Shown: positions 1-32,000 of the stretch, one piece after another | How the letters are laid out: every line of letters starts with the position of its first letter | How positions within the stretch are numbered: the stretch's first letter is position 1 | Origin: Dongia sp. | Lineage (GTDB): Bacteria; Pseudomonadota; Alphaproteobacteria; Dongiales; Dongiaceae | NCBI RefSeq assembly: GCF_041906375.1 | Contig: NZ_JAYRJJ010000009.1 | Coordinates: 12,706 to 44,705 of the forward strand | DNA: 32,000 bases | Direction: 5' to 3' | Notes under the pieces: generated by a model | What the model was told of the DNA's origin: nothing | The model's database searches: none | The model's input: only the letters and a program-made list of their open reading frames with translations | Made by a program: the position numbers and the translations under genes

Positions 1-505
1 TTACATGGCGGTTAAAGGGACGCTTTTCGCCCAAAAATTCGTGCGTATATTGCCGTGAAGCACAAACAGTGTCTCCGGCTCTTTGATCTGTATTTTGATC
101 GAATAGTGTGAGCTTTTTACTATTTTTTTAGGAGGCGGGAATATTTTTTCGTATCTCTGCGGTTTGTATAGGCAAACTTGCTACCAAACATTTGTGATGA
201 CATCACTATAGTGATATTTATATAGATTAATTTTAATTTCTCTGGAAATCGCTACTCAAGATGTAGCGCAATCAAAGGCCCTCGATCCTATATGTATATC
301 GGGGTTCAGCAGCAATCTGAAACATATTAATTCTACCTTCACGTGTAGTATCGCAGATCCTTTGCGGCTGCCGAAGATGACATGTCCAAGGGATCTCCTC
401 AGCCACTTGGATTGTCTTGTTTGGGCGGCGCGTAAACTGCGCTAAAGGGTGGCCCATGCACCGGACCTTGGATAAGGGCCGGGCCATCAGGGAGTAAGGT
501 CGATC

Positions 506-1051
506 ATGGCCGACGAACTCGGCTACAACGCCCAGGACGAAGACGATGACGAACCGTCAGCGATTCCGGCGGGCGCCAAGAACTACATCACGCCCGCGGG
601 CCTTGAACGGCTGCAGGCCGAGCGGCGCCAGCTGTGGCGCGTCGAGCGGCCCGAGATCGTGCGCGTCGTCGAATGGGCGGCCGGCAATGGCGATCGCTCG
701 GAGAACGGTGATTACATCTATGGCAAGCGGCGGCTGCGGGAGATCGACCGGCGACTGCGCTTCCTCGACAAACGCATCGCTGCGGCCGAGTCGGTCGACC
801 CTGCCCGGCAAACCCGACGCGACCGGGTTTTCTTCGGCGCCACAGTCACTTACGCGCGTGAGGATGAGACGGAAGTCACCGTCACCATCGTCGGCATCGA
901 CGAAATCGACAGCGAAAAGAACCATGTGAGCTGGATATCGCCGGTGGCGCGCGCCCTGCTCAAGGCCGGGGTGGGCGATACGGTCACTCTGCGCACGCCC
1001 ACCGGACCGGAAACGCTCGAAATCCTGTCGATCAGCTACCCGGCCGGCTGA
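506..1051 (+). CDS. greB: Transcript-cleavage factor GreB (GreA/GreB family)
   Basis: 181-aa ORF. The N-terminal coiled-coil part ('NYITPAGLERLQAERRQLW..RPEIVRVVEWAAGNGDRSENGDYIYGKRRLREIDRRLRFL') and the C-terminal globular part ('VFFGATVTY..VTIVGIDEID..ISWISPVARALLKAGVGDTVTLRTP') fit the Gre-factor signature. The ATG is preceded by GGGAGTAAGG. Confidence 0.85.
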   Translation: MADELGYNAQDEDDDEPSAIPAGAKNYITPAGLERLQAERRQLWRVERPEIVRVVEWAAGNGDRSENGDYIYGKRRLREIDRRLRFLDKRIAAAESVDPARQTRRDRVFFGATVTYAREDETEVTVTIVGIDEIDSEKNHVSWISPVARALLKAGVGDTVTLRTPTGPETLEILSISYPAG

Positions 1052-1825
1052 TCAGACCCAGCCGCCATCGACGGTGAATTCCTGGGCCGAGCACATCCTG
1101 GAATCGTCGGAGGCCAGGAACAGCACCATGCGCGCAAGGTCGACCGGCATGACGCGGCCGGCCAGCACCTGCTGACGGTCGATCTCCTTCTCGGCCTCGG
1201 CATCGACCCACAAAGTAAGCTGCCGCTCGGTCATCACCCAGCCGGGGATGACGGTGTTGACGCGGATATTGTCCTTGCCGACATCGCGCGCCATACCGCG
1301 CGTCAAGCCATGGGTCGCGGCCTTCGATGTGGTGTAGGCCGGCATCCCGCCCTGCTTGGCTTTCCAGCTCATCGAACCGGTATTGATGATGGAACCGGCC
1401 TTTTTCCTGATCATGCCCGGCAGCACCGCCTGCATGCAGAAGAAGTATTGCTTGATGTTGATGGCGGTGCGGTTATCCCAATACTCCGGCGTCACGTCTT
1501 CCCATTTGTGGCGCTGGTCATGGGCCGCGTTGTTCACCAGGACATCGATATCGCCGAGTGCCGCCGCGATATCCTTCACCGCCTGGCGCAGGGCGCCGGT
1601 ATCGGTGAGGTCGCATTTTATGAACAGAGGCTTTCGACCGTACTGCGCCTGCATTTGGTCGAGCAGCTTGTTGCTGCCCTCGACGTCGAGATCGACGAAG
1701 GCGACTTTGGCGCCTTGATCGACGAAGGATTCAACGATGGCGGCGCCGATGCCGGAACCGCCGCCGGTGACAAACACCACCTTGTCTTTAAGTGACGGAT
1801 AGCGGGCGAGCGAAGAAAGATCCAT
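1052..1825 (-). CDS. Short-chain dehydrogenase/reductase (SDR), probably a sugar or sugar-acid dehydrogenase
   Basis: I trimmed track ORF 1052..2122 to the ATG at 1823-1825 ('MDLSSLARYPSLKDKVVFVTGGGSGIGAAI'). It has the Rossmann TGxxxGIG motif, 'NNAA', catalytic Y-x3-K ('YTTSK') and C-terminal 'FTVDGGW'. The 99 upstream codons are Arg/Pro/Ser-rich and look like a GC artefact. Its stop abuts the greB stop (tga|tca). Confidence 0.85.
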   Translation of the reverse strand: MDLSSLARYPSLKDKVVFVTGGGSGIGAAIVESFVDQGAKVAFVDLDVEGSNKLLDQMQAQYGRKPLFIKCDLTDTGALRQAVKDIAAALGDIDVLVNNAAHDQRHKWEDVTPEYWDNRTAINIKQYFFCMQAVLPGMIRKKAGSIINTGSMSWKAKQGGMPAYTTSKAATHGLTRGMARDVGKDNIRVNTVIPGWVMTERQLTLWVDAEAEKEIDRQQVLAGRVMPVDLARMVLFLASDDSRMCSAQEFTVDGGWV

Positions 1826-1874
1826 GAAATCACCTGTCAGTTCGGAACGAAACAATGGGACATGATATGCGCCG

Positions 1875-2633
1875 TCACGCCTTGGCGGCGCGCGGTCGTT
1901 TCTGAGGACTGCTGGCCACCTGGTCGACGACCCGGGCGGTGTCGCGCAGAAGCTGGCGGACGGCGACCCGCGCTGCATTGGGCTTGCGCCCGCGGATGGC
2001 AGCCAGGATGCGCGCATGCCCCGGCAAGGTCCGGCCGATATCGCCGCGCTGACTGGCCGTATAATTGAACATGCTGCCCAGGGCCGATTCGATGACCAGG
2101 CCGAGCGGCACCAGCAATTCATTGCCGGCGGCGAGCAGGATCGCCTGATGGAACACCACGTCGGCCGTGTTCCAGGCGCTCAACGTCTTTGCGTCCGCCA
2201 TGGCGTTAAAGGCGCTTTCAATCTCGGCCATCTGCTCTTCGGTACGATTGGTGGCGGCGAGTGCCGCCGTCTCCGGCTCCAGGATTTCGCGCACCTGCTG
2301 CATATGCACCAGGAAATGCGTCGGATTTGCCGCGGCGCAATACCAGGTCAGCACGTCCCGGTCGAGCAGGTTCCAGGCGGCCCGTGGCTGCACGCGCGAG
2401 CCGATCTTCGGCCGCGAAAGTATGAGGCCCTTGGCCATCAGCATCTTGATCGCTTCGCGAACGGCCGTGCGGCTGACGCCGAAGGCCTCGCACCACTCCG
2501 CTTCGTTGGGCAATAAGGTTCCTGGGGCAAACTCACCATTCAATATGCGCGCGCCGATATCCTGCGCGACGCTGTGATGCAGACTGCCGCGCTCTGCCCG
2601 TGATTTCGTGGCGGATGGCTTCCTGGCCTTCAT
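1875..2633 (-). CDS. GntR-family transcriptional regulator, FadR subfamily (FCD C-terminal domain)
   Basis: Winged-helix region 'LPNEAEWCEAFGVSRTAVREAIKMLMAKGLILSRPKIGSRV' followed by a helical FCD-like C-terminus. I trimmed the start to the ATG at 2631-2633 ('MKARKPSA'), which has GGGGAGAAG upstream on the minus strand. Confidence 0.85.
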   Translation of the reverse strand: MKARKPSATKSRAERGSLHHSVAQDIGARILNGEFAPGTLLPNEAEWCEAFGVSRTAVREAIKMLMAKGLILSRPKIGSRVQPRAAWNLLDRDVLTWYCAAANPTHFLVHMQQVREILEPETAALAATNRTEEQMAEIESAFNAMADAKTLSAWNTADVVFHQAILLAAGNELLVPLGLVIESALGSMFNYTASQRGDIGRTLPGHARILAAIRGRKPNAARVAVRQLLRDTARVVDQVASSPQKRPRAAKA

Positions 2634-2750
2634 CGTACAGGCTTCTCCCCAATTAATGTCGGGCCTTTTTGCCAACCGGGACCGCATTTCTCAACCCTTG
2701 ATGCGATTCACCTCAAAAAAACCCGCTGCCCCTCCACATGGCGCGATGTA

Positions 2751-2796
2751 TTTATCATACAAACGAGCGTTGCCGGAGAATATTTTGTATGATAAA
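2751..2796. promoter_or_regulatory. Inverted pair of FadR/GntR-type operator-like boxes between the GntR gene and chvE
   Basis: TTTATCATACAAA (2751-2763) and its exact reverse complement TTTGTATGATAAA (2784-2796) are separated by 20 bp. The core TTGTATGATAA is one mismatch from the FadR-subfamily consensus TnGTnnnACnA. Confidence 0.5.
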
Positions 2797-3059
2797 AGCC
2801 GCAGTTCAAGAAGACGATGGCATCCTGCAACAATGAACAGGATGCATATTTCCTCTGGGAGGAGCAGCAATGCAGGGTCGGACCACAGTCCGCTGTGACC
2901 GCTCGTTCGGTGGGTCGACCACCGCATTCAATCCCGGAAGATCACTGTTTTGTGTGACGGTTTAGTCCGAGGCCGGCGCTATCATGCGCCGGCAGGACAG
3001 AAGTGACGCATGACATAAGAAGAGCAAGATCGACCAACAACTGTGATGGGAGGAACGAC

Positions 3060-4145
3060 GTGAAATCATTGAAGACATTCCTGGCGGCCGCCGCCCTCAG
3101 CGTCTTTGCCTTGGGTACGACCCTGGGCACGGCCACGCAGAGCTTTGCCGAGGATAAAGGGCTCATCGGTATTTCGATGCCGACCAAATCCTCTGCGCGC
3201 TGGATCGCCGATGGCGACAACATGGTGAAGGTGTTCACCGAAAAGGGCTACACCACCGACCTGCAATATGCCGATGACGATATCCCCAACCAGCTCGCCC
3301 AGATCGAGAACATGGTGACCAAGGGCGTCAAGGTTCTCGTCATTGCCGCGATCGACGGTACCACCTTGTCGGCCATCCTGCAGCAGGCGCATGACGCCGG
3401 CATCAAGGTCATCGCCTATGACCGCCTGATCCGCGACTCCGCCAATGTCGATTATTACGCCACTTTCGACAATTTCCAGGTCGGCGTGCTGCAAGCGACG
3501 ACGCTGACCGACGCCCTCGGCCTCAAGGATGGCAAGGGTCCCTTCAACATCGAGCTGTTCGGCGGGTCGCCGGACGACAACAACGCCTTCTTCTTCTATG
3601 ACGGCGCCATGTCGGTCCTGCAGCCCTATATCGACAGCGGCAAGCTGGTCGTGCAATCCGGCCAGATGGGCATGGACAAGGTCGGCACCCTGCGTTGGGA
3701 TGGCGCCGTTGCCCAGGCCCGCATGGATAACCTCCTCTCCGCCTACTACACCGACAAGCGTGTCGACGCGGTGCTGTCGCCCTATGACGGCCTCTCGATC
3801 GGCATCCTTTCTTCGCTGAAAGGCGTTGGTTACGGCAGCGGCGACATGAAGATGCCGTTCGTCTCGGGCCAGGACGCCGAAGTGCCGTCGGTGAAATCGA
3901 TCCTCGCCGGCGAGCAGTATTCAACCATCTTCAAGGACACCCGTGAGCTTGCCAAGGTGACCGCCAACATGGTGGACGCGATGGCCAGCGGCAAGGAACC
4001 GGAAGTCAACGACACCAAGACCTACAACAATGGGGTCAAGGTCGTTCCGGCCTATCTGCTGAAGCCGGTTGCGGTCGATGCCAAAAATTGGGAGGAAATC
4101 CTGATCGGCAGCGGCTATTACACCAAGGACCAGATCACCCAGTAA
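3060..4145 (+). CDS. chvE: Periplasmic multiple-monosaccharide-binding protein ChvE
   Basis: Near-colinear match from memory to Agrobacterium tumefaciens ChvE. Shared blocks include '[13 protein letters not shown]', '[30 protein letters not shown]', '[14 protein letters not shown]', '[26 protein letters not shown]' and '[33 protein letters not shown]'. I chose the GTG at 3060 ('[19 protein letters not shown]' signal peptide), which lies after GGGAGGA. The track ATG at 3003 would add a non-signal leader. Confidence 0.9.
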
Positions 4146-4188
4146 CCGGTCTACCGGAACGGATGGGCCTCGCGCCGGCAGCCGCGGG

Positions 4189-4218
4189 GCCCATTCTGCT
4201 TCCACCCATTCTGCTTCC
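4189..4218. repeat. 15-bp perfect tandem duplication (CCCATTCTGCTTCCA x2) in the chvE-gguA spacer
   Basis: Read directly: 4189-4203 is identical to 4204-4218. Confidence 0.9.
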
Positions 4219-4270
4219 ACTGGGTCAGCTTTCGGATATTTGGCCGGGGCTGGACACCAGGCGTAATAGG

Positions 4271-4298
4271 GCCGACCAAGTTTTGGCCGGCTTTTTTT
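4271..4298 (+). terminator. Rho-independent terminator/attenuator candidate downstream of chvE
   Basis: Stem GCCGACCAA / TTGGCCGGC with one A.C mismatch and a 3-nt loop, followed by a run of seven T (4292-4298). Confidence 0.6.
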
Positions 4299-4362
4299 GT
4301 TCCCCGGAAGGCTGCTTTCCTGCAATCTGTTTGCGGTTCCGGGCTGAGTTCAAGGACGCGTC

Positions 4363-5907
4363 ATGGACACCATTCTCTCGATGCCCATTCTGGAAATGCG
4401 CGGGATCGTCAAGACCTTTCCCGGCGTCAATGCGCTCGACAACGTCAATCTGACCGTCCGCGAGGGCGAAATTCACGCCATCGTCGGCGAAAACGGCGCC
4501 GGCAAATCGACGTTGATGAAGGTGCTTTCCGGCGTCTATCCGCATGGCAGCTATTCCGGCGAGATCCATTACAAGGGCGAAGAGCGCCGCTTCCGCGACA
4601 TCTCCGACAGCGAGAAGCTCGGCATCATCATCATCCACCAGGAGCTGGCCCTGGTGCCCCTACTCTCAATCGCCGAAAACATCTTCCTCGGCAACGAGCC
4701 GGCGAAGAACGGCATCATCAATTGGGGCGAGTCCTTCGCGCGCACGCAGGCGCTGCTGAAAAAGGTCGGCCTCAAGGAATCACCCAGCGCCCTCATCACC
4801 AATCTGGGTGTCGGCAAGCAGCAATTGGTCGAGATCGCCAAGGCGCTCTCCAAGGAAGTGAAGCTGCTCATCCTCGACGAACCGACAGCCAGCCTCAATG
4901 AAAGCGACAGCGACGCGTTGCTGAACCTGCTGATGGAGTTCCGCCAGCACGGTATTTCCTCGATCCTCATTTCCCACAAGCTCAACGAAATCCTGAAGGT
5001 CGCCGATTCCATCACCATCCTGCGCGATGGCGCCACCGTCGACACGCTGGATTGCCACAAGGAAAAGATCGACGAGGACCGCATCATCCGCGCCATGGTG
5101 GGTCGCGAACTCACCGACCGTTATCCCAAACGCACCCCCAAGATCGGCGAACCGATTTTCGAGGTGAAGAACTGGCATGTCTTCGACGCCGTCCATGCCA
5201 ATAAGGAAAAGATCCGCGGCATCGACATGCATGTCCGCAAGGGCGAAGTCGTCGGTATCGCCGGCCTGATGGGTGCGGGACGCACGGAACTGGCCATGAG
5301 CATCTTCGGCCGATCCTACGGCCAGAACATCAGCGGCGACGTGTTGATGCACGGCAAGCCGGTCGATGTCAGCACGATCCAGAAGGCGATGAAGAACGGC
5401 ATCGCCTATGTGACCGAGGACCGCAAGCATTACGGCCTCATCCTCATCGACGACATCAAGCGCAACGTGACACTGGCCAATCTGCCGGGCGTCTCCACCA
5501 ATGCCATCATCGACGATGGGCGCGAGCTGGCGGTCGCCAACAAATTCCGCCGCGACCTCAACATCCGCTGTTCCAGCGTCTTCCAGCAGACCGTCAACCT
5601 CTCCGGCGGCAACCAGCAGAAGGTGGTGTTGAGCAAATGGCTCTTCACCGAGCCCGAGATCCTCATTCTTGACGAGCCCACGCGCGGCATCGACGTGGGG
5701 GCCAAATACGAGATCTATTCGATCATCAACGGCCTGGCCGATGCCGGCAAGGGCGTCATCGTGATTTCGTCCGAGATGCCGGAACTGCTCGGCATTTCCG
5801 ACCGCATCTACGTGATGAATGAGGGCCGCATGGTCGGTGAGATGCCGGCCAAGGAAGCCTCACAGGAAAAGATCATGCGAGCAATCATGAAGTCATGGGA
5901 AGATTAA
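4363..5907 (+). CDS. gguA: Sugar ABC transporter ATP-binding protein with two fused NBDs (GguA/MmsA-like)
   Basis: NBD1 has 'GENGAGKST', 'LGVGKQQ' and 'LILDEPT'. NBD2 has 'GLMGAGRTE', 'LSGGNQQK' and '[11 protein letters not shown]'. The gene lies immediately after chvE, as in Agrobacterium. Confidence 0.9.
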
Positions 5908-5908
5908 T

Positions 5909-7105
5909 ATGACACAGCAGGCCCTCCCGGTCGAAGACACCGGCAGTCACAGCAGCGTTTCGCGTTTCATCAAAAGCAATATCCGCGAATACGGCATGCT
6001 GTTGTCCCTGATCGTGATCATGGTCTTCTTCCAGGTCATGACCAGCGGCACGCTGTTCAAGCCCGTGAACCTCACCAACCTCATCCTGCAGAACAGCTAC
6101 ATCGTCATCATGGCGCTGGGCATGCTGCTGGTGATCGTGTCCGGCAATATCGACCTGTCGGTGGGTTCCGTGGTGGGCTTCGTCGGCGCCGTCGCCGCCG
6201 TGCTGATGGTGCAACACCATATTCACTTCATTCCGGCGGCGATATTCTGCCTGGTGCTGGGTGCCGCGATCGGTGCCGGGCAAGGTTATTTCATCGCCTA
6301 TCTCAAGATACCATCCTTTATCGTGACCCTCGCTGGCATGCTCGTCTTCAAAGGGCTGGCGCTCTATATCCTGGCTGGCCAGTCGGTCGGCCCCTTCCCC
6401 AAGGAATTCCAGCTGCTGAGCACCGGTTTCCTGCCGAACCTGCTGCCGGGGACGTTCAACACCACCTCTCTGTTGCTCGGGATCGTCGTTACCGCCCTGG
6501 TCATCTATTTCAATTTCCGCGACCGGCAGAACCAGCAGAAGCATGACACGGCCGAGGAACCGACCGTGTTCTTCATCGGCCGCAATATCCTCATTGCCGC
6601 AGGCTTCCTGCTCTTTTCCTACCTGCTGGCTTCCTATCGCGGCCTGCCGAACGTGCTCATCGTCATGTTCGCGCTCATCGTGCTCTATGCTTTTGTCACC
6701 TCCAGCACGACCATCGGCCGCCGCATCTATGCACTTGGCGGCAACGAGAAGGCGGCGCGCCTCTCCGGCATCCGCACCGAGCGGCTGACCTTCTACACCT
6801 TCATGAATATGGGCCTGCTGGCAGGTCTCGCCGGCCTCATCTTTGCCGCACGCCTCAACACGGCGACGCCGAAGGCCGGCCTCGGCTTCGAGCTCGACGT
6901 CATCGCCGCCGTCTTCATCGGCGGCGCCTCGGCCTCGGGCGGTGTGGGCAAGGTCATCGGCGCCGTGATCGGCGCCTTCATCATGGGCGTCATGAACAAC
7001 GGCATGTCGATCCTTGGCATCGGCATCGACCTGCAGCAGGTCATCAAGGGCCTGGTGCTGCTCGCCGCCGTCTGCATCGACGTCTACTACAAGAAGAAAT
7101 CCTGA
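5909..7105 (+). CDS. gguB: Sugar ABC transporter permease (GguB/MmsB-like, XylH/RbsC family)
   Basis: 398-aa polytopic hydrophobic protein with 'GNIDLSVGS' and 'IYALGGNEKAARLSGI' motifs. Its ATG lies 1 nt after the gguA stop. Confidence 0.9.
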   Translation: MTQQALPVEDTGSHSSVSRFIKSNIREYGMLLSLIVIMVFFQVMTSGTLFKPVNLTNLILQNSYIVIMALGMLLVIVSGNIDLSVGSVVGFVGAVAAVLMVQHHIHFIPAAIFCLVLGAAIGAGQGYFIAYLKIPSFIVTLAGMLVFKGLALYILAGQSVGPFPKEFQLLSTGFLPNLLPGTFNTTSLLLGIVVTALVIYFNFRDRQNQQKHDTAEEPTVFFIGRNILIAAGFLLFSYLLASYRGLPNVLIVMFALIVLYAFVTSSTTIGRRIYALGGNEKAARLSGIRTERLTFYTFMNMGLLAGLAGLIFAARLNTATPKAGLGFELDVIAAVFIGGASASGGVGKVIGAVIGAFIMGVMNNGMSILGIGIDLQQVIKGLVLLAAVCIDVYYKKKS

Positions 7106-7120
7106 AGAGGTCCCGGTTCA

Positions 7121-8179
7121 ATGCGTCTTATCCAGTTCACCAAGAACGGCCAGCGCGGCGTCGCGCGCATCGAAGGCAACAAGGCGATCGCCGTGCCGAA
7201 TGCGGCGAGCGTCATCGATCTCGCCCAATCGGCCCTGATCGGCAATGTCAAGAATCTTGCCAACGACGTGACCAGCCGCGGCGACGGCGAGGTGCTGGAT
7301 TATGCATCCCTGCTCGCGTCGGACAGCGTGCTGGCACCCATCGACCATCCCGATCCCGCCCATTGCCTCGTGACCGGCACCGGCCTCACCCATCTCGGTT
7401 CCGCCGATACGCGTGACAAAATGCATCAGAAGGTCGCTGGCGACATCGAGAGCCTGACCGATTCCATGAAGATGTTCAAAATGCATCAGAAGGTCGCTGG
7501 CGACATCGAGAGCCTGACCGATTCCATGAAGATGTTCAAAATGGGCCTCGAGGGCGGCAAGCCTAAAGACAGCAAGCCCGGCGTACAGCCCGAATGGTTC
7601 TACAAGGGCGACGGTTCGTCCGTCGTGCGGCCGGGTGCTGCACTCGATCTGCCGGCTTTTGCGCTGGATGGCGGCGAGGAGCCGGAAGTGGCCGGCATCT
7701 ATCTCATCGCCCCGGACGGCAAGCCCTGGCGCCTCGGCTTTGCCATCGGCAACGAATATTCCGACCATGTGATGGAACGGCAGAACTATCTCTATCTCGC
7801 GCATTCGAAGCTGCGCGCCTGCGCCATCGGACCGGAACTGCGGCTGGGCGATCTTCCGGAAAGCGTTGAGGGCGAGAGCCGCATCTGGCGGAACGGCAGC
7901 CTGCTGTGGAAGAAGGCCTTCGTCAGCGGCGAGAAGAACATGTCGCACACGATCGGCAACCTCGAATATCACCATTTCAAATACCGCCAGTTCCGCCGCC
8001 CGGGCGATCTCCATATCCACTTCTTCGGTACAGCGACGCTGAGCGTCGGTGACGGCATCCAGACCCAGCCCGGCGATGTGTTCGAGATCGAGGCGCCAGC
8101 TTTCGGCGCGGCTTTGCGCAACCCGCTCGGCTCACGCGCCAATGAGGAGTTCGAGCTCGGCGGCGTCGGCTCTCTTTGA
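7121..8179 (+). CDS. gguC: GguC/AraD1-like protein (fumarylacetoacetate-hydrolase-superfamily-like) carrying an internal 20-aa tandem duplication
   Basis: Third gene after gguAB, as in the A. tumefaciens chvE-gguABC operon. It has GAAGAGG upstream. The product assignment rests on synteny and a remembered FAH-fold prediction for GguC. The protein contains 'MHQKVAGDIESLTDSMKMFK' twice in tandem. Confidence 0.7.
   Translation: MRLIQFTKNGQRGVARIEGNKAIAVPNAASVIDLAQSALIGNVKNLANDVTSRGDGEVLDYASLLASDSVLAPIDHPDPAHCLVTGTGLTHLGSADTRDKMHQKVAGDIESLTDSMKMFKMHQKVAGDIESLTDSMKMFKMGLEGGKPKDSKPGVQPEWFYKGDGSSVVRPGAALDLPAFALDGGEEPEVAGIYLIAPDGKPWRLGFAIGNEYSDHVMERQNYLYLAHSKLRACAIGPELRLGDLPESVEGESRIWRNGSLLWKKAFVSGEKNMSHTIGNLEYHHFKYRQFRRPGDLHIHFFGTATLSVGDGIQTQPGDVFEIEAPAFGAALRNPLGSRANEEFELGGVGSL
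7421..7540. repeat. Perfect 60-bp x2 direct tandem duplication inside gguC, in frame
   Basis: 7421-7480 and 7481-7540 are identical at all 60 positions, read directly from the sequence lines. Confidence 0.97.
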
Positions 8180-9129
8180 CGCCGATGCGGGATCCTATCG
8201 CCTGCATCGCCATCGATTGGGGCACCAGCAACCGCCGGGCCTGGGCCCTGGGCATTGATGGGCGGATGGTCGCCGCACGCAACGACGATCAAGGTCTGCT
8301 GGCGATTGCCGAGCGCGACTTTGCCGGGTCGCTGCGAAGGTTCGCCGGCGATTGGCTGGACGGCCGCCCGCCGATCATCATGGCCGGCATGATCGGCAGC
8401 CGCGCCGGCTGGCGCGAGGTGCCCTATCTCGAGACACCGGCCGATCTCATGACGCTCGGCCGGCAGCTGATGCCGATCGAAGGTTTTGACGGTCTCCGCG
8501 TGCGGATCGTCCCTGGTGTCGCGCGGGTCGCCGGGGACAGCGCCGATGTCATGCGCGGCGAGGAATGCCAGATGCTGGGCGCGATGCTCACGCGCGGACA
8601 GCGTGACGGCATCTTCCTGCTGCCCGGCACCCATGCCAAATGGGCGCTTTTGAAAGATGGCGCGTTAGTCGATTTCCGCACCTATATGACGGGTGAACTT
8701 TACGGGCTACTGCGTCACAACGGGTCGCTGGCGCAGGTGATGCCGCCCAAGGGAGAGGCGGAAATCTTCGACGCCGATGCCTTCGATCGCGGCCTCGCGC
8801 GGGCCCTTGAAGGCGACGGCATCACGCATCTGCTGTTCAGCGTGCGCAGCCTATCGCTCTTTGCAAAGCTCCAGCCGGCAACAGCGCCGAGCTATCTGTC
8901 GGGCCTGCTGGTCGGTGCCGAGATGAGGGACGCCCTTGCCTGGCTGCAGGACCAAGGCGCCGGCAAGCGCATTACGGCGATCGGCTCGGCCAGGCTGCTG
9001 GAAACCTATGACCGTGCCGCCTCGCATTGCGGCATCACGCTTGATCGGCTGGAAAGCGACGACATTCTGCCGCCGGCCCTCTTTGCCATCGCGCAAGGCG
9101 CCGGGCTGGTTGCCAAAACAGCAGCCTGA
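8176..9129 (+). CDS. dgoK: 2-dehydro-3-deoxygalactonokinase
   Basis: 'IAIDWGTSNRRAW' N-terminal sugar-kinase motif, 'GMIGSRAGWREVPY', 'VMRGEE' and 'LPGTHAKW'. The track start is the TTG at 8176, which overlaps the gguC stop. An in-frame ATG at 8185 is equally plausible. Confidence 0.85.
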   Translation: MTPMRDPIACIAIDWGTSNRRAWALGIDGRMVAARNDDQGLLAIAERDFAGSLRRFAGDWLDGRPPIIMAGMIGSRAGWREVPYLETPADLMTLGRQLMPIEGFDGLRVRIVPGVARVAGDSADVMRGEECQMLGAMLTRGQRDGIFLLPGTHAKWALLKDGALVDFRTYMTGELYGLLRHNGSLAQVMPPKGEAEIFDADAFDRGLARALEGDGITHLLFSVRSLSLFAKLQPATAPSYLSGLLVGAEMRDALAWLQDQGAGKRITAIGSARLLETYDRAASHCGITLDRLESDDILPPALFAIAQGAGLVAKTAA

Positions 9130-9148
9130 GGCTGCGGGAGATTTCTCT

Positions 9149-9775
9149 ATGACCGACCTACGTCCCTGGCTGAAGGATCTGCCGCTCATCGCGATCCTGC
9201 GGGGCATCACGCCCGTGGATGCCGAAGCCGCCATCGACACGCTGGAAGCTGCCGGCTGGCGCGTGGTTGAGGTGCCGCTCAACTCGCCCGACGCGCTGGA
9301 AACCTTGAAGCGCATGGTGAAGCGGGCGGGCGATCGCCTGCTGATCGGCGCCGGCACGGTGCTGAATGTAGCGCAGGTAAACGCCATCGCCGCTGCGGGG
9401 GCCAAGCTGATGGTGGCACCCAATTGCGTGCCAGATGTCATCCGCGCGGCCAAGGCGAAAGGCATGGCGACAGCGCCCGGCGTCGCCACCCCGACCGAAG
9501 CCTTCCAGGCACTCGATGCCGGTGCCGATGCCCTGAAGATGTTTCCCGGCGAAATGCTGCCGCCGGTTGCCGTCAAGGCGTGGCGCGCCGTCCTGCCGCC
9601 GGAAACCCTGCTGCTGCCGGTGGGTGGTGTCGCACCCGACAATATCGCCGCTTACCTCAAGGCCGGCGCCGATGGTTTCGGCATCGGCGGCTCGGTCTAC
9701 AAGCCCGGGATGGCTATTCCGGAATTGGCCGCGCGCGCCAAGGCGCTGGCTGACGCCTTCCGCAACGCCCATTGA
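9149..9775 (+). CDS. dgoA: 2-dehydro-3-deoxy-6-phosphogalactonate aldolase
   Basis: I trimmed track ORF 8936..9775 to the ATG at 9149 ('MTDLRPWLKDLPLIAILRGITP'), which follows GGGAG. KDPG/KDPGal-aldolase motifs 'VEVPLNSP', 'IGAGTV' and 'KMFPGE' are present. It follows dgoK. Confidence 0.85.
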   Translation: MTDLRPWLKDLPLIAILRGITPVDAEAAIDTLEAAGWRVVEVPLNSPDALETLKRMVKRAGDRLLIGAGTVLNVAQVNAIAAAGAKLMVAPNCVPDVIRAAKAKGMATAPGVATPTEAFQALDAGADALKMFPGEMLPPVAVKAWRAVLPPETLLLPVGGVAPDNIAAYLKAGADGFGIGGSVYKPGMAIPELAARAKALADAFRNAH

Positions 9776-10749
9776 TGACGGACGTCAACATCTTCGGCAC
9801 GCTGCCGGATGGGGACGAGGTTTTCGAGATTCGCCTGAGCGATGGCACCGTGTCGGCTTCCATCCTTACCTATGGCGCGCGCCTCAGCGATCTCGCCTTC
9901 GATGGCGGGAATGGACCCAAAAGTCGCGTGCTGGGTTTTGCGACATTGGCAGAATATCTGGCCGATCGGAGCTATGCCGGCAGCGTCGTCGGGCGCTATG
10001 CCAACCGCATCGCCGAGGGGCGCTTCGTCCTCGACGGCTGGTCCTTTCAACTGACCCGCAATGAGGGGCCGACGCATCTTCACGGTGGCGCCAGCGGCTT
10101 CAGCCACCGCAATTGGCGGATCGTCGATCGGGGCGTGCAGCATGTGACGTTGGAGCTGAGGTCGCCGGCAAACGACGAAGGCTATCCGGGCGCGCTCACC
10201 GCCCGCTGCACCTATCGCCTCGCGGAAACAGCCGCGCTGCGGATCGACTTCACGGCCACGACCGATGCGCCGACCATCATCAATCTGGCAACGCATAGCT
10301 ATTTCAATCTCGATGGCACGGCGGATATTCTTCGGCATCTTTTACTGATTCCGGCGGAATCCTATCTGCCTGTGGATGCAGGCATTGTGCCGACCGGAGA
10401 GATCGCCGCCGTTGCCGGCACGCCCTTCGATTTCCGCAGACCCCGCCCGGTCGGCAGCGGCGTGCATTACGACCACAATTTCGTCATCGACCGGCAGCGC
10501 GTGGCAACCCCGCGCCTGATGGCCCGCCTTGACGGGCCTGTGACCGGCACGCGGCTGGAAATCCATTCCACCGAACCCGGCCTGCAATTCTATGACGGTG
10601 CCGGTTTTCCAGGAGCGCCCCATGCCGGGCTTTGCCTGGAGCCGCAGATATTCCCGAATTCGCCCAACCAGCCGAGTTTCCCCGACGCCATCCTGCGGCC
10701 GGGCGAGACCTATCGGCAAGTAACGGATTATCGCTTCAGCCGCATCTAG
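9775..10749 (+). CDS. galM: Aldose 1-epimerase (galactose mutarotase)
   Basis: 'VGRYANRIAEGRF', 'NEGPTHLHGG..GFSHRNW', 'NLATHSYFNL' and 'LCLEPQ' are present. The ATG overlaps the dgoA stop (ATGA). The track shows a TTG one codon earlier (9772). Confidence 0.85.
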   Translation: MTDVNIFGTLPDGDEVFEIRLSDGTVSASILTYGARLSDLAFDGGNGPKSRVLGFATLAEYLADRSYAGSVVGRYANRIAEGRFVLDGWSFQLTRNEGPTHLHGGASGFSHRNWRIVDRGVQHVTLELRSPANDEGYPGALTARCTYRLAETAALRIDFTATTDAPTIINLATHSYFNLDGTADILRHLLLIPAESYLPVDAGIVPTGEIAAVAGTPFDFRRPRPVGSGVHYDHNFVIDRQRVATPRLMARLDGPVTGTRLEIHSTEPGLQFYDGAGFPGAPHAGLCLEPQIFPNSPNQPSFPDAILRPGETYRQVTDYRFSRI

Positions 10750-10757
10750 AGAGCGCT

Positions 10758-10782
10758 CCCTCTCCCCGCATGGGGGAGAGGG
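10758..10782. terminator. GC-rich hairpin between convergent galM and the dehydratase gene (bidirectional terminator or REP-like element)
   Basis: CCCTCTCCCC / GGGGAGAGGG form a perfect 10-bp stem around a 4-5 nt loop. There is no T-tract. Confidence 0.45.
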
Positions 10783-10799
10783 CCAAGTGGAATGCTGTC

Positions 10800-12629
10800 T
10801 CAGTGATTGTCGCGCGGCAGGCCCTTTTCCTGGGCGATGCGCTGGTACTTCACCGCCGGCTTCAGCACCATGCCCTGGTCGAGCTGGTCGACGATCCCGC
10901 GCTGGATCTCCTGCCAGGGTGTCTGGTGGGCGGGATATTTATAGCCACCGGCCGCCTCGAGCGCTGCGCGGCGGGTTTTGATTTCCGCTGCATCGACCAG
11001 CATGTTGACGGTGCCGGTCTTCAGATCGACTCGGACGCGGTCGCCGGTCTTGAGGAGGGCGAGGCCGCTGCCCACCGCCGCCTCGGGTGCGGCGTTAAGG
11101 ATGGAGGGCGAGCCAGACGTGCCGGACTGGCGCCCGTCACCAATGCAGGGCAATGACGGCACGCCCTGTTTGATGAGATAGGCAGGCGGGCGCATGTTGA
11201 CGACTTCGGCGGCACCGGGATAGCCGATCGGCCCCACGCCGCGAATGACCAGGATCGAATGCGCGTCGATGCCCAGCGACGGGTCGTCGATGCGGTGGTG
11301 ATAGTCCTCCGGCCCATCGAAGACGAAGGCCTTGCCCTCGAACGCTTCCGGGTCTTTGGGGTTGGAGAGAAAGCGCTGGCGGAATTCGTCCGAGATCACG
11401 CTGATCTTCATGATCGCGCTGTCGAAGATGTTGCCCTTCAAGGCGACGAAGCCCGCCTTCTGCATCACCGGATTTTCGAAGGTCTTGATGACCTTGTCGT
11501 CCTCAATGGTGGCATTGCGGCAATTGTCGCCGATAGTCTTGCCGTTGACGGTGAGCGCATCCTCGTCGATATGGCCGTGCTTCATCAGCTGCGCCACGAC
11601 CGCGGGCACGCCGCCGGCATGATGATAGTCCTCGCCCAGATATTCGCCGGCCGGCTGCATGTTCACCAGCAGCGGGATATCGCGCCCCAGATCCTGCCAT
11701 TCCTGCACGTCGAGCTCGACGCCCATATGCTTGGCGATGGCGTTGATGTGAATCGGCGCATTGGTCGAACCGCCGATCGCCGAATTGACACGGATGGCGT
11801 TGCGGAAAGCTTTCTTGGTGAGAATTTCAGAAGGCTTCAGATCCTCGCGCACCATGTCGACGATGCGCCGGCCAGTCTCATAGGCCATCTGCTGGCGCTC
11901 GCGATAAGGTGCCGGAATCGCCGCCGAACCGGGCAATTGCATGCCCAAAGCCTCGGCCAGCGAGTTCATCGTCGTCGCCGTGCCCATGGTGTTGCAATAG
12001 CCGGTCGACGGCGCGGAGCTCGCCACCAGTTCGATGAAGCCCTGATAGTCGATCTCCCCCGCCGCCAGGAGCTGGCGCGCCTTCCAGACGATGGTGCCCG
12101 AACCCGTGCGCTCGCCCTTGTGCCAGCCATTGAGCATCGGGCCGACCGAAAAGGCGATCGCCGGCAGGTTGACCGTGGCTGCCGCCATCAGGCAGGCCGG
12201 CGTGGTCTTGTCGCAGCCGATGGTGAGAATGACGCCGTCCAGCGGATAGCCGTAGAGAACTTCGACCAGGCCCAGATAAGCAAGGTTCCTGTCGAGCGAC
12301 GCGGTCGGGCGCTTGCCGGTTTCCTGGATGGGATGGACCGGGAATTCGATGGCGATGCCGCCGGCGGTGCGGATGCCGTCGCGCAGGCGTTCCGCGAGCA
12401 CGATATGATGCCGGTTGCAGGGCGAGAGGTCGGAACCGGTCTGGGCGATGCCGATGATGGGCTTGCCCGACTGCAGTTCCTCGCGCGTGAAGCCGTAATT
12501 GAGATAGCGCTCGAGATAGAGCGCCGTCATGTCGGCGTTTTCAGGATTGTCGAACCAGGCCCGGGAGCGCAGCTTGCGGCCGCTCGGATTGTGAGCGTGC
12601 CGGCTGGAATTGTGATCGGGGGATGGCAT
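10800..12629 (-). CDS. IlvD/Edd-family sugar-acid dehydratase (L-arabinonate / D-galactonate-type)
   Basis: 609 aa. Fe-S/Mg motifs '[11 protein letters not shown]', '[15 protein letters not shown]' and '[13 protein letters not shown]' are present. The N-terminus '[26 protein letters not shown]' resembles the rhizobial L-arabinonate dehydratase as I remember it. AAGGAG lies 9 nt upstream of the ATG. Confidence 0.85.
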
Positions 12630-12861
12630 TGCGTGCTACTCCTTGGAAAGCCTGTCGAGTAATCGGTGCGCTCGGTACGCGAACGGCACCGTGAGCGATG
12701 GATGGTCTTGCCAGCGTCTTTCGTCGCATCCCGCCTTCGCACGCGCAGCATTGCCGGGGAACGTATCAGCGCGATACGGGGCCATGAAAGGCACGCGGGC
12801 GGATGGACTTTGCGCGTGGGCGCATATGCATCGCACAGCGCCGCCGGATTTGGAAGCTATA

Positions 12862-12872
12862 TTATCATACAA
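12862..12872. promoter_or_regulatory. Third copy of the operator-like 11-mer TTATCATACAA, upstream of the dehydratase gene
   Basis: Exact match to 2752-2762 and to the reverse complement of 2785-2795. Confidence 0.4.
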
Positions 12873-12909
12873 TATGCTGAAAGACCCGTGGCAGCGCTGC
12901 AAATTCCAT

Positions 12910-12955
12910 GCATTTGCAAATGGATGCGCATTCGCAAGACCTTGGGCATTCGCAA
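12910..12955. repeat. Three direct GCATTYGCAA decamers phased at exactly 18 bp
   Basis: GCATTTGCAA at 12910, GCATTCGCAA at 12928 and GCATTCGCAA at 12946. The first overlaps the perfect 12-bp palindrome CATTTGCAAATG (12911-12922). Confidence 0.7.
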
Positions 12956-12976
12956 ACGCGCGGGTGCCTGCGGATC

Positions 12977-13753
12977 TTACGCCGGCCCGGCGTCGCCCCC
13001 CTTGCTCAGCAGCGAGGCGCGGTTCTTGCGGCCTTCCTCGATGACTTGGGTCATGGCCGCGGCGGCCGCTGTCGCATCGCGCGCGGCGATTGCCTCGACG
13101 ATGGCGGCGTGATCCTCGGTCGAATGCGACAGGCGCCCCTGATCGGTGACTGGTGACGAATCGACAAAACTGGCCATCAGGGCCGCCTCGATGATGGCCC
13201 CCACCGAACGCATGAACGGATTGCCGGAAGCGGCGGCGATTTCGAGATGCAGCGCAAGGTCTACTTCCGCGAAGGTCGAGCGGGTATGGCCGGGCTGGCG
13301 GAATTCGTCGATGAGGGCGCGCATGCGCGCGAGCGAGTCGTCGCTGCGGCGCAGAGCGGCCAGCGCACTGGCCGCCGGTTCGACCGCCAGGCGAATCTCG
13401 TAGAGGCTGTTGAGGAACCGGAGATCCATGCCGAGATCGAGGCGCCACCCTAAGAGATCGGAATCGAACATATTCCAATCGACCTGGGCGCGCACCTTGG
13501 TACCGACGCGGGTCTTGGAGACCACCAGCCCCTTGGCCGCCAGCGTCTTCAGAACCTCGCGCAGAACCGTGCGGGAGATGCCGAACTGGGCCATCAGATC
13601 GCCTTCGGCCGGCAGCAGGGCACCTTCGGGATAATCGCCGCGCAGAATGGCGACGCCCATGGCGCGCACGATCTGCTCCTGACCCATGCGGGCGCCTGAC
13701 ATCCGTGTCGCGGTCGTCCGGATCGGCCGATATCTGTTCTGTGCGACGATCAT
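12977..13753 (-). CDS. GntR-family transcriptional regulator, FadR subfamily (FCD domain)
   Basis: 'LLPAEGDLMAQFGISRTVLREVLKTLAAKGLVVSKTRVGTKV' HTH region plus an FCD-like C-terminus. I trimmed the start to the ATG at 13751-13753 ('MIVAQNRY'), with GGGGAGCAAGGA upstream on the minus strand. Confidence 0.8.
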   Translation of the reverse strand: MIVAQNRYRPIRTTATRMSGARMGQEQIVRAMGVAILRGDYPEGALLPAEGDLMAQFGISRTVLREVLKTLAAKGLVVSKTRVGTKVRAQVDWNMFDSDLLGWRLDLGMDLRFLNSLYEIRLAVEPAASALAALRRSDDSLARMRALIDEFRQPGHTRSTFAEVDLALHLEIAAASGNPFMRSVGAIIEAALMASFVDSSPVTDQGRLSHSTEDHAAIVEAIAARDATAAAAAMTQVIEEGRKNRASLLSKGGDAGPA

Positions 13754-13868
13754 TCCTTGCTCCCCTCGCACCTGCAGCAAAAAAGCCGGCAGGCCGCCTA
13801 AATTCTAAGCAGTGGGACGAGAGCGAACAAGCGAGATGAATTTCGGCGGAATGAGACCGGCTGGAATG

Positions 13869-13899
13869 AAAAAAGGGCGCGCCCAGGGAATGCGCGCCC
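13869..13899 (-). terminator. Rho-independent terminator of the sugar-binding-protein gene
   Basis: GGGCGCGC (13875-13882) pairs with GCGCGCCC (13892-13899) around a 9-nt loop. On the minus strand the stem is followed by six T (A-run 13869-13874). It starts 14 nt after the stop at 13913. Confidence 0.7.
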
Positions 13900-13912
13900 T
13901 TTTCCATCTCAC

Positions 13913-14902
13913 TTACTTCTGAATGCAGGTGTCGACGGTGTCCTTGGTGCATTCATCGAGGCCGGTGAAGACCGGATCGTCGACCTTCTTGCCTTCGATC
14001 AGGTCAATCATGACCGACGGCGCCTTGTAACCCATTTCAAACGGACGCTGGCCGACAAGCGCGGTCACGAGACCTTCCTTGGCGATCGCCACTTCATCGC
14101 CGATCGTGTCGGCAGCCGAGATGACGAAATCGCCGCTGGCGATACGGTCCGCGAGCGGCTTGAACAGATCGCGATATGGCTGCGGCGCGCCGAAGAGCGG
14201 CCAGCCGCCTTCGATCGCAAACGCATCGAGCTTCGGGTTGGCGGCGAGGATGTCGGTCATTCCCTGCACGCCCTTGGCGCCGTCGTCATTGGTGAAGATC
14301 GGGCAGCCATCAACTTCGGTCCAGCCGCCTTCACCCTTCAACGCCGGCAGGCCCTTCTGGCCGCTCAGCGCATCGCGGGTGCCCTGCGCGCGGCGCAGGA
14401 TGTTGTCGGCGCCGGGATTGCCCTGGATCGAGCAGAAGGTGCCGCCATTGGGCTTCTTCTCCTTGATATATTCGCCGATGCGATAGCCCATCAGATAGTT
14501 GTCGGTACCGAGATAGGTCTTACGCAGGCCTGAATCCTCAGCCGCGAGATCGGCGTCGAGGGTCATGATCGGCACGGTGGCATTTGCGGTCTTGATCGTC
14601 TGGGCGATCAGCTTGGCATTCGATGGCGAGATCGCCATGGCGACCGTGTCCGGCTTGCCCAGCATATCCTGCACGATCTGCGCTTCACCCGCTTCATCGG
14701 AGGTCGACGCCGGACCAGTGTAGAAGCACTCATATTCGGAATCGGGGTTTTCCTTGTTCCATTTCTGGCAGCCTTGGTTGATCGCCTCGAAGAAGGGGTT
14801 GTCGAGCCCTTTGACGACGATGACCAACTGCTTTTTAGCCAGTGCCGGGCTGGCGCTCAAAGCCAGAGCGGCAACCGCGACGAGTACCGAAAGCTTATTC
14901 AT
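13913..14902 (-). CDS. Periplasmic sugar-binding protein of an ABC transporter (RbsB-like, PBP type I)
   Basis: Signal peptide 'MNKLSVLVAVAALALSASPALA' followed by 'KKQLVIVVKGLDNPFFEAINQG'. GGGAGGA lies upstream. Confidence 0.85.
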   Translation of the reverse strand: MNKLSVLVAVAALALSASPALAKKQLVIVVKGLDNPFFEAINQGCQKWNKENPDSEYECFYTGPASTSDEAGEAQIVQDMLGKPDTVAMAISPSNAKLIAQTIKTANATVPIMTLDADLAAEDSGLRKTYLGTDNYLMGYRIGEYIKEKKPNGGTFCSIQGNPGADNILRRAQGTRDALSGQKGLPALKGEGGWTEVDGCPIFTNDDGAKGVQGMTDILAANPKLDAFAIEGGWPLFGAPQPYRDLFKPLADRIASGDFVISAADTIGDEVAIAKEGLVTALVGQRPFEMGYKAPSVMIDLIEGKKVDDPVFTGLDECTKDTVDTCIQK

Positions 14903-15215
14903 TCCATTCCTCCCAAAAAACGGACGGCCATTGAAACAGGCGGGCGCTTAGCGCTTGTTGCACGAGACTGCATTCAGTCTTTCGACGCCGAAACAGAACC
15001 GGATGATTGCGCATCACGCTGGATGCCATCCGCCTGTCCGACGATTACACATGTCACAAGAATTGGTTCGGCAAAGCAGCCGTCATTCAGCCGGCTGGCG
15101 CGCATCCTCCCTTTCTTCCGACGCCGCCCGGACGTTTGCCGTCCGATGCCACCGCCAGAAATTTTTTCTTGTTCCGCGATTAGCTAATAACGATGGTTTG
15201 CAACCGTCAATCATT

Positions 15216-15248
15216 TTGTCGTACAAAATGAAATCTTTTGTACGACAA
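15216..15248. promoter_or_regulatory. Perfect 13-bp inverted repeat holding two FadR/GntR-consensus operators
   Basis: TTGTCGTACAAAA (15216-15228), a 7-nt spacer, then TTTTGTACGACAA (15236-15248). The core TTGTCGTACAA matches TnGTnnnACnA exactly. It sits in the divergent region between the binding-protein gene and the ATPase gene. Confidence 0.6.
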
Positions 15249-15444
15249 TATTAACGACTGAGGTGTTTGAGGTGTTTGCGGTGCAGCGGCCCCGACCATC
15301 AATCGACCATCAATTGACGTTCGGGATGCCCGCTGCATAGTGTTGTGAAGCTGCTTTGTGAGAAGTCGACACGTTCATTCGCACAAGCAAAAGCAAAGCC
15401 GCATCGCAGCAACACGAACCGCGAACTTAACAAGCCGGAGAAGA

Positions 15445-16221
15445 ATGCCGGCAGCTTGCTCTGGGAGGGGCGACAGTCGCGTGCCAGTTCTTGAATTGCA
15501 GAATATCTCGAAACATTTCGGCGCCATTCAGGCGGTGAATGATGTCTCGTTCTCGCTCGAGGCCGGCGAAGTCGTCGGCCTGATGGGTGACAACGGTGCG
15601 GGAAAATCGACGCTGGTGAAAATGATCGCCGGCAATTTCCGCCCGAGTCACGGCACCATGCGCATGGACGGCGCCGAGCTCGTCATGCATCGACCCGTGG
15701 AGGCGCGGCGCCACGGCATTGAAATCGTCCACCAGGATTTGGCGCTGTGCAACAACCTCACTGCGGCAGAGAACGTCTTCCTGGGCCGCGAGTTGCGGCG
15801 CGGCTTCGGGCCGTTCAGCCTGCTCGATTATCCGGCCATGTATAAGCGCGCGGCGCAGATCTTCACGGAATTGAAATCCGAGACCAGGCCGCGCGATCTG
15901 GTAAAGTCGATGTCCGGCGGCCAGCGCCAGGCCGTGGCCATCGCCCGCACGCGCCTGACCGATGCCAAGATCGTGCTGATGGACGAACCCACTGCCGCCA
16001 TCTCGGTGCGGCAGGTCGCCGAAGTGCTCAATCTCATCCGCCGCTTGCGCGACCACGGCATTGCCGTGGCCCTCATCAGCCATCGCATGCCGGACGTCTT
16101 TACGGTGGCTGACCGGGTCATCGTCATGCGACGCGGCCGCAAGGTCGCCGACAAGAAGATCGCCGCGAGTTCGCCGGAAGAAGTGACCGGCCTCATCACC
16201 GGCGCCATCGAAGCCGCCTGA
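15445..16221 (+). CDS. Sugar ABC transporter ATP-binding protein (single NBD)
   Basis: 'GDNGAGKST' Walker A, 'MSGGQRQ' signature and 'VLMDEPT' Walker B. I trimmed the start to the ATG at 15445, which follows GGAGAAG. The 29 extra codons in the track are basic and low-complexity. Confidence 0.85.
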   Translation: MPAACSGRGDSRVPVLELQNISKHFGAIQAVNDVSFSLEAGEVVGLMGDNGAGKSTLVKMIAGNFRPSHGTMRMDGAELVMHRPVEARRHGIEIVHQDLALCNNLTAAENVFLGRELRRGFGPFSLLDYPAMYKRAAQIFTELKSETRPRDLVKSMSGGQRQAVAIARTRLTDAKIVLMDEPTAAISVRQVAEVLNLIRRLRDHGIAVALISHRMPDVFTVADRVIVMRRGRKVADKKIAASSPEEVTGLITGAIEAA

Positions 16222-16234
16222 TCAGGAAACCCAA

Positions 16235-17278
16235 ATGACCAGCGCCGACATGCCCAGCACGAACGAGACCCAATCGAGTACCGACCGCACCATGGAGCAG
16301 CGCCTGGCGCTGAAACAGCACGGCAGGCTGACGGCACTCCTGGCCAACCAGACATTCTGGGTCTTCATCGCTGTCATTCTCGCTTGTCTTTATTTGTCTG
16401 TCAGCACCGACTCATTCGCGACAGCGAAGAATCTCTACAACATCACGCGTAACGTCACCTTCGTCGCCATCATCGCGCTGGGCATGACGATCGTCATCAT
16501 CTCGGGCGGCATCGATCTTTCCGTGGGATCGGTCCTGTGCCTGTGCAGCATGGTGCTGGCCGTGACGATGCATGCTGGCTACAGCATCGAAATCGGCATC
16601 GCCGCCGCCATCGGCACGGCATTGCTGGTCGGCGCCTTCAACGGCATCCTCATCGCCTATCTGGGCTTTCCACCCTTTGTCGTGACGCTGGGCATGCTGT
16701 CGGTCGCGCGCAGCCTGGCCATGGTGGCTTCCAACAATACGGTCGTGTTCGAATTCGGGCCCGATCACGACAAGCTGCTGGCCCTGGGTGGCGGCGCCTG
16801 GCTGTTCGGCATCGCCAATCCGGTGCTCTATATGCTCGTGCTGGCGCTCCTGACCGGCTTCGTGCTGCGCTGGACGCGGTTCGGCCGCCATGTCTTTGCC
16901 ATCGGCGGCAATGAGAAGGCCGCGACATTGACCGGCGTGCCGGTGAAACCGATCAAGGTCGCGGTCTACATGATTTCGGCGCTCTCGGCCGGCATCGCCG
17001 GGATTGTCCAGACCGGCTGGCTGGGTGCCGTCACCACCAATATCGGTGCCGGCATGGAATTGCAGGTCATTGCCGCGGCCGTCATCGGTGGTGCCGACCT
17101 CGCCGGCGGCGTCGGCACGGCGCTCGGCGCCCTCGTTGGCGCGGCACTCATCGAGGTCATCCGCAACAGCCTCGGCCTGCTCGGGATCAATGCCTTCTGG
17201 CAGGGCGCCTTCATCGGCGGCGCCATCATCCTGGCCGTTCTGTTCGACCGGGTCCGGAATTTCCGCCAGAGCGATTGA
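16235..17278 (+). CDS. Sugar ABC transporter permease (RbsC/XylH family)
   Basis: 347-aa polytopic protein with 'GGIDLSVGS' and 'VFAIGGNEKAATLTGV'. Confidence 0.85.
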   Translation: MTSADMPSTNETQSSTDRTMEQRLALKQHGRLTALLANQTFWVFIAVILACLYLSVSTDSFATAKNLYNITRNVTFVAIIALGMTIVIISGGIDLSVGSVLCLCSMVLAVTMHAGYSIEIGIAAAIGTALLVGAFNGILIAYLGFPPFVVTLGMLSVARSLAMVASNNTVVFEFGPDHDKLLALGGGAWLFGIANPVLYMLVLALLTGFVLRWTRFGRHVFAIGGNEKAATLTGVPVKPIKVAVYMISALSAGIAGIVQTGWLGAVTTNIGAGMELQVIAAAVIGGADLAGGVGTALGALVGAALIEVIRNSLGLLGINAFWQGAFIGGAIILAVLFDRVRNFRQSD

Positions 17279-17309
17279 TCGTAGCGATTGATCGCAGCGA
17301 TTAATCGTC
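17271..17309. repeat. 13-bp x3 tandem repeat straddling the permease stop codon
   Basis: GCGATTGATCGTA / GCGATTGATCGCA / GCGATTAATCGTC, read directly. Confidence 0.85.
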
Positions 17310-17520
17310 CGGCAGCGCTACTTTCAACGAACGGGGCGGCGCTGCGCTTCGGCCGCTCCGCCATGCTCGGTCGAGTCCTCGGACTTGAATGACTTTGTCG
17401 CCCGGGCAATCTCGGCCATGGCGAAGACACTGGTCGCGGCCACGCCAATACGGGCAGTCGGATTGCTTTTGGCGATCCTCGCGTTGATAGTGGAGCGGGT
17501 CACCACAAGACCGAGGATCG

Positions 17521-18096
17521 ATGACAAAGCTGGTCCTGCCGATCGACAACTATGTGCCGAGCACCGCGGCGGTGGACCCGATCTTGCTGTGGCGGGATAC
17601 GCCTGACTTCGCCGACTTCCTGGCGCGGCCCGACAGCGCCGAATTCGTATCGCTCCTCGACTATTGGGACGACAAGCGCGGGGGGACCCCGGCACCCTTG
17701 CGCTCGGCCATCAACCCGGCCGATCTCTCAAGGCTGCTGCCCGGCATTTTCATCATGGAGGTCATCGACGGCCCCCCGCTTGATTTCCGCTTCCGCCTGG
17801 TCGGCACCAACATCATCGGCGGCCTGCGCGCGAATTTTACCGGCAAGACACTGCGCGAGGTTTTCCCGCTTGATGGCATGTTCGCCATAATCTGGAAGCA
17901 ATACCGCGCCGCGATCCAAGGCGACGTCGTCCTGCGGGTCGGCGTCGACGGTTTTGAAGACCATCACTACCGGTTTCGCGTGCCGATCAGCGTCATCCTC
18001 CTGCCGCTGCGCACCGCCCCCGACAGCCCCCGCATCGGCCAGCTGCTGGGCTATGTGAAGTACTACAAGGAAAAGATGGAACGGGTGGATTTCTGA
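17521..18096 (+). CDS. Small PAS-domain protein (PAS_5 / DUF1457-like, common in Rhizobiales)
   Basis: 191 aa. 'LLDYWDDKRGGTPAPLRSAINPADLSRLLPGIFIMEV...FRFRLVGTNI' resembles the stand-alone PAS_5 family as I remember it. This is the last GC-rich gene before the island. Confidence 0.6.
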   Translation: MTKLVLPIDNYVPSTAAVDPILLWRDTPDFADFLARPDSAEFVSLLDYWDDKRGGTPAPLRSAINPADLSRLLPGIFIMEVIDGPPLDFRFRLVGTNIIGGLRANFTGKTLREVFPLDGMFAIIWKQYRAAIQGDVVLRVGVDGFEDHHYRFRVPISVILLPLRTAPDSPRIGQLLGYVKYYKEKMERVDF

Positions 18097-18310
18097 GCCT
18101 GGCGCGCCCAACACACAACTCTAAAACGTCCCTACGAACCCGATCGGCTCGACAAAGAATCAATGAGTTAGATCGATCGTAGCTCATTAGCGCCCCGATC
18201 GGTAGGTCGCTATTCTGCCGAATGGCTCAAGCAAAAGTCACTATTGGCACGAATGTTGACAGGAGCCAACCCGTGCCCCCTGGAAATGCAGAACCCGGCA
18301 CATTTCCTGG

Positions 18311-19279
18311 TTAGACGAACCACGATTTGGGGGCGTGCTTGCGAGGGCCGCTGGGGGGCCTCTTGATCTTCTTAGGAGGCAAGAACTCCCGGAACACGTC
18401 ATTAATGATCTGCCGCCAGCCGTCGTCGGGCTGCATCCCGATCAGAGTTTGAACAGGGTTCAGCCGCATGATGGAATCCTTGGCCTCCCCAGCATTCTTC
18501 TCCATGAGCAACTCCAGATACTGGGTGAACTTCGTCGGCCAGTCATCCAGCAGCGCGACGCCACGGGCAATCAGGTTTGACTGGGAAACCGTTGTCTTAC
18601 TTTCCCCAGGGCGCATAGCTTTGCCCTCGACGGCAGCAACGACACGGCCCAGGCTTAGCAGAAGCTCTAACTGATCGCCCATTGATAGGTCGGACAGGAC
18701 CGACCCTGGCGGGTGAGTTCCGCCAGTAGCAATCACATGAATCACCTTCATTGCATCTTGGGTCCGCTGATCCACGCTGCGGCCCTGCATCAAGGTGAAC
18801 GGCATCTGACAACGAGGACAGGCCTCGATTCCAGATAATGACCACAGGAATTCATGGTCCGGACAGGAGGGGCAGCTATTGATGAGAGTCCGCCGATGAA
18901 CGTGGCAGGCACTCAGCGGTCCCAAATACCAATTATGCCTGTGGAAAGGACTGTCCACTAAGCATTCTGGGCAGATCCACATTTTACTAGTCCGGACCCA
19001 ATCCCGAAGGATCACCTGGCCGCGAAAGTGCGCCAAGCGAGGTGTATCGGCACCCAGCAACCCGTTTTGGAGAACCTCCCATTGATCACCCAGTGCGTCG
19101 GCAAGTTGGTCCAAGCTCCAGGCAAAAGGTAGTCTCCATATCCGGTCGGCAGCGCGAAAATCAGGGATCAGATTTCCGACGTTTTCAGAACCAAGGATTT
19201 TCGCGGTGCGCTTGAGATAACCGAGGATGCTTTCGCCTTCATATGCCTGAGGGCGGATCGGATATTGTTTGACTGTCAT
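18311..19279 (-). CDS. TniQ-domain protein (solitary, with no TnsA/B/C partners in the window)
   Basis: The N-terminus 'YPIRPQAYEGESILGYLKRTA' fits the P-x-P-x-x-GES-hh-S/G-hh-R TniQ signature. It is followed by zinc-ribbon-like 'CPECL..H(x3)W..C.VHRRTLINSCPSCP...CPRC'. I trimmed the start to the only ATG (19277-19279). The track ORF begins at a TTG at 19411. Confidence 0.7.
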   Translation of the reverse strand: MTVKQYPIRPQAYEGESILGYLKRTAKILGSENVGNLIPDFRAADRIWRLPFAWSLDQLADALGDQWEVLQNGLLGADTPRLAHFRGQVILRDWVRTSKMWICPECLVDSPFHRHNWYLGPLSACHVHRRTLINSCPSCPDHEFLWSLSGIEACPRCQMPFTLMQGRSVDQRTQDAMKVIHVIATGGTHPPGSVLSDLSMGDQLELLLSLGRVVAAVEGKAMRPGESKTTVSQSNLIARGVALLDDWPTKFTQYLELLMEKNAGEAKDSIMRLNPVQTLIGMQPDDGWRQIINDVFREFLPPKKIKRPPSGPRKHAPKSWFV

Positions 19280-19394
19280 TGTTGGTTTGCTTGGGATCGA
19301 AGTTGCTGTGCATGCCACGCATGGAATTTGCCAAGCAGTTCTCAATTTAGGGTTACGATTTCCTTCAATTTTACATGAATTCGATCGACGCGTG

Positions 19395-20225
19395 TCAGAC
19401 CACGCTGACAACGACAGCGGTTAGATTATCATGGCCGCCCCGCTCAATGGCGAGTGACGCCAACCGATCTACTGCTTGGACGCCGTAATCTATCAGAGCC
19501 TCCCAAATCTCATCATCCTCAATAAGATCGCTAATTCCATCACTACAAATCAGATAACTCTCACCCAGCCAAAGTGATTTCCCACCCACATGTGGCGTGA
19601 TCTCTAGCTGAGGATTTGAGCCGCCTAGAACTTGAACTAGCGTGGAACTCTGCTTCTTTAGGCCTAGATAACCACCAACGGTATCGTCCCGAGATAGCTG
19701 ATAGAGCCCAAGCGAGCTAAACGAATACACTCGGGAGTCACCGACGTTAAAGAAATACATCGTCGCACCATGAATCCATAAGCCCGCTATTGTCGTGCCC
19801 ATGCCCCGCGTCTGGTCGGTCATCAAATCGAAGATTTGTCGGTCGACCTCGACGAGTGCTTGAGCAATGGCCTCCTTATTGTCGGCCCTCAAAAGCCGTC
19901 TGCTAAGGAACTCGATGGCGCCATGACTAGCGACCTCTCCGCCCGCCGGGTTGCTCATTCCGTCTGCGACCAGAACGACTCTGACTTCGTCCGTGGAAGC
20001 AGTTACTTCATGAGCGTTTCGCATGGAGTCGGAGGATGCCCAATCAACGACGTGAACACGATCCTGATTGATTGAATGAATCAGGCCCGGATGAGTGATC
20101 GCCCGGATCAGGAGGTTGAGTGAAGCGGGTGGCGATGACGGCCTATTTTCCTTCATTTGGGCTGACTTCAGATATTCGGGCATTGACGAAGGAAGCCGTG
20201 CCATCGATTTGGATGACAAACTCAA
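19395..20225 (-). CDS. PP2C-family (PPM) Ser/Thr protein phosphatase
   Basis: All PPM blocks are present: 'NQDR', 'VADGMS..GGEVAS', 'GMGTT', 'NVGDSRVY', 'CSDGISD' and 'GGHDNLTAVVV'. The start is uncertain. 20225 is a TTG, and in-frame ATGs lie at 20204, 20183 and 20156. Every option overlaps the stop of the upstream TIR gene (20143-20145). Confidence 0.85.
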   Translation of the reverse strand: MSLSSKSMARLPSSMPEYLKSAQMKENRPSSPPASLNLLIRAITHPGLIHSINQDRVHVVDWASSDSMRNAHEVTASTDEVRVVLVADGMSNPAGGEVASHGAIEFLSRRLLRADNKEAIAQALVEVDRQIFDLMTDQTRGMGTTIAGLWIHGATMYFFNVGDSRVYSFSSLGLYQLSRDDTVGGYLGLKKQSSTLVQVLGGSNPQLEITPHVGGKSLWLGESYLICSDGISDLIEDDEIWEALIDYGVQAVDRLASLAIERGGHDNLTAVVVSVV

Positions 20226-21027
20226 ATGTCATCTCATCCTTGTCAGGCTTGATAAGACCGCGAGTGTTGTCGACGATCGCGAGGATCTTGGTGGCTGCAT
20301 AGAAGCCATTGGTGTTTCTGAGTATGAGAATTTGACCAAGCTGCGGCCGACGATGTGCCGAGGAGAAGTCGAAAGTGGCGGCGTCGCCAATGTCGCTTAT
20401 TTCGTGGGCCCCAACAGCGACAGCGATGCCATGTATGCTGGGCTTGTCGTTGTGAGCTTGTATACTCGTGTCACTGGATTTACTCCAATGAGTCTCGAAG
20501 AGATATGGGTCACGTCCCAGGATGTAGACGCCGTTATACGACGAGTAATCGAAAGTGATCGTCCCGCTGCTTGATGTCACATGAGGCGGGGGAACGTCTG
20601 ATGCCTTGGTAGCGAAGGGGCTTATTCCCAGCTTCTGAACTATCAGTGTCGCCAAAGCATAGGGCGTCAGCTTATTCGCATCGAGATATTGGATTGTCGA
20701 GGGCATTCCCGGCACTGGCGTGTCATCAAAGCGGACAGGCAGAACGTATTCTGACTTCTCCATCAGAGCTCGGCTTAGAGCAGAACGACGTTCGTGGCTG
20801 CACCAGGGTTTGTCCACATACTCCTTGGAGATGAACATCACCACATACGATGTCTCAGCGGAGAAAAGCTGATGGAAGAACTCGACGCCGTCTTTGCCCC
20901 ATAGCGTTACTTGGCTGTCGCCGTCATAGAAGACCGGAACGCCAAAGGATTGAAGGGATCGAACGACCTGCTCGACGTAGAGTCGTTGTTCTCCAGCGAA
21001 CGAAACGGCTGCCTGATACTTAAACAT
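20143..21027 (-). CDS. TIR-domain protein with an unassigned ~150-aa C-terminal domain
   Basis: The N-terminal ~140 aa read 'AAVSFAGEQRLYVEQVVRSLQSFGVPVFYD..VVMFISKEYVDKPWCSHERRSAL', which is TIR_2-like with a WCxxE glutamate. The C-terminal half ('TITFDYSSYNGVYILGRDP...GQILILRNTNGFYAATKILAIVD') looks beta-rich and I do not recognise it. Confidence 0.8.
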   Translation of the reverse strand: MFKYQAAVSFAGEQRLYVEQVVRSLQSFGVPVFYDGDSQVTLWGKDGVEFFHQLFSAETSYVVMFISKEYVDKPWCSHERRSALSRALMEKSEYVLPVRFDDTPVPGMPSTIQYLDANKLTPYALATLIVQKLGISPFATKASDVPPPHVTSSSGTITFDYSSYNGVYILGRDPYLFETHWSKSSDTSIQAHNDKPSIHGIAVAVGAHEISDIGDAATFDFSSAHRRPQLGQILILRNTNGFYAATKILAIVDNTRGLIKPDKDEMTFEFVIQIDGTASFVNARISEVSPNEGK

Positions 21028-21214
21028 TTACGGCCTCAAGTCGGTGGATGTCGGATTACGTCCGCAATCTCCGCGGCAATCTCTTGAACGGTATTCGTTG
21101 CTGTATTTCGAGCGAGCCTATGCGCCCGGCGCTCACTCGAAACCGCCAGCTCGATATGTTAGCTAGGGCGCCAAGATGCTCTAAATAGTTGATCAATATA
21201 GATATGTAGATTGA

Positions 21215-21242
21215 TTGATTAATCCTTAACAGATCTTATAAT
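21215..21242 (+). promoter_or_regulatory. Sigma70-like promoter candidate for thsA
   Basis: TTGATT (21215-21220), a 16-bp spacer, then TATAAT (21237-21242), about 43 nt upstream of the thsA GTG and within the AT-rich divergent region. Confidence 0.35.
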
Positions 21243-21284
21243 TCCCGGAAAACTGCCAAATGAAAGAGTCGCTGGGGACGTAGC

Positions 21285-22724
21285 GTGATATCAAAAGTAG
21301 AAGGCTTCATAGAAAAATACTTAGGTGAACTAAGGCAGAACAACGCCGCCGTTTTCGTTGGGGCTGGACTGTCTACTAGTGCTGGCTTTGTTGACTGGGC
21401 AGGCCTTCTGGCGCCGTTGGCCAAAGAGATAAGCCTCGACAGCACCAAAGAGACTGACCTCGTGGCGCTTGCCCAGTACTACCTCAACTCCAAGCGTGGG
21501 CAACGCCACGACATCAATCAACTTCTAGTCGACAAATTTTCAGATTTGCGAGCGCCGACGGAGAACCATCGCATTCTTGCTCGGCTTCCTCTCGGCGTTT
21601 ACTGGACCACCAACTATGATCGACTGCTGGAAACTGCAATTCAGCAGGCTGGTCGTCGACTCGACGTAAAACTCACGGTCAAGGGTCTGTCGAGGACACG
21701 CCCCGGTCGAGATGCCGTGCTCTACAAGATGCATGGCGACATTGAATTGCCCGAAGACACGATTCTGGCAAAAGACGAGTACGAGAGATATCACGTTAGC
21801 CACCAGCCCTTCGTCACAGCTCTCTCGGGCGACCTCGTCGAGCGAACTTTCTTATTTCTCGGCTTCAGCTTTACAGACCCGAACATCGACTACATTTTTA
21901 GCCGAATCCGGATTCAACTTGTTGGCAATCAGCGGACTCACTACTGGCTGACCAAGCGTCGCACTCAAAAGCCCGGAGAAAGCTCAGAGGACTTCGGGTA
22001 CGCGAGGGCTAAGCAAGATCACGTTATCGAGGATCTCAAGCGCTTCAACGTTGAAGCAATCCTTGTCGATGAGTACTCGGACATCACCGAAACTCTGCAG
22101 AAAATCGAGAATCGATTTCGCATGGCGACAGTCTTTGTCTCTGGTGCGGCCGCGGACTATTCGGGCAATGACCCGACCGTTGTTGATCAGGTTCTTAAGA
22201 AGATTGGTACGAATCTCATTTCAGATGGCTTCCGGATCGCGAGCGGCATGGGTATCGCTGTCGGGACGGCAGTCGTCACTGGTGCAGTCGAACAGATCTA
22301 TTCAGATGACTCACGTTCTATCCAAAACAGCCTGGTGCTGCGACCCTTTCCCATTGGGATTGAGGACGCCGCCAAGCGTATGGAGACGTTTACTCGCTAT
22401 AGGGAAGAGCTCATCAGTCAGGCCGGGATCGCGATCTTCATTTTGGGAAATAAGATCGAGAGCGGAAAGCTCGTCGAGTCTCCCGGGGTCTGGCAGGAGT
22501 TCGAGCTCGCAAAGCAGAAGGGGCTCCACATTATCCCCGTCGGTGGGCTTGGCGGCATGGCTGCCAAAGTCGCAAATGAAGTGCTGACAAACTTCGCCCA
22601 ATACTACCCGAAAGATGACGGCTCCATCCGCGCGGCAATCGAAAAGCTGAATGGGCCAATGGGGGATGGATTGGGTTACCTCGACGCTCTACGAACGATT
22701 ATTAACAAGCTCGCAAAGGACTAA
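21285..22724 (+). CDS. thsA: Thoeris ThsA (N-terminal SIR2 NADase plus C-terminal SLOG signal-binding domain)
   Basis: Alignable by eye along its whole length with Bacillus cereus ThsA as I remember it. Shared blocks include 'AAVFVGAGLS', 'DLVALAQYY', 'NHRILARLPL..YWTTNYDRLLE', 'DAVLYKMHGD', 'FLFLGFSFTDPNIDYI', 'ITETLQKIENR', SLOG 'TVFVSGAA', 'LVLRPFP' and 'IFILGNK'. It has a GTG start after GGGGA. Confidence 0.92.
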   Translation: MISKVEGFIEKYLGELRQNNAAVFVGAGLSTSAGFVDWAGLLAPLAKEISLDSTKETDLVALAQYYLNSKRGQRHDINQLLVDKFSDLRAPTENHRILARLPLGVYWTTNYDRLLETAIQQAGRRLDVKLTVKGLSRTRPGRDAVLYKMHGDIELPEDTILAKDEYERYHVSHQPFVTALSGDLVERTFLFLGFSFTDPNIDYIFSRIRIQLVGNQRTHYWLTKRRTQKPGESSEDFGYARAKQDHVIEDLKRFNVEAILVDEYSDITETLQKIENRFRMATVFVSGAAADYSGNDPTVVDQVLKKIGTNLISDGFRIASGMGIAVGTAVVTGAVEQIYSDDSRSIQNSLVLRPFPIGIEDAAKRMETFTRYREELISQAGIAIFILGNKIESGKLVESPGVWQEFELAKQKGLHIIPVGGLGGMAAKVANEVLTNFAQYYPKDDGSIRAAIEKLNGPMGDGLGYLDALRTIINKLAKD

Positions 22725-22728
22725 TTGA

Positions 22729-23139
22729 ATGCCGAGGCGCGTATTCTTTAGCTTCCACTATGACGACATCATGAACGCGAACATCGTTCGAATGTCGGGT
22801 CAGTTCAAGCCGACAAAGGAGACCGGATTCTATGACGCGTCGCTCTGGGAAGAGGCGAAGCTAAAGGGCGACTCAGCAATCAAGCGGCTCATCGACGACG
22901 GTATGAAAAACACGAGCGTCACGTGTGTCCTGATTGGCGAAAAAACCCACGCTCGGCCCTGGTGCAAGTATGAGGTCGAACAGTCGCGAGCTCTCCGCAA
23001 GGGACTGTTCGGTGTTTTGCTTCCCAATCAGACCAAGTACGGCCCGAAGTGGATCAGCCAATGGGCGCCCGTCTACACCTGGGATCACAACAAGTTTCAG
23101 AGTTGGGTCGACCAAGCCGCTGAGAAAGTTGGCCGATAG
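22729..23139 (+). CDS. thsB: ThsB-like TIR-like protein (DUF1863 type), short form
   Basis: 'RRVFFSFHYDDI', 'FYDASLWEEAKLKGDSAIKRLIDDGMKNTSVTCVLIGEKTHARPWCKYEVEQS' parallels B. cereus ThsB. The gene starts 4 nt after the thsA stop. Confidence 0.85.
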   Translation: MPRRVFFSFHYDDIMNANIVRMSGQFKPTKETGFYDASLWEEAKLKGDSAIKRLIDDGMKNTSVTCVLIGEKTHARPWCKYEVEQSRALRKGLFGVLLPNQTKYGPKWISQWAPVYTWDHNKFQSWVDQAAEKVGR

Positions 23140-23205
23140 TCCAGCCCTGATCGGTCGGAGTTCGAGCGTGACATCGCCTCTGGGGATTTCAAAGAAAGAC
23201 ACCGA

Positions 23206-23805
23206 ATGCGCAGAACGTTCTTCTCGTTTCATTACCAACCGGATGTCTGGCGGGCTTGGAATGTCCGTAATTCTTGGGCTGTCGTGCCGACGGAACAGGA
23301 GGACGTGGGTTTCTTTGACGGTAGCGTATTCGAAGCTGCGAAGAGGACGAGCGATGATTCACTCAAGACCTTTTTGCGCGAAGGACTGAAGAATACTTCG
23401 GTAACTTGTGTGCTTGCAGGTACTGCGACATGGACAAGGAGATGGGTGCGGTACGAAATCGCGCGTAGCGTGATCAAGGGTAACGGCCTACTGACCGTTC
23501 ATATCCACGGGGTGAAAAACAAGGATGGAGTTGTCGCGGAGAAGGGTTCAAACCCGCTCAATGCGATGGGTGTGTATAAGGCCCTCGGCAGTATCTATCT
23601 GGCGGAATGGAAAGACGGCAAATGGGCGAAGTACGAAGATTACTCGCTGGCAATTCCCGAAGCGGATCTTAGATTTGCAGCCCCCACGACCGACAATGTG
23701 GTTCAGCTTTCCAGTCACTACATGAGTTACGACTTCGTCGACCAAAGCGGTCGGGCGAACATCGGTGGATGGATAGAGACCGCGGCGGGGTTGGCGGGTC
23801 GCTAA
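23206..23805 (+). CDS. thsB: ThsB (TIR-like, DUF1863 type), full-length form
   Basis: 'RRTFFSFHYQPDVWRAWNVRNSW', 'FFDGSVFEAAKRTSDDSLKTFLREGLKNTSVTCVLAGTATWTRRWVRYEIARSVIKGNGLL' and 'LAEWKDGKWAKYEDY' closely parallel B. cereus ThsB from memory. Confidence 0.9.
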   Translation: MRRTFFSFHYQPDVWRAWNVRNSWAVVPTEQEDVGFFDGSVFEAAKRTSDDSLKTFLREGLKNTSVTCVLAGTATWTRRWVRYEIARSVIKGNGLLTVHIHGVKNKDGVVAEKGSNPLNAMGVYKALGSIYLAEWKDGKWAKYEDYSLAIPEADLRFAAPTTDNVVQLSSHYMSYDFVDQSGRANIGGWIETAAGLAGR

Positions 23806-23862
23806 CTCGATGTGGCGCCGATTGGCGCCGCAAGCATTTGACAGAGAGAGTTGGGAGGAGCG

Positions 23863-24456
23863 ATGCCTTACCTAACCGAAAGCGAAGTAAGGGAAGCCGC
23901 GAAAGGTGTGGTGCTGCGTAAGCGCGCCATCAGTGCGGCTTCAATTCTCAAGGAGTCCGTTGAAGCGGCATCTGACGCCGATACCTTCGATGTGTTTCTG
24001 TGCCACGCATTTCGAGACGCAGAACTCGTTCTGGGAGCGAAGAATATTCTGGAGAGCAAGAGGTTGAAAGTCTATGTGGATTGGATCGTCGATCCTCAGA
24101 TGAACCGTTCCAATGTTACGGCCTCAACGGCAGGCATTCTCCGCAAGAGAATGCGGAACAGCAAAAGTCTATTCTATCTCTATTCCAACAACTCCACCCA
24201 GTCGCGATGGATGCCTTGGGAGCTGGGTTATTTCGATGGCCACAACGGGGCGGTTGCCATTTTACCAATCAAGCCGGATGGCAAGCGTATCGACTTCAGC
24301 CAGGAGGAGTATCTAGGTCTCTACCCTAAGGTCGAAATTCAAGACGCAGACCTATTCATTAATAGGACGACAGATTTACCAGTGCCTGGTGACGACAAAG
24401 CCAATTATAGAGGCTTTGAGACCTGGATCAGTCGGCCGCGGGAACTCCAACTCTAA
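23863..24456 (+). CDS. TIR-domain protein (third ThsB-type gene of the locus, different TIR subtype)
   Basis: 'FDVFLCHAFRDAELVLGAKNILESKRLKVYVDW...SKSLFYLYSNNSTQSRWMPWELGYFDG'. I trimmed the start to the ATG at 23863, directly after GGGAGGAG. The track TTG at 23851 would lie inside that RBS. Confidence 0.75.
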   Translation: MPYLTESEVREAAKGVVLRKRAISAASILKESVEAASDADTFDVFLCHAFRDAELVLGAKNILESKRLKVYVDWIVDPQMNRSNVTASTAGILRKRMRNSKSLFYLYSNNSTQSRWMPWELGYFDGHNGAVAILPIKPDGKRIDFSQEEYLGLYPKVEIQDADLFINRTTDLPVPGDDKANYRGFETWISRPRELQL

Positions 24457-24561
24457 GCGAATGATGGTTACGGAGATGCGCTTTCGCCACTGCGCATACC
24501 GGAAACATGTGTCATTGAGTCCTTTTGGGATCGTTCCACTGCTAGCACTGGGGGGAGTGAG

Positions 24562-26094
24562 ATGGCTAGACTACTTGGCCCTGTTCTGCGCCTTCGCGGC
24601 CACGACCATCGAAACAACCTCTGGCGCATAAGCGCGCTGGTATGTGTTGAGGCGGGCGATCCCAAGCCTACACTATCCTATTCGCTCGGCGTTGGTGACA
24701 GGAACATTCCCTGCGGCCAGCTCTGGGCAATCGACGGCGCAGAGTCTTATCGATTTGATCTCGATGTGCCCCTCACTGATCAGCCCCAGGTTCTTCGCTA
24801 TCGAGTTAGCACGGGGCCGGAAGAGTGGACAGTTCATGTCCCTGGCCAAAACATTCAGCCGCTGTTCGCATTTGGGTCGTGCAACGGTTTTTCGAGCCTG
24901 AAGCTCAAGAAGTCAATCGATGACTCGGATGCGCTATGGAAACATATGGCGCTCCGCCACGAAACTATCGGCTATAACGCTCTTCTATTGGGTGGCGATC
25001 AAGTTTACTCCGATGCCATGTGGGAGCTCATCACCGAACTTGAAGACTGGAATGATCGGCTCTGGAGCGATCCTCTGAAAGGTGTCGTTCCCGAGGGCTT
25101 GCCTGAAAAACTGCTGAACCACTTCTTTATGGAAATGTACTGCAGGCGTTGGAGTCAGCGCCCGGTTCGCGAAGTTCTAGCTCGAATACCAACCATCATG
25201 ATGTGGGATGATCACGACATCATGGATGGCTGGGGTTCCTACAAAGAAGAGTGGGCTCAGAGCCCTGTCTATCGCCTCATCTTCTCTACTGCGAGCAAGT
25301 GTTTTGAACTCTTTCAACTCCAGTCGACGATGCACGATCCGGTATTTATCCCGGATCGTGCGGCAGGCTACAGCCAGCTCTACTATTTCTCGGGCGTGTC
25401 GCTTCTCATTCCTGACCTACGTGCTGAACGGCGGCTTGATCAGGTAATCAGTCCGACAACGTGGAAGGCTATCTATAGTAAGCTCGAAAGCCTATCGATC
25501 GATCCCGATCGCGCACTAGTTCCCTGCCGACATCTATTGGTCATGTCTAGCATTCCCGTCATGCACGCGCGGTTCGGTCAAATCGAGTCAATCCTTGGCT
25601 GGACGCCGGGACAGCAAGAGCTTGAGGACGACCTACACGATCATTGGAGCAGTCGCCCCCATCGAGGCGAGCGCCTTCGCCTGATTCATCGGCTCCTGGA
25701 GTACTCCCGCAAAGAAAATGTGAGAGTGACCATTCTGTCCGGAGACGTTCATGTCGCGGCACATGCGACAATCTATTCTAGTCGGGAGGGCGAGCCTAGC
25801 ACCAAGCACACACTGGTTCAGTTAACTTCATCGGGTATCGTTCATCCGGCGCCCCCAGCGATCATGAGGTTTGCCCTCAACACTCTGTTTGATGATGACG
25901 AAGAGATTGATCAGGGCATCATTGGGCGCATGGAAAAGATGCCGGGCGACGAAAGGCGCTATGTTGCATCGAGGAATTGGCTATCTCTCGAACGAGATGA
26001 TCCTCAACGATCCTTGGGGCGGCTTTGGGCGAACTGGTTCGCCGAAGAGGATGTGGCGCATCCGTTTACGAGGGTGATTCATCCGATCGGATAG
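24562..26094 (+). CDS. PhoD-like / calcineurin-like metallophosphoesterase
   Basis: 510 aa with metallophosphatase blocks 'FAFGSCNG', 'LLLGGDQVYSD', 'IMMWDDHDIMDGWGSY' and 'ILSGDVHVAAH'. The ATG follows GGGGGAGTGAG. Confidence 0.75.
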   Translation: MARLLGPVLRLRGHDHRNNLWRISALVCVEAGDPKPTLSYSLGVGDRNIPCGQLWAIDGAESYRFDLDVPLTDQPQVLRYRVSTGPEEWTVHVPGQNIQPLFAFGSCNGFSSLKLKKSIDDSDALWKHMALRHETIGYNALLLGGDQVYSDAMWELITELEDWNDRLWSDPLKGVVPEGLPEKLLNHFFMEMYCRRWSQRPVREVLARIPTIMMWDDHDIMDGWGSYKEEWAQSPVYRLIFSTASKCFELFQLQSTMHDPVFIPDRAAGYSQLYYFSGVSLLIPDLRAERRLDQVISPTTWKAIYSKLESLSIDPDRALVPCRHLLVMSSIPVMHARFGQIESILGWTPGQQELEDDLHDHWSSRPHRGERLRLIHRLLEYSRKENVRVTILSGDVHVAAHATIYSSREGEPSTKHTLVQLTSSGIVHPAPPAIMRFALNTLFDDDEEIDQGIIGRMEKMPGDERRYVASRNWLSLERDDPQRSLGRLWANWFAEEDVAHPFTRVIHPIG

Positions 26095-26199
26095 CGTCGA
26101 GGCTACACATCATGCCAGGGCACTTTGGCACGATCTGCCATGGCGCATTGCTGAAACGTCTGCGGCGACACCTGTAACCGAAGATCAGTAGGTACATCC

Positions 26200-27111
26200 A
26201 TGAATCGTTCGGCGGAAACATCATTGATCGACGTTTTGGGGAGGCGGCATGAAAAGCTGACCTTGCTTTTGGGGAATGGCGTAAACCGCTACGGTAGTTC
26301 TGGTCGGCACAATTCCTGGGCAGATTTGCTGCTCGATGTTGCAAATAGGCATATTCCAGGTGTTGGCGACAGGCTTCCTTCCGGCGTTACGGCAACCGAA
26401 GTATTCGATCTATCCTGCTTAGCTGCGAAGTCTAAGGATTCGGAAGGCCTTTTGCAGAAGGAATTTTGTACCTCAATGGCTTCGTGGAGGGCATATCCGC
26501 ATCATGAGCGGATCGTGGAGTGGGCCCGGGAACGAGATCATCCAATTCTCACGACCAACTTCGACCAGGTCCTTTCAGAGTCCTGCAATGCGAATGTTTA
26601 TCATCATGGGAACTCGAAATTCACTTACTACTACCCGTGGGCAACCTACTTTGGGCTCGGAGAGATCCAACGCCCTTCATCGGCATTTGGTATATGGCAC
26701 CTACACGGAATGATGCGATATCATCGAAGCATACGTCTGGGGTTGACTCATTATATGGGGGCTGTTCACCAAGCCCGAAGGTGGATTCATCGTGGGGGCG
26801 GTAGACTTTTCTCATCGGCGAGAGCCATCGATACCTGGAGTGGAAGTGGGACTTGGTTGGACGCTTTTTTCAACAATGACCTGCTTGTGATAGGTCTTTC
26901 GTTGGATGAAGTAGAAGTCTTTATTCGATGGTTGCTCCTGGAGAGATCGCGCTTATTCAAGAACTTCCCATCATTGCGTCGCAGAGGTTGGTTTGTTTGC
27001 ACCAAAGACGGCGTCTCCCCAGGAAGAGAGTTGTTCCTGCGGGGCGTGGGGCTGACGCCAATCAGGGTGAAGGACTACCACGAGATTTATCAATCAACTG
27101 GCTGGCGCTAG
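26200..27111 (+). CDS. Stand-alone SIR2-like protein (SIR2_2 / ThsA-N-terminal type, no SLOG)
   Basis: 303 aa. 'LLLGNGVN' sits in the position of GAGxS. 'ILTTNFDQVLSE' contains Asn120 (codon 26557-26559). 'IWHLHGMM' contains the catalytic-position His. 'DLLVIGLSLDEVEV' parallels the FLGFSFTD block of ThsA. Confidence 0.75.
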   Translation: MNRSAETSLIDVLGRRHEKLTLLLGNGVNRYGSSGRHNSWADLLLDVANRHIPGVGDRLPSGVTATEVFDLSCLAAKSKDSEGLLQKEFCTSMASWRAYPHHERIVEWARERDHPILTTNFDQVLSESCNANVYHHGNSKFTYYYPWATYFGLGEIQRPSSAFGIWHLHGMMRYHRSIRLGLTHYMGAVHQARRWIHRGGGRLFSSARAIDTWSGSGTWLDAFFNNDLLVIGLSLDEVEVFIRWLLLERSRLFKNFPSLRRRGWFVCTKDGVSPGRELFLRGVGLTPIRVKDYHEIYQSTGWR

Positions 27112-27130
27112 GCGTAGCGCGTACGCCTAG
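27108..27130 (+). terminator. Hairpin overlapping the SIR2 stop codon, a possible end of the long plus-strand transcription unit
   Basis: CTAGGCGTA (27108-27116) pairs with TACGCCTAG (27122-27130) around a 5-nt GCGCG loop, followed by TTTG. The T-tract is weak. Confidence 0.4.
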
Positions 27131-27246
27131 TTTGAAAGCGACAGCTCCTGGTTTGTCCTACAGCTCTTACACGTTGGGCGAGACGCGGACGCCATCTTCA
27201 GCCTATTGCCATCGGACTGGGGTCGGGCTTATCGGCTCGTCGGCTA

Positions 27247-27708
27247 TCAAGCTGCCCAGTCTCCAGCTTGGCGGGGCGCATTAAGGATTTCGGTGGCCGA
27301 AGCCTGCGCATCTATCAAGAAGGCAAAGGCAAGCTGGCCGTGGGCCTTAGAAATTGTTTCTAGAGCCCTGTCCTCCGCGGTCAGAAATAGCTCCGCGCCA
27401 TTTGTGATGATATATCGAAATGGCAGGGGCCCTAGTGGTGTGTTTTTGAGGTTTTGCCTGAGCTGACGAAGTGCGCTTTTTAGGCGAGAAATCTCAATAC
27501 CGGATTCCAGTAAGCCCTTAATGATCTTCAGGCTAACTACGTCCCCAAATGTGAAGCGGCGGCGGATACCACGCTTTCCTGGAGGCGACCCGGACGGCGT
27601 CACAATTCCCATCCTGGCAAGATAATCGACCATGGTTAATGACAGTCCGCTCAGTTCAGCGGCCCGTTTCGCTGTAACGCATTGAAGAACGATATTTTGC
27701 TTGACCAT
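27247..27708 (-). CDS. MerR-family transcriptional regulator
   Basis: The N-terminal HTH reads 'VTAKRAAELSGLSLTMVDYLARMGIVTP......RRRFTFGDVVSLKIIKGLLESGIEISRLKSAL'. I do not recognise the C-terminal ~70 aa. Confidence 0.75.
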   Translation of the reverse strand: MVKQNIVLQCVTAKRAAELSGLSLTMVDYLARMGIVTPSGSPPGKRGIRRRFTFGDVVSLKIIKGLLESGIEISRLKSALRQLRQNLKNTPLGPLPFRYIITNGAELFLTAEDRALETISKAHGQLAFAFLIDAQASATEILNAPRQAGDWAA

Positions 27709-27822
27709 TTCATAACTATGCTCAGAATTATGATGAATACAACAGAAACTTGCGACTCGGGATCGTGGCTCAGCTATAAGAAGACACGGTAATGTTGAGC
27801 AGGTTTAGTTGGTTGATATGTC

Positions 27823-27840
27823 GCAGATGTCGCTATCTGC
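27823..27840. promoter_or_regulatory. Palindrome cluster in the MerR / unknown-gene divergent region (candidate operator)
   Basis: GCAGAT-n6-ATCTGC (27823-27840) overlaps GCTAT-n4-ATAGC. It is flanked by two ACGGTAAT direct repeats (27785-27792 and 27851-27858). Confidence 0.35.
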
Positions 27841-27916
27841 ATAGCGCAAGACGGTAATCGGTGCTTTGATCGCCCATCGGTGGGATGACGCCCGGTTGAA
27901 TTTGAAGGAGGTGACC

Positions 27917-28384
27917 ATGGCTCTCGACTACGACAGATTGGTCGCCAAAAGCTATCAAGACGTTTTCGGTGACGAGTCCGTGAAGGTGATCGATGCAAGC
28001 GTTCTGGGCTGCATGATTGCATCAGCGTGGATGGCAGATGTATCGGATCACAAATTTCCATCCGAGCGTCTTGCTGCCCTCGTTACGTCGGTCAAAGATG
28101 TTCCAGAGTCCGTGCGGAACTCACTCCACATTCAAGAACGCCTTGAGGGCGACTACCTTGAGGAGACGACTGAGATGGTTGTTGCTGCTCAGTCCGCAGG
28201 CCTAGTCGGCCGTCTGAATCCCACAAGCGTATCCGCGATCTTTAAGGTCAACCCGGTAAAGGCATCTCAGCTCTTGAAGAGTTACGAGCTGGATTATCCC
28301 GAAGAAGTGGCCTGGGTGAAGCGGGCAATTGCTGGATTCCGCGACAAGGAGTCTAGCTCCAGTTCAGTGGCGGAAGTAGCTTAA
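27917..28384 (+). CDS. Hypothetical acidic protein, no family recognised
   Basis: 155-aa ORF starting at the ATG at 27917 ('MALDYDRLVAKSY'), directly after GAAGGAGGTG. It ends 11 nt before the HD gene. Coding status is supported by the strong RBS and the tight coupling, not by homology. Confidence 0.6.
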   Translation: MALDYDRLVAKSYQDVFGDESVKVIDASVLGCMIASAWMADVSDHKFPSERLAALVTSVKDVPESVRNSLHIQERLEGDYLEETTEMVVAAQSAGLVGRLNPTSVSAIFKVNPVKASQLLKSYELDYPEEVAWVKRAIAGFRDKESSSSSVAEVA

Positions 28385-28395
28385 GGTCACTGCAT

Positions 28396-30903
28396 TTGGG
28401 CAACCTTGACGCGCTTCAGGGCAAGCTCAAATCCGTATCAAAATTCATTGTTCCGTATATCTTCGAAGTTCTGGCGCCTCGCCTTATCGAGACGACTGAT
28501 CCTGACTATTTGGATGTCAGCGACTCCAAAGATCTGAATGATCCTATTTGGAAAATTGTTCGACTTCGCAAGCTTGAAGTTGCTCTTTTGAATTTGCCGC
28601 TCTTTCAGCGCCTTCGTCATGTTCGGCAGCTTGGCCTAGCTCATTTGGTTTATCCCACCGCTGTCCATAGCCGTTTGGACCATTCTATTGGCACCATGAT
28701 TGCGGCCCGCCGAATGTACGAAATGATCTTGGCGAACACCGACAAGATCGATCAGGCGAAGGCCAAGAAGTTCGGCGAAATAGCATCCTTTGCTGCGCTG
28801 CTCCATGACGCAGGGCATACGGCGTTCAGTCACTGTGGTGAGACGGTTCTCAGTACAATGCTTCCTGGGGAGTTCTCCAGGATCGAAAAGGAGCTACAGA
28901 CATTCTACTCGAAGGGCGATGGCGCCAAGACATTCAAAGAGAGTAAGCGGCCACCTGCCGCCGAGTTGATTTCGGTCCTATTCGTCCTTTCTCCATCAAT
29001 GCGGAGGTTCCTGACTAACCACGAGATACCTGTAGCTATTGAGCGTTTCATACTCACTGCGGCTGGATTGATAATTGGCCGCGGATACCAACTTGAGGAA
29101 GGCGACGACGAGTTCAATTTCATATCGTCAATTGTCTCCGGCGATCTAGACGCAGACAAAATAGACTATGTGGCGAGAGACGCATATTTCTCTGGCGTGC
29201 CTATATCGGCTGATGTTGATAGACTGATTTCGCAGCTTGTTGCAGCTCCCGTGACAAAAGACACGACCGTCAACGGAAAGCAGGCAGACCAGCATCTCAA
29301 GCTAAACAACAAAACTCGATATGATCTGGGAATTCGTAGGGCGGGCATCTCCGCATTTGAGATGTTCGTGATGACTAGATCTTATCTGTTCGAGCGAATC
29401 TACAGCCACCAGAAGATACGTGCTGCCGAACGGGCACTTGAGCGCACAGTCAGGCTATTTGTCGGTCACCTCTTGCCGGACATCGCAAAGGATGATCGTG
29501 ATAAACCGGAATCAATAAAGCTAGTAACCGAGGGGCTTCAGAAGGTTTTTGATCTATTGTTCGTCGCCACGGGAGACGATGGAGTCCTTCATGAAATGCT
29601 GCGGCACGGCGACTACGAGGAGTGGGCAAATCGAATCCTTCTACGACGCCTTCCAATGCGGGGCCTTGCCATCAATCAGCGGGTTGCCAAGGAGTTCGTG
29701 GCCGATGGAAATGGCACGCCAATGTCCATTCTTCTGCCATTCAAGTATGTCTCCAGAATAGCGACCGACAGCGCTCAGCTACGTGAGCTGGAGACGGAGA
29801 TCAAGGCATCCTCCGGTCTTGATGAATCTGATTACGTTATTATTGACTGGCCGAGCTTCAACCCGGTTAGCGAGAATCCTAAACTTTACGTTTGGGACCA
29901 TAAAGAGCCCAAGAATCTAAGTACGCTGAGCAGATATTTTAATGTTCAGCAGCTCTCAAATGCATATCGCGACGTTAAGCAAACTGCTTGGGTGTTCTGC
30001 TCGCCGTCCAATCGAGTAAAAGTTGGTGTAACTACTGCACTCATCCTCGAAGAGAAATTTGATTTGCTCCTTGGCATGGAGGCCTTTCATCGCGCCAAGC
30101 TCCTCGATCATGAGGTTACAGATTACCTCAATCACCTTTCACCACCGATTGGAAATGAGCGTGGGCGTATCGCATTAGACAATCTCAGACAGAATATTCT
30201 GGATTGCAGATTAATCCCTAGCGTCAAGCAGCTTGAGGAGGCCTTCGCAGATCTGGAAGAACCCGAAATTCCAAGGGTTGCAAATAAGATTGAAAGTGCT
30301 TTTCTCACTCACCCATTTTTGCGTGGATATTCAGATCATCTCGCTGAAGCCATGGCTGTCTTGGCCTTCCTGATCCGCCATGCACAGACGACAATTGGAA
30401 ATTTTCCTCAGCCTAGTCGAAAGGCGCGCGTTAAAGGTGACGAAGATCTTGCGCCTGACGCTGCAAGTGAGGATGAGAAGAAGAAGAAGCGAGAGGCCAC
30501 TTTTCAACAGAGCGTAAGAGAGTTCGTTCAGGCAGATCGAGCAACGAACGCTCGATTTGAGATCATTGACGGCGGACATGTTGGCGGCGGCGCGTTTGAT
30601 TTGGTTTTCCAATCGAAGACGCCGCCGATGGTCTCGGTCGTCGTGGAGCTGAAGAGCGAAGATGCGAAGTACGAAAAGATTTATGATAGATCGGCGGGTC
30701 AGCCGTCTGTCTATGCAACAGATCGATTTGGGCGTGCTTCGATTCTCTATGTGCAGTACAAACAGATGGAAAGCGTCTCTGTCTCGGATACAATCGAGCT
30801 TCGGAGGGCTTCCGGCAGCAACCAGGTAACATTTTGCCTCGCACAAAATGCCTTTGGCGGTAAGCCGAGCGAACGAGGCGGCGGGACGAGCAAAATAGCA
30901 TAA
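28396..30903 (+). CDS. SAMHD1/dGTPase-like HD-domain phosphohydrolase with a long C-terminal extension ending in a putative PD-(D/E)xK module
   Basis: HD blocks: 'PLFQRLRHVRQLGLAHLVYPTAVHSRLDHSIG', 'AALLHDAGHTAFSH' and 'GDLDADKIDYVARDAYFSGV'. The 835-aa length is much greater than I remember for stand-alone dGTPases. The C-terminus has 'GAFDLVF(x12)VVVELK'. The start is the TTG at 28396. There is no ATG upstream of the conserved N-terminal region. Confidence 0.8.
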   Translation: MGNLDALQGKLKSVSKFIVPYIFEVLAPRLIETTDPDYLDVSDSKDLNDPIWKIVRLRKLEVALLNLPLFQRLRHVRQLGLAHLVYPTAVHSRLDHSIGTMIAARRMYEMILANTDKIDQAKAKKFGEIASFAALLHDAGHTAFSHCGETVLSTMLPGEFSRIEKELQTFYSKGDGAKTFKESKRPPAAELISVLFVLSPSMRRFLTNHEIPVAIERFILTAAGLIIGRGYQLEEGDDEFNFISSIVSGDLDADKIDYVARDAYFSGVPISADVDRLISQLVAAPVTKDTTVNGKQADQHLKLNNKTRYDLGIRRAGISAFEMFVMTRSYLFERIYSHQKIRAAERALERTVRLFVGHLLPDIAKDDRDKPESIKLVTEGLQKVFDLLFVATGDDGVLHEMLRHGDYEEWANRILLRRLPMRGLAINQRVAKEFVADGNGTPMSILLPFKYVSRIATDSAQLRELETEIKASSGLDESDYVIIDWPSFNPVSENPKLYVWDHKEPKNLSTLSRYFNVQQLSNAYRDVKQTAWVFCSPSNRVKVGVTTALILEEKFDLLLGMEAFHRAKLLDHEVTDYLNHLSPPIGNERGRIALDNLRQNILDCRLIPSVKQLEEAFADLEEPEIPRVANKIESAFLTHPFLRGYSDHLAEAMAVLAFLIRHAQTTIGNFPQPSRKARVKGDEDLAPDAASEDEKKKKREATFQQSVREFVQADRATNARFEIIDGGHVGGGAFDLVFQSKTPPMVSVVVELKSEDAKYEKIYDRSAGQPSVYATDRFGRASILYVQYKQMESVSVSDTIELRRASGSNQVTFCLAQNAFGGKPSERGGGTSKIA

Positions 30904-30974
30904 TCCCGGAATCGTCGATACAAAGCGGGCCATCTCCGAATTGAGACACTGAACGAGTTCGGGCGGAGTTCAAC

Positions 30975-32000
30975 CTAGTGCCGGGTCATTCCATGCTCTC
31001 GCGAAGCGACTACAGCTTCGACAAGCCGCTCAAGCGTCCGCAGCGACGATCCCTGCCATAAGCGTGACATCGCCTCCATTTCCTCGACCGTGAACGGGGA
31101 TGCCCATCTGGAGCTCAATCCCCGCCGCTCAAAAACCCGCTTGAGCATTTGGTAGCTGATGGCGACCATGTCTGACGGCCTGGGTTCCGGAAATCGGATC
31201 GCTCGACACCGATCAAGCAGCACGCCGGGAATGCCCTTGAGAGTGTTCGCTGTGGCGATCCACACGACGTTCGATAAATCCACTGGGGATTGAATGTAAG
31301 GGTCGACCCATCGCCGCGCTGACTGCGCTTCGAAGAACCCCAGCAAGACATCGAACATCGAGCCATTCTGTTTTGACGTGGACGCTTTTTCCATCTCATC
31401 GAGAAGAATTCCTGGAGACGCCGTCGCATGGCGGCGGATCATAGCCACTGGAAGAGAAGGCTCTCCTGAATGCCATCGCCGAGCCGTGCCGCCGATCGTA
31501 GAGTCCGCCACCCCGCCACATGGGTACGTCTCATTCGGCACTTCCAAGAGGTCAAGAAAACGCTCGGCGTAAGAAGTCTTGCCGCAGCCGGGCGGTCCAA
31601 ACAGAACAGTCGGCCGCATGGTGACATGCTGCTTCCCATATAGACCGCCTAACATCGCCTTGGTCACATCAGCCGCGTGAGGGAATTCGGTCAGCAATGT
31701 GTTGCCAATCAGATCAAGATTGGGAATCGCGATAAGAGGGAGTGCCTTGGCCTCGATTTCCTTGAATTCTCGGCGGAGCGTCGATCCCGCGCTGATGTCG
31801 GTGTTTCCAACTCGCTGCAGCACTACCACTGTCAGATCTTTCGGTGCGGACGGCCCATTTTGTGGTGTAGCCTGAACCTCAATGTGCGCCTCGATCGTCG
31901 CGTCTTTATCTGACAGCCTCTCCGATACCTCAGGATTGGCCTTTTTCAAAAACTTTGCGCCACACTCACACGCAGCTTGCCGCGCATCATTTCGCCGTAA
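30975..32000 (-). CDS. Lon-like AAA+ ATPase module without a protease domain, probably 5'-truncated by the window edge
   Basis: 'VLFGPPGCGKTS' Walker A, 'ILLDEMEKA' Walker B and 'VWIATANTLKGIPGVLLDRCRAIRFPEP' parallel the Lon AAA+ blocks (GPPGVGKTS / LLDEIDK / FIATAN..IP.PLLDRMEVI). The track start at 31949 is a TTG, and I translated the same frame as open through 32000. Confidence 0.75.
   Translation of the reverse strand, partial: LRRNDARQAACECGAKFLKKANPEVSERLSDKDATIEAHIEVQATPQNGPSAPKDLTVVVLQRVGNTDISAGSTLRREFKEIEAKALPLIAIPNLDLIGNTLLTEFPHAADVTKAMLGGLYGKQHVTMRPTVLFGPPGCGKTSYAERFLDLLEVPNETYPCGGVADSTIGGTARRWHSGEPSLPVAMIRRHATASPGILLDEMEKASTSKQNGSMFDVLLGFFEAQSARRWVDPYIQSPVDLSNVVWIATANTLKGIPGVLLDRCRAIRFPEPRPSDMVAISYQMLKRVFERRGLSSRWASPFTVEEMEAMSRLWQGSSLRTLERLVEAVVASREHGMTRH

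Follow-up and report, generated by a model that had tools for sequence, protein, structure and literature searches.

A recurrent pair of PP2C phosphatase and orphan TniQ genes, separable from its TIR-beta neighbour, in a Dongia defence island

Three intact genes beside a type I Thoeris locus

We identified three co-directional minus-strand genes, encoding a TIR protein with a beta-rich C-terminal domain (TIR-beta), a PP2C phosphatase and a TniQ protein, within a low-GC defence island of the Dongia sp. chromosome (Table 1). All three genes are intact, and the identities given to them in a first-pass annotation of the window (the whole 32-kb stretch of DNA analysed) held in the open reading frame and Pfam analyses, as did its placement of the trio back-to-back with a Thoeris thsA. 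The ThsA gene lies at 21285-22724, divergent to TIR-beta, and belongs to a complete type I Thoeris locus recognised by PADLOC (ThsA, 2.8e-179; three ThsB, 2.8e-39, 1.3e-55 and 2.9e-63) and by Pfam (STALD, SIR2_2 and ThsB_TIR). Promoter and terminator scans gave signals at background level only. A plasmid origin was considered and rejected, since PLSDB gave zero megablast matches to the region 17.5-26.5 kb.

Table 1. Coordinates of the genes, domains and non-coding features of the locus
Feature	Position	Strand	Description
TIR-beta gene	20143..21027	(-)	294 aa; ORF and Pfam TIR_2; separable single-gene module
TIR domain	20623..21018	(-)	about aa 4-135; putative catalytic Glu79, codon 20791-20793
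C-terminal beta-rich domain	20158..20580	(-)	about aa 150-290; AF2 pLDDT about 85-96, all strands
TIR/PP2C overlap	20143..20156	(-)	14 nt; TIR stop against PP2C start, read from the sequence
PP2C/PPM Ser/Thr phosphatase gene	19395..20156	(-)	253 aa from ATG 20156; Pfam PP2C_2, NCBIfam Stp1_PP2C
Orphan short TniQ gene	18311..19279	(-)	322 aa; two zinc ribbons and helical C-terminal half; Pfam TniQ
Conserved non-coding segment	18120..18262	(-)	about 140 bp; low-GC island edge, directly past the TniQ stop
Type I Thoeris locus	21285..24456	(+)	ThsA (SIR2 and SLOG) and three ThsB; context, outside the module

For TIR-beta, Pfam TIR_2 was matched by residues 8-120 (E 3.9e-15), and the glutamate of the WCxxE motif, which the first-pass annotation had reported as kept, lies within PWCSHERR (residues 74-81), in a column conserved among those homologues that still have a TIR domain. 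The best Foldseek matches of the TIR part of the AF2 model were AbTir, BtpA and PdTIR. The fused C-terminal domain, described earlier as unrecognised and probably beta-rich, was indeed modelled entirely as strands and received no assignment from Pfam (zero matches at E<=10), from the PDB profile search (a single marginal match, to a Tudor domain, at 0.038) or from Foldseek with the full-length model, for which PDB matches were dominated by TIR and BFVD gave no significant match. Eleven homologues share the beta domain at 45-54% identity, some of them without a TIR domain, and dN/dS against orthologues is 0.06-0.08. The TIR domain, with Glu79, may constitute the NAD-cleaving or signal-making part of the protein, and the beta domain, of about 140 aa, its sensing or assembly part.

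For the PP2C gene, which stops at 19395-19397, four in-frame starts are available (TTG 20225 and ATG 20204, 20183 and 20156). As noted in the first-pass annotation, all of them overlap the TIR stop, each lying 5' of 20143-20145. A homologue of 89% identity (P0005) begins MKENRP, so the start at 20156 is favoured; the alternative ATG 20183 would give 262 aa. The overlap of 14 nt suggests translational coupling and, since PP2C and TniQ lie directly behind TIR-beta with this start/stop overlap, the three genes would be co-expressed. The protein matched Pfam PP2C_2 (E 1.7e-8), NCBIfam Stp1_PP2C (5.5e-32) and, in the PDB profile search, PstP (2cm1, E 8.9e-17). All the metal-ligand blocks are intact (NQD, ADG, GDSR, SDG and HDN), with GMGTT present too, and the metal-site aspartates D32, D65, D140, D206 and D243 align with those of PstP and of the family. 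Two positions depart from the relatives, with His in place of the phosphate-binding Arg (LIHSINQD vs LARSINQD) and DGMSN where the relatives read DGMGG, and given these changes the activity of the window protein could be reduced. By its sequence it is an ordinary PstP/Stp1-type Ser/Thr phosphatase, predicted to be catalytically competent, without a cognate kinase; dN/dS is 0.12-0.21 in unsaturated comparisons.

Finally, for TniQ, the gene was found to start at ATG 19279 (322 aa) rather than at TTG 19411. Its predicted fold, its P-x-P-x-x-GES N-terminus and its zinc ribbons were all borne out: the protein matched Pfam TniQ (E 1e-11), PADLOC TniQ_IF (2.9e-16) and the profile of 7u5d TniQ (E 4.8e-36), and its AF2 model (pLDDT 90) had as top Foldseek matches the type I-F CAST TniQ structures 6v9p and 6v9q (E 3e-7, about 300 aligned columns, probability 1.0). 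The zinc ribbons, at nt 18809-18973, are formed by C103/C106/C125/H128 and C136/C139/C154/C157, and all eight ligands are invariant across 41 relatives; dN/dS is 0.09-0.13 in unsaturated comparisons. All three genes are thus under purifying selection. The first-pass annotation had called this TniQ solitary, with neither Tns proteins, a transposase nor a kinase nearby, and this view was upheld: among the sizeable ORFs of the 32-kb window, none encodes TnsA, TnsB, TnsC, a DDE transposase, a Hanks kinase, a Pkinase domain or a recombinase. The closest relative of greater length (P0139, 608 aa) belongs to a canonical TnsA-TnsB-TniB-TniQ operon, a setting that the short relatives lack.

The conserved segment beyond the TniQ stop contains two direct AATAGYGAC motifs, a sequence that is enriched (3 observed vs 0.3 expected), and is 70-80% identical to L001 16293-16434 and to two copies in L006. 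The L001 copy adjoins a serine recombinase gene, and the L006 copies flank an IS-containing insert. A structured RNA was considered and rejected, the segment having no Rfam match and only weak covariation. It could mark the end of an element or serve as a recombinase site, its membership in the module being uncertain. The earlier statement that no transposon end lies nearby is thus less than fully secure: there are no inverted-repeat pairs of note in 17-32 kb, but this conserved segment follows TniQ, and the far end of the island lies outside the window.

Recurrence and separability of the modules

We identified PP2C and TniQ as adjacent, co-directional genes in three sublineages, comprising the window, loci L001/L002/L003/L006/L008, and loci L005/L007, with SMODS/SAVED loci present in L001 and L005. 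The pair keeps its gene order and orientation amid unrelated flanks, even where the proteins have diverged to 38-40% identity. L005 and L007 have a single stretch in common (L005 2979-4828, about 1.85 kb, 83% nucleotide identity), which consists of about 105 nt of upstream sequence, PP2C and TniQ; neither locus contains a TIR gene, and no copy of the conserved edge segment was found beside the pair in either. TnsC/TniB and TnsB/TniA are likewise absent beside the pair in L001, L005, L006 and L007. In a neighbour-joining tree of 120 homologues, the TniQ-linked PP2Cs, that of the window included, form an exclusive clade, and other relatives of about 40% identity lie within FHA-PP2C-kinase or AAA-PP2C operons. 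The pair is known from three sublineages only, possibly all of related alphaproteobacteria, so common ancestry could explain part of the co-inheritance of PP2C and TniQ.

The cassette is extremely rare. An exhaustive HMMER search for this TniQ across 1.84e9 proteins yielded 6 representatives with E<=1e-30, and just 2 of these 50%-identity clusters have its architecture. Scans for the TniQ subfamily returned one locus in GTDB genomes (another Dongia MAG), one distant locus, without PP2C, in JGI metagenomes, and none in IMG/VR, and tblastn against plasmids returned an ordinary TniA-TniB-TniQ element (on an Azospirillum plasmid) alone. More distant orphan TniQs also occur without PP2C (P0136 and P0138/L010). 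In L014, a further distant orphan is preceded by rve-type transposase fragments, has a convergent and unrelated PP2C as neighbour, and is accompanied by Abi_C, T5orf172 and HsdM.

TIR-beta follows a distribution of its own. Solo TIR-beta genes were found in L011, L012 and L013, of which L011 and L012 have nothing else in common, and on Croceicoccus and Prescottella plasmids, and a 329-aa solitary protein of an Asticcacaulis plasmid, annotated as hypothetical, bears the beta domain. TIR-beta is thus a lone gene in no fewer than five contexts besides the window, on plasmids and chromosomes and in several phyla. In the closest relatives of the locus, a CBASS-like locus takes the place of Thoeris: TIR-beta orthologues of 77% identity have SMODS/SAVED and a DUF1883-TIR gene as neighbours, not ThsA. 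The first-pass suggestion of an extra input arm to ThsA did not survive this comparison, orthologues being found beside SMODS/SAVED or alone, and never beside a ThsA.

In L001, L006 and L008 the three families share synteny, but two genes, encoding 108 aa and 324 aa, are interposed between TIR and PP2C. In L001, the 324-aa gene lies 5' of PP2C and overlaps it by 11 nt, similar to the TIR/PP2C overlap of the window. We also considered whether the 324-aa protein and zinc-ribbon proteins of 234/260 aa were swappable effectors around a PP2C-TniQ core; this idea was weakened by 260-aa homologues that occur solo on unrelated plasmids. None of these proteins had a match in PADLOC, NCBIfam or PDB, nor in Pfam above threshold (with a weak, sub-threshold DUF7830 match). 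Between the window and L001, dS is 1.84 for TIR, 0.81 for TniQ and saturated for PP2C, and these unequal values indicate a mosaic history. The solo TIR-beta genes, the TIR-free pairs and the interposed genes argue that the conserved, undescribed unit is PP2C with the orphan TniQ, and against the independent three-gene system that had been envisaged.

Explanations for the locus

We lean, modestly, towards the explanation that the stretch is a lineage-specific join, in a defence island, of two independent cassettes, TIR-beta and PP2C with the orphan TniQ. The pair is probably a defence-island cassette, with TniQ as its recognition subunit and PP2C as its enzyme. Its surroundings fit this reading, with Thoeris in the window and SMODS/SAVED in L001 and L005, as do the defence genes of L014 around a more distant TniQ. 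TniQ is in origin a transposon protein that serves as recognition or adaptor subunit for TnsC, Cascade and target DNA, and to our knowledge the only role known for it is that of an adaptor that selects targets for Tn7-like and CRISPR-associated transposons. On this explanation PP2C-TniQ is a unit that moves as a block of about 1.85 kb, and its TniQ descends from Tn7-like target selectors but has shed the transposase partners. In the proposed mechanism TniQ, as recognition or adaptor subunit, would bind a nucleoprotein or AAA+ complex, whether invader-derived or of the host, and would position or gate the phosphatase, and PP2C would strip Ser/Thr phosphates added by a host or phage kinase. We infer that the two proteins would form a physical complex, and that the pair could be functionally linked to TIR-beta or to ThsA. 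A weak point of the two-cassette explanation is that it leaves a two-gene unit with neither a kinase nor an obvious toxic effector. The tight TIR/PP2C overlap is itself compatible with real functional coupling in this lineage.

A tentative proposal, which we consider doubtful, is that PP2C-TniQ is an undescribed, self-contained two-gene immunity cassette, in which TniQ, a transposon target-selector now domesticated, would recognise an invader AAA+ or nucleoprotein complex and direct PP2C, wired in Dongia to a TIR NADase via translational coupling. The targets of TniQ would here be, for example, ATPases of the TnsC/TniB/MuB type from transposons or transposable phages, and the phosphatase would be aimed at that complex or at a phosphorylation-dependent takeover step. 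TIR-beta is unlikely to be a fourth, divergent sensor of the ThsB type, supplying ThsA with a cADPR-isomer signal, with PP2C-TniQ as a bystander or modulator. Its divergent position 257 bp from ThsA, its weak PADLOC match to ThsB (8.2e-5) and the best structural match of its TIR domain, AbTir, a maker of cADPR isomers, are consistent with such a role, as are the three ThsB genes already in this locus, several ThsB genes per Thoeris locus being common. However, Pfam ThsB_TIR (PF08937) matched the three true ThsB proteins and not TIR-beta, whose closest orthologues adjoin SMODS/SAVED rather than ThsA and whose more distant homologues are solo genes. A single obligate defence system of all three genes, in which TniQ would sense, PP2C would switch and TIR would be the effector, would account for the co-directional genes, the TIR/PP2C overlap, the shared synteny of the three families and the selection on all of them. 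We nonetheless judge it quite unlikely, given the TIR-free pairs of L005 and L007, which have nothing else in common, the solitary TIR-beta and Asticcacaulis genes, the two unrelated genes interposed in the syntenic relatives, and dS values that differ from gene to gene by a factor of about two or more.

Two further explanations concern mobile elements. The pair might serve island mobility or target choice together with a recombinase or helper transposon acting at the terminal segment, rather than defence. TniQ is the last gene ahead of the edge segment in both the window and L006, and the direct repeats of this segment, the serine recombinase gene beside it in L001 and the IS-containing insert between its L006 copies all point in this direction. 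This reading is very unlikely, since L005 and L007 have the pair without such a segment alongside, the window is free of recombinases and transposases, and the role of the phosphatase is left unexplained; furthermore, we know of no TniQ that works with such serine recombinases without TniA/TniB (Tn5053/Tn402). The transposon ancestry of TniQ, the TnsABC-TniQ operon of its nearest long relative and the transposase fragments ahead of the L014 orphan might instead indicate a Tn7-like or Tn5053-like transposon of which TniQ is the decaying remnant and PP2C the former cargo, with no current joint function. This is extremely improbable for a TniQ that has a low dN/dS, invariant zinc ligands and a confidently kept full-length fold, and for a pair that survives at such divergence amid unrelated flanks with constant order and orientation.

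Significance and comparison with described systems

If the pair is functional, TniQ would act outside transposition, with a kinase-less Ser/Thr phosphatase in defence islands. Bacterial immunity would then gain a new type of sensor or adaptor, and PP2C enzymes a role not seen before. Its significance is limited by the rarity of the cassette. The PP2C-TniQ cassette is now exactly bounded, at 1.85 kb, and is missed by annotation pipelines, as is a widespread single-gene TIR family with an unclassified beta domain, borne by plasmids in both Proteobacteria and Actinomycetota.

The first-pass annotation could assign the trio to no described defence system, and PADLOC, Pfam, NCBIfam and the literature gave no assignment either. 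In PADLOC, TIR-beta had weak matches through its TIR domain only (PDC-S66 and ThsB), PP2C had zero matches even at E<=1, and TniQ matched CAST-associated TniQ models exclusively. The literature held nothing relevant on TniQ with PP2C, TIR, phosphatase, defence or exaptation, nor on PP2C with Thoeris.

The window TniQ has the Pfam family, the P-x-P-x-x-GES motif, the two zinc ribbons and the whole-length fold in common with TniQ/TnsD of Tn7-like, Tn5053 and CAST elements (6v9p/6v9q/7u5d). In contrast to these, it has no TnsC/TniB, TnsB/TniA, TnsA, Cascade or Cas12k nearby, whereas an AAA+ regulator and a transposase accompany both P0139 and the TniQ of the Azospirillum plasmid. It also differs from P0139 in the absence of a C-terminal extension of about 280 residues, and from Tn7-like and CAST TniQ in its constant position behind a PP2C gene (window, L001, L005 and L007). 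The phosphatase is homologous, with complete metal-binding motifs, to the PstP, Stp1 and PppA PP2Cs that are paired with Hanks kinases, but the window lacks the kinase and the FHA protein of their operons, and the partner of its PP2C is TniQ. The TerY-P (Gao_TerY) triad, composed of the TerY vWA protein, a PP2C and a Ser/Thr kinase, likewise places a PP2C within a defence island, but the window contains no vWA/TerY or Pkinase domain.

A TIR with a catalytic Glu here adjoins a bona fide ThsA of type I Thoeris, a system in which several TIR genes per locus are typical. Unlike ThsB, TIR-beta fails the ThsB_TIR profile (its only PADLOC ThsB match scoring 20 bits), has orthologues that are not linked to ThsA, and carries a distinct C-terminal beta domain. 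Its TIR is of the same structural type as the bacterial TIR NADases AbTir, BtpA and PdTIR, and in other genomes it is a single gene, like the single-gene candidate PDC-S66 of PADLOC. In PDC-S66, to which it matched weakly (27 bits), the TIR is C-terminal (profile 149-240 of 282), whereas in TIR-beta it is N-terminal and is followed by the beta domain.

The three genes and the island around them

The TIR protein with an all-beta C-terminal domain (TIR-beta), the PP2C phosphatase and the TniQ protein proved to be as the first-pass annotation had described them when open reading frames, domains and motifs were checked. The TIR protein carries Glu79 inside PWCSHERR. The PP2C gene stops at 19395 and has four candidate starts (20156-20225), all upstream of the TIR stop, the ATG at 20156 being favoured by the 89% identical homologue P0005. 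Its product matches the Stp1 family (5.5e-32) and PstP (8.9e-17), and has a complete set of metal-binding motifs. Residues 26-32 (20061-20081) read LIHSINQD, where P0005 has LARSINQD and other relatives likewise have Arg, and therefore the phosphate-binding Arg is replaced by His in the PP2C of the window; at 19953-19967, DGMSN stands in place of the canonical DGMGG. With these two caveats, a catalytically active enzyme is plausible from the sequence.

TniQ is structurally complete and lacks transposition partners. Its eight zinc ligands are invariant across 41 relatives, and its AlphaFold2 model (pLDDT 90) matches the type I-F CAST TniQ over about 300 columns. Its earlier description as an orphan holds. 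No sizeable open reading frame of the 32-kb window encodes a Tns protein, a DDE transposase or a Hanks kinase.

The window is from a Dongia sp.; NCBI has Dongia entries, on an 87-kb contig, that are 100% identical to its TniQ and PP2C proteins. At about 18.1 kb, GC content falls from about 0.62 to about 0.52, and it remains low until about 31 kb, and the left 18 kb consists of sugar-metabolism housekeeping genes. Within this island, the PhoD_2 gene beside Thoeris has no PADLOC match, and could encode an accessory or signal-degrading partner of that system. More candidate defence genes lie beyond it, none of which was placed in a named system.

Features of the window and of comparison loci L001 and L005
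Feature	Location	Orientation	Remarks
Trio	18311-21027	minus	inside low-GC island
TIR gene, 294 aa	21027..20143	minus	Pfam TIR_2 3.9e-15
TniQ, 322 aa	19279..18311	minus	TTG 19411 of the ORF is not the true start
Type I Thoeris, complete	ThsA 21285-22724, plus three ThsB genes	divergent from trio	same island
PhoD_2-family phosphodiesterase/phosphatase, 510 aa	24562-26094	co-directional, directly 3' of the three ThsB genes	Pfam 5.5e-37
SIR2_2-like protein, 303 aa	within 26200-31949		sub-threshold match
MerR regulator	within 26200-31949	minus	
Protein of no recognised kind, 172 aa	within 26200-31949		
HD + HD_assoc_2 protein, 835 aa	within 26200-31949		weak PADLOC dGTPase match, 2.3e-6
AAA ATPase, 324 aa	within 26200-31949		weak IetA matches
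SMODS+AGS_C (486 aa), SAVED (370 aa), DUF1883-TIR (265 aa)	L001 3337-7655	co-directional, gaps 5-43 nt	before TIR-beta; also in L002/L003/L006/L008
Zinc-ribbon proteins, 324 aa and 234/260 aa	L001 8149-9123, 10999-11781; L005 4909-5613		flanking PP2C–TniQ; unannotated

PP2C and TniQ are co-inherited as a mobile pair

We identified adjacent, co-directional PP2C and TniQ genes in three sublineages: the window itself, its closest relatives L001/L002/L003/L006/L008 (TniQ 85-86% and PP2C 53-55% identical to those of the window), and the more diverged L005/L007 (38-39% and 40-42%, respectively). L005 and L007 share a single block of 1.85 kb, comprising about 105 nt of upstream sequence, PP2C and TniQ, at 83% nucleotide identity between unrelated flanks. 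In a neighbour-joining tree of 120 PP2C homologues, the TniQ-linked PP2Cs form an exclusive clade. Values of dN/dS from unsaturated comparisons (0.09-0.13 for TniQ, 0.12-0.21 for PP2C) indicate purifying selection on both genes.

The next PP2C relatives, at about 40% identity, lie either in an FHA-PP2C-kinase operon of the ordinary type or downstream of a gene for a ClpB-like AAA protein. In the latter case, at L009 (4619-8813), the PP2C homologue (40% identity) overlaps the stop codon of a ClpB-like AAA_2 gene of 634 aa, which follows a gene for a 487-aa protein of no recognised kind; this operon, too, has no kinase and may represent a conflict system of its own.

TniQs of this subfamily are extremely rare: an exhaustive profile search of 1.84 billion representatives recovered 3,801 TniQs at E<=1e-3 and only six at E<=1e-30, two of which represent PP2C-linked clusters. 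Among the other four, PP2C is absent beside P0136 and P0138 (L010); P0137 (L014) has a convergent, unrelated PP2C_2 gene, with transposase fragments, Abi_C, T5orf172 and HsdM as neighbours; and P0139, of 608 aa, belongs to a canonical TnsA-TnsB-TniB-TniQ operon. From these contexts, we infer that the short TniQs are orphan derivatives of Tn7-like selectors.

TIR-beta and its junction with PP2C

TIR-beta is a separable protein with a catalytic Glu. Its C-terminal domain (about aa 150-290), confidently predicted to be all-beta, has no match in Pfam, PDB or BFVD, and is kept in 11 proteins at 45-54% identity, fused to TIR in most. Whole-length homologues (47-55% identity) stand alone in L011, L012 and L013, the first two of which have only this gene in common; further solitary copies are on 14-kb plasmids of Croceicoccus and Prescottella equi, and an Asticcacaulis match is a 329-aa protein with the beta domain, annotated as hypothetical. 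None of these homologues has PP2C, TniQ or ThsA beside it.

In L001/L006/L008, TIR-beta (77% identical) is followed by a 108-aa gene, a 324-aa gene that shares 11 nt with the start of PP2C, and then PP2C. At the nucleotide level, these loci are homologous to the window over the TIR gene (21121-20199) and again from the 3' end of PP2C through TniQ and the segment after it (19547-18120), with homology lost between the two stretches; dS against L001 is 1.84 for TIR and 0.81 for TniQ, with PP2C saturated. The interposed genes, broken homology and unequal dS therefore identify the window operon as a mosaic, and direct overlap of TIR with PP2C is peculiar to the window's lineage. Upstream of TIR-beta, the same relatives have a DUF1883-TIR gene and a SMODS/SAVED locus, and no Thoeris; with their counterparts in L002 and L003, these are CBASS-like loci in which two TIR proteins are separately encoded.

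The zinc-ribbon proteins flanking PP2C–TniQ have an N-terminal CxxC...H...C motif that resembles CoiA on visual inspection, and DUF7830 is matched weakly (5e-4). For the 260-aa family, homologues occur as lone hypothetical genes on plasmids of Psychrobacter, Cupriavidus, Ralstonia and Bacillus, and the flanking proteins also look like independent cassettes.

Possible functions and comparison with known systems

TniQ would have kept an ancestral role as a recognition adaptor, now coupled to a phosphatase, and the pair, apparently a resident of defence islands, probably takes part in conflicts with phages or mobile elements. That it constitutes a truly new two-gene immunity mechanism is doubtful. 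Co-translation of TIR-beta with PP2C in the window genome may or may not reflect functional coupling, and an obligate system of all three genes, proposed at first, is quite unlikely: TIR-beta is solitary elsewhere, PP2C–TniQ occurs without TIR in L005/L007, and two genes are interposed in L001/L006/L008. The suggestion of an input arm to ThsA likewise found no support, given homologues of TIR-beta without ThsA and SMODS/SAVED in place of Thoeris in the closest relatives; that TIR-beta is a fourth ThsB is unlikely, as, next to a weak PADLOC match to ThsB (20 bits), it departs from Thoeris ThsB on two of the three testable points.

We give very little weight to the idea that PP2C–TniQ serves island mobility, which is kept in play by a conserved non-coding segment of about 140 bp (18120-18262), directly after the TniQ stop at the island edge, in which AATAGYGAC occurs twice in direct orientation, at a spacing of 31 bp (a third, inverted copy is at 29757-29765). 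Copies of 70-80% identity lie beside a serine recombinase gene in L001 (16293-16434) and on either side of an IS3-fragment insert in L006 (9016-9160 and 12290-12429); the segment may mark the end of the island or serve as a recombinase site. Descent of the short TniQs from Tn7-like selectors recalls a transposon relic, a reading of TniQ and PP2C that is highly improbable beside the purifying selection on TniQ and its invariant zinc ligands.

PP2C–TniQ is a very rare, cleanly delimited, clonable and conceptually odd cassette of putative function. The initial view that the trio is unassignable stands, since PADLOC, NCBIfam, Pfam and the literature put it in no named system. In PADLOC, the TIR protein has weak matches confined to its TIR domain (27 bits for PDC-S66, besides ThsB), PP2C has none even at E<=1, and TniQ matches CAST-associated TniQ models only; NCBIfam and Pfam returned generic family names, and a full-text literature search found nothing relevant on the gene combination. 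TniQ belongs to the TniQ family, yet without the gene context that defines a transposition module; PP2C is a PPM-family protein, yet without a kinase or FHA partner, and the trio does not qualify as TerY-P. In the resources searched, neither the pairing of PP2C with an orphan TniQ nor the architecture of TIR-beta has been described; their component domains are well known.

What the first reader, a model, noticed from the sequence alone, without database searches (positions are those of the whole stretch)
20143..27111. Six NAD-processing genes (four TIR-fold, two SIR2) packed into 7 kb around one divergent promoter region
Counting the divergent TIR gene, the locus encodes four TIR-fold proteins of three subtypes and two SIR2 proteins, one with SLOG and one without. 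All appear to have intact catalytic residues. They are interleaved with two phosphoryl-transfer enzymes, the PP2C and the PhoD-like protein. That density suggests a single integrated signalling network of several sensors, two effectors and two potential signal or state erasers, not independent neighbours. This would be an expanded Thoeris architecture.
Basis: inference. Interest (0 to 1): 0.6.

Follow-up and report, generated by a model that had tools for sequence, protein, structure and literature searches.

The report
Thoeris island mosaic with VstB-like phosphatase
The six NAD-cleaving genes are real, but they are separately inherited anti-phage cassettes rather than one network; only the PhoD-like phosphatase shows a repeated link to such systems, and that link has not been described for Thoeris.

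Summary
Observation confirmed. Bases 20143-27111 encode four TIR proteins of three subtypes, ThsA (SIR2-STALD), a short stand-alone SIR2, a PP2C and a PhoD_2 phosphoesterase. All have intact catalytic motifs.

Interpretation only partly supported.
1. thsA-thsB1-thsB2-thsB3 is a canonical type I Thoeris. Three Acidobacteriota loci have the same four-gene order without the flanking genes.
2. TIR-PP2C-TniQ is a separate cassette. It recurs next to CBASS without Thoeris and occurs in 0 of 80 ThsA loci. The "divergent promoter" is a recombination scar: 21045-21152 holds the last ~36 codons of a truncated DUF1883-TIR gene, and homology to the Thoeris block starts at 21178.
3. The short SIR2 has a KomC/DSR2-like fold. 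It is rare (1 of 400 genomes) and solitary elsewhere.
4. PhoD_2 has comparative support. In other lineages it lies among ThsB genes, among TIR+SLOG genes and in Pycsar cNMP-TIR operons. The same Pfam family follows DUF4062 (NIR) genes, the layout of the published Vesta system (vstAB).

Most likely PhoD_2 is a portable, non-essential accessory of NADase-based immunity that hydrolyses a nucleotide signal or product.

The parts
18311..19411 (-). TniQ-domain protein (366 aa), last gene of the left cassette
   Evidence: Pfam TniQ E 1e-11. 84% identical to the TniQ gene of L010/L011 in the same cassette. Overlaps the PP2C gene by 17 nt.
19395..20225 (-). PP2C-type protein phosphatase (276 aa)
   Evidence: Pfam PP2C_2 E 1.7e-8. 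ADG, GDSR and SDG motifs present. 53% identical to the PP2C of L010/L011. Found in 0 of 80 ThsA loci.
20143..21027 (-). TIR_2 protein with a conserved, unassigned C-terminal domain (294 aa), first gene of the left cassette
   Evidence: Pfam TIR_2 E 3.9e-15 and WCSHE glutamate. More than 900 homologues at 50-77% identity over 95% of the length. Seen solitary or beside CBASS or Pycsar-like genes.
21045..21152 (-). Remnant of the last ~36 codons of a DUF1883-TIR gene (recombination scar)
   Evidence: tblastn 67% identity over 36 aa to the C-terminus of the L002 DUF1883-TIR protein, E 1e-8. Window 20199-21121 aligns with L010 at 75% nt identity across the TIR_2 start codon. In L010 the intact gene sits directly upstream of TIR_2.
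21178..21284 (+). thsA upstream region, inherited with the Thoeris block; promoter-like TTGATT-16-TATAAT at 21215-21242
   Evidence: Nucleotide homology to L002 (82%) starts at 21178. The promoter-like site matches 10 of 12 positions; this is a consensus match only.
21285..22724 (+). thsA: SIR2 NADase plus STALD/SLOG sensor (479 aa)
   Evidence: PADLOC ThsA E 2.8e-179; Pfam STALD E 5.6e-58 and SIR2_2 E 1e-27. N110 and H150 invariant.
22729..23139 (+). thsB1: short ThsB-type TIR (136 aa)
   Evidence: PF08937 E 5.7e-20. Catalytic E82 invariant. Full-length 136-aa orthologues at 93% identity (L002) and 68-71% identity (Acidobacteriota).
23206..23805 (+). thsB2: ThsB-type TIR (199 aa)
   Evidence: PF08937 E 6.4e-25; PADLOC ThsB E 1.3e-55. 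WVRYE glutamate.
23851..24456 (+). thsB3: ThsB of a second subtype (201 aa)
   Evidence: PADLOC ThsB (PDLC00422) E 2.9e-63. WMPWE glutamate. This subtype occurs in 22 of 80 ThsA loci.
24562..26094 (+). PhoD_2 (PF19050) cytoplasmic metallophosphoesterase (510 aa), same Pfam family as the phosphatases of Vesta-type operons
   Evidence: Pfam E 5.5e-37. No Tat signal. SCNG, GGDQxYxD, WDDHD, SGDVH and H428 conserved. AlphaFold2 pLDDT 89.8; purple-acid-phosphatase-like fold with an N-terminal beta-sandwich. Embedded in TIR-based or NIR-based loci elsewhere.
26200..27111 (+). Short stand-alone SIR2 NADase-like protein (303 aa), no sensor domain
   Evidence: Invariant N120 and H167. AlphaFold2 pLDDT 86.8, single domain. 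Foldseek top matches are KomC, DSR2, FAM118B and SPARSA. Adjacent to PhoD_2 also in L016. Solitary in L006, L008, L009 and G306.

Best explanation
The 7-kb stretch is a mosaic of separately inherited cassettes. It lies in a variable region found only in this Dongia genome among those searched.

(1) thsA-thsB1-thsB2-thsB3 is a complete type I Thoeris. By established knowledge of the family, one of three TIR sensors detects infection and makes 3'cADPR. The signal binds the SLOG domain of ThsA, and the SIR2 domain then depletes NAD+.

(2) Downstream sits a cytoplasmic PhoD_2 metallophosphoesterase. It belongs to the same Pfam family as the phosphatases that follow NIR genes in Vesta-type operons. 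I infer that it is a portable, non-essential accessory of NADase-based immune modules (NIR, TIR, perhaps SIR2). It would hydrolyse either basal signal (a noise suppressor, like MisB in Metis) or ADPR-type products of NAD+ cleavage.

(3) The short SIR2 travels with PhoD_2 in this lineage but is solitary elsewhere. It is a second NADase whose trigger is unknown.

(4) TIR_2+CTD / PP2C / TniQ is an unrelated cassette. Recombination cut off its upstream DUF1883-TIR gene and joined it to thsA.

Shown: domain identities, catalytic motifs, synteny, breakpoints and neighbourhood counts.
Inferred: all biochemical roles, co-transcription, and the PhoD_2 function.
For: Thoeris block. Identity. The same four-gene order occurs without the flanking genes in L117, L120 and L121.

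Left cassette.
- L010/L011 carry TIR_2 (77%), PP2C (53%) and TniQ (84%) after CBASS and DUF1883-TIR, with no Thoeris.
- A DUF1883-TIR remnant lies at 21045-21152, and homology to L002 starts at 21178.
- The cassette is found in 0 of 80 ThsA loci.

PhoD_2.
- It was co-inherited with Thoeris in L002/L003 (80-82% nt identity).
- It follows two ThsB genes, a TIR_2 gene and a SLOG cluster3 gene in L017 (PhoD_2 44% identical).
- It lies between ThsB genes in L063 (31% identical).
- It lies beside or between cNMP-TIR effector genes in L177 and L178, and near one in L026.
- It directly follows DUF4062 genes in at least 7 distinct loci.
- The TIR-linked PhoD_2 proteins are polyphyletic in the family tree.
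- Among 21 genomes searched (13 Dongia, 8 same class), PhoD_2 and ThsA were both found only in G000.

Precedent. Vesta vstB is strongly operon-linked yet dispensable for defence. Metis MisB removes basal activator (10.64898/2026.09.04.749371).

Transcription. No promoter-like or terminator-like site lies between thsA and the SIR2 gene.
Against: - From the Thoeris side PhoD_2 is rare: 1 of 80 ThsA loci, and there it is 3 kb away on the other strand.
- L016 has PhoD_2 plus the short SIR2 with no ThsB3 upstream. PhoD_2 may therefore belong with the SIR2 and not with Thoeris.
- Many PhoD_2 genes sit in apparently housekeeping contexts (L005, L176).
- Defence genes cluster, so some TIR adjacency is expected by chance.
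- The islands compared (window, L002, L010, L177) share several cassettes and are not fully independent samples.
- No transcript, biochemical or phenotypic data exist. The published VstB sequence could not be compared directly.
Confidence: 0.62

Rival explanations
1. One reading: all eight genes form one integrated signalling network. Several TIR sensors, two SIR2 effectors and two erasers (PP2C, PhoD) would be co-regulated from a shared divergent promoter.
For: The genes are tightly packed and all catalytic motifs are intact. The related island L002 also has a divergent TIR gene to the left of thsA and a short SIR2 to the right. Multi-ThsB, multi-effector islands exist.
Against: - The spacer is a recombination scar that contains a truncated gene.
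- The left cassette recurs without Thoeris and in 0 of 80 ThsA loci.
- The divergent TIR of L002 is a different family (382 aa, with a SLOG-like partner).
- The short SIR2 has no SLOG or other sensor domain and is solitary elsewhere.
- PP2C is a protein phosphatase, not a nucleotide hydrolase.
Confidence: 0.06
2. Two adjacent but independent systems lie on the plus strand: a four-gene type I Thoeris, and a separate Vesta-like two-gene system in which PhoD_2 partners the short SIR2 NADase in place of a NIR NADase.
For: - L016 has PhoD_2 (86%) directly followed by the short SIR2 (72%). Homology to the window starts exactly at the PhoD_2 start codon, and there is no ThsB3 upstream.
- Vesta sets the precedent of a small NADase paired with a phosphatase of this kind.
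- The four-gene Thoeris exists without PhoD_2.
- The nearest structural relative of the SIR2, KomC, works with a partner protein.
Against: - The short SIR2 occurs without PhoD_2 in L006, L008, L009 and G306.
- PhoD_2 occurs with TIR genes and no short SIR2 in L017, L063, L177, L178 and L026.
- In L002 the pair is split by two inserted genes. There the SIR2 is only 54% identical while PhoD_2 is 88% identical.
Confidence: 0.22
3. Every flanking gene, PhoD_2 included, is only a chance neighbour in a defence island. PhoD_2 would be a captured housekeeping phosphoesterase with no role in immunity here.
For: Close relatives of the window's PhoD_2 (56% identity, L176) and others (L005) lie beside peptidase M20 and metabolic genes. 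The nearest-neighbour Pfam tally of the family is mostly metabolic. PhoD_2 is found in 1 of 80 ThsA loci.
Against: PhoD_2 is embedded next to NADase-family genes in at least five independent lineages with different gene orders. The block was co-inherited with Thoeris. Among the 21 genomes searched, PhoD_2 was found only in the genome that also has the island.
Confidence: 0.1

Closest known systems
Type I Thoeris (ThsA SIR2-SLOG + ThsB TIR; Doron 2018 and Ofir 2021 cited from my own knowledge; Yirmiya et al. bioRxiv 10.64898/2025.12.03.692087)
   Same: thsA with SIR2 and STALD domains and catalytic N/H. Adjacent ThsB genes with the catalytic glutamate. Several ThsB genes per operon, which is common. 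The same four-gene order occurs in Acidobacteriota.
   Different: A PhoD_2 phosphoesterase and a sensor-less short SIR2 are appended downstream. Neither is a described Thoeris component. The words phosphatase and PhoD do not occur in the text or held supplements of that survey.
Vesta (vstA NIR/DUF4062 NADase + vstB alkaline phosphatase; Le Mouellic et al., bioRxiv 10.64898/2026.09.04.749371)
   Same: A phosphatase sits in an operon with an NAD+-depleting immune module. PF19050 proteins of the same alignable family directly follow DUF4062 genes in at least 7 distinct loci fetched here.
   Different: The window has no DUF4062/NIR gene. The partners here are TIR (ThsB) and SIR2 genes. The window's PhoD_2 lies in a different clade from the NIR-linked ones. 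The published VstB sequence itself could not be compared.
Metis MisB and CRISPR ring nucleases (host enzymes that remove the activating nucleotide)
   Same: The proposed logic is the same: a hydrolase in the operon keeps basal signal below the effector threshold and is dispensable for defence.
   Different: MisB is a HAD phosphatase and ring nucleases are CARF or other folds. PhoD_2 is a binuclear metallophosphoesterase. No substrate is known for it.
KomC of Kongming and the SIR2 domain of DSR2
   Same: Best structural matches of the 303-aa SIR2 (Foldseek E about 1e-6, TM 0.54-0.66). Similar size to KomC. Catalytic Asn and His conserved.
   Different: No KomA or KomB genes nearby. Only 15-17% sequence identity. 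No DSR2-type sensor region.
Type III Thoeris (several TIR proteins plus a SLOG-domain effector, as summarised by Yirmiya et al.)
   Same: The PhoD_2-containing loci L017 and L063 carry a TIR_2 protein of about 385 aa plus a SLOG cluster3 protein beside ThsB genes. L002 probably does too, with a faint SLOG match.
   Different: The window itself has no SLOG-only protein. In the window that position is taken by the TIR_2+CTD / PP2C / TniQ cassette.

Membership tests
Type I Thoeris | Effector with an N-terminal SIR2 domain and a C-terminal SLOG (STALD) domain | tested here: met
   Pfam SIR2_2 E 1e-27 and STALD E 5.6e-58; PADLOC ThsA E 2.8e-179 over residues 3-478
Type I Thoeris | Catalytic Asn and His of the SIR2 domain | tested here: met
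   TTNYD (N110) and KMHGD (H150), invariant in the alignment with the L002 and L063 ThsA proteins
Type I Thoeris | One or more adjacent ThsB TIR genes with the catalytic glutamate | tested here: met
   Three ThsB genes. E82 invariant in ThsB1. WVRYE and WMPWE motifs in ThsB2 and ThsB3.
Type I Thoeris | Phage-triggered 3'cADPR production, NAD+ depletion and defence | not testable with these tools
   Needs infection assays and LC-MS
Vesta (vstAB) | Small NIR (DUF4062) NADase gene directly upstream of the phosphatase | tested here: not met
   No DUF4062 hit among the window ORFs. tblastn with three VstA-like proteins finds nothing in the window.
Vesta (vstAB) | Phosphatase partner of the PhoD type | tested here: inconclusive
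   The window protein is PF19050. PF19050 proteins follow DUF4062 genes in L045, L046, L048, L058, L064, L069 and L073 and align with conserved active-site columns. The published VstB (WP_274410425.1) could not be fetched for a direct comparison.
Kongming (KomABC) | KomC-like SIR2 together with KomA and KomB genes | tested here: not met
   The fold is similar to KomC, but the neighbours are PhoD_2 and MerR. No deaminase or HAM1-like gene was found.
Single integrated 'expanded Thoeris' of eight families | The flanking families co-occur with ThsA loci above background | tested here: not met
   In 80 ThsA loci with +-10 kb flanks: PP2C 0, TniQ 0, short SIR2 0, TIR_2+CTD 2 partial matches, PhoD_2 1
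Single integrated 'expanded Thoeris' of eight families | A shared divergent control region | tested here: not met
   The spacer consists of a DUF1883-TIR gene remnant (21045-21152) plus thsA's own upstream region (from 21178). The two parts have different ancestries.

The most novel reading that the evidence does not exclude
PF19050 (PhoD_2) phosphoesterases, the family that supplies the phosphatases of Vesta-type operons, are a general and portable accessory of NAD+-cleaving immune modules. The partners include NIR in Vesta, ThsB/ThsA in type I Thoeris, TIR+SLOG loci, cNMP-TIR effectors of Pycsar, and perhaps a sensor-less SIR2. These systems use different signals but all cleave NAD+. The shared substrate would therefore be an NAD+-derived product such as ADPR or cADPR isomers. 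The enzyme would either suppress basal activation or destroy ADPR so that phage NAD+-reconstitution pathways cannot rebuild NAD+.
Probability: 0.35. Interest if true: 0.65.

Novelty: new variant of a known kind. Interest (0 to 1): 0.45.

Why it matters
The role of VstB in Vesta is an open question: it is strongly operon-linked yet dispensable for defence. If the same phosphoesterase family also accompanies Thoeris, TIR+SLOG and Pycsar-TIR systems, the range of candidate substrates narrows. The systems use unrelated signals but share NAD+ cleavage, so the substrate may be an NAD+-derived molecule. That gives several reconstitutable systems in which to test whether the enzyme is a noise suppressor or blocks NAD+ reconstitution by phages.

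The result also shows that a dense cluster of related enzymes in a defence island need not be one system. Here a truncated-gene scar marks the seam between two cassettes.

Tried and rejected
- Sequence searches of the short SIR2 profile and of PhoD_2 against PDB sequences gave nothing useful. Fold search was needed.
Co-transcription therefore rests only on the absence of promoter-like or terminator-like sites, which is weak.
- Literature: searches for Thoeris with PhoD, metallophosphatase or phosphodiesterase, and for STALD/SLOG with calcineurin, found no description of the link. Burroughs et al. 2015 is not held.
- The 136-aa ThsB as a truncated pseudogene: rejected, because conserved full-length orthologues exist.
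- TniQ plus the AAA gene at the window end as a Tn7/Tn5053-like transposon: rejected. The AAA gene belongs to an AAA-DUF6634-UvrD set syntenic with L002, and no transposase was found.
- PhoD_2 as a secreted Tat substrate like canonical PhoD: rejected. No member examined has a twin-arginine signal, and all start M..GPVLRFRG.
- Thoeris-linked PhoD_2 proteins as one specialised clade: rejected. They are polyphyletic.
- Finding the empty site of the island in relatives: only the left boundary (about 17280) was found. Nothing downstream in relatives matches the next 33 kb.
Full report
**What is there**

G+C drops from about 0.62 to 0.50-0.55 from about 18 kb onward. Homology with five congeners stops at 17274-17291, just after an ABC permease gene. 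The variable region therefore begins there.

The genes in and around the finding are as follows.
- Minus strand: TniQ-like (18311-19411), PP2C (19395-20225) and TIR_2 with an unassigned C-terminal domain (20143-21027). Adjacent genes in this trio overlap.
- Plus strand: thsA (21285-22724), thsB1 of 136 aa (22729-23139), thsB2 of 199 aa (23206-23805), thsB3 of 201 aa (23851-24456), PhoD_2 of 510 aa (24562-26094) and a 303-aa SIR2-like protein (26200-27111).
- Further on lie MerR, a 172-aa protein and an HD enzyme, which another finding covers. Beyond the window lie AAA, DUF6634 and UvrD genes.

ThsA has TTNYD (N110) and KMHGD (H150). The four TIR proteins keep the catalytic glutamate.

The short SIR2 falls just below the Pfam cut-off, at 23.6 against 24.5 bits. 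However, a 37-member alignment shows invariant GNGxNR, TTNFD and WHxxG motifs. Its AlphaFold2 model (pLDDT 86.8) is a single SIR2 domain. The best PDB matches are KomC, DSR2, FAM118B and SPARSA.

PhoD_2 has the conserved SCNG, GGDQxYxD, WDDHD and SGDVH blocks and no Tat signal. Its model (pLDDT 89.8) has an N-terminal beta-sandwich and a metallophosphoesterase domain of the purple-acid-phosphatase type.

**The Thoeris core is ordinary**

Eighty ThsA loci from species-representative genomes were examined. Twelve have three or more TIR genes. Three Acidobacteriota loci (L117, L120, L121) have exactly the window's order. They run ThsA, a 136-aa ThsB at 68-71% identity, a ThsB of about 195 aa, and a ThsB3-type gene. 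None has any of the window's flanking genes. The short thsB1 is therefore a conserved gene and not a fragment. The four-gene unit stands on its own.

**The left cassette is a separate unit**

The closest relatives of the TIR_2+CTD protein were followed to their contigs.
- In L010/L011 (77% identity) it follows a CBASS pair (SMODS, SAVED) and a DUF1883-TIR gene. It is followed by two unknown genes, then PP2C (53%), TniQ (84%) and another gene. There is no Thoeris.
- In L012 it ends a Pycsar-like array.
- In L013-L015 it is alone among transposases.

None of the 80 ThsA loci has PP2C or TniQ.

The decisive evidence is in the spacer. Window 20199-21121 aligns with L010 at 75% nt identity across the TIR_2 start codon. 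Positions 21045-21152 (minus strand) still encode the last ~36 residues of a DUF1883-TIR protein (RLARNTATNTVQEIAAEIADVIRHPPT*). The rest of that gene is gone. Homology to the Thoeris block of L002 (82% nt) begins at 21178 and includes the promoter-like site at 21215-21242. The 257-bp "divergent promoter" is thus a recombination seam with a breakpoint between 21152 and 21178.

**The short SIR2**

The family is rare. It was found in 1 of 400 other Pseudomonadota genomes and has 271 relatives in the large protein collection.

It is solitary in Quatrionicoccus, Undibacterium and G306. In Agrobacterium it lies in a defence island without PhoD_2 or Thoeris.

It is adjacent to PhoD_2 in the window and in L016 (PhoD_2 86%, SIR2 72%). 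In L016, homology to the window starts exactly at the PhoD_2 start and no ThsB3 lies upstream.

L002 is a homologous island. Its Thoeris proteins are 78-94% identical and its PhoD_2 88% identical to the window's. Its short SIR2 is only 54% identical and is separated from PhoD_2 by two inserted genes, one of them Mrr-like. That divergence is similar to the backbone genes AAA (48-54%), DUF6634 (49%) and UvrD (66%).

**PhoD_2 is the part with comparative support**

From the Thoeris side it is rare: 1 of 80 loci, 3 kb away on the other strand.

From the PhoD_2 side the picture differs. Eighty metagenome loci and six contig look-ups gave these cases.
- L017 (44% identity): ThsB3-type TIR, TIR_2 of 389 aa, SLOG cluster3, two ThsB genes, then PhoD_2 36 nt downstream.
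- L063 (31% identity): PhoD_2 on the opposite strand between ThsB genes. ThsA lies on one side and a TIR_2 (387 aa) plus SLOG cluster3 pair on the other.
- L002: the same 382-aa TIR_2 family with a faint SLOG cluster3 partner, divergent from thsA.
- L177 and L178, the sister proteins of the L017 PhoD_2: PhoD_2 lies inside Pycsar-like operons (cyclase, E1, JAB, cNMP-binding TIR effector). In L177 it sits between two cNMP-TIR genes.
- L026: PhoD_2 lies near a cNMP-TIR gene and next to an Endonuclease_NS gene.

These PhoD_2 proteins are polyphyletic in the family tree.

In Vesta, a small NIR (DUF4062) NADase is paired with an alkaline phosphatase, VstB. VstB is dispensable for defence but strongly operon-linked. 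I verified that DUF4062 genes of 374-423 aa sit directly upstream of PF19050 genes in at least 7 distinct loci of my set. That clade also contains the Thoeris-embedded L063 protein, which has no VstA.

Of the 80 metagenome loci, at least 9 are NIR-linked (7 distinct, since L064/L065 and L073/L074 carry identical genes), 3 are TIR-linked and 1 is linked to the short SIR2. Most of the rest have metabolic neighbours.

PhoD_2 and ThsA were both found only in G000 among 13 Dongia and 8 same-class genomes.

**How it most likely works**

Thoeris works as published. For PhoD_2 the partner systems use unrelated signals: 3'cADPR, cyclic pyrimidines, and in Vesta possibly a product of genome degradation. 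All of them cleave NAD+. I therefore favour an accessory hydrolase that acts on an NAD+-derived molecule or on basal signal. It would be non-essential for defence, as reported for VstB and for MisB of Metis. This is inference.

The short SIR2 has no sensor domain. It may depend on a partner, and PhoD_2 is the obvious candidate in this lineage. Alternatively it may be an independent single-gene module. The left cassette probably acts on its own.

**Limits**

- The islands compared share cassettes, so they are not fully independent.
- TIR detection in flanks relied on tblastn with a limited query set.
- The chance rate of adjacency within defence islands was not modelled.

**Verdict**

The "single integrated network" reading is not supported for the TIR-PP2C-TniQ cassette and only weakly for the short SIR2. 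Multi-sensor, multi-effector Thoeris islands are already published. What is new is a variant: a phosphoesterase of the Vesta-type family attached to Thoeris and other TIR systems. I found no description of this in the library searched.

Noticed in passing
window 21045-21152 (-): Remnant of the 3' end of a DUF1883-TIR gene, directly upstream of the TIR_2 gene. The intact gene occupies this position in L010 and also occurs in L002 (87% identical between those two).
   Followed up: yes
window 17275-18100: Homology with five Dongia relatives ends right after the ABC permease (about 17280). The PAS_5 gene (17521-18096) already belongs to the strain-specific region, although its G+C is still high. 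No right boundary was found within 50 kb.
   Followed up: partly
window 30975-32000 and L179 1-4515: The AAA gene at the window end is 531 aa. It is followed by a DUF6634-like gene and a UvrD helicase, syntenic with L002 (48-66% identity). An AAA plus DUF6634 pair also lies downstream of the Pycsar/PhoD_2 locus L177. This may be a recurring module.
   Followed up: partly
L010 4573-13017: A CBASS pair (SMODS, SAVED) is followed on one strand by DUF1883-TIR, TIR_2+CTD, two unknown genes (108 and 324 aa), PP2C, TniQ and a 260-aa gene. The window's cassette lacks the two unknown genes. TniQ is conserved at 84% identity while PP2C is only 53% identical.
   Followed up: partly
L063 8371-9813 (-): The ThsA gene of this metagenome Thoeris locus has an in-frame stop at codon 434. 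The remaining ~45 codons continue in the same frame. This is either a truncation or a sequencing error.
   Followed up: partly
L026 1671-2417, L030 99-695, L171 6318-7031: An Endonuclease_NS gene lies directly upstream of PhoD_2 in two loci. A 41%-identical one lies near the Thoeris of L171. This may be another effector partner of PhoD_2.
   Followed up: no
L017 6560-9964 and L063 2355-5309: A TIR_2 protein of about 385 aa paired with a SLOG cluster3 protein sits beside ThsB genes. This fits the published one-line description of type III Thoeris. L002 has the same TIR with a 167-aa partner that matches SLOG cluster3 only faintly (E 0.065).
   Followed up: partly
L117, L120, L121: The 136-aa ThsB1 is better conserved between Alphaproteobacteria and Acidobacteriota (68-71% identity) than ThsA (47%) or the other ThsB genes (36-48%).
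   Followed up: no

Follow-up and report, generated by a model that had tools for sequence, protein, structure and literature searches.

What is a PhoD-like phosphoesterase gene doing behind a Thoeris operon, with a sensor-less SIR2 gene at its back? The question is raised by a stretch of Dongia sp. DNA (GCF_041906375.1 NZ_JAYRJJ010000009.1:12706-44705), the whole of which, at 32,000 nucleotides, is called the window here. The segment under study forms the tail of a low-GC defense island, where three units follow one another head to tail on the same strand: a type I Thoeris system, a predicted cytoplasmic metallophosphoesterase of the PhoD_2 family, and a solitary single-domain SIR2 (Table 1). 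By Pfam and PADLOC, the Thoeris unit is complete and canonical, with one ThsA and three ThsB proteins. Both genes beyond it are intact, and their coordinates, lengths, strand, and co-direction with Thoeris are exactly those given in the original prediction, which was made from the sequence alone. That prediction offered two readings of the pair: a new two-gene NAD-depletion system with the phosphoesterase as sensor or regulator, or a Thoeris accessory, in which the phosphoesterase could clear the signal. As it anticipated, no described system combining PhoD with SIR2 or with Thoeris was found in the literature. Scans for Rfam families, tRNAs, and repeats returned nothing relevant.

Table 1. 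Features of the Thoeris–PhoD–SIR2 segment, in window coordinates.
Feature	Position	Strand	Details
Sigma-70-like promoter site	21215..21242	+	TTGATT-16-TATAAT, 10/12; 5′ of thsA
thsA, SIR2 + SLOG (STALD) effector	21285..22724	+	479 aa; Pfam SIR2_2 1e-27, STALD 5.6e-58; PADLOC ThsA 2.8e-179
thsB-1, TIR-like	22729..23139	+	136 aa; ThsB_TIR 5.7e-20; PADLOC ThsB 2.8e-39
thsB-2, TIR-like	23206..23805	+	199 aa; ThsB_TIR 6.4e-25; PADLOC ThsB 1.3e-55
thsB-3, TIR-like	23851..24456	+	201 aa; PADLOC ThsB 2.9e-63
Spacer thsB-3/PhoD-like gene	24457..24561	+	105 nt; no promoter-like or terminator-like match
PhoD_2-family metallophosphoesterase	24562..26094	+	510 aa; ATG start; Pfam PF19050 5.5e-37
Spacer PhoD-like/SIR2 gene	26095..26199	+	105 nt; no promoter-like or terminator-like match
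Short stand-alone SIR2-like protein	26200..27111	+	303 aa; ATG start; fold match; SIR2_2 23.6 bits, below cut-off
Hairpin over SIR2 stop codon	27108..27130	+	CTAGGCGTA-GCGCG-TACGCCTAG; stem ~10 bp, 5-nt loop

The phosphoesterase itself is readily placed. Its scores, 127.6 bits for Pfam PhoD_2 (PF19050) and 31.3 bits for PhoD (PF09423), exceed the respective gathering cut-offs of 22 and 27. The metallophosphoesterase blocks described as intact are all present (GDQVY at residue 145, WDDHD at 215, SGDVH at 393), as are SCNGF, a Cys motif of the PhoD type, at 106 and VHP at 427; in a 25-sequence family alignment these metal-ligand motifs (SC.., GDxxY, WDDHD, GDVH, VHP) are invariant. The structural model (pLDDT 87, pTM 0.91) joins an N-terminal beta-sandwich to a calcineurin-like metallophosphatase domain, and Foldseek relates it to purple acid phosphatases (E 1e-13) and to giant-virus PhoD-like proteins (E 2e-21, TM up to 0.74). 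The ordinary secreted, phosphate-scavenging PhoD that the prediction had held up as the counter-case is not what was found. A signal peptide and a Tat motif are both absent from the protein; neither it nor 120 relatives carry an RRxFL-type motif or a hydrophobic N-terminus, by which a secreted PhoD was ruled out; and no Pst or Pho genes occur near 80 relatives or in the window. Residues 3-15 form a beta-strand within the folded domain of the model, and sequence and model together predict a cytoplasmic protein.

Elsewhere, this family keeps housekeeping company. Across 80 genome loci of relatives the neighbors include PolA, M20 peptidase, G6PD, transporters, and MCPs, and the nearest relatives outside the subclade of the window protein (56-58% identity) are flanked by an M20 peptidase and an AI-2E transporter. 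Among 112 immediate neighbors of the PhoD family just 10 PADLOC families were hit, against 483 among 130 neighbors of the SIR2 family. The protein matches no PADLOC or NCBIfam defense model, its family has no PDB sequence homologues even at E<=1, and the literature yielded no substrate reports for PF19050 members. Nor do the island copies show any subclade-specific change at the active site or at conserved positions; their eight mild differences are mostly common to the housekeeping sister clade. The best explanation is that the gene comes from an otherwise housekeeping family and was captured into the island in one narrow lineage. Separately, a PhoD_2-like gene on Pseudomonas megaplasmids adjoins a PLD-like gene, DNA methylases, and an integrase.

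The 303-aa protein, with motifs GNGVN at residue 25, TTNFD at 118, and HLHG at 167, owes its SIR2 identity mainly to its fold, because its SIR2_2 score (23.6 bits) falls just under the gathering score of 24.5. The homologue in a related locus, L001, scores 27.2 bits, and most family members have no precomputed SIR2_2 match. Its AlphaFold model consists of one SIR2-like domain (pLDDT 85), which Foldseek matches with probability 1.0 to KomC, DSR2, FAM118B, SIR2-HerA, and SPARSA; among solved structures, KomC chains come nearest (E 1.4e-7, TM 0.62-0.68). Pfam and the model agree with the prediction that SLOG or any other sensor domain is absent. The further claim, that the protein keeps the catalytic Asn and His of ThsA, is clear for the Asn and less so for the His. 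G25, N26, G27, and N29 are invariant in the family alignment, as are T118, T119, N120, and F121, but 187 of 195 members have Asn in place of the second His of HLHG. The His kept across the family is H167, the first of HLHG, two residues upstream, and the only alignment pairing the second with the ‘MHG’ His of ThsA is a BLASTP segment short of significance (E 3.3); hhalign of the family against ThsA was uninformative. In our working model, the short SIR2 would act as an NAD+-consuming effector.

Its relatives form a large set (270 clusters at 50% identity, E<=1e-30) of solitary ~300-aa proteins whose neighbors are unrelated and often belong to defense or mobile elements. Neighbor clustering at 80 metagenome loci, and Pfam and PADLOC searches of 130 neighbors, revealed no conserved partner; ten tightly spaced upstream genes were all mutually unrelated, and synteny, where it occurs, is lineage specific and involves unrelated genes such as 3-keto-disaccharide hydrolase, hydantoinase B, and MCPs. 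PADLOC and NCBIfam have no match for the 303-aa protein, the family is missing from PADLOC 2023, and its PDB sequence matches are at chance level. What emerges is a sizeable family of solitary KomC-like SIR2s, mostly with Asn at the place of the canonical catalytic His, and a reasonable candidate for a single-gene defense family.

Do the two genes belong together? As a general two-gene system, the first of the predicted readings, they do not: a survey of 177 loci with profile HMMs found both families only in L001 and L168, and the lack of any pairing across diverse lineages mostly counts against that reading. Searches by tblastn and profile HMM found neither short SIR2 nor Thoeris at the 80 genome loci of PhoD relatives, and neither PhoD nor Thoeris at 85 short-SIR2 loci (80 metagenome, 5 viral). 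The pairing is thereby confined to three independent loci, namely the window, L001, and L168, with L002 identical to L001. A search for further subclade members added none: the PhoD-like query had no match in the viral collection, and for P0122 no relative exceeds 49% identity. Within the subclade (86-88% amino acid identity), the PhoD-like gene is closely spaced and co-directional with defense genes at every locus that carries it, and it neighbors a short SIR2 in all three loci and ThsA in two.

The three arrangements differ in detail. The window and L168 have the two genes side by side. In L168, the SIR2 (73% identical) lies ~45 nt downstream of the PhoD-like gene and a non-TIR membrane protein, with no Pfam, PADLOC, or plasmid match, is encoded directly upstream; the contig ends 0.8 kb upstream. 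In L001, the PhoD-like gene follows ThsA and three ThsB genes after 46 nt and is 2.4 kb from the SIR2. Two opposite-strand genes are inserted between the pair there, so L001 shows no operon constraint. The second predicted reading, a Thoeris accessory or off-switch, draws on one independent relative, L001; Thoeris and the short-SIR2 family occur nearly everywhere without such a phosphoesterase. The pair is a possible local accessory to NAD-depleting immunity.

For the window, we infer co-transcription of the Thoeris, PhoD-like, and SIR2 genes. The promoter-like site 5′ of thsA is the sole strong sigma-70-like match on the plus strand between 20900 and 27500, both spacers have the predicted length, and the terminator scan found no site in either, as had been claimed. 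GGAG stands 6-9 nt 5′ of the PhoD-like ATG. The spacer preceding this gene is ~61 nt longer than its L001 counterpart, the one following it is conserved in neither L168 nor L001, and comparison of the spacers found no shared regulatory element. The hairpin predicted at the end of the segment is real and does overlap the SIR2 stop, but its energy is ordinary against shuffles (z = -0.69). Its T-poor tail kept it out of the terminator scan's results, and it may act as a weak terminator.

Purifying selection on the PhoD-like gene is strong (dN/dS ~0.05-0.07; dS 1.3-1.5 or saturated). Between the window and L168, the dS of PhoD (1.32) matches that of SIR2 (1.42), and both genes have therefore been co-inherited. 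A candidate ‘Thoeris+PhoD transfer block’, suggested by a blastn block at 21178-26089 against L001, was set aside because its edges track gene constraint and dS is uneven within it (0.6-0.9 for ThsA, ThsB-1, and ThsB-2; ~1.5 for ThsB-3 and PhoD). Among SIR2-locus pairs at 50-60% SIR2 identity, 10 of 592 have a common neighbor within 3 kb, two of these being PhoD pairs; this 1.7% baseline is confounded because the PhoD-linked SIR2 clade evolves fast (dN 0.39 versus 0.07 for the PhoD-like gene). The window and L001 also have a wider diverged backbone in common, in which a diverged AAA ATPase keeps its relative position, and the three loci, being of one lineage, may merely have an ancestral island backbone in common.

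The reading we prefer, at a probability of roughly 0.4, is that the PhoD-like protein is a recruited housekeeping hydrolase working alongside SIR2 NADases, with NAD-derived nucleotides (ADPR, gcADPR, or NAD+) as its substrates. Thoeris would operate as usual, with TIR proteins making gcADPR and ThsA then depleting NAD+, while the short SIR2 would serve as an independent NAD+-consuming effector. The PhoD-like enzyme, its native activity unchanged, would hydrolyze a pyrophosphate or phosphodiester bond of NAD-derived nucleotides; the substrates, and any cooperation between the proteins, are ones that we infer. The favored form, which takes the larger part of that probability and is in itself a tentative proposal, has the enzyme removing ADP-ribose, the NADase product, or NAD+ itself, by analogy with MisA-type chemistry. 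Such removal would block phage NAD+ reconstitution and ADPR build-up. More doubtful is the form in which it clears the gcADPR signal. MisA, the calcineurin-like metallophosphatase of Metis defense, converts NAD+ to NMN and AMP, and its authors expect NAD+ cleavage to defeat the phage NARP1 pathway (bioRxiv 10.1101/2025.11.05.686725). For phosphoesterases adjoining phage sirtuins, comparative genomics has led to the proposal that they process ADPr derivatives (PMC9503650), and an arms race over NAD fragments is documented (10.64898/2026.01.28.702374). The boldest version, in which a recruited PhoD_2 enzyme either destroys ADPR or NAD+ such that NARP1 fails, or is the first host ‘ring-nuclease-like’ off-switch for gcADPR, and in doing so serves ThsA and the SIR2 alike, seems on balance unlikely.

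Almost as likely as the recruited hydrolase is a passenger: an ordinary housekeeping phosphoesterase whose position reflects the common ancestry of three islands and not function, with Thoeris and the short SIR2 as two unrelated, self-sufficient defense units. The housekeeping surroundings of the 80 family loci and of the closest outside relatives would be expected of cargo, as would island copies lacking subclade-specific substitutions at conserved sites, the insertion that parts the genes in L001, and the diverged backbone common to the window and L001. The short-SIR2 family, moreover, is routinely syntenic, lineage by lineage, with plainly unrelated genes. Less easily explained by chance carriage is that the PhoD-like gene is wedged among defense genes, on the same strand and with gaps of 22-105 nt, in all three contexts, or that the PhoD-SIR2 neighborhood persists though both the upstream content (ThsB-3 versus the L168 membrane protein) and the downstream content have changed. 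Retention of a neighbor is rare in the family at such SIR2 divergence. The GC content of the PhoD-like gene (~0.53) also equals that of the island, unlike the 0.62 of the core, and therefore speaks for long residence.

An obligate partnership is improbable by comparison. It would make the phosphoesterase-fold protein a nucleotide sensor that activates the sensor-less SIR2 NADase as a two-protein effector complex, as KomB does KomC in Kongming. The KomC chains among its nearest structures and the adjacency of the genes in the window and L168 fit such a complex, and the three PhoD-linked SIR2s do form a single clade, distinct and long-branched, in which H-x-H-G stands in place of the H-x-N-G of the family. 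However, H-x-H-G was rejected as a marker of PhoD linkage, since two members, P0225 and P0244, carry it with no PhoD-like neighbor; the SIR2 family is nearly always solitary or beside unrelated genes, so this partner is not needed; the PhoD-like protein has its full set of catalytic residues and agrees with its housekeeping relatives at all conserved positions; and in L001 the genes are parted. Least likely of all is a stand-alone effector or defense gene, for instance one that drains nucleotide or NAD+ pools or breaks down nucleic acid, with no mechanistic relation to its neighbors: the island setting, the metallophosphatase effector MisA, and the Pseudomonas megaplasmid gene speak for it, against which, apart from the family-wide beta-sandwich, the protein lacks any sensor or regulatory domain, matches no defense model, and belongs to an overwhelmingly housekeeping family, which makes a constitutively toxic activity unlikely.

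If the recruited-hydrolase reading is true, the PhoD-like enzyme would add a step of product destruction or signal clearing, and a housekeeping enzyme would have been drafted unchanged into a defense island. If the gene is instead a passenger, the locus counsels caution, as closely spaced, co-directional placement after a known system in one lineage only is weak evidence of function.

Comparison with known systems frames these possibilities. The four upstream genes are textbook type I Thoeris, and the short SIR2 has the SIR2 fold of ThsA and the TTNxD Asn motif. The defined system, however, includes no phosphoesterase or second SIR2, the short SIR2 lacks a gcADPR-binding SLOG (or Macro) module, and the L168 pair has another gene directly upstream. 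DSR2, SIR2-HerA, the SPARSA SIR2, and human FAM118B likewise have the fold, but carry or pair with sensor or partner modules (a C-terminal sensor, HerA, pAgo); the 303-aa family differs from other defense SIR2s in having no such module and no PADLOC model.

The phosphoesterase resembles B. subtilis PhoD and plant purple acid phosphatases in its architecture, a beta-sandwich joined to a metallophosphatase domain, and in its Cys/Asp/Tyr/His ligand motifs. Bacillus subtilis PhoD is Tat-secreted for phosphate scavenging, whereas 120 members of the window family lack both a Tat motif and a hydrophobic N-terminus. Conceptual analogues for the signal off-switch are ADPRibase-Mn, which hydrolyzes ADPR or cADPR in a Mn-dependent manner, and the CRISPR type III ring nucleases; the former is a much smaller PF00149 protein and the latter are unrelated in fold. 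No host-encoded enzyme degrading the Thoeris signal in this way was found in the literature; ring nucleases figure in PMC13148439.

Kongming offers the closest parallel for the SIR2, as the 303-aa protein finds its best structural match in KomC (~264 aa), which is also sensor-less. There, an adjacently encoded protein of nucleotide-hydrolase fold controls KomC (PMC13454610; bioRxiv 10.1101/2024.12.20.629578), which is active only in complex with its nucleotide-binding, enzyme-fold partner; KomB is the sensor, with a HAM1 pyrophosphatase fold (PMC13454610). The window differs in that no HAM1 (KomB) or deaminase (KomA) domain occurs among the neighbors, a profile search of PDB sequences found no similarity between the 303-aa family and KomC, the partner here has a PhoD/purple-acid-phosphatase fold with an intact active site, and the pairing is not kept across the SIR2 family. 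Metis MisA differs more in architecture, being a PF00149 protein that has a PUA-like m6dAMP sensor at its N-terminus and is partnered by the HAD protein MisB, whereas the window protein matches PF19050/PF09423 only, has a beta-sandwich N-domain and no adjacent HAD gene, and counts mostly housekeeping proteins among its relatives. Even so, MisA places a binuclear metallophosphoesterase in NAD-centered anti-phage defense, and its NAD pyrophosphate chemistry is of the kind proposed here.

The two genes downstream of Thoeris are as the original prediction described them: their open reading frames, their motifs and the spacers of 105 nt on either side of the PhoD-like gene are confirmed by an ORF list, Pfam and a motif search, and Pfam and PADLOC confirm the four genes upstream as canonical type I Thoeris, comprising ThsA and three ThsB proteins. 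A consensus scan detected a single strong promoter-like site, upstream of thsA, and neither promoter-like nor terminator-like sites in the two spacers, in keeping with the lack of terminators claimed for them. The hairpin described as the first good one, overlapping the SIR2 stop, does exist, but its tail is T-poor and its energy unremarkable. The spacer between the third thsB and the PhoD-like gene contains a short inverted repeat, ATGCGC...GCGCAT, without a T tract, and about 61 nt of it (24465-24525) are missing from L001, one of two other loci that hold both families.

Features of the island segment in window coordinates
Feature	Position	Strand	Evidence
TniQ-domain protein, 366 aa	18311-19411	-	
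PP2C phosphatase, 276 aa	19395-20225	-	
TIR protein, 294 aa	20143-21027	-	weakly matches PDC-S66 (PADLOC)
Promoter-like site	21215-21242		consensus scan
thsA	21285-22724	+	SIR2_2 + STALD (Pfam); PADLOC E 2.8e-179
TIR/ThsB gene	22729-23139	+	Pfam, PADLOC
TIR/ThsB gene	23206-23805	+	Pfam, PADLOC
TIR/ThsB gene	23851-24456	+	PADLOC
PhoD-like ORF, 510 aa	24562-26094	+	PhoD_2 PF19050 E 5.5e-37
Short SIR2 ORF, 303 aa	26200-27111	+	SIR2_2 23.6 bits, under 24.5 threshold
Hairpin	27108-27130		
Lon/IetA-like AAA ATPase	30975-31949	-	homologue in L001

The low-GC region of the window is a defence island, and both genes share its GC content. Its boundary lies near 18.1 kb, where a GC content of about 0.62-0.64 gives way to about 0.52, with core genes (IlvD, ABC transporter parts, a PAS protein) to the left; to the right, minus-strand TniQ-domain, PP2C and TIR genes are followed by Thoeris, the PhoD-like gene and the SIR2 gene, beyond which lie a MerR gene, a giant HD-domain protein and an AAA ATPase. 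No tRNA, Rfam match or flanking repeat was found in the window. The TIR, PP2C and TniQ genes run divergently from thsA, each overlapping the next head to tail (83 nt, then 17 nt), and may be a unit of three genes at the edge of the island or, alternatively, the TniQ end of a Tn7-like element. Between 27247 and 30903, the minus-strand MerR gene is followed on the plus strand by a 172-aa ORF of no family and the HD-domain protein (835 aa; weak dGTPase-like and HD_assoc_2 matches), the latter two being a candidate defence pair. The AAA ATPase gene has a homologue in the same relative position in L001 (14860-16419; 66% nucleotide identity over 450 nt), and such positional conservation of a diverged gene suggests an old island backbone common to both loci.

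The 510-aa protein also matches PhoD (PF09423), more weakly than PhoD_2. Its GDQVY (residue 145), WDDHD (215) and SGDVH (393) blocks are intact, as predicted, and together with a PhoD-type Cys motif (106) are invariant in the family alignment. An AlphaFold model (pLDDT 87, pTM 0.91) places an N-terminal beta-sandwich before the metallophosphatase domain; Foldseek matched it to PDB purple acid phosphatases (E 1e-13, TM 0.5-0.59) and to giant-virus PhoD-like proteins (E 2e-21, TM up to 0.74), while the family profile had no match among PDB sequences at E<=1. The original prediction had named a secretion signal as a finding that would count against it; neither a Tat motif nor a hydrophobic leader is present in the protein or 120 relatives, and its N-terminus is modelled as a strand of the folded domain, so the protein is taken to be cytoplasmic. 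A secreted, phosphate-scavenging PhoD is ruled out on the same grounds.

The wider family is large, with 1532 matches among scored candidates and no fewer than 574 positions on contigs that represent each species by one genome; the PhoD_2 enzyme of the segment has no described defence role. In the best 80 of those 574 or more genome loci, at 37-46% identity, there was no Thoeris gene, no short SIR2 and no neighbour conserved beyond genus level. Immediate neighbours are housekeeping genes (PolA, M20 peptidase, G6PD, dCTP deaminase, transporters, MCPs), and PADLOC matched only 10 families among 112 of them, mostly by cross-reaction. The closest relatives that do not belong to the island subclade (56-58% identity) are flanked by an M20 peptidase on one side and an AI-2E transporter on the other. 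Only eight conserved positions differ, mildly, between the island copies and the wider family, and most of these differences are common to the housekeeping sister clade; judging from sequence, the island copy probably does whatever its family natively does. In about 100 Pseudomonas megaplasmids (including L172, P. putida pTTS12), a PhoD_2-family gene, 39% identical, directly follows a PLD-like gene, with DNA methyltransferases and an integrase close by.

The 303-aa protein carries the motifs GNGVN, TTNFD and HLHG, and is modelled as a single SIR2-like domain (pLDDT 85), which upholds its assignment to the SIR2 fold, although its Pfam SIR2_2 score falls just short of the threshold. The best solved match is KomC of Kongming (~264 aa; E 1.4e-7 to 3e-5, Foldseek TM 0.62-0.68 on the target), with further structural matches to DSR2, human FAM118B, SIR2-HerA and SPARSA; sequence-level searches connected it to none of these, nor to ThsA. 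Clustered at 50% identity, the family yields 270 clusters at E<=1e-30 and 786 at E<=1e-10, and nearly all members are ~300 aa. GNGxN and TTNF[D/E] are invariant across the alignment, whereas at the conserved Gly 187 of the 195 members carry H-x-N-G and only 4 carry H-x-H-G, where ThsA and KomC have x-H-G. The TTNFD and HLHG motifs are thus present as predicted, but the His that was called catalytic, H169, is an exception restricted to this protein and a few others; what the family conserves is H167, two residues upstream. H169 lies opposite the ThsA 'MHG' His only in a non-significant BLASTP segment (E 3.3). Judging from the title of a PDB entry, 'dITP-KomBC(H146N) Complex with NAD Fragments', a KomC variant, H146N, served to trap NAD fragments. 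KomC H146 would correspond to H169 and, on that equivalence, most of the family would be mechanistically unusual, and may have a shifted catalytic His or a different mode of action.

Members of the SIR2 family behave as stand-alone modules. Among 80 metagenome loci (40-56% identity) and 5 viral loci there was neither a PhoD-like gene nor Thoeris, and neighbour clustering of the 80 identified no conserved partner. Many neighbours are genes of defence or of mobile elements, among them LmuB, MADS, type I RM, RT, Septu, Shedu, AbiL, TIR and integrases (PADLOC matched 483 families among 130 neighbours), as well as plainly unrelated genes. Ten close-spaced upstream genes are unrelated to one another: six encode hydantoinase B, an MCP, DCD-domain and HARE-HTH proteins, DUF932 and Abi_C, one has a weak sub-threshold DUF5803 match and three have no Pfam match. 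In complete genomes, the gene follows an integrase and a DUF1016 nuclease (Rhizobium) or a HEPN gene (Quatrionicoccus), or stands alone amid housekeeping genes (Undibacterium).

Some neighbours recur between loci. In L170 (A. tumefaciens pAtCFBP7129b), L088 and L089, a ~1400-aa protein follows the SIR2 after ~40 nt (DUF3883 per the plasmid record; 94% identity between the L088 and L089 ORFs), with an AbiEii toxin and a RelE/ParE pair nearby. On two unrelated replicons, L003 (A. tumefaciens chromosome) and L171 (Sphingomonas pNXO2), DUF3800 lies 2-3 genes upstream on the opposite strand; L003 also has a 413-aa TIR_2 protein and a CBASS operon close by. One sub-lineage (L107, L111, L144, L125, L158, L159, L181) has a same-strand trio with short gaps: a ~472-478-aa protein without a Pfam match, the SIR2 and a 3-keto-disaccharide-hydrolase-like protein of ~280-300 aa.

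The original prediction assumed a conserved pair, which the data do not show: the 80 genome loci of PhoD relatives and the 85 metagenome and viral loci of SIR2 relatives each lack the other partner. In the database the PhoD-like protein has just two close relatives, P0001 (88%) and P0002 (86%). The former is encoded on L001 (L002 is an identical fragment), where ThsA and three ThsB genes, 78-94% identical in amino acids to those of the window, are followed after 46 nt by the PhoD-like gene, two minus-strand genes (one Mrr-like, the other a 330-aa protein of no assigned family), a short SIR2 54-56% identical to the window's and a DUF1883-TIR gene. The last (13548-14345, minus; PADLOC PDC-S66, E 2.8e-69) is convergent with the SIR2. 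P0002 comes from another project, on a 2.8-kb contig (L168; JGI 3300005511, Ga0077121_10092628) where the SIR2 begins ~45 nt after the PhoD-like gene and, across the 146 residues that fit on the contig, is 73% identical to the window's. A multi-pass membrane protein (2-784; last 260 residues visible, at least three hydrophobic segments) ends ~36 nt before this PhoD-like gene; Pfam, PADLOC and plasmid searches gave no homologue for it. Window 26070-27349 recurs in L169 at 94% identity. Neighbour-joining groups the three PhoD-linked SIR2s in a single clade whose sister is a Rhizobiaceae clade, and the association therefore arose once and was then passed on.

Whether inheritance reflects function is the crux. 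For a functional link, the PhoD-like gene has dN/dS of 0.05-0.07 at near-saturated dS (1.3-1.5); window and L168 agree in dS for the two genes (PhoD 1.32, SIR2 1.42); and the neighbourhood persists while flanking genes are replaced. Moreover, only 1.7% of SIR2-locus pairs at 50-60% SIR2 identity have any common neighbour within 3 kb (20% at 60-80%, 88% at 80-95%), and two of the ten neighbour-sharing pairs at 50-60% are PhoD pairs, although this comparison is weakened by the fast evolution of the PhoD-linked SIR2 clade (dN 0.39 vs 0.07 for the PhoD-like gene), which makes percent identity overstate elapsed time. Against it, the association comprises three loci of one lineage, window and L001 resemble a single ancestral island altered by indels, and L001 tolerates a two-gene insertion between the partners. 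Other SIR2 sub-lineages keep clearly non-defence neighbours over similar spans, as in the 3-keto-disaccharide hydrolase trio. The scarcity of changes at conserved positions in the island PhoD copies also counts against it. A blastn block shared with L001 (21178-26089) is poor evidence of a Thoeris-PhoD transfer unit, as its ends follow the constraint on each gene and dS varies within it. Overall, little supports any functional coupling.

We favour, at a probability of about 0.4, a PhoD-like enzyme recruited as an accessory hydrolase of NAD-derived nucleotides, because its active site is intact and unspecialised and SIR2 NADases lie alongside in all three loci. It would more likely remove ADPR or NAD+ than clear gcADPR, the off-switch first proposed, since the L168 pair has no Thoeris gene directly upstream and a constitutive signal degrader would blunt Thoeris. 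Precedents exist: the calcineurin-like metallophosphatase MisA of Metis cleaves NAD+ to NMN and AMP in defence, a reaction its authors expect to defeat the phage NAD+ reconstitution pathway NARP1 and to be common (bioRxiv 10.1101/2025.11.05.686725). Phages rebuild NAD+ from ADPR and nicotinamide, making the form of the ADPR fragment a matter of contest with bacteria (10.64898/2026.01.28.702374), and a role in processing ADPr derivatives has been proposed for phosphoesterases adjoining phage sirtuins (PMC9503650). That the PhoD-like gene is a passenger comes close behind the accessory hydrolase. A sensor-effector complex of the two proteins is structurally tempting, since in Kongming a neighbouring protein of nucleotide-hydrolase fold controls the short, sensor-less KomC (PMC13454610), but it is improbable, as SIR2 family members mostly stand alone and the PhoD-like protein is catalytically intact. 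That the latter is a stand-alone effector is the least likely reading of all.

As the original prediction stated, no described system is known to pair a PhoD-like enzyme with SIR2: our literature search found no such paper, nor one pairing PhoD with Thoeris. The segment is at most a new lineage-specific variant of NAD-centred immunity, and not a categorically new system. Neither Kongming nor a general two-gene system describes the short SIR2, and its single domain lacks the gcADPR-binding module looked for in a Thoeris component; it is a new addition to the defence-associated SIR2 superfamily and fits no defined system. Its nearest solved counterpart is KomC, likewise a short SIR2 without a sensor.

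Follow-up and report, generated by a model that had tools for sequence, protein, structure and literature searches.

A Small Protein and a SAMHD1-Type dNTPase–Nuclease Fusion in a Dongia Defense Island: A Probable Undescribed Anti-Phage System

A small protein and a fusion of a SAMHD1-type dNTPase with a nuclease, encoded side by side in a defense island of Dongia sp., probably form an undescribed anti-phage system. The conserved unit consists of two genes, a small gene for a ~150-aa protein (A) and the HD fusion gene (B), and merR is an optional third. On balance, we infer that this two-gene core with its optional MerR is an uncharacterized candidate module directed against phages or mobile elements. 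An earlier, sequence-only reading had proposed a three-gene module of dNTP depletion plus nuclease. The SAMHD1-type HD enzyme, the nuclease-type C-terminal domain and the conserved partner were all recovered, but the trio is not the conserved unit: the pair is kept, and just 7 of ~17 loci have a recognizable MerR gene. The genes, ribosome binding site, 11-nt gap, HD motifs and repeats of that reading were all located as it had described them. No module-specific model is present in PADLOC v2, NCBIfam (June 2026) or PHROGs, no published description was found in a literature search, and a July 2026 survey of dGTPase fusions contains no fusion to a nuclease. As the family is rare, the gene-context statistics are based on ~17 loci.

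Organization of the Gene Pair

In the window (the whole stretch of 32,000 nucleotides that was analyzed), the small gene encodes 155 aa (27917..28384, forward strand). Its Shine-Dalgarno sequence, GAAGGAGG (27904..27911, forward strand), can be read directly from the DNA, 5 nt before the ATG at 27917. A gap of 11 nt (28385-28395) separates this gene from the second ORF, encoding 835 aa (28396..30903, forward strand) and initiated at a TTG codon; the homologues begin at the same alignment column. The product is 100% identical to the NCBI entry 'HD domain-containing protein [Dongia sp.]' (P0001). Across ten close loci, A and B overlap by up to 29 nt or are separated by up to 55 nt. Both core genes are probably co-transcribed, and translational coupling is predicted.

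The SAMHD1-Like Core of the Fusion Protein

Protein B combines a SAMHD1-like dNTPase core, a helical linker and a PD-(D/E)xK nuclease domain. Among 5.8 billion proteins, ~53 clusters have a full-length homologue as their representative, with 28-57% identity. The catalytic core, of the SAMHD1/EF1143 type, covers about residues 45-560 (28528..30075, forward strand). Three motifs (HSRLDHS, LLHDAGHTAFSH and DADKIDYVARD) are all aligned by HMMER to the equivalent stretches of human SAMHD1. In the PDB, phmmer retrieved 2hek (1.9e-23) and human SAMHD1 (about 1e-14). The AF2 model of the 835-aa protein (pLDDT 88.8, pTM 0.86) matched SAMHD1 and EF1143 in Foldseek with E about 1e-15 and a target TM of 0.66-0.71 over 530-590 columns. 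Residues ~1-560 of the model appear to adopt the fold of the whole SAMHD1 catalytic core (TM ~0.7). The HD signature had been assigned to the N-terminal third: the three motifs are indeed there, but the SAMHD1-like part seen by Foldseek reaches residue ~560. The ~550 extra residues that had been counted consequently shrink to ~270, the helical linker plus the PD-(D/E)xK domain, because the aligned columns correspond to whole SAMHD1/EF1143 cores.

Residues R93, H96, H137, D138, H141, H146, E149, D254, K255, Y258, R261 and D262 are invariant in 35/35 homologues. The same is true for Q71 and R74, and N48 is kept in 34/35; all three align with the N-terminal NDPIHG...FQRLR stretch of SAMHD1, which we take to line its allosteric sites. 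Both the catalytic and the allosteric-aligned residues are almost fully retained in more distant clades, too. A point against the preferred reading is that the invariant E190 is preceded in the alignment by A, S or G, in contrast to the H of the 'HE dyad' described for other dNTPases. The position aligned with the SAMHD1 specificity residue D137 varies (D in 20, E in 6, N in 4, others) and is N in the Dongia protein. The core of gene B is probably a complete SAMHD1-type dNTP triphosphohydrolase, for which allosteric regulation is predicted.

The homology with human SAMHD1 and EF1143-type enzymes extends over the whole catalytic core, and HD..H..H, DxDKxDYxxRD and NDP...FQRLR all match. By analogy, the chemistry is likely the same, i.e., the conversion of a dNTP into a deoxynucleoside and triphosphate, with nucleotide-driven oligomerization. 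The Dongia protein differs from these enzymes by the lack of a SAM domain, by its additional C-terminal residues with the PD-(D/E)xK domain, by the N at the D137-aligned position, and by the obligate small partner and defense-island setting of its gene.

Linker and C-Terminal Nuclease Domain

The linker (about residues 561-690; 30076..30465, forward strand) has no Pfam match; in the model, it is composed of helices (561-666) followed by a low-confidence loop (676-680). It leads to a domain with a restriction-endonuclease fold (about residues 692-820; 30469..30855, forward strand), in which E700, G732, D735, E751, K753, Q769 and Y773 are invariant in 35/35 homologues. The order of its elements in the AF2 model, helix(E700)-strand-strand(D735)-strand(E751-x-K753)-helix(Q769)-strand, is canonical. 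No single match was significant for this domain in Pfam, fold or other database searches. The weak Pfam matches are PDDEXK_3, PDDEXK_9, NucS_C, HSDR_N_2 and VRR_NUC, and the secondary Foldseek matches are Mrr and PD-(D/E)xK proteins (prob 0.97-1.0, E 0.02-0.4). Furthermore, the motif is retained in a distant Litoreibacter homologue (hhalign E 1.8e-4). As judged from the motif, the modeled topology and sub-threshold but consistent matches, the C-terminal domain is a predicted PD-(D/E)xK nuclease, in line with the nuclease proposed by the sequence-only reading. Both active sites are under strong purifying selection; hence, both predicted activities are probably used. In sister proteins that share the HD core, a PRTase-CE domain occupies the place of the nuclease, and PRTase domains are known toxin effectors (ShosTA/PsyrTA).

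The secondary matches to Mrr-type type IV restriction domains and the weak ones to HSDR_N_2 and NucS_C suggest another role for this domain. In a type IV-like restriction system, modified phage DNA would be recognized and cut by the Mrr-like domain, with DNA targeting provided by the small protein, and the HD enzyme would remove modified dNTPs (e.g., hydroxymethyl-dCTP) with no depletion of the normal pool; the variability of the D137-aligned residue would fit. However, every match of the nuclease domain lies below the significance threshold, and no known reader domain for DNA modifications was found with Pfam. Moreover, the partner appears to accompany the HD core even when PRTase-CE replaces the nuclease, which argues against a nuclease-targeting role for it. 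Restriction of this kind is very improbable, and a nuclease acting together with dNTP depletion is the preferred reading.

The Small Partner Protein

The 155-aa protein belongs to an uncharacterized family. No match was identified in Pfam, PADLOC, NCBIfam, PHROGs or the PDB sequences, so the earlier remark that it has no recognizable family holds. An exhaustive HMMER search of 1.84 billion proteins yielded 61 real representative clusters, all of 67-191 aa, some of them fragments. In 16 related loci of Alphaproteobacteria, Latescibacterota, Acidobacteriota and Planctomycetota, the gene immediately upstream of the HD gene encodes such a partner of ~150 aa (E 1e-48 to 3e-11); none of ~69 loci with ordinary short HD genes (400-600 aa) has one. 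The dedicated upstream partner foreseen from the Dongia DNA is thus conserved in every related locus examined. Judging from these contexts, the HD fusion gene has an obligate companion in the small protein, whose family is confined to this setting. The protein had also been called acidic. This is correct for Dongia (pI 4.76) but is not a family trait (pI 4.8-9.6), which weakens a charge-based reading as DNA mimic or inhibitor. The small protein may be an inhibitor, an antitoxin, a sensor or a specificity subunit.

The AF2 model of the small protein is poor (pLDDT 63), and Foldseek found nothing significant with it; the top matches are nearly all winged-helix DNA-binding proteins, with E of at least 0.24. 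Such matches would nevertheless suit a toxin-antitoxin or addiction module, in which the small protein would be a labile antitoxin, possibly an autorepressor, neutralizing a toxic dNTPase-nuclease. The main role would then be the stabilization of a mobile element, with phage defense at most a side effect. In the order and coupling typical of type II pairs, a small gene comes first and often overlaps the large gene that follows. Integrases, transposases and Tn7-like genes occur in linkage with the pair, and the sister proteins carry PRTase domains, which are known as the toxins of ShosTA/PsyrTA. On the contrary, an 800-aa, two-enzyme, allosterically regulated toxin would be unlike typical type II toxins. 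The small protein has a variable pI and no DNA-binding family match, and the separate MerR regulator in seven loci means that its autoregulation is not needed there. An addiction module is unlikely as the main explanation; since it is compatible with abortive-infection defense, it is partly a sub-case of the anti-phage module favored here.

The MerR Regulator and the Divergent Region

The divergent gene (27247..27708, reverse strand) encodes a CvkR-like MerR-family regulator of 153 aa (PF13411 MerR_1, E 7.5e-6, above the Pfam cut-off). With a profile built from five MerR orthologues, the closest solved relative is CvkR/Alr3614 (PDB 7xn2, 154 aa; E 1.2e-6). Six of the seven MerR-bearing loci were identified with the family HMM: the window and five others (L001, L002, L003, L005 and L090), in which the pair has a MerR orthologue of 34-71% identity beside it. 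The seventh, L008, has a separate MerR_1 gene. The MerR gene is an accessory, optional component, and its product is probably a repressor. In L003, merR overlaps the small gene; hence, all three genes form one operon there.

An inverted repeat, TCATAACTATG / CAGAATTATGA, with 11-nt arms of 82% complementarity, is located beside the merR start codon (27710..27733). Four loci (the window, L001, L002 and L003) share the invariant block ..CATA...CTGAGC.....TATG.., always equally far from the merR ATG and in either merR orientation. In L005 and L090, other perfect inverted repeats occupy the corresponding place. This dyad is the best operator candidate, a candidacy carried by the conservation across loci, as in the window alone P is 0.077 against shuffles. 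It is overlapped by a sigma-70-like promoter candidate directed towards the small gene, TTGACC-16-CAGAAT (27701..27728, forward strand; 9/12 in a consensus scan), a pattern match only, which lies within the block conserved with L001 and L002.

The MerR operator had previously been placed elsewhere, at two overlapping palindromes with 6-bp arms, GCAGAT/ATCTGC from 27823 and CGCTAT/ATAGCG from 27831 (27823..27840), flanked by copies of ACGGTAAT (27786-27793 and 27851-27858). These elements exist, but they are near chance: shuffled sequences would be expected to contain 0.36 such palindromes, compared with the two observed (P 0.075), and for the 8-mer repeat P is 0.21. The closest orthologous locus, L001, keeps the stretch GATGTCGCTATC but not its palindromic partners. 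Positions 27823-27840 are thus probably not the operator.

CvkR is a proven MerR-type repressor of type V-K CRISPR-associated transposons; it binds a palindrome, and its mRNA is leaderless (PMC9938897). The two regulators are near-equal in length, and both have a palindromic operator at the promoter or start codon, predicted in the case of Dongia, where the dyad abuts the start codon. The sequence match, however, covers only positions 9-97, comprising the winged helix and the beginning of the dimerization region. The Dongia dyad is also unlike the CvkR motif AnnACATnATGTnnT, and the controlled genes differ.

Genomic Neighborhood

The GC content of the window falls from ~0.62 to ~0.52 at 18 kb. 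Apart from the module, the window holds Thoeris (ThsA and three ThsB genes), a run of TIR/PP2C/TniQ genes and a PhoD_2/SIR2-like gene pair, and with this low GC and these defense genes, the HD module lies within a defense island. Neighbors of the homologues include CBASS, Kiwa with type I R-M, type I R-M with an integrase, and integrase/Fic/Tle1; Tn7-like genes, transposases and a TIR gene were also encountered.

A few neighbors point to a housekeeping or DNA repair function, in which B would regulate the dNTP pool, the processing of DNA ends or of stalled forks would fall to its nuclease, and A would assist as an accessory factor. In eukaryotes, a role of SAMHD1 at DNA ends and stalled forks has been proposed. 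SAMHD1-like HD proteins are common as single genes in bacteria (the ~69 short-HD loci), the Azospirillum homologue (L086) sits between MarR and MutS genes with no obvious defense neighbors, and in L003, dnaN and gyrB are only a few kb away from the module. However, Kiwa genes are located between these two genes and the module, making L003 itself a defense hotspot. The distribution is sparse and patchy (the ~53 full-length representatives and 61 partner clusters), the genes belong to a low-GC island, defense systems and mobile-element genes recur as neighbors, and sister proteins have the C-terminal domain swapped for a PRTase effector. A housekeeping function seems quite improbable beside the defense role preferred here.

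Proposed Mechanism and Comparison with Known Systems

In the proposed mechanism, the MerR-like protein would bind the dyad at its own start codon and keep the expression of the operon low. Protein A, a ~150-aa helical protein, would bind and control the SAMHD1-like core of B, the ~800-aa dNTPase with its helical linker and nuclease. This control would most likely consist in restraining B while the cell is uninfected, with sensing or targeting as alternatives. Upon infection, B would remove dNTPs while its nuclease domain cuts DNA, and phage replication would be stopped.

The anti-phage dGTPases (Tal et al. 2022; PADLOC 'dGTPase', NCBIfam NF041026) also rely on nucleotide depletion by the HD superfamily in defense islands, and the expected outcome is likewise dNTP starvation of phage DNA synthesis. 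The Dongia protein falls into another HD clade, with 25 bits for the PADLOC model and 17 bits for NF041026 (cut-off 400); in phmmer, SAMHD1 is a far closer match than the Dgt-type enzymes. Anti-phage dGTPases are single genes with profiles of 395 (PADLOC) and 425 (NCBIfam) positions, while the Dongia protein, with 835 aa, is much longer, as already remarked from the DNA, and possesses a nuclease fusion and a partner gene.

Clover consists of the dGTPase CloA and the nucleotidyltransferase CloB, the partner restraining toxicity until infection (PMC12265719). Like the Dongia pair, it is a two-gene system with an HD dNTPase effector and a dedicated partner, whose control is predicted in Dongia. 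The Dongia partner, on the other hand, has neither a nucleotidyltransferase motif nor a Pfam match; hence, a p3diT-like signal is not expected. The Dongia effector also has the extra nuclease domain.

In Shedu SduA and CBASS Cap4, the N-terminal part has a regulatory or sensing role and the C-terminal part is a PD-(D/E)xK nuclease, and effectors are swapped among relatives. The Dongia family similarly exchanges its C-terminal effector, nuclease versus PRTase-CE. In PADLOC, the Dongia protein had no match to SduA, Cap4 or another nuclease-effector model. Unlike in those proteins, its N-terminal part is itself a full enzyme with intact active-site residues.

Genomic Setting of the Module

At about 18 kb in the window, the GC content falls from ~0.62 to ~0.52, and ABC-transporter and permease genes are followed by a defense island. 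The low-GC island opens on its left side with a minus-strand series of three genes: a TIR gene (20143-21027), a PP2C phosphatase gene (19395-20225) and a gene with a TniQ domain (18311-19411), with overlaps of 83 nt (TIR-PP2C) and 17 nt (PP2C-TniQ). No tnsABC genes adjoin this run (18311-21027), which may be an uncharacterized TIR-based module or the remnant of a Tn7-like element. Next comes a type I Thoeris system (21285-24456), composed of ThsA (SIR2 and STALD domains; PADLOC, E = 2.8e-179) and three ThsB-like TIR genes (22729-23139, 23206-23805 and 23851-24456), more than one ThsB being present. Between Thoeris and the HD module lies a pair of genes (24562-27111): the first encodes a PhoD_2-type phosphatase of 510 aa (PF19050, E = 5.5e-37), and the next a protein of 303 aa whose weak match to SIR2_2 falls just below threshold. 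PADLOC matches neither protein; the two may form another uncharacterized defense pair.

The module itself consists of a MerR-family ORF (27247-27708, minus strand), the 155-aa ORF of the small partner A (27917-28384, plus strand), preceded by GAAGGAGG 5 nt before its ATG, and, after a gap of 11 nt, the 835-aa ORF of the HD protein B (28396-30903, plus strand; TTG start). All these elements were found where the sequence-only reading had located them, and the NCBI entry "HD domain-containing protein" of Dongia sp. has the same sequence as B. The following gene (30975-31949, minus strand) encodes a 324-aa protein made up solely of a Lon-like AAA+ module (TIGR00763, E = 4.9e-23, Lon positions 357-557) and has weak IetA-type matches; any partner gene would fall past the end of the window. 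Being convergent with B and missing from all homologous loci, it was left out of the module.

The neighborhoods fit a defense setting. In a small sample of ~17 loci, the one with Thoeris in the window included, co-location with defense systems or mobile elements is repeated. CBASS, Kiwa with type I restriction-modification, and type I restriction-modification with an integrase were found near one homologous locus each; elsewhere, the neighbors are an integrase, Fic and Tle1, Tn7-like genes, transposases or TIR genes. One homologous locus is placed beside mutS, without obvious defense neighbors.

B Carries a SAMHD1-Like Core

The three HD motifs noticed in B were confirmed, and each can be aligned with human SAMHD1. 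In phmmer searches, B matched 2hek (E = 1.9e-23) and SAMHD1 (E = 1.3e-14). An AlphaFold model built from 35 homologues (pLDDT 88.8, pTM 0.86) was aligned by Foldseek with the complete catalytic cores of SAMHD1 and Enterococcus EF1143 (E ~1e-15, target TM 0.66-0.71). This alignment extends over 530-590 columns; hence, the SAMHD1-like part of B covers approximately residues 1-560, and not the N-terminal third, as had been supposed.

About 53 full-length homologues of B were collected, with identities of 28-57%. The residues R93, H96, H137, D138, H141, H146, E149, D254, K255, Y258, R261 and D262 are invariant in 35 out of 35 homologues. The metal- and substrate-binding residues (R..H; HD..H....H; DxDKxDYxxRD) match human SAMHD1 residue by residue and, even in distant clades of the HD core, are almost fully kept. 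By sequence, fold and active site, B belongs among the HD enzymes of the SAMHD1 clade.

A second group of conserved residues concerns putative regulation. Q71 and R74 never vary among the 35 homologues, and N48 is found in 34 of them; all three align with the N-terminal stretch NDPIHG...FQRLR of SAMHD1, the source of its allosteric-site residues N119, Q142 and R145. The position aligned with SAMHD1 D137 is occupied in B by an asparagine (N66, window 28591-28593), and by D or E in 26 of the 35 homologues. The PDB contains a D137N mutant of SAMHD1 crystallized with XTP, so that B may use a different activator nucleotide.

A Predicted Nuclease Domain at the C-Terminus of B

A helical linker (residues ~561-690) leads to a C-terminal domain of ~130 residues, in which E700, G732, D735, E751, K753, Q769 and Y773 are invariant among the 35 homologues. 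In the model, the core of this domain has the order helix-strand-strand-strand-helix-strand: helix 692-713 bears E700, D735 is located just ahead of strand 736-740 and E751-x-K753 lies inside strand 747-754. The catalytic E, D and (D/E)xK residues are thus predicted on an alpha-beta-beta-beta-alpha-beta core, an arrangement that is, as modeled, the signature of a PD-(D/E)xK nuclease. The motif is retained in a distant Litoreibacter homologue.

The database matches point consistently to the same fold, all of them below threshold. Pfam gave PDDEXK_3 (4 of 19 members, best E = 0.0016), PDDEXK_9 and NucS_C, and Foldseek with the full-length model gave viral Mrr and PD-(D/E)xK proteins (E = 0.02-0.4, probability up to 1.0). 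A profile search of the PDB returned no match.

The Small Partner A

For A itself, no match was obtained in Pfam, PADLOC, NCBIfam, PHROGs or the PDB; likewise, Pfam on 48 members of its family, PDB profile searches and PHROGs yielded nothing significant. An alpha-mannosidase match (E = 9e-4) was judged spurious. The model of A is mostly helical and of low confidence (pLDDT 63), and its top Foldseek matches are nearly all winged-helix proteins, none significant.

An exhaustive search was required to collect the homologues: a word-index search returned just 3-10 of them, and HMMER against 1.84 billion representatives identified 61 real clusters, all of 67-191 aa and some of them fragments. The protein P0137, also retrieved, is a repeat-protein artefact and was discarded as a false positive. 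In all ten complete close loci, a homologue of A (24-56% identity) is encoded immediately before the HD gene, the two overlapping by up to 29 nt or lying up to 55 nt apart, and the expectation that homologous loci carry this ORF is thereby supported. A broader profile also detects A upstream of distant HD-nuclease genes (E = 1e-11 to 1e-16) in Amylibacter, Latescibacterota, Litoreibacter, Vicinamibacterales, Pirellulaceae and Planctomycetota, and A is missing from ~69 loci with stand-alone HD genes of 400-600 aa. By this sequence evidence, A is a real gene.

The description of A as acidic does not extend to the family, in which the pI ranges from 4.8 to 9.6. Since the pI is not conserved, the idea that A could be an acidic DNA mimic was rejected.

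The genome contigs were scanned with the full HD alignment, which returned mostly generic HD genes; the informative loci were only L005-L013. Metagenome scans with the alignment of A or of the C-terminal domain had next to no yield, scans of viral contigs found nothing, and the plasmid and phage collections yielded no full-length member.

Sister Systems with Another C-Terminal Domain

In Polyangiaceae and Spartobacteria, sister proteins of ~900 aa (loci L011, 7450-10580, and L012, 7408-10619) share the HD core and retain all its key residues, but end in a PRTase-CE domain (PF24390, E = 1e-29 to 1e-31). PRTase domains are known toxin effectors. With this domain in the place of the nuclease and an upstream ORF kept, the C-terminal position acts as an effector slot. 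The ORFs in question, 140-146 aa, lie directly upstream of each sister gene and share the motif AAQ..L...NP with A. They are the best non-family matches of the distant-clade A profile among 12,367 ORFs (E = 0.14 and 0.31), values that are meaningful because only upstream ORFs were under test. A appears to follow the HD core, not the nuclease, even where the effector domain is swapped, and probably has a role linked to the SAMHD1-like core.

Regulator and Intergenic Region

The regulator possesses a MerR-type winged helix-turn-helix (PF13411, 26.4 bits, cut-off 21.6). Among solved structures, the closest is CvkR (7xn2, E = 1.2e-6), an atypical MerR-type repressor of type V-K CAST elements, followed by GlnR and TnrA. 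A recognizable MerR gene accompanies the A-B pair in seven of ~17 loci. The proposal that the three genes stay together hence holds for A and B, which are joined in all ten complete close loci, and fails for the regulator. Its gene is divergent in the window and in the homologous loci L001, L002, L005 and L008, and co-directional in L003, where it overlaps A, and in L090.

Membership in the CvkR-like subfamily would further imply for the regulator a beta-strand dimerization domain with a C-terminal helix, not the canonical coiled coil, and repression at a palindromic operator. In the window (27710-27733), L001, L002 and L003, a dyad TCATA(A/G)T-N10-A(C/T)TATGA around CTGAGC adjoins the merR start codon, and it keeps this place in either orientation of the gene; in L005 and L090, other perfect inverted repeats are present at the merR start. 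The conserved dyad fits the binding of the regulator to an operator. A promoter-like match (27701-27728, plus strand) overlaps it.

The sequence-only reading had put the MerR operator elsewhere, at overlapping palindromes (27823-27840) flanked by ACGGTAAT repeats. Both are near chance in shuffled sequences (P = 0.075 for the palindromes, 0.21 for the repeats) and neither is kept as a palindrome in L001, so that this candidate was rejected. Nothing supports a regulatory RNA in the intergenic region of 208 nt: it has no Rfam match, and its folding z-score of +0.88 indicates no unusual RNA structure.

Comparison with Known Systems and Proposed Function

Nucleotide depletion is an established antiviral strategy, used by SAMHD1, bacterial dGTPases, dCTP deaminases and Clover. 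To our knowledge, the bacterial enzymes that have been described belong to the Dgt type. B was rejected as such an anti-phage dGTPase: it scores 17.1 bits on NF041026 against a cut-off of 400, and 42 on TIGR01353 against a cut-off of 152, and the PADLOC dGTPase model covers only its residues 70-170 (25 bits). The module is not Clover either, because it lacks a nucleotidyltransferase partner gene: the partner in Clover is a Pol-beta-type nucleotidyltransferase, whereas A, of about 150 aa, has no Pfam, NCBIfam or PADLOC match.

No specific model for A, B or the merR product exists in PADLOC v2, NCBIfam (June 2026) or PHROGs, and no description of the module came up in full-text searches of the literature. 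In a July 2026 survey, the partners listed for dGTPase fusions are SAM, NLR, TIR, death, CARD and SIR2, with no nuclease among them, and a 2026 review considers that SAMHD1-like bacterial defense proteins may still be unidentified. Within the literature covered, the fusion to a predicted restriction-fold nuclease, the obligate partner A and the optional, putative CvkR-like repressor have not been described.

The reading we consider most likely, with moderate confidence, is a defense module in which the effector B would hydrolyze dNTPs and cut nucleic acid, A would control B post-translationally and the putative CvkR-like repressor, where present, would control the module transcriptionally. Homology, residue conservation, gene linkage and genomic context are the observations behind this reading. 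From them we infer the two activities, the interaction between A and B, the direction of regulation and a defense phenotype. The module would then represent a genuine SAMHD1-type enzyme within a bacterial defense context. If confirmed, it would offer a tractable bacterial model of SAMHD1-type regulation and of its coupling to nucleic-acid cleavage, a two-pronged effector (substrate starvation and DNA cutting) would join the defense catalogue and A would open up a new family of small regulatory proteins for study.

A more speculative extension, which we consider rather improbable, is that the SAMHD1-like core and A form a nucleotide-pool-sensing chassis for swappable effectors. Infection would disturb the dNTP pool, nucleotides would bind the allosteric sites and B would oligomerize, as SAMHD1 does; oligomerization would gather the C-terminal domains and so license the effector, PD-(D/E)xK here and PRTase-CE in the sisters. 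The dNTPase would be both the sensor and the first-line effector. If true, this would make B a dNTP-gated immune nuclease and a natural fusion linking SAMHD1-type enzymes to DNA cleavage, a link that has long been debated for human SAMHD1.

Other Architectures

In Planctomycetota, a short TIR-domain gene is found upstream of the A gene in two loci: in L010 (6890-7318), directly upstream, with a PF13676 match (E = 1.2e-30), and in L013 (334-777), where only visual inspection identified it. In this clade, the gene may encode an accessory component. In a Vicinamibacterales locus (L009, 7797-11957), the HD ORF measures ~419 aa, and the nuclease-like domain is carried by a separate 463-aa ORF located ~1.5 kb further downstream; a minus-strand ORF intervenes. 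The arrangement reflects either a split system, a rearrangement or a fault in the assembly. Finally, three distant relatives of the HD core (P0094, P0099 and P0110) carry N-terminally fused serine/threonine protein kinase domains, by their predicted domain content another architecture of the HD clade to which B belongs.
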